Shown: positions 1-20,000, numbered from the stretch's first letter. The stretch: 20,000 nucleotides of DNA from an uncultured virus (IMG/VR IMGVR_UViG_3300027969_000081) (IMGVR_UViG_3300027969_000081), one strand, 5' to 3'. Numbers and translations: made by a program. The notes: generated by a model from the sequence alone, not told the origin.

Positions 1-1
1 T

Positions 2-343
2 GTGTTTGTATCTGGTACAATGAAATCCAAGGATAGGAAAGAAGAGTATGACGAAGTTTCAACTAGTGACAAGAAAGTTATTATCGCAACATATGGCGTC
101 GCGGCTGTCGGTATTAATATTCCTCGCATCTTTAATATGGTTCTTGTTGAGCCTGGTAAGTCGTTTGTTCGAGTTATTCAATCAATAGGACGAGGCATTA
201 GAAAAGCTGAAGATAAAGATTTTGTACAAATTTGGGATATAACCAGTACAGCAAAATTTGCCAAGCGACATTTAGCTAAACGAAAGAAATTTTACGATGA
301 TGCAAGCTATCCGCATAAAACAGAAAAGGTAATTTATAAATGA
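2..343 (+). CDS. uvsW: SF2 DNA helicase, UvsW-like, C-terminal part (5'-truncated by the window)
   Basis: Helicase motif V-like ATYGVAAVGINIP and motif VI QSIGRGIR, followed by IWDI and HLAKRKKFY, typical of T4 UvsW-family C-termini. Confidence 0.85.
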   Translation: MFVSGTMKSKDRKEEYDEVSTSDKKVIIATYGVAAVGINIPRIFNMVLVEPGKSFVRVIQSIGRGIRKAEDKDFVQIWDITSTAKFAKRHLAKRKKFYDDASYPHKTEKVIYK

Positions 344-846
344 ACATATTAACAGTAGACAATGTCACCTATGACTTAGATAGGTTACCTGATGAAATTG
401 GTGAGGATCTAAGATACGGAGTACTTGACTACAGTAATCCAGCTGATGTAGATTACATTTTTGTACCATTGGTATTTTTAGAAAGTTTTAGTTGTCCAGC
501 CGCGGTACTGCGTATTGGTAATCGAGAACTTAAAGTACCACTGGACTGGTCGTTAATTATTGGAGAACCAGATCATGGAGACCCTGAGGTAATTAACGTT
601 ATGAGTATCAACGATAGAGGATTTAGTGCATTTGTTTTTAATCCTATTAATGGTTACAAGCCAGAGTGGCATAAAGTTGAAGTAGTAAACATTTATCAAG
701 AAGTCAAATGGTATGTTCCTAAGTTAAAATTTGGACATGTATTAACTGTTCCATTAACAGCAGGTATGGACCCACCATGTGCATTTTTTCTTAAAGAGAC
801 AAATAAGATTCCTGAAGTACTTGACCTAAACAAAATTTGGTTTTAA
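340..846 (+). CDS. Conserved-looking phage hypothetical protein, beta-rich (possible degenerate Hint-like fold)
   Basis: 168-aa ORF whose ATG overlaps the helicase stop; alternating hydrophobic beta-strand pattern. Confidence 0.7.
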   Translation: MNILTVDNVTYDLDRLPDEIGEDLRYGVLDYSNPADVDYIFVPLVFLESFSCPAAVLRIGNRELKVPLDWSLIIGEPDHGDPEVINVMSINDRGFSAFVFNPINGYKPEWHKVEVVNIYQEVKWYVPKLKFGHVLTVPLTAGMDPPCAFFLKETNKIPEVLDLNKIWF

Positions 847-854
847 AATACTAC

Positions 855-1346
855 ATGGTCACTAAAAAGAAAACACCAGCATCTGCAACATACAAGCTAC
901 CCATTGAACAGGTGATGGCAGCCATAGATCTACGCAAGGGCGACTATTATAGCAATCTCAGCAACGAAGATGAAAAGTCATTAAGCACTTACATGTCGCA
1001 GAGATGGGCCAGTCAAGTACAAGGTAGTAGAGATATACAAGAACATTATTTGGTTACAATTAACGAATTATCAAATATTGATTATATTGCAACAACAAGT
1101 AAACACGAAGAGATGCGCTGGCGTGTAATGGCGTTAGTAGGCCTGGGACAAAAATTAAGACATGAGTTCATACCACCCAAGGGTGCAAAAAAGGACAAGC
1201 TGGCATCGTGGTTAATAGAACAATTTCCACAACTCAACGATGACGAGATTGAACTATTTCGAGAAGTCAATGGCATGGATGTGTTAGAAGAAATTGCTCA
1301 GGCTAAAAACATGGGTGATAAACAAGTTAAGGATTTATTTAAATAG
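855..1346 (+). CDS. Probable clamp-loader small subunit (T4 gp62-like)
   Basis: ATG at 855 preferred to the track start at 837. YMSQRWAS...INELSN...HEFIPPK resembles the gp62 pattern (Y..nR.lS...nemN...W.K); size and replication-gene context fit. Confidence 0.5.
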   Translation: MVTKKKTPASATYKLPIEQVMAAIDLRKGDYYSNLSNEDEKSLSTYMSQRWASQVQGSRDIQEHYLVTINELSNIDYIATTSKHEEMRWRVMALVGLGQKLRHEFIPPKGAKKDKLASWLIEQFPQLNDDEIELFREVNGMDVLEEIAQAKNMGDKQVKDLFK

Positions 1347-1347
1347 T

Positions 1348-2037
1348 ATGTTGGATTATCAATGTCGATTCTGCAACAAGAGTTTTACAAGAGAACGTAC
1401 ATTGAGTAGTCATATGTGTGAGCGAAAGCACAGATGGATGGCGAAAGATGATCCACCAAGCCGTATTGCTTTTAGTGTATGGATTGACTTTATGAAATAT
1501 GTCAGCCCAAACTCAAAAAAAGAAAAAAGCTTGGATGATTTTATTAAAAGTCCAGACTATATTGGATTTTTAAAATTTGCTAATTATTTGATCGAACTTC
1601 GACCAGTTGACAGTGATAAATTTGTACACTGGTTGTTTAAAATGGGAGTAAGATTGGGCGATTGGCAAAAACCTGGCACATACCAATTATATGTTCAGGA
1701 AGCTGCCAAAAAGGAGACAGCTGAAAGAGCGTTAGAAAAAACTATACTTACCATGCGAGAGTGGGGTGAGTCAACTGGAGAACCTTGGACTCAATTTTTT
1801 AATAAAATTGCACCTGCGTCAGCAATGAACATGGTAGTAATGGGCAGACTAAGTCCATGGATTATCTATTCAGCAGAGGCAGCGCAAGACTTATTAGATC
1901 GAATGGAACCGGGTCAAATTGAAACAGTTGCTAAACATGTGGATACAGAATGGTGGATAAAAAAATTAAAAACAGCGTCAGTAGAGGCACAGTGGATAAA
2001 CACGACAATGAAGCAGGTTTTAGATTTGCAGAATTAG
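1348..2037 (+). CDS. Hypothetical protein with N-terminal C2H2/C2HC-type zinc finger
   Basis: ATG at 1348, just after the upstream stop. YQCRFCNKSFTRERTLSSHMCERKH fits the YxCxxCxKxFxxxxxLxxHxC pattern. Confidence 0.7.
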   Translation: MLDYQCRFCNKSFTRERTLSSHMCERKHRWMAKDDPPSRIAFSVWIDFMKYVSPNSKKEKSLDDFIKSPDYIGFLKFANYLIELRPVDSDKFVHWLFKMGVRLGDWQKPGTYQLYVQEAAKKETAERALEKTILTMREWGESTGEPWTQFFNKIAPASAMNMVVMGRLSPWIIYSAEAAQDLLDRMEPGQIETVAKHVDTEWWIKKLKTASVEAQWINTTMKQVLDLQN

Positions 2038-2150
2038 AAGAACGACTGAAACTGCTTATTACTCGGATGGAGGCTATGACCACAGCTATGGCCGAGATGA
2101 AAGCTGAACAAGATAATTTAGTTGAATTAATTAAAAGAAAGTTGCTTTAA
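1992..2150 (+). CDS. Small coiled-coil hypothetical protein
   Basis: Fills the gap before the DnaE-like gene (TAATG coupling at 2148-2152); heptad pattern LEERLKLLITRMEAMTTAMAEMKAE. Start uncertain: GTG 1992 with GAGG upstream, or ATG 1950. Confidence 0.55.
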   Translation: MDKHDNEAGFRFAELEERLKLLITRMEAMTTAMAEMKAEQDNLVELIKRKLL

Positions 2151-2737
2151 TGAGCCAACCAGACATTGACATTGACTTTGCAAATAGAGAAGAGATTTTA
2201 AATCTATTAGACCATGTGCCTGCTATGCAATTGATGCAAAATGGTACAAAACAAAAACACAAAACTGGTGTGTATTTTCATCCGGTACCAATTAATCCAT
2301 TCACTGGTTGGTGTGAAGTGGATTATCAAACAGCTGAAGAGCTTGGATTTTTTAAAGTAGATCTGTTAAACGTTAGCCTATACCAACAAGTAAAAAGCAA
2401 AGAACATTTAGATCAACTTGCAAGCCAGGAGCCATTATGGGACCTGTTACAGCAAGATGAGTTTGTAAATCTGTTATTTCATTTAAACGGACACGGAGAT
2501 GTACTGAGAAAGACTTGCCCTACTTCTGTGGAACAATTAGCTGCCGTTCTTGGAATGATACGCCCGGCAAAACGTTATCTGATTGGAAAGCCATGGTCGA
2601 CTATTATGAAAGAAGTCTGGATTAAACCAACATCTGATGATTATTTCTTTAAAAAGAGTCACGCCACTGCTTATGCAGTTGCTATTGTTGCACAAATGAA
2701 TTTGATTTGTGAGCAAATAAGCTACGGTTATAGTTAA
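2150..2737 (+). CDS. Minimal DNA polymerase III alpha (DnaE, family C)-like catalytic core
   Basis: DnaE motifs in the correct order: PDIDIDF, KHKTGVYF, ELGFFKVDLLNV, LFHL, PTSVEQLAAVLGMIRP, YFFKKSHATAYA; only 195 aa. Confidence 0.85.
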   Translation: MSQPDIDIDFANREEILNLLDHVPAMQLMQNGTKQKHKTGVYFHPVPINPFTGWCEVDYQTAEELGFFKVDLLNVSLYQQVKSKEHLDQLASQEPLWDLLQQDEFVNLLFHLNGHGDVLRKTCPTSVEQLAAVLGMIRPAKRYLIGKPWSTIMKEVWIKPTSDDYFFKKSHATAYAVAIVAQMNLICEQISYGYS

Positions 2738-3108
2738 TCCATTCTACGTACAAGGCTAATTTGCCGCCGCTTTGTACGCTTGGTAATAACATTTGTAAGA
2801 CTAGTTTGATGGCCGTACAGTACTTCAAAGTCTTTAGTTGAATATGTCTTCAATGCGTATGAAAATCTTCGCATTGGTTCCTTTAGTACAATATTAATAG
2901 GAATTATTCGGTTTGACCCCCACCACCATTCTGCACCTACACTTAAAAATTCTGTTTTATCTAAGTCGTCCCGTAAAAGATTGTAAATATACATAGTAAC
3001 AACAACAGCATCGCTGTTTTGAATAATGCCTACAAGTTCTTGGTCGCCATAACGAACCAAACTCATAAATGGGAATCTTTCTAAGAACTCTCTAATTTTA
3101 TTGTCCAT
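2734..3108 (-). CDS. Hypothetical protein (putative late gene)
   Basis: 124-aa ORF filling a gap with no + strand gene; CTAAGTA motif 7 nt upstream of the ATG; basic C-terminus KRTKRRQISLVRR. Confidence 0.75.
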   Translation of the reverse strand: MDNKIREFLERFPFMSLVRYGDQELVGIIQNSDAVVVTMYIYNLLRDDLDKTEFLSVGAEWWWGSNRIIPINIVLKEPMRRFSYALKTYSTKDFEVLYGHQTSLTNVITKRTKRRQISLVRRMD

Positions 3109-3115
3109 GGTATAT

Positions 3116-3122
3116 TACTTAG
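3116..3122 (-). promoter_or_regulatory. Putative late promoter (CTAAGTA on the - strand)
   Basis: Same TAA(A/G)TA motif seen before several other genes; related to the T4 late promoter TATAAATA. Confidence 0.5.
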
Positions 3123-3146
3123 TGTTTTGATCATAGGGGTGTCCGG

Positions 3147-3153
3147 CTAAATA
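3147..3153 (+). promoter_or_regulatory. Putative late promoter (CTAAATA)
   Basis: TAAATA core, 5 nt upstream of ATG 3159. Confidence 0.6.
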
Positions 3154-3158
3154 AACGT

Positions 3159-3971
3159 ATGGCAAATTTAAATACATCCATTCCAACAGCTTCTCTGAAT
3201 TATTCCGGCGCTGGCACTGGCCCAAGTGCTACAAGACATGCACCAAGCTACACCGACCAACGCATTGTTTGGTTTAAAGGGGTTGACAACCTATTAGATT
3301 TAACTATTTCCGGAGGCGATCGACGCCCGGTGAGCTTATTGCGTAGGGAAGTAACAATTACATTTTGGGATAGATCGTCAGGTACAACAATTTTCCGTCG
3401 TCGTGCAATGCCAACCGTTGCCGAAAATGGGCAAGCCAGATTAACAGTATATGCCAGAGATTTAATGATGCTAAGTTCGGGAATATACACTCTTAGTGCA
3501 ACATTTGTTGATGGAAACGGATTAGAAACTGCTTTAACATGGAATCGCGCACAACAGGCTGGATTTGATGTAGAAGTAAAAGATGAAGTTATTCCAACTT
3601 CTAGAAGTACTCAGATCATAACAAACTTCACTGAAGTTAGCACAGAAAATACCAATAGCCTTTTAGTATCAAGTGCAGTCAATGGACCTTTATTTTATCG
3701 TAAAGACACGGCGCTATTTACAGTTGGTGTGTATGCTAGCAATTGGACAGGGACACTGATTGTACAAGGTACTTTTGATGAAGTAGTAACCGGGTTAACA
3801 TTATGGGCAGACTTGAAGCCACAAGATACCAGCTCTGTATCGTTGACGCTTAATGGGTTTACTGGCATTGACCCATATAATTATTATGCCAGTATTCGAT
3901 GGCTACGAGTTATTAAAATTAACTCACGAAGTAACGCAGGAACACTTGACAAGATCTTAATAAGAGTGTAA
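3159..3971 (+). CDS. Hypothetical protein, probably virion structural (beta-sandwich/Ig-like domains)
   Basis: 270 aa, Thr/Ser/Gly-rich with beta-strand patterning (GIYTLSATFVD, WTGTLIVQGT, IRWLRV); preceded by the late motif. Confidence 0.6.
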   Translation: MANLNTSIPTASLNYSGAGTGPSATRHAPSYTDQRIVWFKGVDNLLDLTISGGDRRPVSLLRREVTITFWDRSSGTTIFRRRAMPTVAENGQARLTVYARDLMMLSSGIYTLSATFVDGNGLETALTWNRAQQAGFDVEVKDEVIPTSRSTQIITNFTEVSTENTNSLLVSSAVNGPLFYRKDTALFTVGVYASNWTGTLIVQGTFDEVVTGLTLWADLKPQDTSSVSLTLNGFTGIDPYNYYASIRWLRVIKINSRSNAGTLDKILIRV

Positions 3972-3974
3972 TAT
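3946..3974 (+). promoter_or_regulatory. Sigma70-type promoter for primase/helicase
   Basis: TTGACA (3946-3951), 17-bp spacer, TAATAT (3969-3974); lies within the end of the upstream gene. Confidence 0.6.
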
Positions 3975-3985
3975 ATACACTCAAC

Positions 3986-4954
3986 ATGAGTCTTATTGAA
4001 TCCACTATTCGGGCACATCTGCCCATCGTAAAGTCAACAACTAACGGTTGGATGACTGTGAATTGCCCTATGTGTGTACAGAACGGGCAAGCCCGTCCTG
4101 ATACCCGACACCGTGGCGGCTTTAGATTTGATAGTGGCAAGGTGGCATATCAATGTTTTAATTGCCACATGATAACCGGATGGCACCCTGGCAGTAGATT
4201 GGGATTTAAACTAACCAAATTAATGCGGGCATTTGGCATTGACGATGGTGAGATACAACGATTAAAAATTCAACTGTGGGACCAAGTAGTTGAGGATGAC
4301 ACATTTGTTGAAGAGCCATTTAAAAAACCAAACTGGGGAGAAATTGAGTTTCCGTGGGAGATACAAGACATAACACTAGCGGCAGCAGAGTATTTGGACA
4401 GTCGCGGAGTATTAGAATTAACTGATTGGTTTACTAGTACAAGTAGCATACAAGGAATGAACAATCGTGTTATACTTCCATATGTAAGCGATGGAAAGAT
4501 TGTTGGTTATTCTGCCAGGTGGATTGGTGATGTGCCTGACAAGAAAACTGCAAAAATGATTGCAAGTAGACCATCAAACTTTGTTTTTAATCTTGATCAT
4601 CAAAATACATCTCGCAAGTATACATTAGTAGTCGAAGGCGAATACGATGCACTAACATTAGATGCAGTGGCCATAATGACTAATAATATTAGTCCAGAAC
4701 AGGCCAAAATCATTGAAGATATTGATAATGACCCAGTTATACTACCTGACCGAGATCGCGCAGGGCTACAATTAGCATTACAAGCGGCCGAATTGGGATG
4801 GTCGGTAAGTTTTCCAGACTGGCCAGATGGAATTAAAGATGCCAATCAGGCTGCTCAAGAATTTGGCAGAGTGGCCACATTACAAAGTGTGTTAACGGCA
4901 ATAGAGCACTCACCATTGAAGATTAAATTATTAGCAAGGCGGTGGTGTGTATAA
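3986..4954 (+). CDS. DNA primase (Zn-binding domain plus TOPRIM; T4 gp61/DnaG-like)
   Basis: CPMC...CFNC zinc ligands; GYSAR; TOPRIM motifs VVEGEYDAL, PDRDRAG and KDAN; two genes upstream of the replicative helicase. Confidence 0.9.
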   Translation: MSLIESTIRAHLPIVKSTTNGWMTVNCPMCVQNGQARPDTRHRGGFRFDSGKVAYQCFNCHMITGWHPGSRLGFKLTKLMRAFGIDDGEIQRLKIQLWDQVVEDDTFVEEPFKKPNWGEIEFPWEIQDITLAAAEYLDSRGVLELTDWFTSTSSIQGMNNRVILPYVSDGKIVGYSARWIGDVPDKKTAKMIASRPSNFVFNLDHQNTSRKYTLVVEGEYDALTLDAVAIMTNNISPEQAKIIEDIDNDPVILPDRDRAGLQLALQAAELGWSVSFPDWPDGIKDANQAAQEFGRVATLQSVLTAIEHSPLKIKLLARRWCV

Positions 4955-5144
4955 AATTAAACTTGATTGGAAACTTGGCCAAGATACTGACGAATGGTGG
5001 AACCATGTATGTGCATGGGCAATTGAAGAATTTGGATTACCAGGTGACACGTACAAAACAGAACTAACAGAAGATTATATGATTTTTAATTTCAACAAAA
5101 AAGAAAATGCCGCACTAATGGCCTTACGATGGGGGAATAACTAA
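4947..5144 (+). CDS. Small hypothetical protein
   Basis: 65 aa, GTG start, overlaps both the primase and helicase genes; Trp-rich (WWNHVCAWAIEEFG...ALRW). Confidence 0.7.
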   Translation: MYKIKLDWKLGQDTDEWWNHVCAWAIEEFGLPGDTYKTELTEDYMIFNFNKKENAALMALRWGNN

Positions 5145-6613
5145 TGGCAAATGATATAAAAGAATATGGCTATGAATTACAAAAACTATTTTTGGACTTC
5201 TTGGTCAGTAATAGAGACCTGGCTGCCAGATGCCAAAACGTATTAGATCCAGAACATTTTGATCGTAGGTTGCGTGCCGCGGCTGAATTTATTAAGACGT
5301 ATGTAAGTGAACATGGCAACATTCCAGATATTACACAAGTCAAAGCAACAACAAACACAGATCTTTCAAACCTAGAAACTCAGGCAATTGAACACAGCTC
5401 ATGGTTCTTAACTGAGTTTGAAGGCTTTGCAAGACACAAGGCGTTAGAAAAAGCAATCTTACAAAGTGCAGATCTGCTAGATAAGAGTCAGTACGGATCA
5501 GTTGAAAAGCTTATTAAAGAAGCAGTACAAGTTGGGTTGCCAAAGACATTTGGTACAGATTACTTTGCAGATCCAAAGGCAAGATTAGAAGCACTCAAAG
5601 ACAACAACGGACAATTGACTACAGGTTGGAAGACACTTGATGACAAACTATACGGTGGGTTTAATAGAGGTGAGTTGAATATCTTTGCAGGTGCATCTGG
5701 TGCAGGTAAGAGTTTGTTCTTACAGAACTTGGGCTTGAATTGGGCAATGGCAGGACTGAATACTGTTTACTTTTCGTTAGAACTTTCAGAGGGGTTGTGC
5801 AGTATGCGTATGGATGCTATGCTAACAGACACACCAACTCGTGAAGTATTTAAAAGATTAGATGATGTTGATCTTAAGGTTCGCATGAACGGAAAGAAGG
5901 CTGGCATATTACAAATTGTGCAGTTAACAAACGGTATTACTGCCAATGATATTTTAGCATGGGTACGAGAATTTCAAACTCAACGCAAGATTAAGGTAGA
6001 TGCCATCTTGGTTGATTACTTGGACCTAATGATGCCAGCAAGTCAAAAAATTAGCGTGAGTGACATGTTTGTCAAAGACAAGCTGGTAGCAGAAGAATTA
6101 CGTAATCTTGTGGTCACAGAACAATTACTATTAGCAACAGCATCTCAGTTAAATCGTAGTGCAGTTGAAAGTGTTGAATTTGATCATTCAATGATTGCTG
6201 GTGGTTTAAGTAAAATCCAAACAGCTGACAACGTTTTTGGTATCTACAGTACTCCTGCAATGCGAGAGCGGGGAATGGTTCAGCTTCAGTTTATGAAAAC
6301 ACGTAGTTCAAGTGCAGTTGGGCAAAAGATTGATTTGAGTTTTAATCCTGATACTTTGCGTATCAGCGATTCTACAGAAGACACTGCCCCAAGCACCTAC
6401 AGCGCCGCATCTACATACAATAAAATCCAAAGAAAAACCAATGTTGGAACCACTGTCAATACTGCATCCACATCATGGGAAAAACCAACTGGTACTCATG
6501 CATGGGATAAACCCATGGTAACATCAGAAACAACAGCCAAATCTATGCCTGTTTCAACAGGTGTGTCAGACGCAAGGAAGCAATTAACAGCAATTGTAAC
6601 TCGTGAAATCTAA
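5144..6613 (+). CDS. Replicative DNA helicase (T4 gp41/DnaB family)
   Basis: TGWKTLD, Walker A GASGAGKS, YFSLEL, Walker B ILVDYLDL, TASQLNRS, KTRSS. Confidence 0.95.
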   Translation: MANDIKEYGYELQKLFLDFLVSNRDLAARCQNVLDPEHFDRRLRAAAEFIKTYVSEHGNIPDITQVKATTNTDLSNLETQAIEHSSWFLTEFEGFARHKALEKAILQSADLLDKSQYGSVEKLIKEAVQVGLPKTFGTDYFADPKARLEALKDNNGQLTTGWKTLDDKLYGGFNRGELNIFAGASGAGKSLFLQNLGLNWAMAGLNTVYFSLELSEGLCSMRMDAMLTDTPTREVFKRLDDVDLKVRMNGKKAGILQIVQLTNGITANDILAWVREFQTQRKIKVDAILVDYLDLMMPASQKISVSDMFVKDKLVAEELRNLVVTEQLLLATASQLNRSAVESVEFDHSMIAGGLSKIQTADNVFGIYSTPAMRERGMVQLQFMKTRSSSAVGQKIDLSFNPDTLRISDSTEDTAPSTYSAASTYNKIQRKTNVGTTVNTASTSWEKPTGTHAWDKPMVTSETTAKSMPVSTGVSDARKQLTAIVTREI

Positions 6614-6623
6614 ATTTAATTGG

Positions 6624-6630
6624 ATAAATA
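6624..6630 (+). promoter_or_regulatory. Putative late promoter (ATAAATA)
   Basis: 7/8 match to T4 late TATAAATA, 7 nt upstream of ATG 6638. Confidence 0.65.
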
Positions 6631-6637
6631 ACTTACT

Positions 6638-6889
6638 ATGCGTAAACAGACACGAAGTATTTTAGACGAAATTACCGGCTTGGTACCGAAGCAAGATAAA
6701 CACCTATTGGTTGAAGGGCTAGCAACTCAGGCTATTGCACGAGTTATTAACTTAATGGAAGTTATACAACAAAACTATCCTCCTCATCAAGCAGAAGAGC
6801 TAGTTCGTCGATTGCAATTGGCCATTAAAAATGGTGATACTGCTAAGTTTACTCGCGGAGTAAGAGCTATAAAGGAAAGCGAGCAGTGA
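6638..6889 (+). CDS. Small helical hypothetical protein
   Basis: 83-aa ORF after the late motif, coupled to the next gene by GTGA. Confidence 0.75.
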   Translation: MRKQTRSILDEITGLVPKQDKHLLVEGLATQAIARVINLMEVIQQNYPPHQAEELVRRLQLAIKNGDTAKFTRGVRAIKESEQ

Positions 6890-8091
6890 AAATTAAAGAA
6901 CTACAAAAAGTAAGCCTAGAAGAAGGGTTCATTGACAATTTAATTGCCAAAGTCAAAAACATGGCTGGCGAAGATGGTCCAACTGGTGTAGTTAGGGCAT
7001 TAATGGGTAACAACGCCGCTTTGAATAAATTTGCAGATACCATTGCAAATACAGCTACTCCTAAAATTACTCAGAGACTTGGTAATCAACTTAATGCTAT
7101 AAAAAATGCCTCAACTCCAGTTCCATTGAGTATGATTTACAAGCAAGTAATGCAGGTAGGTATACAGCTTGCGGCCAAAGACAACAATGAAGTAACTGCA
7201 ACTGAAATACAAGGCACTATTAGAGCAAATAAAGATGCTGTATTAAAAATGTTGCTTAATGGCTCGGTTGCAGACGATAATAGAGTTCGAGATATATTCC
7301 AAGCTATCCTGACTAACTCTGCTACAATTGATGGCGACTTTGATGTTACTATTAAAACAGTCAGTTTAATTGTTGCTGGTACTATTATTTTTATTCAAAC
7401 AGAAAAAGAAGATTCAGATTCTGAAACATCATTGGATGCTGGGTTAAAAACTAAATTTGAGCAAGAAGGCGAGCAGTTTAATAAAGAAGTACTAGATCCA
7501 ACTACTGGTATCTTTAAAACATTGAACCCAAATGAAAAATTTAAAGACAATATGGAAACTGTGATAGTTCAGCTGGTCAAGACAATTCAAGACAAATACT
7601 TGCCAATGCCAACTGATAAGTTAACATCATTGACAACAGCCGTCCCGCCATTGTTTAGTCCAGTGCAATTAAAGACACTGATTGCATCACATGACAATGC
7701 CTTGGATGCAACTGCAATTGCAACAGCACAAGATAAAATTACAGCATTGCTACAGGCTCAGTTTACTACATGGCTAGCACTGGCAGCTAAAGAATCAACA
7801 AATGGGCGTAAAGCAGACCATTCTTTTGATCTTTATAGAGAATGGGCAAAGAGTGCATTAGGCCTTATTGATAATATGAATATCAGCGGTACACAGTCAT
7901 CGGCACCAGGAACAAAGCCAAGTGATCCAGCAGTTGAAGATGCCTTTGAAAAAGCACACGACGCAGGAGAAGCCGCTCGCCGACGAGTAGTTCCAAACAC
8001 AGGTGAGAGCAACGAGGACTTTATCAACAGAGCCAATGCTGAATATGAACAGGCAAGAGTTGATTATCTAAAGGCGCACACACCACCATGA
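6886..8091 (+). CDS. Hypothetical alpha-helical protein, candidate internal head/ejected protein
   Basis: 401 aa, GTG start; N-terminus MKIKELQKVSLEEG; Ala/Thr-rich and helical. Confidence 0.7.
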   Translation: MKIKELQKVSLEEGFIDNLIAKVKNMAGEDGPTGVVRALMGNNAALNKFADTIANTATPKITQRLGNQLNAIKNASTPVPLSMIYKQVMQVGIQLAAKDNNEVTATEIQGTIRANKDAVLKMLLNGSVADDNRVRDIFQAILTNSATIDGDFDVTIKTVSLIVAGTIIFIQTEKEDSDSETSLDAGLKTKFEQEGEQFNKEVLDPTTGIFKTLNPNEKFKDNMETVIVQLVKTIQDKYLPMPTDKLTSLTTAVPPLFSPVQLKTLIASHDNALDATAIATAQDKITALLQAQFTTWLALAAKESTNGRKADHSFDLYREWAKSALGLIDNMNISGTQSSAPGTKPSDPAVEDAFEKAHDAGEAARRRVVPNTGESNEDFINRANAEYEQARVDYLKAHTPP

Positions 8092-9272
8092 AGATTTTTG
8101 AAATAGCAACACCTAAGAAAACAATGGTAGTTGAGGCCAAGTCTCGCATTGACCATCCTGAAGATATTATGTTTGATGAAAATGGTCTGGCTGGGGCACA
8201 ACGTGCGCTTTCTGCAATTGTACATTCTGCAACTGATCATGCAGGTACAACTACAATAAAATGGGACGGAAGTCCGGCAGTGATATTTGGTTGGGTTGAT
8301 AAACAGAATTTCATTGTTACAGATAAAGCAGGTATAGGGGCCAAAAAGTATAATGGGCGCCCAACCAATGCTGAGGAAGTTACAGCAATGATCTTTAATA
8401 GAAAACCTGACCAACCAGGGCGTGATGTATATGCACAGCGATTTGGGCAAGTTTATGATTTATTAAAGCGAGCAACACCAAATAGTTTAGTTGGCCAGAT
8501 GATCCAAGGTGATATGTTATGGATGGATAATTCAGATATTTCAACCACTAATGATGTTGTTAATTTTAAAGCGAACAAAATTCCATACAGCGTTGACAGC
8601 GGCATTGACCTTGGCAAGAAGATTGCCAGAAGTAAAGCAGGAATTGTTGTACATAGTGTGTTTCCCACGGTTGACGAAGCAGCCAGTGCAGAAGGAGAAC
8701 CAGTACCTACAACACCAGTTCAATTAGGTCTTAAAGATGTACCTGGCCTTGTAGTTGTAGGACCAGAAACAAAAATTGCCAGCGATGTGAAAATTAAATT
8801 ACCCAAGGCTGAGATAGAAAAAGTCAAGGCTTTAATTTCAAGCCCTGCGGCACAACGTATCAATGACATGCTAGATCCGTTTACAATTGGAAATTTAAAA
8901 ATCTCCAATTTTCCAGATATTTTTAAAAGTTTCATTAATTACAAGGCCGGACAAGGTCAAGAAATTACAAACGGTAATGCCATTGCAAATGAATTCATTA
9001 ATTGGGTAAAAGGCCCAAGCGGCTTAACAGCAAACAAACAAGAAAATGTGTTAAAACATATTAATGAGTTCAACGATGCATTCCACACAGCCTGGGACAT
9101 TGTTGCAGGGATTACAATAGTTAAACATAAAATTAAAGACCAATTGGATAAGCTATCAGGCCAAAGTCAAGATTCAATTCGAACAGCACAAGGCCACGAG
9201 GGGTTTGTATCTGCTACACCACACGGTAAAATTAAATATGTTAACCGTCCAGTGTTCATGAAAAAAGGTTAA
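8088..9272 (+). CDS. RNA-ligase-like nucleotidyltransferase-fold protein (possibly DUF6267 family)
   Basis: Motif I TIKWDG, motif III-like IQGDML, motif IV HEGFV, motif V KIKYVNR; N-terminal HPED. Confidence 0.65.
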   Translation: MKIFEIATPKKTMVVEAKSRIDHPEDIMFDENGLAGAQRALSAIVHSATDHAGTTTIKWDGSPAVIFGWVDKQNFIVTDKAGIGAKKYNGRPTNAEEVTAMIFNRKPDQPGRDVYAQRFGQVYDLLKRATPNSLVGQMIQGDMLWMDNSDISTTNDVVNFKANKIPYSVDSGIDLGKKIARSKAGIVVHSVFPTVDEAASAEGEPVPTTPVQLGLKDVPGLVVVGPETKIASDVKIKLPKAEIEKVKALISSPAAQRINDMLDPFTIGNLKISNFPDIFKSFINYKAGQGQEITNGNAIANEFINWVKGPSGLTANKQENVLKHINEFNDAFHTAWDIVAGITIVKHKIKDQLDKLSGQSQDSIRTAQGHEGFVSATPHGKIKYVNRPVFMKKG

Positions 9273-9274
9273 AC

Positions 9275-10024
9275 ATGGAAGATTTTAGTTTTATCAAAGA
9301 AAACTGCAATGAAAGCAAGATGTTCCGCAATAATAGTTTAAGTCAACTTACATTGCGCGATGCGGCTGACAGTGTTTTTTTAAATTTATTAACATTATAC
9401 TTGTTAAGTAAAGAATTTGAAACACGACCATTTGCACAAGATTATGCAACTAGAACGATTGGGTTTGGAAATTTTACAAGGCCTCGGGTAAGCGGAACTG
9501 ACCTTTATCAAGGTTTGCACATTATCACAAACCCCGGAAGCAACACCGCACAGATGCTAAAAGCAACAGAACAAAATTCAGTTTTGTCATCCCAGCTTCA
9601 TACAAATGTTAAAATGGTAAAAGATTTTCTTCATGGTATATCATATGGCAACATTGATAGAACTACTGCAATTAGATTAATGTATAGGATAGAAGGACAA
9701 ATGGGAGTTGATGTTAGTAATTACAAAAGCCTGCGCCGATTAATTACAGATTGGGAAAACTTGTCATCGCACCAACGTCAGTTATGTGTAACTAGATTAT
9801 TGCAATATTATAGAGTTCGTGGAAAACGAAGCGACTTATTACCAATGATTGAGAATCTTGCTAGAAACAAAAACTGGGAATTAGAAACATCACATAATGC
9901 TGAAGTGTCAGCATTTGGGGCTGGTGTAGTTTCTGGATCAAGAAGCAGTAACGGATTCTTGTCAAGTGTTGCCAAAGTGGGTGCCGCTGCCGCAATTGGA
10001 TATGCAGTCGGTAGGCATATTTAA
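9275..10024 (+). CDS. Hypothetical protein with C-terminal Gly/Ala-rich hydrophobic helix
   Basis: 249 aa; AAGG RBS upstream; ends VAKVGAAAAIGYAVGRHI. Confidence 0.75.
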   Translation: MEDFSFIKENCNESKMFRNNSLSQLTLRDAADSVFLNLLTLYLLSKEFETRPFAQDYATRTIGFGNFTRPRVSGTDLYQGLHIITNPGSNTAQMLKATEQNSVLSSQLHTNVKMVKDFLHGISYGNIDRTTAIRLMYRIEGQMGVDVSNYKSLRRLITDWENLSSHQRQLCVTRLLQYYRVRGKRSDLLPMIENLARNKNWELETSHNAEVSAFGAGVVSGSRSSNGFLSSVAKVGAAAAIGYAVGRHI

Positions 10025-10027
10025 TTT

Positions 10028-10447
10028 ATGTCAGAAAAAAAATCCTGGTCAGTTCCTGGGGCACATTTTGGATCCGATCCTGAATTCTTTACTGCTTGGA
10101 CATTGTACGACATTGGACCACTAAGCGAAGGCAGTAGAGAAAATCTTAATAATTTAATGCGAGTAATTAATAGCAGGGGACAACCATTGCTGGCTGGAAT
10201 TGAGTGCATTGAGAATCAAGATATTGACAACAGTTTGTTTGGCGAAAATTTAAATGGTCTAAATCGAGTTTGGTGCTTCAAGTGGATTGCCAGTGCCATT
10301 GGTCAAATGTCTGAAGAAACCCTTACATCCGAAGCCCATGGATTACAAATGGTTACTGGACTAAATGAAACGTTACCATTAAATGGTACCATTTTAACAA
10401 ATGGACCAGACAAAAATACGTTTTTTATCCGCCACGATTCTTTTTAA
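10028..10447 (+). CDS. Hypothetical protein
   Basis: 139-aa ORF 3 nt after the upstream stop. Confidence 0.7.
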   Translation: MSEKKSWSVPGAHFGSDPEFFTAWTLYDIGPLSEGSRENLNNLMRVINSRGQPLLAGIECIENQDIDNSLFGENLNGLNRVWCFKWIASAIGQMSEETLTSEAHGLQMVTGLNETLPLNGTILTNGPDKNTFFIRHDSF

Positions 10448-10452
10448 TTTAG

Positions 10453-10459
10453 CTAAATA
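10453..10459 (+). promoter_or_regulatory. Putative late promoter (CTAAATA)
   Basis: TAAATA core at the start of the longest intergenic region. Confidence 0.55.
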
Positions 10460-10495
10460 TAATTGAAACACAAACGTCACTTATAACTCACCTAG

Positions 10496-10571
10496 GCTCA
10501 TTTTGTTAGATTTAACCACAGTAAGCTAGAGCTTGGCTGTGATTTACCAATGATAGTAACCTGAAATGAGC
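10496..10571 (+). promoter_or_regulatory. Candidate structured 5' leader RNA sequestering the start codon
   Basis: GCTCATTTT (10496-10504) pairs with GAAATGAGC (10563-10571, contains the ATG); GTTA pairs with TAAC; inner hairpin at 10517-10541. Confidence 0.5.
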
Positions 10572-10859
10572 GACGTACCAATTACCGAAAACACAAGCCT
10601 TGAGATGCATGTTGAACTATGTGCAGAGAGGTATAAACGATTAGAAGAAAAATTCGACCTAGTAGAGAGTAGAATTGACCACTTACATGTTGATTTCTCA
10701 TCGTTTAAAGCAGAAAATCAAAAAAATCTGTCTGAAATTAAAACTATGTTAACCAATGCCAAAGATGAAAAATTTAAAATCATGGTTACATCAACAGCAA
10801 CCGTTATTGTTGGACTGCTAGCTATGTTAGGATATGTTATTATTCATTTAACAAAATAA
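10566..10859 (+). CDS. Small coiled-coil protein with a single C-terminal transmembrane helix (holin/XhlA-like architecture)
   Basis: Heptads (YKRLEEKFDLVESRIDHL) followed by hydrophobic IMVTSTATVIVGLLAMLGYVIIHL. Confidence 0.7.
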   Translation: MSDVPITENTSLEMHVELCAERYKRLEEKFDLVESRIDHLHVDFSSFKAENQKNLSEIKTMLTNAKDEKFKIMVTSTATVIVGLLAMLGYVIIHLTK

Positions 10860-10886
10860 TTAAGAACAATAACACATCCTAAGGCA

Positions 10887-10893
10887 CTAAATA
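10887..10893 (+). promoter_or_regulatory. Putative late promoter (CTAAATA)
   Basis: TAAATA core followed by GGAG RBS (10901-10904) and ATG 10911. Confidence 0.6.
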
Positions 10894-10910
10894 ACATATC
10901 GGAGAACACT

Positions 10911-11528
10911 ATGAAATTTAACGACATTACAATTACAAAAACACCAGCACAAGCGGCCCGCCGCGCACTACGTAAAGAAAGCATCGTAGTAGAAAATATC
11001 AGTGGACGACGTCTACGTGAAGAATTAGCTAAAGTTAAAACTGAAATTGACACACTAGCAAGTCGAAGCGGCGTAAATTATGCTCGTGCTGTTTTACATA
11101 AAGAAATTTATGAAGAAATGGCTCGTGTTAATCCTTTAACAGAAGCTGAAATTGAAGACGCAGATATTGAACAGGCTGAAGTTGTAATCGCCGCAAGAGG
11201 AATGAATAAGAAGTTCCAGGACATGATCGAAGATGTAGCAGATATGTTAGGAAGCGACATGATTGCATTAGTGGATCAAATTAAACAACGATTTGGCGAT
11301 GGTGCAGGCGAGCAGTATGCTACCACAGTTAAAACAGCTCTCGAAGGTGCAATTGATACGTTGACACAAACTAAAGATTCTTTAGACAGTGCAATCAGTT
11401 CTTTACAGTCCGGTCAATCTGAAATCATGCCACCAGAAGGCGAAGAAAACAACGCTCCAATATTCCCAAGTAGCACAGGTCCTGAATCGGAGCCTACTGG
11501 CAGGGAGATTAAGAGTGAAGTTGAATGA
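10911..11528 (+). CDS. Acidic coiled-coil protein, candidate prohead core/scaffold-like or internal protein
   Basis: 205 aa; starts MKFNDI; Glu-rich helices; Pro/Glu-rich disordered C-tail. Confidence 0.7.
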   Translation: MKFNDITITKTPAQAARRALRKESIVVENISGRRLREELAKVKTEIDTLASRSGVNYARAVLHKEIYEEMARVNPLTEAEIEDADIEQAEVVIAARGMNKKFQDMIEDVADMLGSDMIALVDQIKQRFGDGAGEQYATTVKTALEGAIDTLTQTKDSLDSAISSLQSGQSEIMPPEGEENNAPIFPSSTGPESEPTGREIKSEVE

Positions 11529-11856
11529 ATTAGCCGTAGCTGATAATAACTTTGCAAATGCAGTTAAGATGCTAGTTATTAAAGCACAAAGTGATGGCAA
11601 AGCTGAAATTCCCATGAAAGAGTTAGTTCAAAGTCTAAACAACATGGGATTTTCTGCTAGCGGTCAGGTTAATTCAATTCGCGGCCTTATTGCAACATTT
11701 AAGGCAAAAAACCCTAATCTTGTAGCGGATGTAAACAATGATAAAGTCATTATTACCAAGACACCAGGTGCCGACACTATGCAACAGGCACAATCAAACA
11801 AAGAAAAAGTTTCAAGTGATGCAACTAAACAAGCTCGTAAGGATCTAGGACTATGA
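11515..11856 (+). CDS. Hypothetical protein
   Basis: GTG at 11515 (MKLNELA...) with GGGAG RBS at 11503-11507 is more plausible than the track start at 11389. Confidence 0.7.
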   Translation: MKLNELAVADNNFANAVKMLVIKAQSDGKAEIPMKELVQSLNNMGFSASGQVNSIRGLIATFKAKNPNLVADVNNDKVIITKTPGADTMQQAQSNKEKVSSDATKQARKDLGL

Positions 11857-12200
11857 GCCGTATAATGTTAACTGCTGCCGAAGCAAGAGTAAAGAGCCTA
11901 CAAGATATTTTTGTTATTCGAGAAATACGCGACATCGAAGAAGAAATCTTAGTGGCAAGTTCAAATGGCGATGTTGAAGTTGTTATATCAAACACCAGCA
12001 CAATGACAAAAAATTCCGTAAATACAGGATATGCATTGGCCGCAGAATATTATGATACATGGATTGGTGCCCGTGAGGACCGCCAAAAAAACTTACAAAT
12101 GGAAAAGATCATCAAGTACTTTTCTGATTTAGGCTATACAATTGACCGCCAAACTAACCCAACTACTCAAACTACCTTTCAATGGGTTGTAGCCTGGTAA
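11853..12200 (+). CDS. Hypothetical protein
   Basis: 115 aa, ATGA overlap with the upstream gene, AGGA RBS; ends LGYTIDRQ...FQWVVAW. Confidence 0.75.
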   Translation: MSRIMLTAAEARVKSLQDIFVIREIRDIEEEILVASSNGDVEVVISNTSTMTKNSVNTGYALAAEYYDTWIGAREDRQKNLQMEKIIKYFSDLGYTIDRQTNPTTQTTFQWVVAW

Positions 12201-12208
12201 AATAATAT

Positions 12209-12237
12209 TTGACAATATCGTTAAAGTTCGTTATACT
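12209..12237 (+). promoter_or_regulatory. Sigma70-type early promoter
   Basis: TTGACA (12209-12214), 17-bp spacer, TATACT (12232-12237); AT-rich upstream. Confidence 0.8.
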
Positions 12238-12245
12238 GAACAACG

Positions 12246-12932
12246 ATGATAACGTTTAATTCAACTAAATTTAATTACAAACCGCTTACAAGAGTAGATG
12301 GACCATCAAGGTTATATGCTACTCCCGATGGACTTAGGTTACCCAGTGTTACAACAATTCTAGATCGAACCAAATCTGAAGAAAAGAAGCAGGCTTTGGC
12401 CAATTGGAAAAAGCGAGTCGGTGAAGTCAAGGCGCAAGAAATTGTAACCGAAGCAGCCGGCCGTGGCACACGTATGCACAAGTGGCTAGAGAACTATGTA
12501 AAAACGGGTGAAACAGGAGACCCAGGTAGCAATCCTTATAGTATTCAAAGCCATCAAATGGCACATACCATTATTGAACAGGGATTAGTTAATTGCAGTG
12601 AAGCCTGGGGCACAGAAGTACAACTGTATTTTCCAGGCTTATATGCAGGCACCACTGATCTAGTAGGAATCCATAATGGTGATGAAGCAATTATGGATCA
12701 TAAGCAAACCAATAAACTTAAAAAGAAAGAATGGATTGAAGATTATTTTATCCAAACTACAGCCTATGCATTAGCGCACAATGAAGTTTGGGGCACAAAT
12801 ATTCGTAAAGGAGTTATCTTTATGTGTAGTGCAGACAACATTTATCAGGAATTTATCATTGAAGGGGCTGAGTTTGATCATTACCATGACCTATGGTTAC
12901 AACGAGTAGAACAGTATTATAAGTCGAGGTAA
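12246..12932 (+). CDS. PD-(D/E)XK exonuclease (RecB/Cas4-like phage exonuclease)
   Basis: PSVTTIL, RGTRMH, E...YAGTTDL...IMDHKQ, QTTAYA motifs. Confidence 0.85.
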   Translation: MITFNSTKFNYKPLTRVDGPSRLYATPDGLRLPSVTTILDRTKSEEKKQALANWKKRVGEVKAQEIVTEAAGRGTRMHKWLENYVKTGETGDPGSNPYSIQSHQMAHTIIEQGLVNCSEAWGTEVQLYFPGLYAGTTDLVGIHNGDEAIMDHKQTNKLKKKEWIEDYFIQTTAYALAHNEVWGTNIRKGVIFMCSADNIYQEFIIEGAEFDHYHDLWLQRVEQYYKSR

Positions 12933-12935
12933 GTA
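12929..12935 (+). promoter_or_regulatory. Putative late promoter (GTAAGTA)
   Basis: TAAGTA variant overlapping the nuclease stop, 5 nt before GTG 12941. Confidence 0.4.
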
Positions 12936-12940
12936 TTGCT

Positions 12941-13390
12941 GTGAATCGTACTACAGAACATTGGTTCCTTGACAGGCAAGGAAAATTATTGGCATGGAGA
13001 GATTGGCGTTCCCAACTTCTTAATATGTCACCTGAAGATGCTTATAAAGAAGTTGCTGAATGGTGGGGACTAGTTCCAATGATCAGCAGAGGTATTGATC
13101 CGTGGAATCACGATACTTGGCCAACTCCCTGGGAGTTAGTAGTTCGAGGACAATTTTGTCCAAGTGGACAAGGACTGGGTATGTACTACAGTTTAATCTT
13201 AGCCGGATTTGACTGCAAGCTAATTCTAGCAATATTAAACGAAGAAACACAACCACGATTGATGGTATTATTGCCCAATAATAAATTATTAAATTATTAT
13301 CACAATCACATCGTTCCTCTCGACGAGGCAGATATACAACTTCTAAATTCTTGGACACCTGTTGATCTTCCAAATTTAATTAAAGTGTAA
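12941..13390 (+). CDS. Hypothetical protein, transglutaminase-like cysteine protease (BTLCP)-like fold, possibly inactive
   Basis: DTWPTPWELVVRGQFC...GMYYSLILAG resembles BTLCP DYW.TP.E.l..g.GDCED.ai.KY..L...G. Confidence 0.55.
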   Translation: MNRTTEHWFLDRQGKLLAWRDWRSQLLNMSPEDAYKEVAEWWGLVPMISRGIDPWNHDTWPTPWELVVRGQFCPSGQGLGMYYSLILAGFDCKLILAILNEETQPRLMVLLPNNKLLNYYHNHIVPLDEADIQLLNSWTPVDLPNLIKV

Positions 13391-13413
13391 ACATATTACG
13401 CCATGGTCTAAGG

Positions 13414-13420
13414 TTAAGTA
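13414..13420 (+). promoter_or_regulatory. Putative late-type promoter (TTAAGTA) upstream of nrdA
   Basis: TAAGTA variant in the intergenic region before nrdA. Confidence 0.35.
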
Positions 13421-13448
13421 TATGACTTAACTGTAGCAGGCAAACTAA

Positions 13449-15767
13449 ATGGATAATCAAAACAAAATGAGTAAAAGTTCAATTTATGTCGTAAAAAGAG
13501 ATGGTCGTAAAGAGCCTCTAGACATTAATAAAATTCACCTAATGGCAGAGGAGGCCTGCGAAGGTCTAGCTGGTGTTAGTGTAAGTCAAATTGAGATGAA
13601 TGCAGATTTACAATTTCGCGACGGAATCAGCTCAGCTGAAATTCAAGAAATTTTAATTCGTAGTGCAAGTGATCTAATTAGCTTAGACAAGCCTAACTAT
13701 CAGTATGCTGCCGCTCGACTACTACTTTACGGATTGCGTAAAGATGTATTTGGACAGTTTGATTATATTCCACTGTACGAGCTGGTAAACAATAATGTTA
13801 AACGTGGAGTATATGATGCAGAGTTATTGTCTTTGTATACTGAAGCTGATTGGCGCCAACTTGATGTTTACATTAACCATGAGAGAGATCTTGATTTTAC
13901 GTATGCAGGTATGCGTCAAGTGGTTGACAAGTATCTTGTTCAAGATCGTAGTAATGGGCATATCTACGAAACACCACAGTACATGTACATGATGATTGCC
14001 GCAACGCTGTTTGCAACATATCCAGCCGACAAGAGACTAAGTTTTATTCGTCGTTATTACGATGCTATCTCTACGTTCAAGATCAACATTCCTACTCCTG
14101 TTATGAGTGGTGTACGTACACCTATTCGTCAGTTTGCTAGTTGCGTATTGGTTGATGTTGACGACACACTACCTTCAATCTTTAACAGTAGTTCCGCCGT
14201 TGGTTATTACATTGCTCAACGTGCTGGCATTGGCTTGAATGTTGGTCGTGTTCGTGCCATTAATTCTAAGATTCGCGGCGGCGAAGTTGCACACACTGGT
14301 GTTATTCCTTTCTTAAAAGTATTTGAATCTGTTGTGCGTAGTTGCACACAAAATGGTGTTCGCGGCGGTAGTGCTACAGTACACTTTCCAATCTGGCACA
14401 AAGAAATTGGCGATGTTGTTGTTCTTAAAAACAACAAAGGTACAGAAGACAATCGAGTACGACGTTTAGATTACTCAATACAGTTGAGCAAGCTCTTTTA
14501 CGAACGTTTACTTTCTGATGGTAATATTACATTGTTTTCCCCACACGATGTTCCTGGGCTGTATGAAGCATTTGGAAACAATGATGTATTTGATCCATTG
14601 TATGTCAAGTACGAAAATGATGCAAGCATTAGCAAAAAAACAGTCAAGGCAATGGCCTTGTTCGGTGAGTTGCTAAAGGAACGTGCTGAGACTGGACGCA
14701 TCTATATTATGAATATTGATCATTGCAACAGTCATAGTAGTTTTCAAGACATGGTGCGTATGAGTAACTTGTGTCAAGAAATCACATTACCAACAGACCC
14801 TATTCAAACATTAGATGATGAGAACGGTGAAATTGCTCTTTGTATTCTAAGTGCAATCAATGTAGGAAACTTACGCGAACTCGATGACTTAAAAAACTTA
14901 ACAGATTTAGCAGTTCGTGCGCTAGATCAAATTATTGATTACCAACGTTATCCAGTTATTGCCGCAGAGATTAGTACCAAGGCTCGTCGTAGTCTTGGTA
15001 TAGGTTACATTGGGTTGGCACATTATCTTGCCAAACGTGGATTTAAATACAGCGATAGTGATGCCGCGCAAGCAGTAAATCGTTTAACAGAAGCATTCCA
15101 ATTTTATCTAATTAGAGCAAGTGTACAATTGGCTAAGGAAAAAGGCCGTTGCGATTATTTTGATCGTACAAAATATGCACAGGGTATTTTACCTATTGAT
15201 ACCTACAAGCGCGATATTGATGAATTCTTAGGAACAGAATTACATTATGACTGGGAAGCCCTGCGCCGAGAAATTGCAGAGCATGGCATGCGCCATAGTA
15301 CACTATCTGCACAAATGCCAAGTGAGTCCAGCTCTGTAGTAAGCAATGAAACTAACGGTATTGAGCCTCCACGTGCGGCAATGAGTACAAAGAAATCTAA
15401 AAAAGGCCCATTGAAGCAAATTGTTCCACAGTACAATAGTCTAAAGAATTTCTATTCTTATTTGTATGAAGAAGGTGTGCAAGATGGATATGTTCGTATT
15501 GTTGCCGCAATGCAGAAATATTTTGATCAGGCCATCTCAGGCAACTGGTCGTACAATCCAAAACATTATCCAAACAATGAAGTACCAATGAGCGTAATGT
15601 TCAAAGATCTTTTAACCACATACAAGTTGGGATGGAAGACCAGTTACTATCAGAATACATATGACATGAAAGGTGAAGATGAAGATGACATTTCCAATGT
15701 ACAAGAATCTTTACAATTATTACAACCACTTGATGACGCAGAAAACTGCGAAGCTTGTACAATTTAA
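13449..15767 (+). CDS. nrdA: Ribonucleotide reductase class Ia alpha subunit with ATP cone
   Basis: ATP cone VVKRDG; PTPVM; QFASCVL; catalytic SNLCQEI; MPSESSS; KTSYY; C-terminal CEAC. Start may be 13467 (MSKS). Confidence 0.98.
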   Translation: MDNQNKMSKSSIYVVKRDGRKEPLDINKIHLMAEEACEGLAGVSVSQIEMNADLQFRDGISSAEIQEILIRSASDLISLDKPNYQYAAARLLLYGLRKDVFGQFDYIPLYELVNNNVKRGVYDAELLSLYTEADWRQLDVYINHERDLDFTYAGMRQVVDKYLVQDRSNGHIYETPQYMYMMIAATLFATYPADKRLSFIRRYYDAISTFKINIPTPVMSGVRTPIRQFASCVLVDVDDTLPSIFNSSSAVGYYIAQRAGIGLNVGRVRAINSKIRGGEVAHTGVIPFLKVFESVVRSCTQNGVRGGSATVHFPIWHKEIGDVVVLKNNKGTEDNRVRRLDYSIQLSKLFYERLLSDGNITLFSPHDVPGLYEAFGNNDVFDPLYVKYENDASISKKTVKAMALFGELLKERAETGRIYIMNIDHCNSHSSFQDMVRMSNLCQEITLPTDPIQTLDDENGEIALCILSAINVGNLRELDDLKNLTDLAVRALDQIIDYQRYPVIAAEISTKARRSLGIGYIGLAHYLAKRGFKYSDSDAAQAVNRLTEAFQFYLIRASVQLAKEKGRCDYFDRTKYAQGILPIDTYKRDIDEFLGTELHYDWEALRREIAEHGMRHSTLSAQMPSESSSVVSNETNGIEPPRAAMSTKKSKKGPLKQIVPQYNSLKNFYSYLYEEGVQDGYVRIVAAMQKYFDQAISGNWSYNPKHYPNNEVPMSVMFKDLLTTYKLGWKTSYYQNTYDMKGEDEDDISNVQESLQLLQPLDDAENCEACTI

Positions 15768-15775
15768 GGACAACT

Positions 15776-16876
15776 ATGTCAGCAACAGTTTTTAATCAAA
15801 CCAAAGTGGATTTTACTAAACAACCTATGTTTTTTGGTGAATCTCTTAATGCACAACGATTTGATACATTCAAATATCCTGTGTTTGATAAATTGACTCA
15901 AACACAATTGGGATATTTCTGGCGCCCAGAAGAAGTATCATTACAAAAAGACCGTAGTGACTATATGGACTTCCGCGATGAACAAAAGTTTATCTTTACC
16001 GCAAATTTAAAATATCAAATCTTGCTTGATTCAGTACAAGGCCGTGCCCCAGCCATGGCATTTATGCCTTACTGTTCATTACCAGAGCTTGAAGGTTGTA
16101 TGAATGCATGGCAGTTCTTTGAGAACATTCACAGTCGTAGCTATACACATATTATTAAGAACATCTACAGCAATCCAAGTGAAGTATTTGATACGTTGCT
16201 TGATGATGCCAAGATTATGGCTCGCGCAAAGTCTGTGACAAAAAGCTATGACGAATTCATTGATGCCGCTCAACAATTTACTGTAGCAGGTAAGGGAACA
16301 ATGCATGATGTCAAGACAAAATTGTTCCTGGCAATGGTAAATGTTAATGCATTAGAAGCACTTAGATTTTATGTTTCATTTGCTTGCAGTTTTGCCTTTG
16401 GCGAATTAAAGAAGATGGAAGGCTCGGCAAAGATTATTAGTTTGATTGCTCGCGATGAAAGTCAGCATTTAAGTATCACAAGTCACATTATCAAGAATTG
16501 GTTTAAAGGTGATGATCCAGAAATGCAAGAAATTGCAAATGCAAATCTTGGTGCTATTGGAGACATTTATGACTTGGTTGTCGAAGAAGAGAAAGACTGG
16601 GCCAATTATTTGTTTAGTAAAGGCGCAATTGTTGGCCTAAACGGAAAACTATTACATCAGTATGTTGAATATATTGCAAATCGTCGACTAAAGGGATTAG
16701 GTGTAGAATCGCGATACGGTCGTAGTGCTAATGACAATCCATTACCATGGACAGAACACTGGACAAGTAGCAAAGGCCTACAGGTAGCTCCTCAGGAAAC
16801 TGAAATTGAATCATATGTGATTGGTGGAATTAAACAAGATGTCAGTAAAGATACCTTCGCTGGATTCAAACTCTGA
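15776..16876 (+). CDS. nrdB: Ribonucleotide reductase class Ia beta subunit
   Basis: FWRPEEV, LLDSVQGR, ENIHSRSY (radical Tyr), LEALRFYVSF, RDESQH, VAPQETEIESY; ATG 15776 with AAGGA RBS. Confidence 0.98.
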   Translation: MSATVFNQTKVDFTKQPMFFGESLNAQRFDTFKYPVFDKLTQTQLGYFWRPEEVSLQKDRSDYMDFRDEQKFIFTANLKYQILLDSVQGRAPAMAFMPYCSLPELEGCMNAWQFFENIHSRSYTHIIKNIYSNPSEVFDTLLDDAKIMARAKSVTKSYDEFIDAAQQFTVAGKGTMHDVKTKLFLAMVNVNALEALRFYVSFACSFAFGELKKMEGSAKIISLIARDESQHLSITSHIIKNWFKGDDPEMQEIANANLGAIGDIYDLVVEEEKDWANYLFSKGAIVGLNGKLLHQYVEYIANRRLKGLGVESRYGRSANDNPLPWTEHWTSSKGLQVAPQETEIESYVIGGIKQDVSKDTFAGFKL

Positions 16877-17123
16877 CATTAACGAGCTCTATGTAATGGA
16901 ATCATGCTCGGGTTGCAAAGACTCGGCCGCACGATTATTAGAAGCTGGTGTTGAGTTTGAAACATATGACATTGAACAAATTGGTATAGAAAAGGTATTT
17001 AAATTTTGGAAACATAGACTAGGCGAATCGCCTAATTCAGTTCCTCAATTTTGGTACAAAGGCAAATACATTGGTAATAGTAAAAACATTGAAAATTTTG
17101 TAAAGGAAAAAAATGTTACTTGA
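16839..17123 (+). CDS. Glutaredoxin (NrdC/NrdH-like)
   Basis: LYVMESCSGC (CxxC), SVPQFW cis-Pro motif, GKYIG; directly follows nrdB. Confidence 0.8.
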   Translation: MSVKIPSLDSNSDINELYVMESCSGCKDSAARLLEAGVEFETYDIEQIGIEKVFKFWKHRLGESPNSVPQFWYKGKYIGNSKNIENFVKEKNVT

Positions 17124-17427
17124 TATTAAAAAAGATGGCGATGTGGTTACACTGAAAATGAGTTCAGGTGAAGAGCTTATAGGCACTTATAAAGATGATG
17201 ATGCTACATCATATACAATTGATCGTCCGGTAACATTAAGTGTTGGCCCAAAAGGTGGCCCAGCACTTACACCATATCTTATGACAGTTAATCCTGCAAA
17301 CACACGCAATTTAAAGATTAATAAAGCTCTGGTAGTGTGTATTGCAAATACAGATAAAGAGCTAGCTGGTCAGTACACGTCAGCAATGAGTGGAATTCAA
17401 GTTGCTCCAGCAGGATTTAAACTATAA
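17113..17427 (+). CDS. Sm-like fold phage protein
   Basis: GDVVTLKMSSGEELIG...YTIDRP matches the Sm1-type pattern; AAGGA RBS. Confidence 0.6.
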   Translation: MLLDIKKDGDVVTLKMSSGEELIGTYKDDDATSYTIDRPVTLSVGPKGGPALTPYLMTVNPANTRNLKINKALVVCIANTDKELAGQYTSAMSGIQVAPAGFKL

Positions 17428-17699
17428 TGCCGGCCGCACATAGATTAGACGATCCAGACGAAGCAGGCGCCTCAATTACTAGCATTCCTCAAGGTACTGT
17501 TTTTATCAACAATCAATTGGCCAGTATTGACGGAAGTGATGTAGCAGGTCACGCCCCGGGCGTACATAGCAGTCCGCAAACGGCAAACGGCAGTCCGACT
17601 GTGTTTATTACAAATATTCCAGCAAATAGACAAGGCGATGCTGATACATGCGGACATCCCAGGGCAGAAGGTAGCCCAGATGTATTCATAGGGCCATAA
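17427..17699 (+). CDS. PAAR-repeat tail spike tip protein (T4 gp5.4-like)
   Basis: MPAAHRLDD, TVFINNQLASIDG, GSPTVFITNIPANRQGD, CGH...GSPDVFIG. Confidence 0.9.
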   Translation: MPAAHRLDDPDEAGASITSIPQGTVFINNQLASIDGSDVAGHAPGVHSSPQTANGSPTVFITNIPANRQGDADTCGHPRAEGSPDVFIGP

Positions 17700-17700
17700 T

Positions 17701-17736
17701 AATAGAATCTCCCATAAATAGCTGGGAGATTTTATT
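17701..17736 (+). promoter_or_regulatory. 14-bp hairpin with the late-promoter motif in its loop and the RBS in its 3' arm (may also act as a terminator)
   Basis: AATAGAATCTCCCA-TAAATAGC-TGGGAGATTTTATT; ATAAATA at 17714-17720; GGGAG at 17724-17728; ATG at 17739. Confidence 0.75.
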
Positions 17737-17738
17737 TT

Positions 17739-18431
17739 ATGTGTGTATCAAAACCAGTAGGTAGAGCAGGAAGACAAGTCACAGCCAGTGGCTTAGTTTA
17801 TTACGAAGATACGCCTGCTGGCCATGCAGCCGCAGTTGAGGATATGCAGTCAAGTACAGGAACAGGTGCAGGGGAAAGTGCTCATCCAGGGCAACCCACT
17901 GAAAATCCAAACCCACCTGATACCAAAGATTGCACAACATATACCGATTCATTATGGGACACTGCATGTAGCAAGTATTATAAATTTGCAAATATGAAAA
18001 TGAAACCAGCACAGCAGAGCGGATTAACAGCGGCACAAATTGCTTGTAACTGGCAAAAGCTATGTCAAAATGTACTAGATCCAGTAGTAGCTGGTGGTAA
18101 TAAAATAAACATAAATTCAGGATTCCGTACCGCGGCATTTAATGCAAGTTTAGGAAATTCAAGTAAAACATCTGATCACATGACTGGTTGTGCCACTGAT
18201 ATAAGTGCCGGCAGTCCAGAAGCCAATAAAGAACTGTTCAAATGGATAGGTAAAAATATCAATAATGTTTTTAGTCAATTAATTTTTGAAGGAAGATGGG
18301 TACATGTGGCCTATGCTGGCGCAAGTCCAGCTTCAGTAGCAGTGCTGGTTGCTAGAAATGGTTCAGCACCTTATGTAAATGGCGGTGGAAGAAGTGGCTC
18401 GGCTTTACCACCAGACCTCAAGTGGGCATAA
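17739..18431 (+). CDS. Peptidase M15A-family Zn peptidoglycan hydrolase with N-terminal extension
   Basis: INSGFR, SDHMTGCATDI (SxHxxGxAxD), QLIFE, WVHV. Confidence 0.88.
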   Translation: MCVSKPVGRAGRQVTASGLVYYEDTPAGHAAAVEDMQSSTGTGAGESAHPGQPTENPNPPDTKDCTTYTDSLWDTACSKYYKFANMKMKPAQQSGLTAAQIACNWQKLCQNVLDPVVAGGNKININSGFRTAAFNASLGNSSKTSDHMTGCATDISAGSPEANKELFKWIGKNINNVFSQLIFEGRWVHVAYAGASPASVAVLVARNGSAPYVNGGGRSGSALPPDLKWA

Positions 18432-18434
18432 GTA
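18428..18434 (+). promoter_or_regulatory. Putative late promoter (ATAAGTA)
   Basis: TAAGTA variant overlapping the peptidase stop, 7 nt before ATG 18442. Confidence 0.5.
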
Positions 18435-18441
18435 ACGTACT

Positions 18442-20000
18442 ATGGCAGACATTCCAATTATTCCAGGCATTAGTGTTGCAACTAAAGGCATCTTAAACAA
18501 ACCCTTAAAAGATATTATCTGTGCGCTATTATTTGGTGGCCTTGACAATATGCTTAAGGGTCCTTTGCTTTGCGTTAATGCAGATCTTGATAAGTTACTT
18601 ACTGACAATTTTCCTGGTGTACCCAGTATTGCAGATTTAAAAAATGAACTAAAAGATCTTAAAGATCAGATAACAGCATTTGAACAACATTCTGGTATCA
18701 AAGATATGTTAGGACGAGTTAATGGAGCAATTGCTGAAGTACAAAGTTTGTTAGCATTGGATGGTATGTGTAAAATTCCATTAAAGGCTCCATTGATTCC
18801 TGATATTATGAAACAGATAATTGATGCAGAATTTGCAAATGCCAATGCTATTTTGAATGACCTGGGTAGATTAACTAAGCCGCAATTGTGTTTGAACGGA
18901 GACGGCGGCATCGGTACAGGATCTTACAATCCTGAAAGTATTTTGGGACAACTCCAAGGTCATATCAAGAGGGGTGCAGATATTCCTGGACAGCAATTAG
19001 ATATCTTAAAGAATAGATTATCTGGTGTTAGTAAGGCATTGAAAGCATCTATTAACAGAGAATTATTTCCTGACTTTAGGCACAAACATAATTTATTAAC
19101 AGGGGCACCTTATGCAGGAGAGGCAGCAGTGGTAACATTAGCGGCAGCACCTGCACTTGCTAATCAATGGAATCCTCCATATCCACCAGGTACCGCACCA
19201 AACTTTAAAGACACAATGAATACAGCACAAAGTCTTGTTGCCAATGTTAAACAAACAGGAAGTTATCCTGCAGATGTCAATGGCATCAGGAGTATGAACA
19301 TTTGGCCTGGATTATTAGGTCCTGGCTTGTATGGATTGGCTGTTAATGCCCTTACACCACAAGACCCTTTATTTGCACAACAAGAGCCAGTATATGACTA
19401 TTGCGGTAAGCTGGTCGGATACACTTCTACAATTATAACAGGCAGTGCCGACGATGTCGGCGGAAATCCATTGGTAGATGTTGATCCTAATCCTCCTAAA
19501 ACTACATTTGATTTAATTTGGATTGCTGAACGCAAGTGCTGGGCAGTCACTGGTGTACAAAGCGAACAGGTTATCAATGGCAGAAAAGATATGTACCTTG
19601 ATGCAAATCCTACAATAGAACTGCACCGCAGTTATAATCATATTTTAAGTATTCCTTCTATTGATTCAATGGGCAATGACTTGGCCCCAGAATTTTACAT
19701 TTATAAAGTCAAAGAAGACTTGACACCGGATGTAGGAAACAGATTCAATTTAGGTCTAAGTAGACTAGAGACTTATGAATTATTAGAAGATGCAAATGGT
19801 CTTGACGGTGATGCAGGTATACAAAGAAGAACCAGTTTTCCAACAGGTACAACAATGTATTTTGCTGCCGGTAAACAAATATATTCAAGTCCCACTGAAC
19901 CTGCTTTCCCTAATGCTGATGTATGGTGGTATAATACTAATACAGCAGAAATAAAAAAATATATTCCAGGCTCCGATACATCTGGTGGAGGTGGAGGTGG
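18442..20000 (+). CDS. Large hypothetical, probably virion (baseplate/tail) protein; 3'-truncated by the window and missing from the ORF track
   Basis: Manually translated, open from ATG 18442 (MADIPIIPGISVATKGILNKPLKDIICALLFGG...) to the window end, about 519 codons with no stop; ends ...SPTEPAFPNADVWWYNTNT... Confidence 0.85.
   Translation, partial: MADIPIIPGISVATKGILNKPLKDIICALLFGGLDNMLKGPLLCVNADLDKLLTDNFPGVPSIADLKNELKDLKDQITAFEQHSGIKDMLGRVNGAIAEVQSLLALDGMCKIPLKAPLIPDIMKQIIDAEFANANAILNDLGRLTKPQLCLNGDGGIGTGSYNPESILGQLQGHIKRGADIPGQQLDILKNRLSGVSKALKASINRELFPDFRHKHNLLTGAPYAGEAAVVTLAAAPALANQWNPPYPPGTAPNFKDTMNTAQSLVANVKQTGSYPADVNGIRSMNIWPGLLGPGLYGLAVNALTPQDPLFAQQEPVYDYCGKLVGYTSTIITGSADDVGGNPLVDVDPNPPKTTFDLIWIAERKCWAVTGVQSEQVINGRKDMYLDANPTIELHRSYNHILSIPSIDSMGNDLAPEFYIYKVKEDLTPDVGNRFNLGLSRLETYELLEDANGLDGDAGIQRRTSFPTGTTMYFAAGKQIYSSPTEPAFPNADVWWYNTNTAEIKKYIPGSDTSGGGGG

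Follow-up and report, generated by a model that had tools for sequence, protein, structure and literature searches.

Results

Genes and motifs at the locus

The window, that is, the whole stretch of 20,000 nucleotides that was analyzed, comes from the 50.5-kb record of an uncultivated freshwater phage, ~15% complete according to CheckV. The record encodes a T4-type tail sheath and terminase and a T4-type replication and recombination set comprising gp32, UvsX, UvsY, a UvsW-type helicase, a primase, and DnaB; ribonucleotide reductase and RNA ligases are also encoded. An intact ORF of 195 aa is located on the plus strand of the window at 2150-2737. The original prediction had read this ORF as a minimal family C (DnaE) polymerase core, and translation bore out its description: each listed motif was found at its residues (KHKTG at 36-40, LFHL at 109-112, GMIRP at 135-139, and YFFKKSHATAY at 165-175), and the protein begins three residues ahead of PDID. 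The features of the locus are as follows.

1950..2150, plus strand: putative small upstream ORF, 66 codons from its first ATG, with a TAA stop that overlaps the polymerase ATG
2150..2737, plus strand: likely gene for the aspartate-bearing and template-binding C-terminal half (C-half) of a split minimal Pol III alpha (ORF; phrog_11778; DnaE profile matches; AF2 model; PolC/DnaE fold; dN/dS)
2159..2179, plus strand: PDIDIDF strand, P4-F10, with catalytic D5 and D7, plus D9 (aligns with SMPDIDIDF within Mycobacterium tuberculosis DnaE1 412-424)
2258..2269, plus strand: H37-K-T-G40, counterpart of the DnaE HxxG turn after the deleted thumb (conservation)
2354..2368, plus strand: K69-V-D71-L-L, third catalytic aspartate and adjacent lysine (aligns with GLVKFDFLGL, Escherichia coli DnaE within 538-641)
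2558..2575, plus strand: I137-R-P-A-K-R142, basic finger motif, equivalent of ALFRPG (aligns with LFRPG, E. coli DnaE ~637-641)
2648..2674, plus strand: F167-KKSHATAY175, counterpart of the DnaE finger motif GFNKSHSAAY (aligns with E. coli DnaE 740-769)
2734..3108, minus strand: convergent 124-aa gene, phrog_11637 (E 1.2e-30), whose stop overlaps the polymerase stop
3986-4954, plus strand: primase (Toprim, phrog_47, DnaB_C, and phrog_19 matches for the primase-helicase block 3986..6613)
within 3986..6613, plus strand: 65-codon ORF between primase and helicase
5144-6613, plus strand: DnaB-type helicase (same matches for the block)

The upstream ORF's stop, TAA at 2148-2150, and the polymerase ATG at 2150 have one A in common, giving a TAATG overlap; use of an alternative in-frame ATG at 2067 would shorten this putative ORF to 27 codons. 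A small ORF abuts or overlaps the start of the C-half gene in phages Phosso and 121Q too. Strain variants seen in two further metagenome runs, one with T>A at 2148 and the second with A>T at 2149, both abolish the upstream TAA; because the next codon is TGA, TAATG becomes ATGA and a stop-start overlap is retained. At the other end of the gene, the stop (2735-2737) overlaps that of the convergent 124-aa gene. The +2 frame of the window contains a stop at gene nt 309 followed by 54 open codons (gene nt 312-473; window 2461-2623), and this frame is stop-free for 56-94 codons in 28 of 33 relatives (L009-L087), at ~nt 200-500 of the gene; the openness may follow from the conserved protein.

The gene order C-half, convergent small gene, virion protein, primase, and DnaB is common to the window, 121Q, and Phosso, and the latter two phages share the upstream part also, with a UvsW-type helicase followed by several genes and then the C-half. 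The order C-half, primase, and DnaB is kept from enterobacterial Rak2-like phages to the freshwater phage. In the window, three conserved genes (phrog_11279, phrog_11758, and phrog_11058) occupy 340-2037 (plus strand) between the UvsW-type helicase and the C-half and could be further replisome parts. The phrog_11058 gene encodes a 247-aa protein with an N-terminal C2H2 zinc finger, and its ESM Atlas matches are viral clusters only; the Atlas entry for this protein begins at residue 19, pointing to 1348 as the start, and with that start the previous ORF would no longer be overlapped. Elsewhere, the window encodes a DUF6267 protein (8088-9272), a class Ia ribonucleotide reductase pair with a glutaredoxin-like ORF (13449-17123), and a PAAR protein (17427-17699). 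Upstream of the window, an RNA ligase and a radical-SAM gene lie between UvsY and the UvsW-type helicase (C1:24167-26432 of the record). When the whole window was compared with phage records by megablast, only a stretch of nrdA was matched (70-74% identity).

Homology and fold of the 195-aa protein

The protein matched phrog_11778 ("DNA polymerase") over its full length in PHROGs (E 2.4e-61; residues 3-189 against positions 6-194 of the 197-position profile), a family whose name is silent on a split and on which part of which polymerase family it represents. No Pfam match, PF07733 included, was found for the ORF at E ≤ 10, and the best NCBIfam match scored 16.9 bits against a cut-off of 434 and covered a 14-residue patch only. 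A phmmer search of PDB sequences returned three collinear patches on M. tuberculosis DnaE1, with ORF residues 2-14, 51-140, and 158-177 matching 412-424, 564-663, and 769-787, respectively. A family alignment was then assembled from the window protein and 81 near-full-length proteins, picked from at least 150 representatives and sharing 28-57% identity with the window protein. The profile of these 82 members matched nine PDB DnaE sequences (E 9.4e-6 to 8.9e-5); the sole other rows of this search were two MoaE sequences at E 0.9, and PolC gave no sequence-level match in it.

The AlphaFold2 model of the C-half, made from the family alignment, had a mean pLDDT of 96.6. Foldseek ranks 1-17 were all Pol III alpha or "DNA polymerase" entries. 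In VIA, the 15 best rows were of the PolC/DnaE type, three of them carrying the title "DNA polymerase" alone, with Z 6.0-9.8 and 185-191 residues aligned; the next fold scored Z 3.2. The best match was PolC of Geobacillus kaustophilus (3f2b; Z 9.8, rmsd 3.3 Å, 189 residues over 969-1299), and E. coli DnaE (2hnh) was matched with Z 8.9 (188 residues over 398-784). Conservation, profile, and fold all identify the Pol-β-like palm with three catalytic aspartates that characterizes a C-family polymerase. The 195-aa protein is genuinely homologous to the palm and proximal fingers of these enzymes.

The structure alignment also defined what has been cut away. The C-half starts opposite E. coli DnaE 398 and ends opposite 784, with no counterpart of the PHP domain or of anything past residue 784, a region that presumably consists of the clamp-binding, HhH, OB, and tau-binding domains. 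The clean internal deletions described in the original prediction are real: 39 residues (15-53) replace E. coli DnaE 412-537, which reportedly holds the thumb, and 11 residues (141-151) replace the 98 residues of 642-739, a finger segment that we take to bear the arginines that bind dNTP. Since that segment is absent, together with its presumed dNTP-binding arginines, templated synthesis is not assured. Several features that mark a single-chain C-family polymerase are lacking from the C-half chain, i.e., the GRGS loop, the PHP domain, the thumb, the full fingers, and the clamp-binding and OB domains, and the protein falls below the PF07733 gathering score.

Conservation and selection

Residues D5, D7, K69, D71, and P139 are invariant in all 82 members of the family alignment, and at least 90% of them retain D9, H37, G40, R138, K141, K168, and H171. 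Among 34 closer relatives, twelve checked positions (D5, D7, D9, H37, and G40 among them) are kept in every protein, and R138, P139, K141, and R142 are invariant. Substitution rates were estimated with 33 relatives, leaving out near-duplicates and partial copies; synonymous sites in this set are mostly saturated. For the window against the relatives, dN/dS was 0.024-0.19 in 11 of the 33 comparisons, and the 55 pairs with 0.05 < dS < 1.5 gave a median of 0.109 and a maximum of 0.261. The C-half gene is under strong purifying selection.

The boundaries of the protein are equally constant. In all 58 related loci examined, out of at least 80, the protein begins 0-3 residues ahead of PD(I/V)D, with an in-frame stop 3-117 nt upstream of the match. 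Matches at E ≤ 1e-3 were obtained from 7455 metagenome clusters (90% identity) with lengths of 107-342 aa, and of 167-199 aa among the 120 listed. Contigs from four of four other metagenome runs, representing three studies, bridge position 2150 without an indel. No RNA run was among the sequencing runs listed for the gene.

A separate gene for the N-terminal half

The motif missing from the C-half was found in relatives. PF07733 scored above its cut-off at one place each in phages 121Q and Phosso and in three relatives with a completeness of at least 86% (G001, G002, and G003); the N-terminal halves (N-halves) of the relatives scored 38-46.5 bits against a cut-off of 23.9. In all five genomes the N-half is a separate ORF of 155-185 aa; in the E. 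coli phage 121Q the N- and C-halves measure 180 and 212 aa. N-halves contain an invariant WG(V/L)GRGSS and end in ...KY.L.I.EF(I/L/F)(R/K), e.g., ...KEFIR. The N-half profile aligns with E. coli DnaE 318-392, ending ...LLFERFL, and the C-half takes over from 398, which places the break within about five residues before PDxD. The two genes are separated by 15 kb in XacN1, 31 kb in 121Q, 44 kb in PA5oct, ~199 kb in G001, and 224 kb in Phosso. The halves occur together: 88 phage records match the N-half and 96 match the C-half, the tallies by host genus are almost the same for the two, and both are present in each of the three relatives at least 86% complete. The C-half of G001 is 83-84% identical to that of the window.

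The original prediction had supposed a split mini-Pol III with its GRGS part encoded elsewhere in the phage, to be sought as an ORF containing G.GRGS. The separate N-half gene of 121Q, Phosso, and the three relatives agrees with this proposal; the same search came up empty for the phage's own 50.5-kb record (~15% complete), where neither PF07733 nor the N-half profile identified an N-half. That absence is expected if the gene lies past the fragment ends, and the partner of the window's C-half is accordingly inferred from relatives.

A natural fusion of the halves may be represented by P0215 (375 aa), in which an N-half (...GVGRGSS...KEFIK) is joined through a 10-residue linker to a C-half (DFDID...). 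This protein is a singleton cluster on a 2.4-kb contig and therefore counts for little, being either a rare true fusion or an error. Three further candidates were rejected. The first ~160 residues of P0391 (350 aa), considered as a fusion, lack GRGS and resemble an over-called upstream frame; P0218 (1386 aa, 18 matched stretches) is a tandem-repeat protein with a spurious match; and P0252 (233 aa) matches over residues 5-109 only and has an unrelated tail, so it was left out.

The surroundings of the N-half gene are also partly conserved. Past one short ORF or gap, it is followed at four of four loci by a conserved ORF (108-127 aa) that contains a G(R/H)WSR motif and by eye recalls a GroES or gp31-type co-chaperonin:

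L090, 729-1103, minus strand: G(R/H)WSR ORF
L089, 1993-2352: G(R/H)WSR ORF
L088, 2002-2385: G(R/H)WSR ORF
L007, 2163-2489: G(R/H)WSR ORF

Predicted complex of the two halves

An AlphaFold-multimer prediction of the fragments had been suggested as a check, and the halves were indeed predicted to dock. The modelled pair was drawn from two related phages, the N-half from G001 and the C-half from the window, and gave a median ipSAE of 0.91 over three runs, against 0.00 for the best control; 116 of 157 solved complexes attain that mark, as do 2 of 215 mismatched pairs. The three runs agreed in at least 94% of contacts, with partner pLDDT of at least 89. Modelled alone, the N-half had a mean pLDDT of 67 and was poorly ordered around residues 131-160 (57-75). 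In the predicted complex, the N-half strand before GRGS (132-135; W134/G135) would lie against C-half residues 8-10, and N-half residues 142 and 160-162 would touch C-half residues 168-174, i.e., the KSHATA motif. Because the complex resembles the interior of solved DnaE, the high score may reflect memory of the DnaE fold and does not count as independent evidence of binding.

Distribution and the family B polymerase

Homologues of the C-half occur in 96 isolate phage records, almost all of them jumbo phages; carriers include the 121Q/PBECO4/K64-1/GAP32/CBB group, PA5oct, Atu_ph07, XacN1, SCTP-2, and Phosso. The original prediction had pointed out that a family B polymerase (PolB) would be expected in an otherwise T4-like replisome. 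None was found on the 50.5-kb record (~15% complete); G001, G002, and G003 each contain a PolB open frame of 892-906 aa that matches PF00136. The presence of full-length PolB in three near-complete relatives indicates that the mini-enzyme is added to PolB and is no substitute for it.

Discussion

The ORF at 2150-2737 is likely to be the C-terminal half of a two-gene minimal C-family DNA polymerase that is typical of one group of jumbo phages. The C-half would supply β-strands with the metal-binding residues D5, D7, and D71, the lysine K69, and a reduced finger subdomain (R138, K141, K168, and H171). The N-half, ~170 aa long and encoded at a distance, would contribute the N-terminal, helical portion of the palm together with the GRGS loop, by which the triphosphate of an incoming nucleotide is held. 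With the chain broken near E. coli DnaE 393-398, between ...FERFL and ...PDxDxDF, the halves are predicted to dock by pairing one strand each, which would rebuild a single Pol-β-like nucleotidyltransferase palm. It is highly likely that this heterodimer forms.

Other readings of the same gene were weighed. A length about one-sixth that of bacterial DnaE, and a C-half to which Pfam is blind, are what a decaying remnant of a full-length dnaE would show, or a full-length gene hidden by an assembly error. Decay should be visible as variable truncation, unconserved aspartates, and a dN/dS near 1, and an assembly error as a full-length dnaE concealed at the locus; none of these was found. Instead, dN/dS is ~0.1 (with saturated synonymous sites), the three catalytic aspartates are invariant, length and start are the same in the 58 loci, the cluster matches listed stay within 167-199 aa, independent contigs from three studies bridge the start, and the search for longer forms gave a single protein of 350 aa, in which the additional part is no N-half. 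The constant boundaries, the bridging contigs, and the low dN/dS exclude decay and assembly error as far as sequence data can do so, in line with the original argument against random decay, and we regard this explanation as extremely improbable. An intact 195-aa protein could still be a repurposed metal-binding enzyme that needs no GRGS half, a view that draws on the lack of an N-half on its own record and on the confident fold of the C-half modelled by itself. That record, however, holds ~15% of the genome, and where relatives are at least 86% complete both halves are there, and over phage records, 88 against 96, the two are distributed almost alike. The first strand, with D5 and D7, is moreover predicted to pair with an N-half strand, and a Pol-β-type palm without a GS loop is not known to have any activity, which also speaks against a solitary enzyme. 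This second alternative, raised in the original prediction, found no support and appears very unlikely.

If the heterodimer forms, it might still be something other than a templated polymerase: a terminal or untemplated nucleotidyltransferase, a maker of nucleotide signals, or a silent scaffold in the replisome. The palm belongs to the broad Pol-β nucleotidyltransferase fold, which leaves room for such functions; the thumb and the 98-residue finger segment (E. coli 642-739) are missing, and a literature search returned neither a bench test nor a measured activity for any member of the split enzyme. Against this, the RP and KSH motifs, which in DnaE serve template and incoming nucleotide, are kept in at least 90% of the 82 members, the sequence and fold relatives found are replicative C-family polymerases only, and the gene shares a conserved block of replication genes with primase and DnaB. 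The invariant aspartates argue against a silent scaffold in particular. A nonpolymerase heterodimer is thus judged unlikely, and template-directed DNA polymerase activity of the pair is predicted as the somewhat better than even expectation. Without PHP, thumb, outer fingers, clamp-binding, and OB domains, the two-chain polymerase would be expected to be distributive, non-proofreading, and template-dependent.

Its task beside a full-length family B polymerase is a matter for tentative proposals. The leading candidate is a short-patch job at the primosome, either primer extension or gap filling, which we consider possible but doubtful. The conserved order of C-half, primase, and DnaB would fit a primer extender. 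More speculative still is the idea that the pair, at ~365 aa in two chains and lacking thumb and proofreading, is the smallest natural C-family DNA polymerase and serves as a Pol-alpha-like primer extender of the primosome that hands over to PolB. If true, such a two-chain primer extender would establish what the minimal catalytic core of the bacterial replicase family is. The phage protein family itself is very common, with 7455 metagenome clusters at 90% identity in addition to the isolate phages, and in the passages of the literature that our search brought up it is known from one paragraph of comparative genomics. A minimal two-chain C-family polymerase would be useful for learning what the DnaE core does without accessory domains. 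For the window gene, an annotation as C-terminal subunit of a split minimal Pol III alpha is proposed.

Compared with bacterial DnaE (E. coli 2hnh/5fku, Thermus aquaticus 3e0d, and M. tuberculosis 5lew), the phage protein shares the aspartate triad, the lysine by the third aspartate, HxxG, RP, and KSH. Bacterial DnaE is, however, ~1160 aa long with GRGS on the same chain, whereas the C-half has ~195 aa and the GRGS-bearing part of the palm is on another polypeptide. The best structural match of the C-half, PolC of Firmicutes (G. kaustophilus 3f2b), has ~1400 aa in one chain, into which an exonuclease is inserted. A possible functional analogy is offered by Bacillus subtilis DnaE, a primer-extending helper of PolC and hence a C-family enzyme with a short job beside the main replicase; that DnaE is full length and unsplit, in contrast to the two-chain phage enzyme.

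The closest known system is itself a phage module. A split minimal Pol III alpha was reported in group 2.2 jumbo phages by Iyer et al. 2021 (Viruses 13:63, PMC7824862), consisting of an N-terminal NTP-binding protein and a C-terminal Mg- and template-binding protein that are encoded by distant genes. As presented in that account, the module is confined to phages and found beside a family B polymerase, and a role in the synthesis of one strand or in repair is proposed. Atu_ph07, which is named there as a member of group 2.2, has homologues of both halves. In the relevant passages of the genome papers on RsoM2USA and AP-J-162, "DNA polymerase III" subunits appear as annotation labels only, and the split polymerase treated in a 2026 preprint is the family B enzyme of chimalliviruses. 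The small stand-alone C-terminal unit of the 2021 description, with Mg-chelating aspartates and a template-binding subdomain, is what the window encodes, as a 195-aa protein with D5, D7, and D71 that spans the equivalent of DnaE 398-784. Iyer et al. also suggest that cores of this sort came before the large cellular enzymes, an idea that would gain a tractable model if the primer-extender proposal were true. The present system is the one that Iyer et al. had defined by sequence comparison in 2021 and is not a new kind of enzyme; set against the published paragraph, it shows no difference in kind, and what sets it apart is its source, a fragment of an uncultivated freshwater phage whose N-half and PolB would lie off the record.
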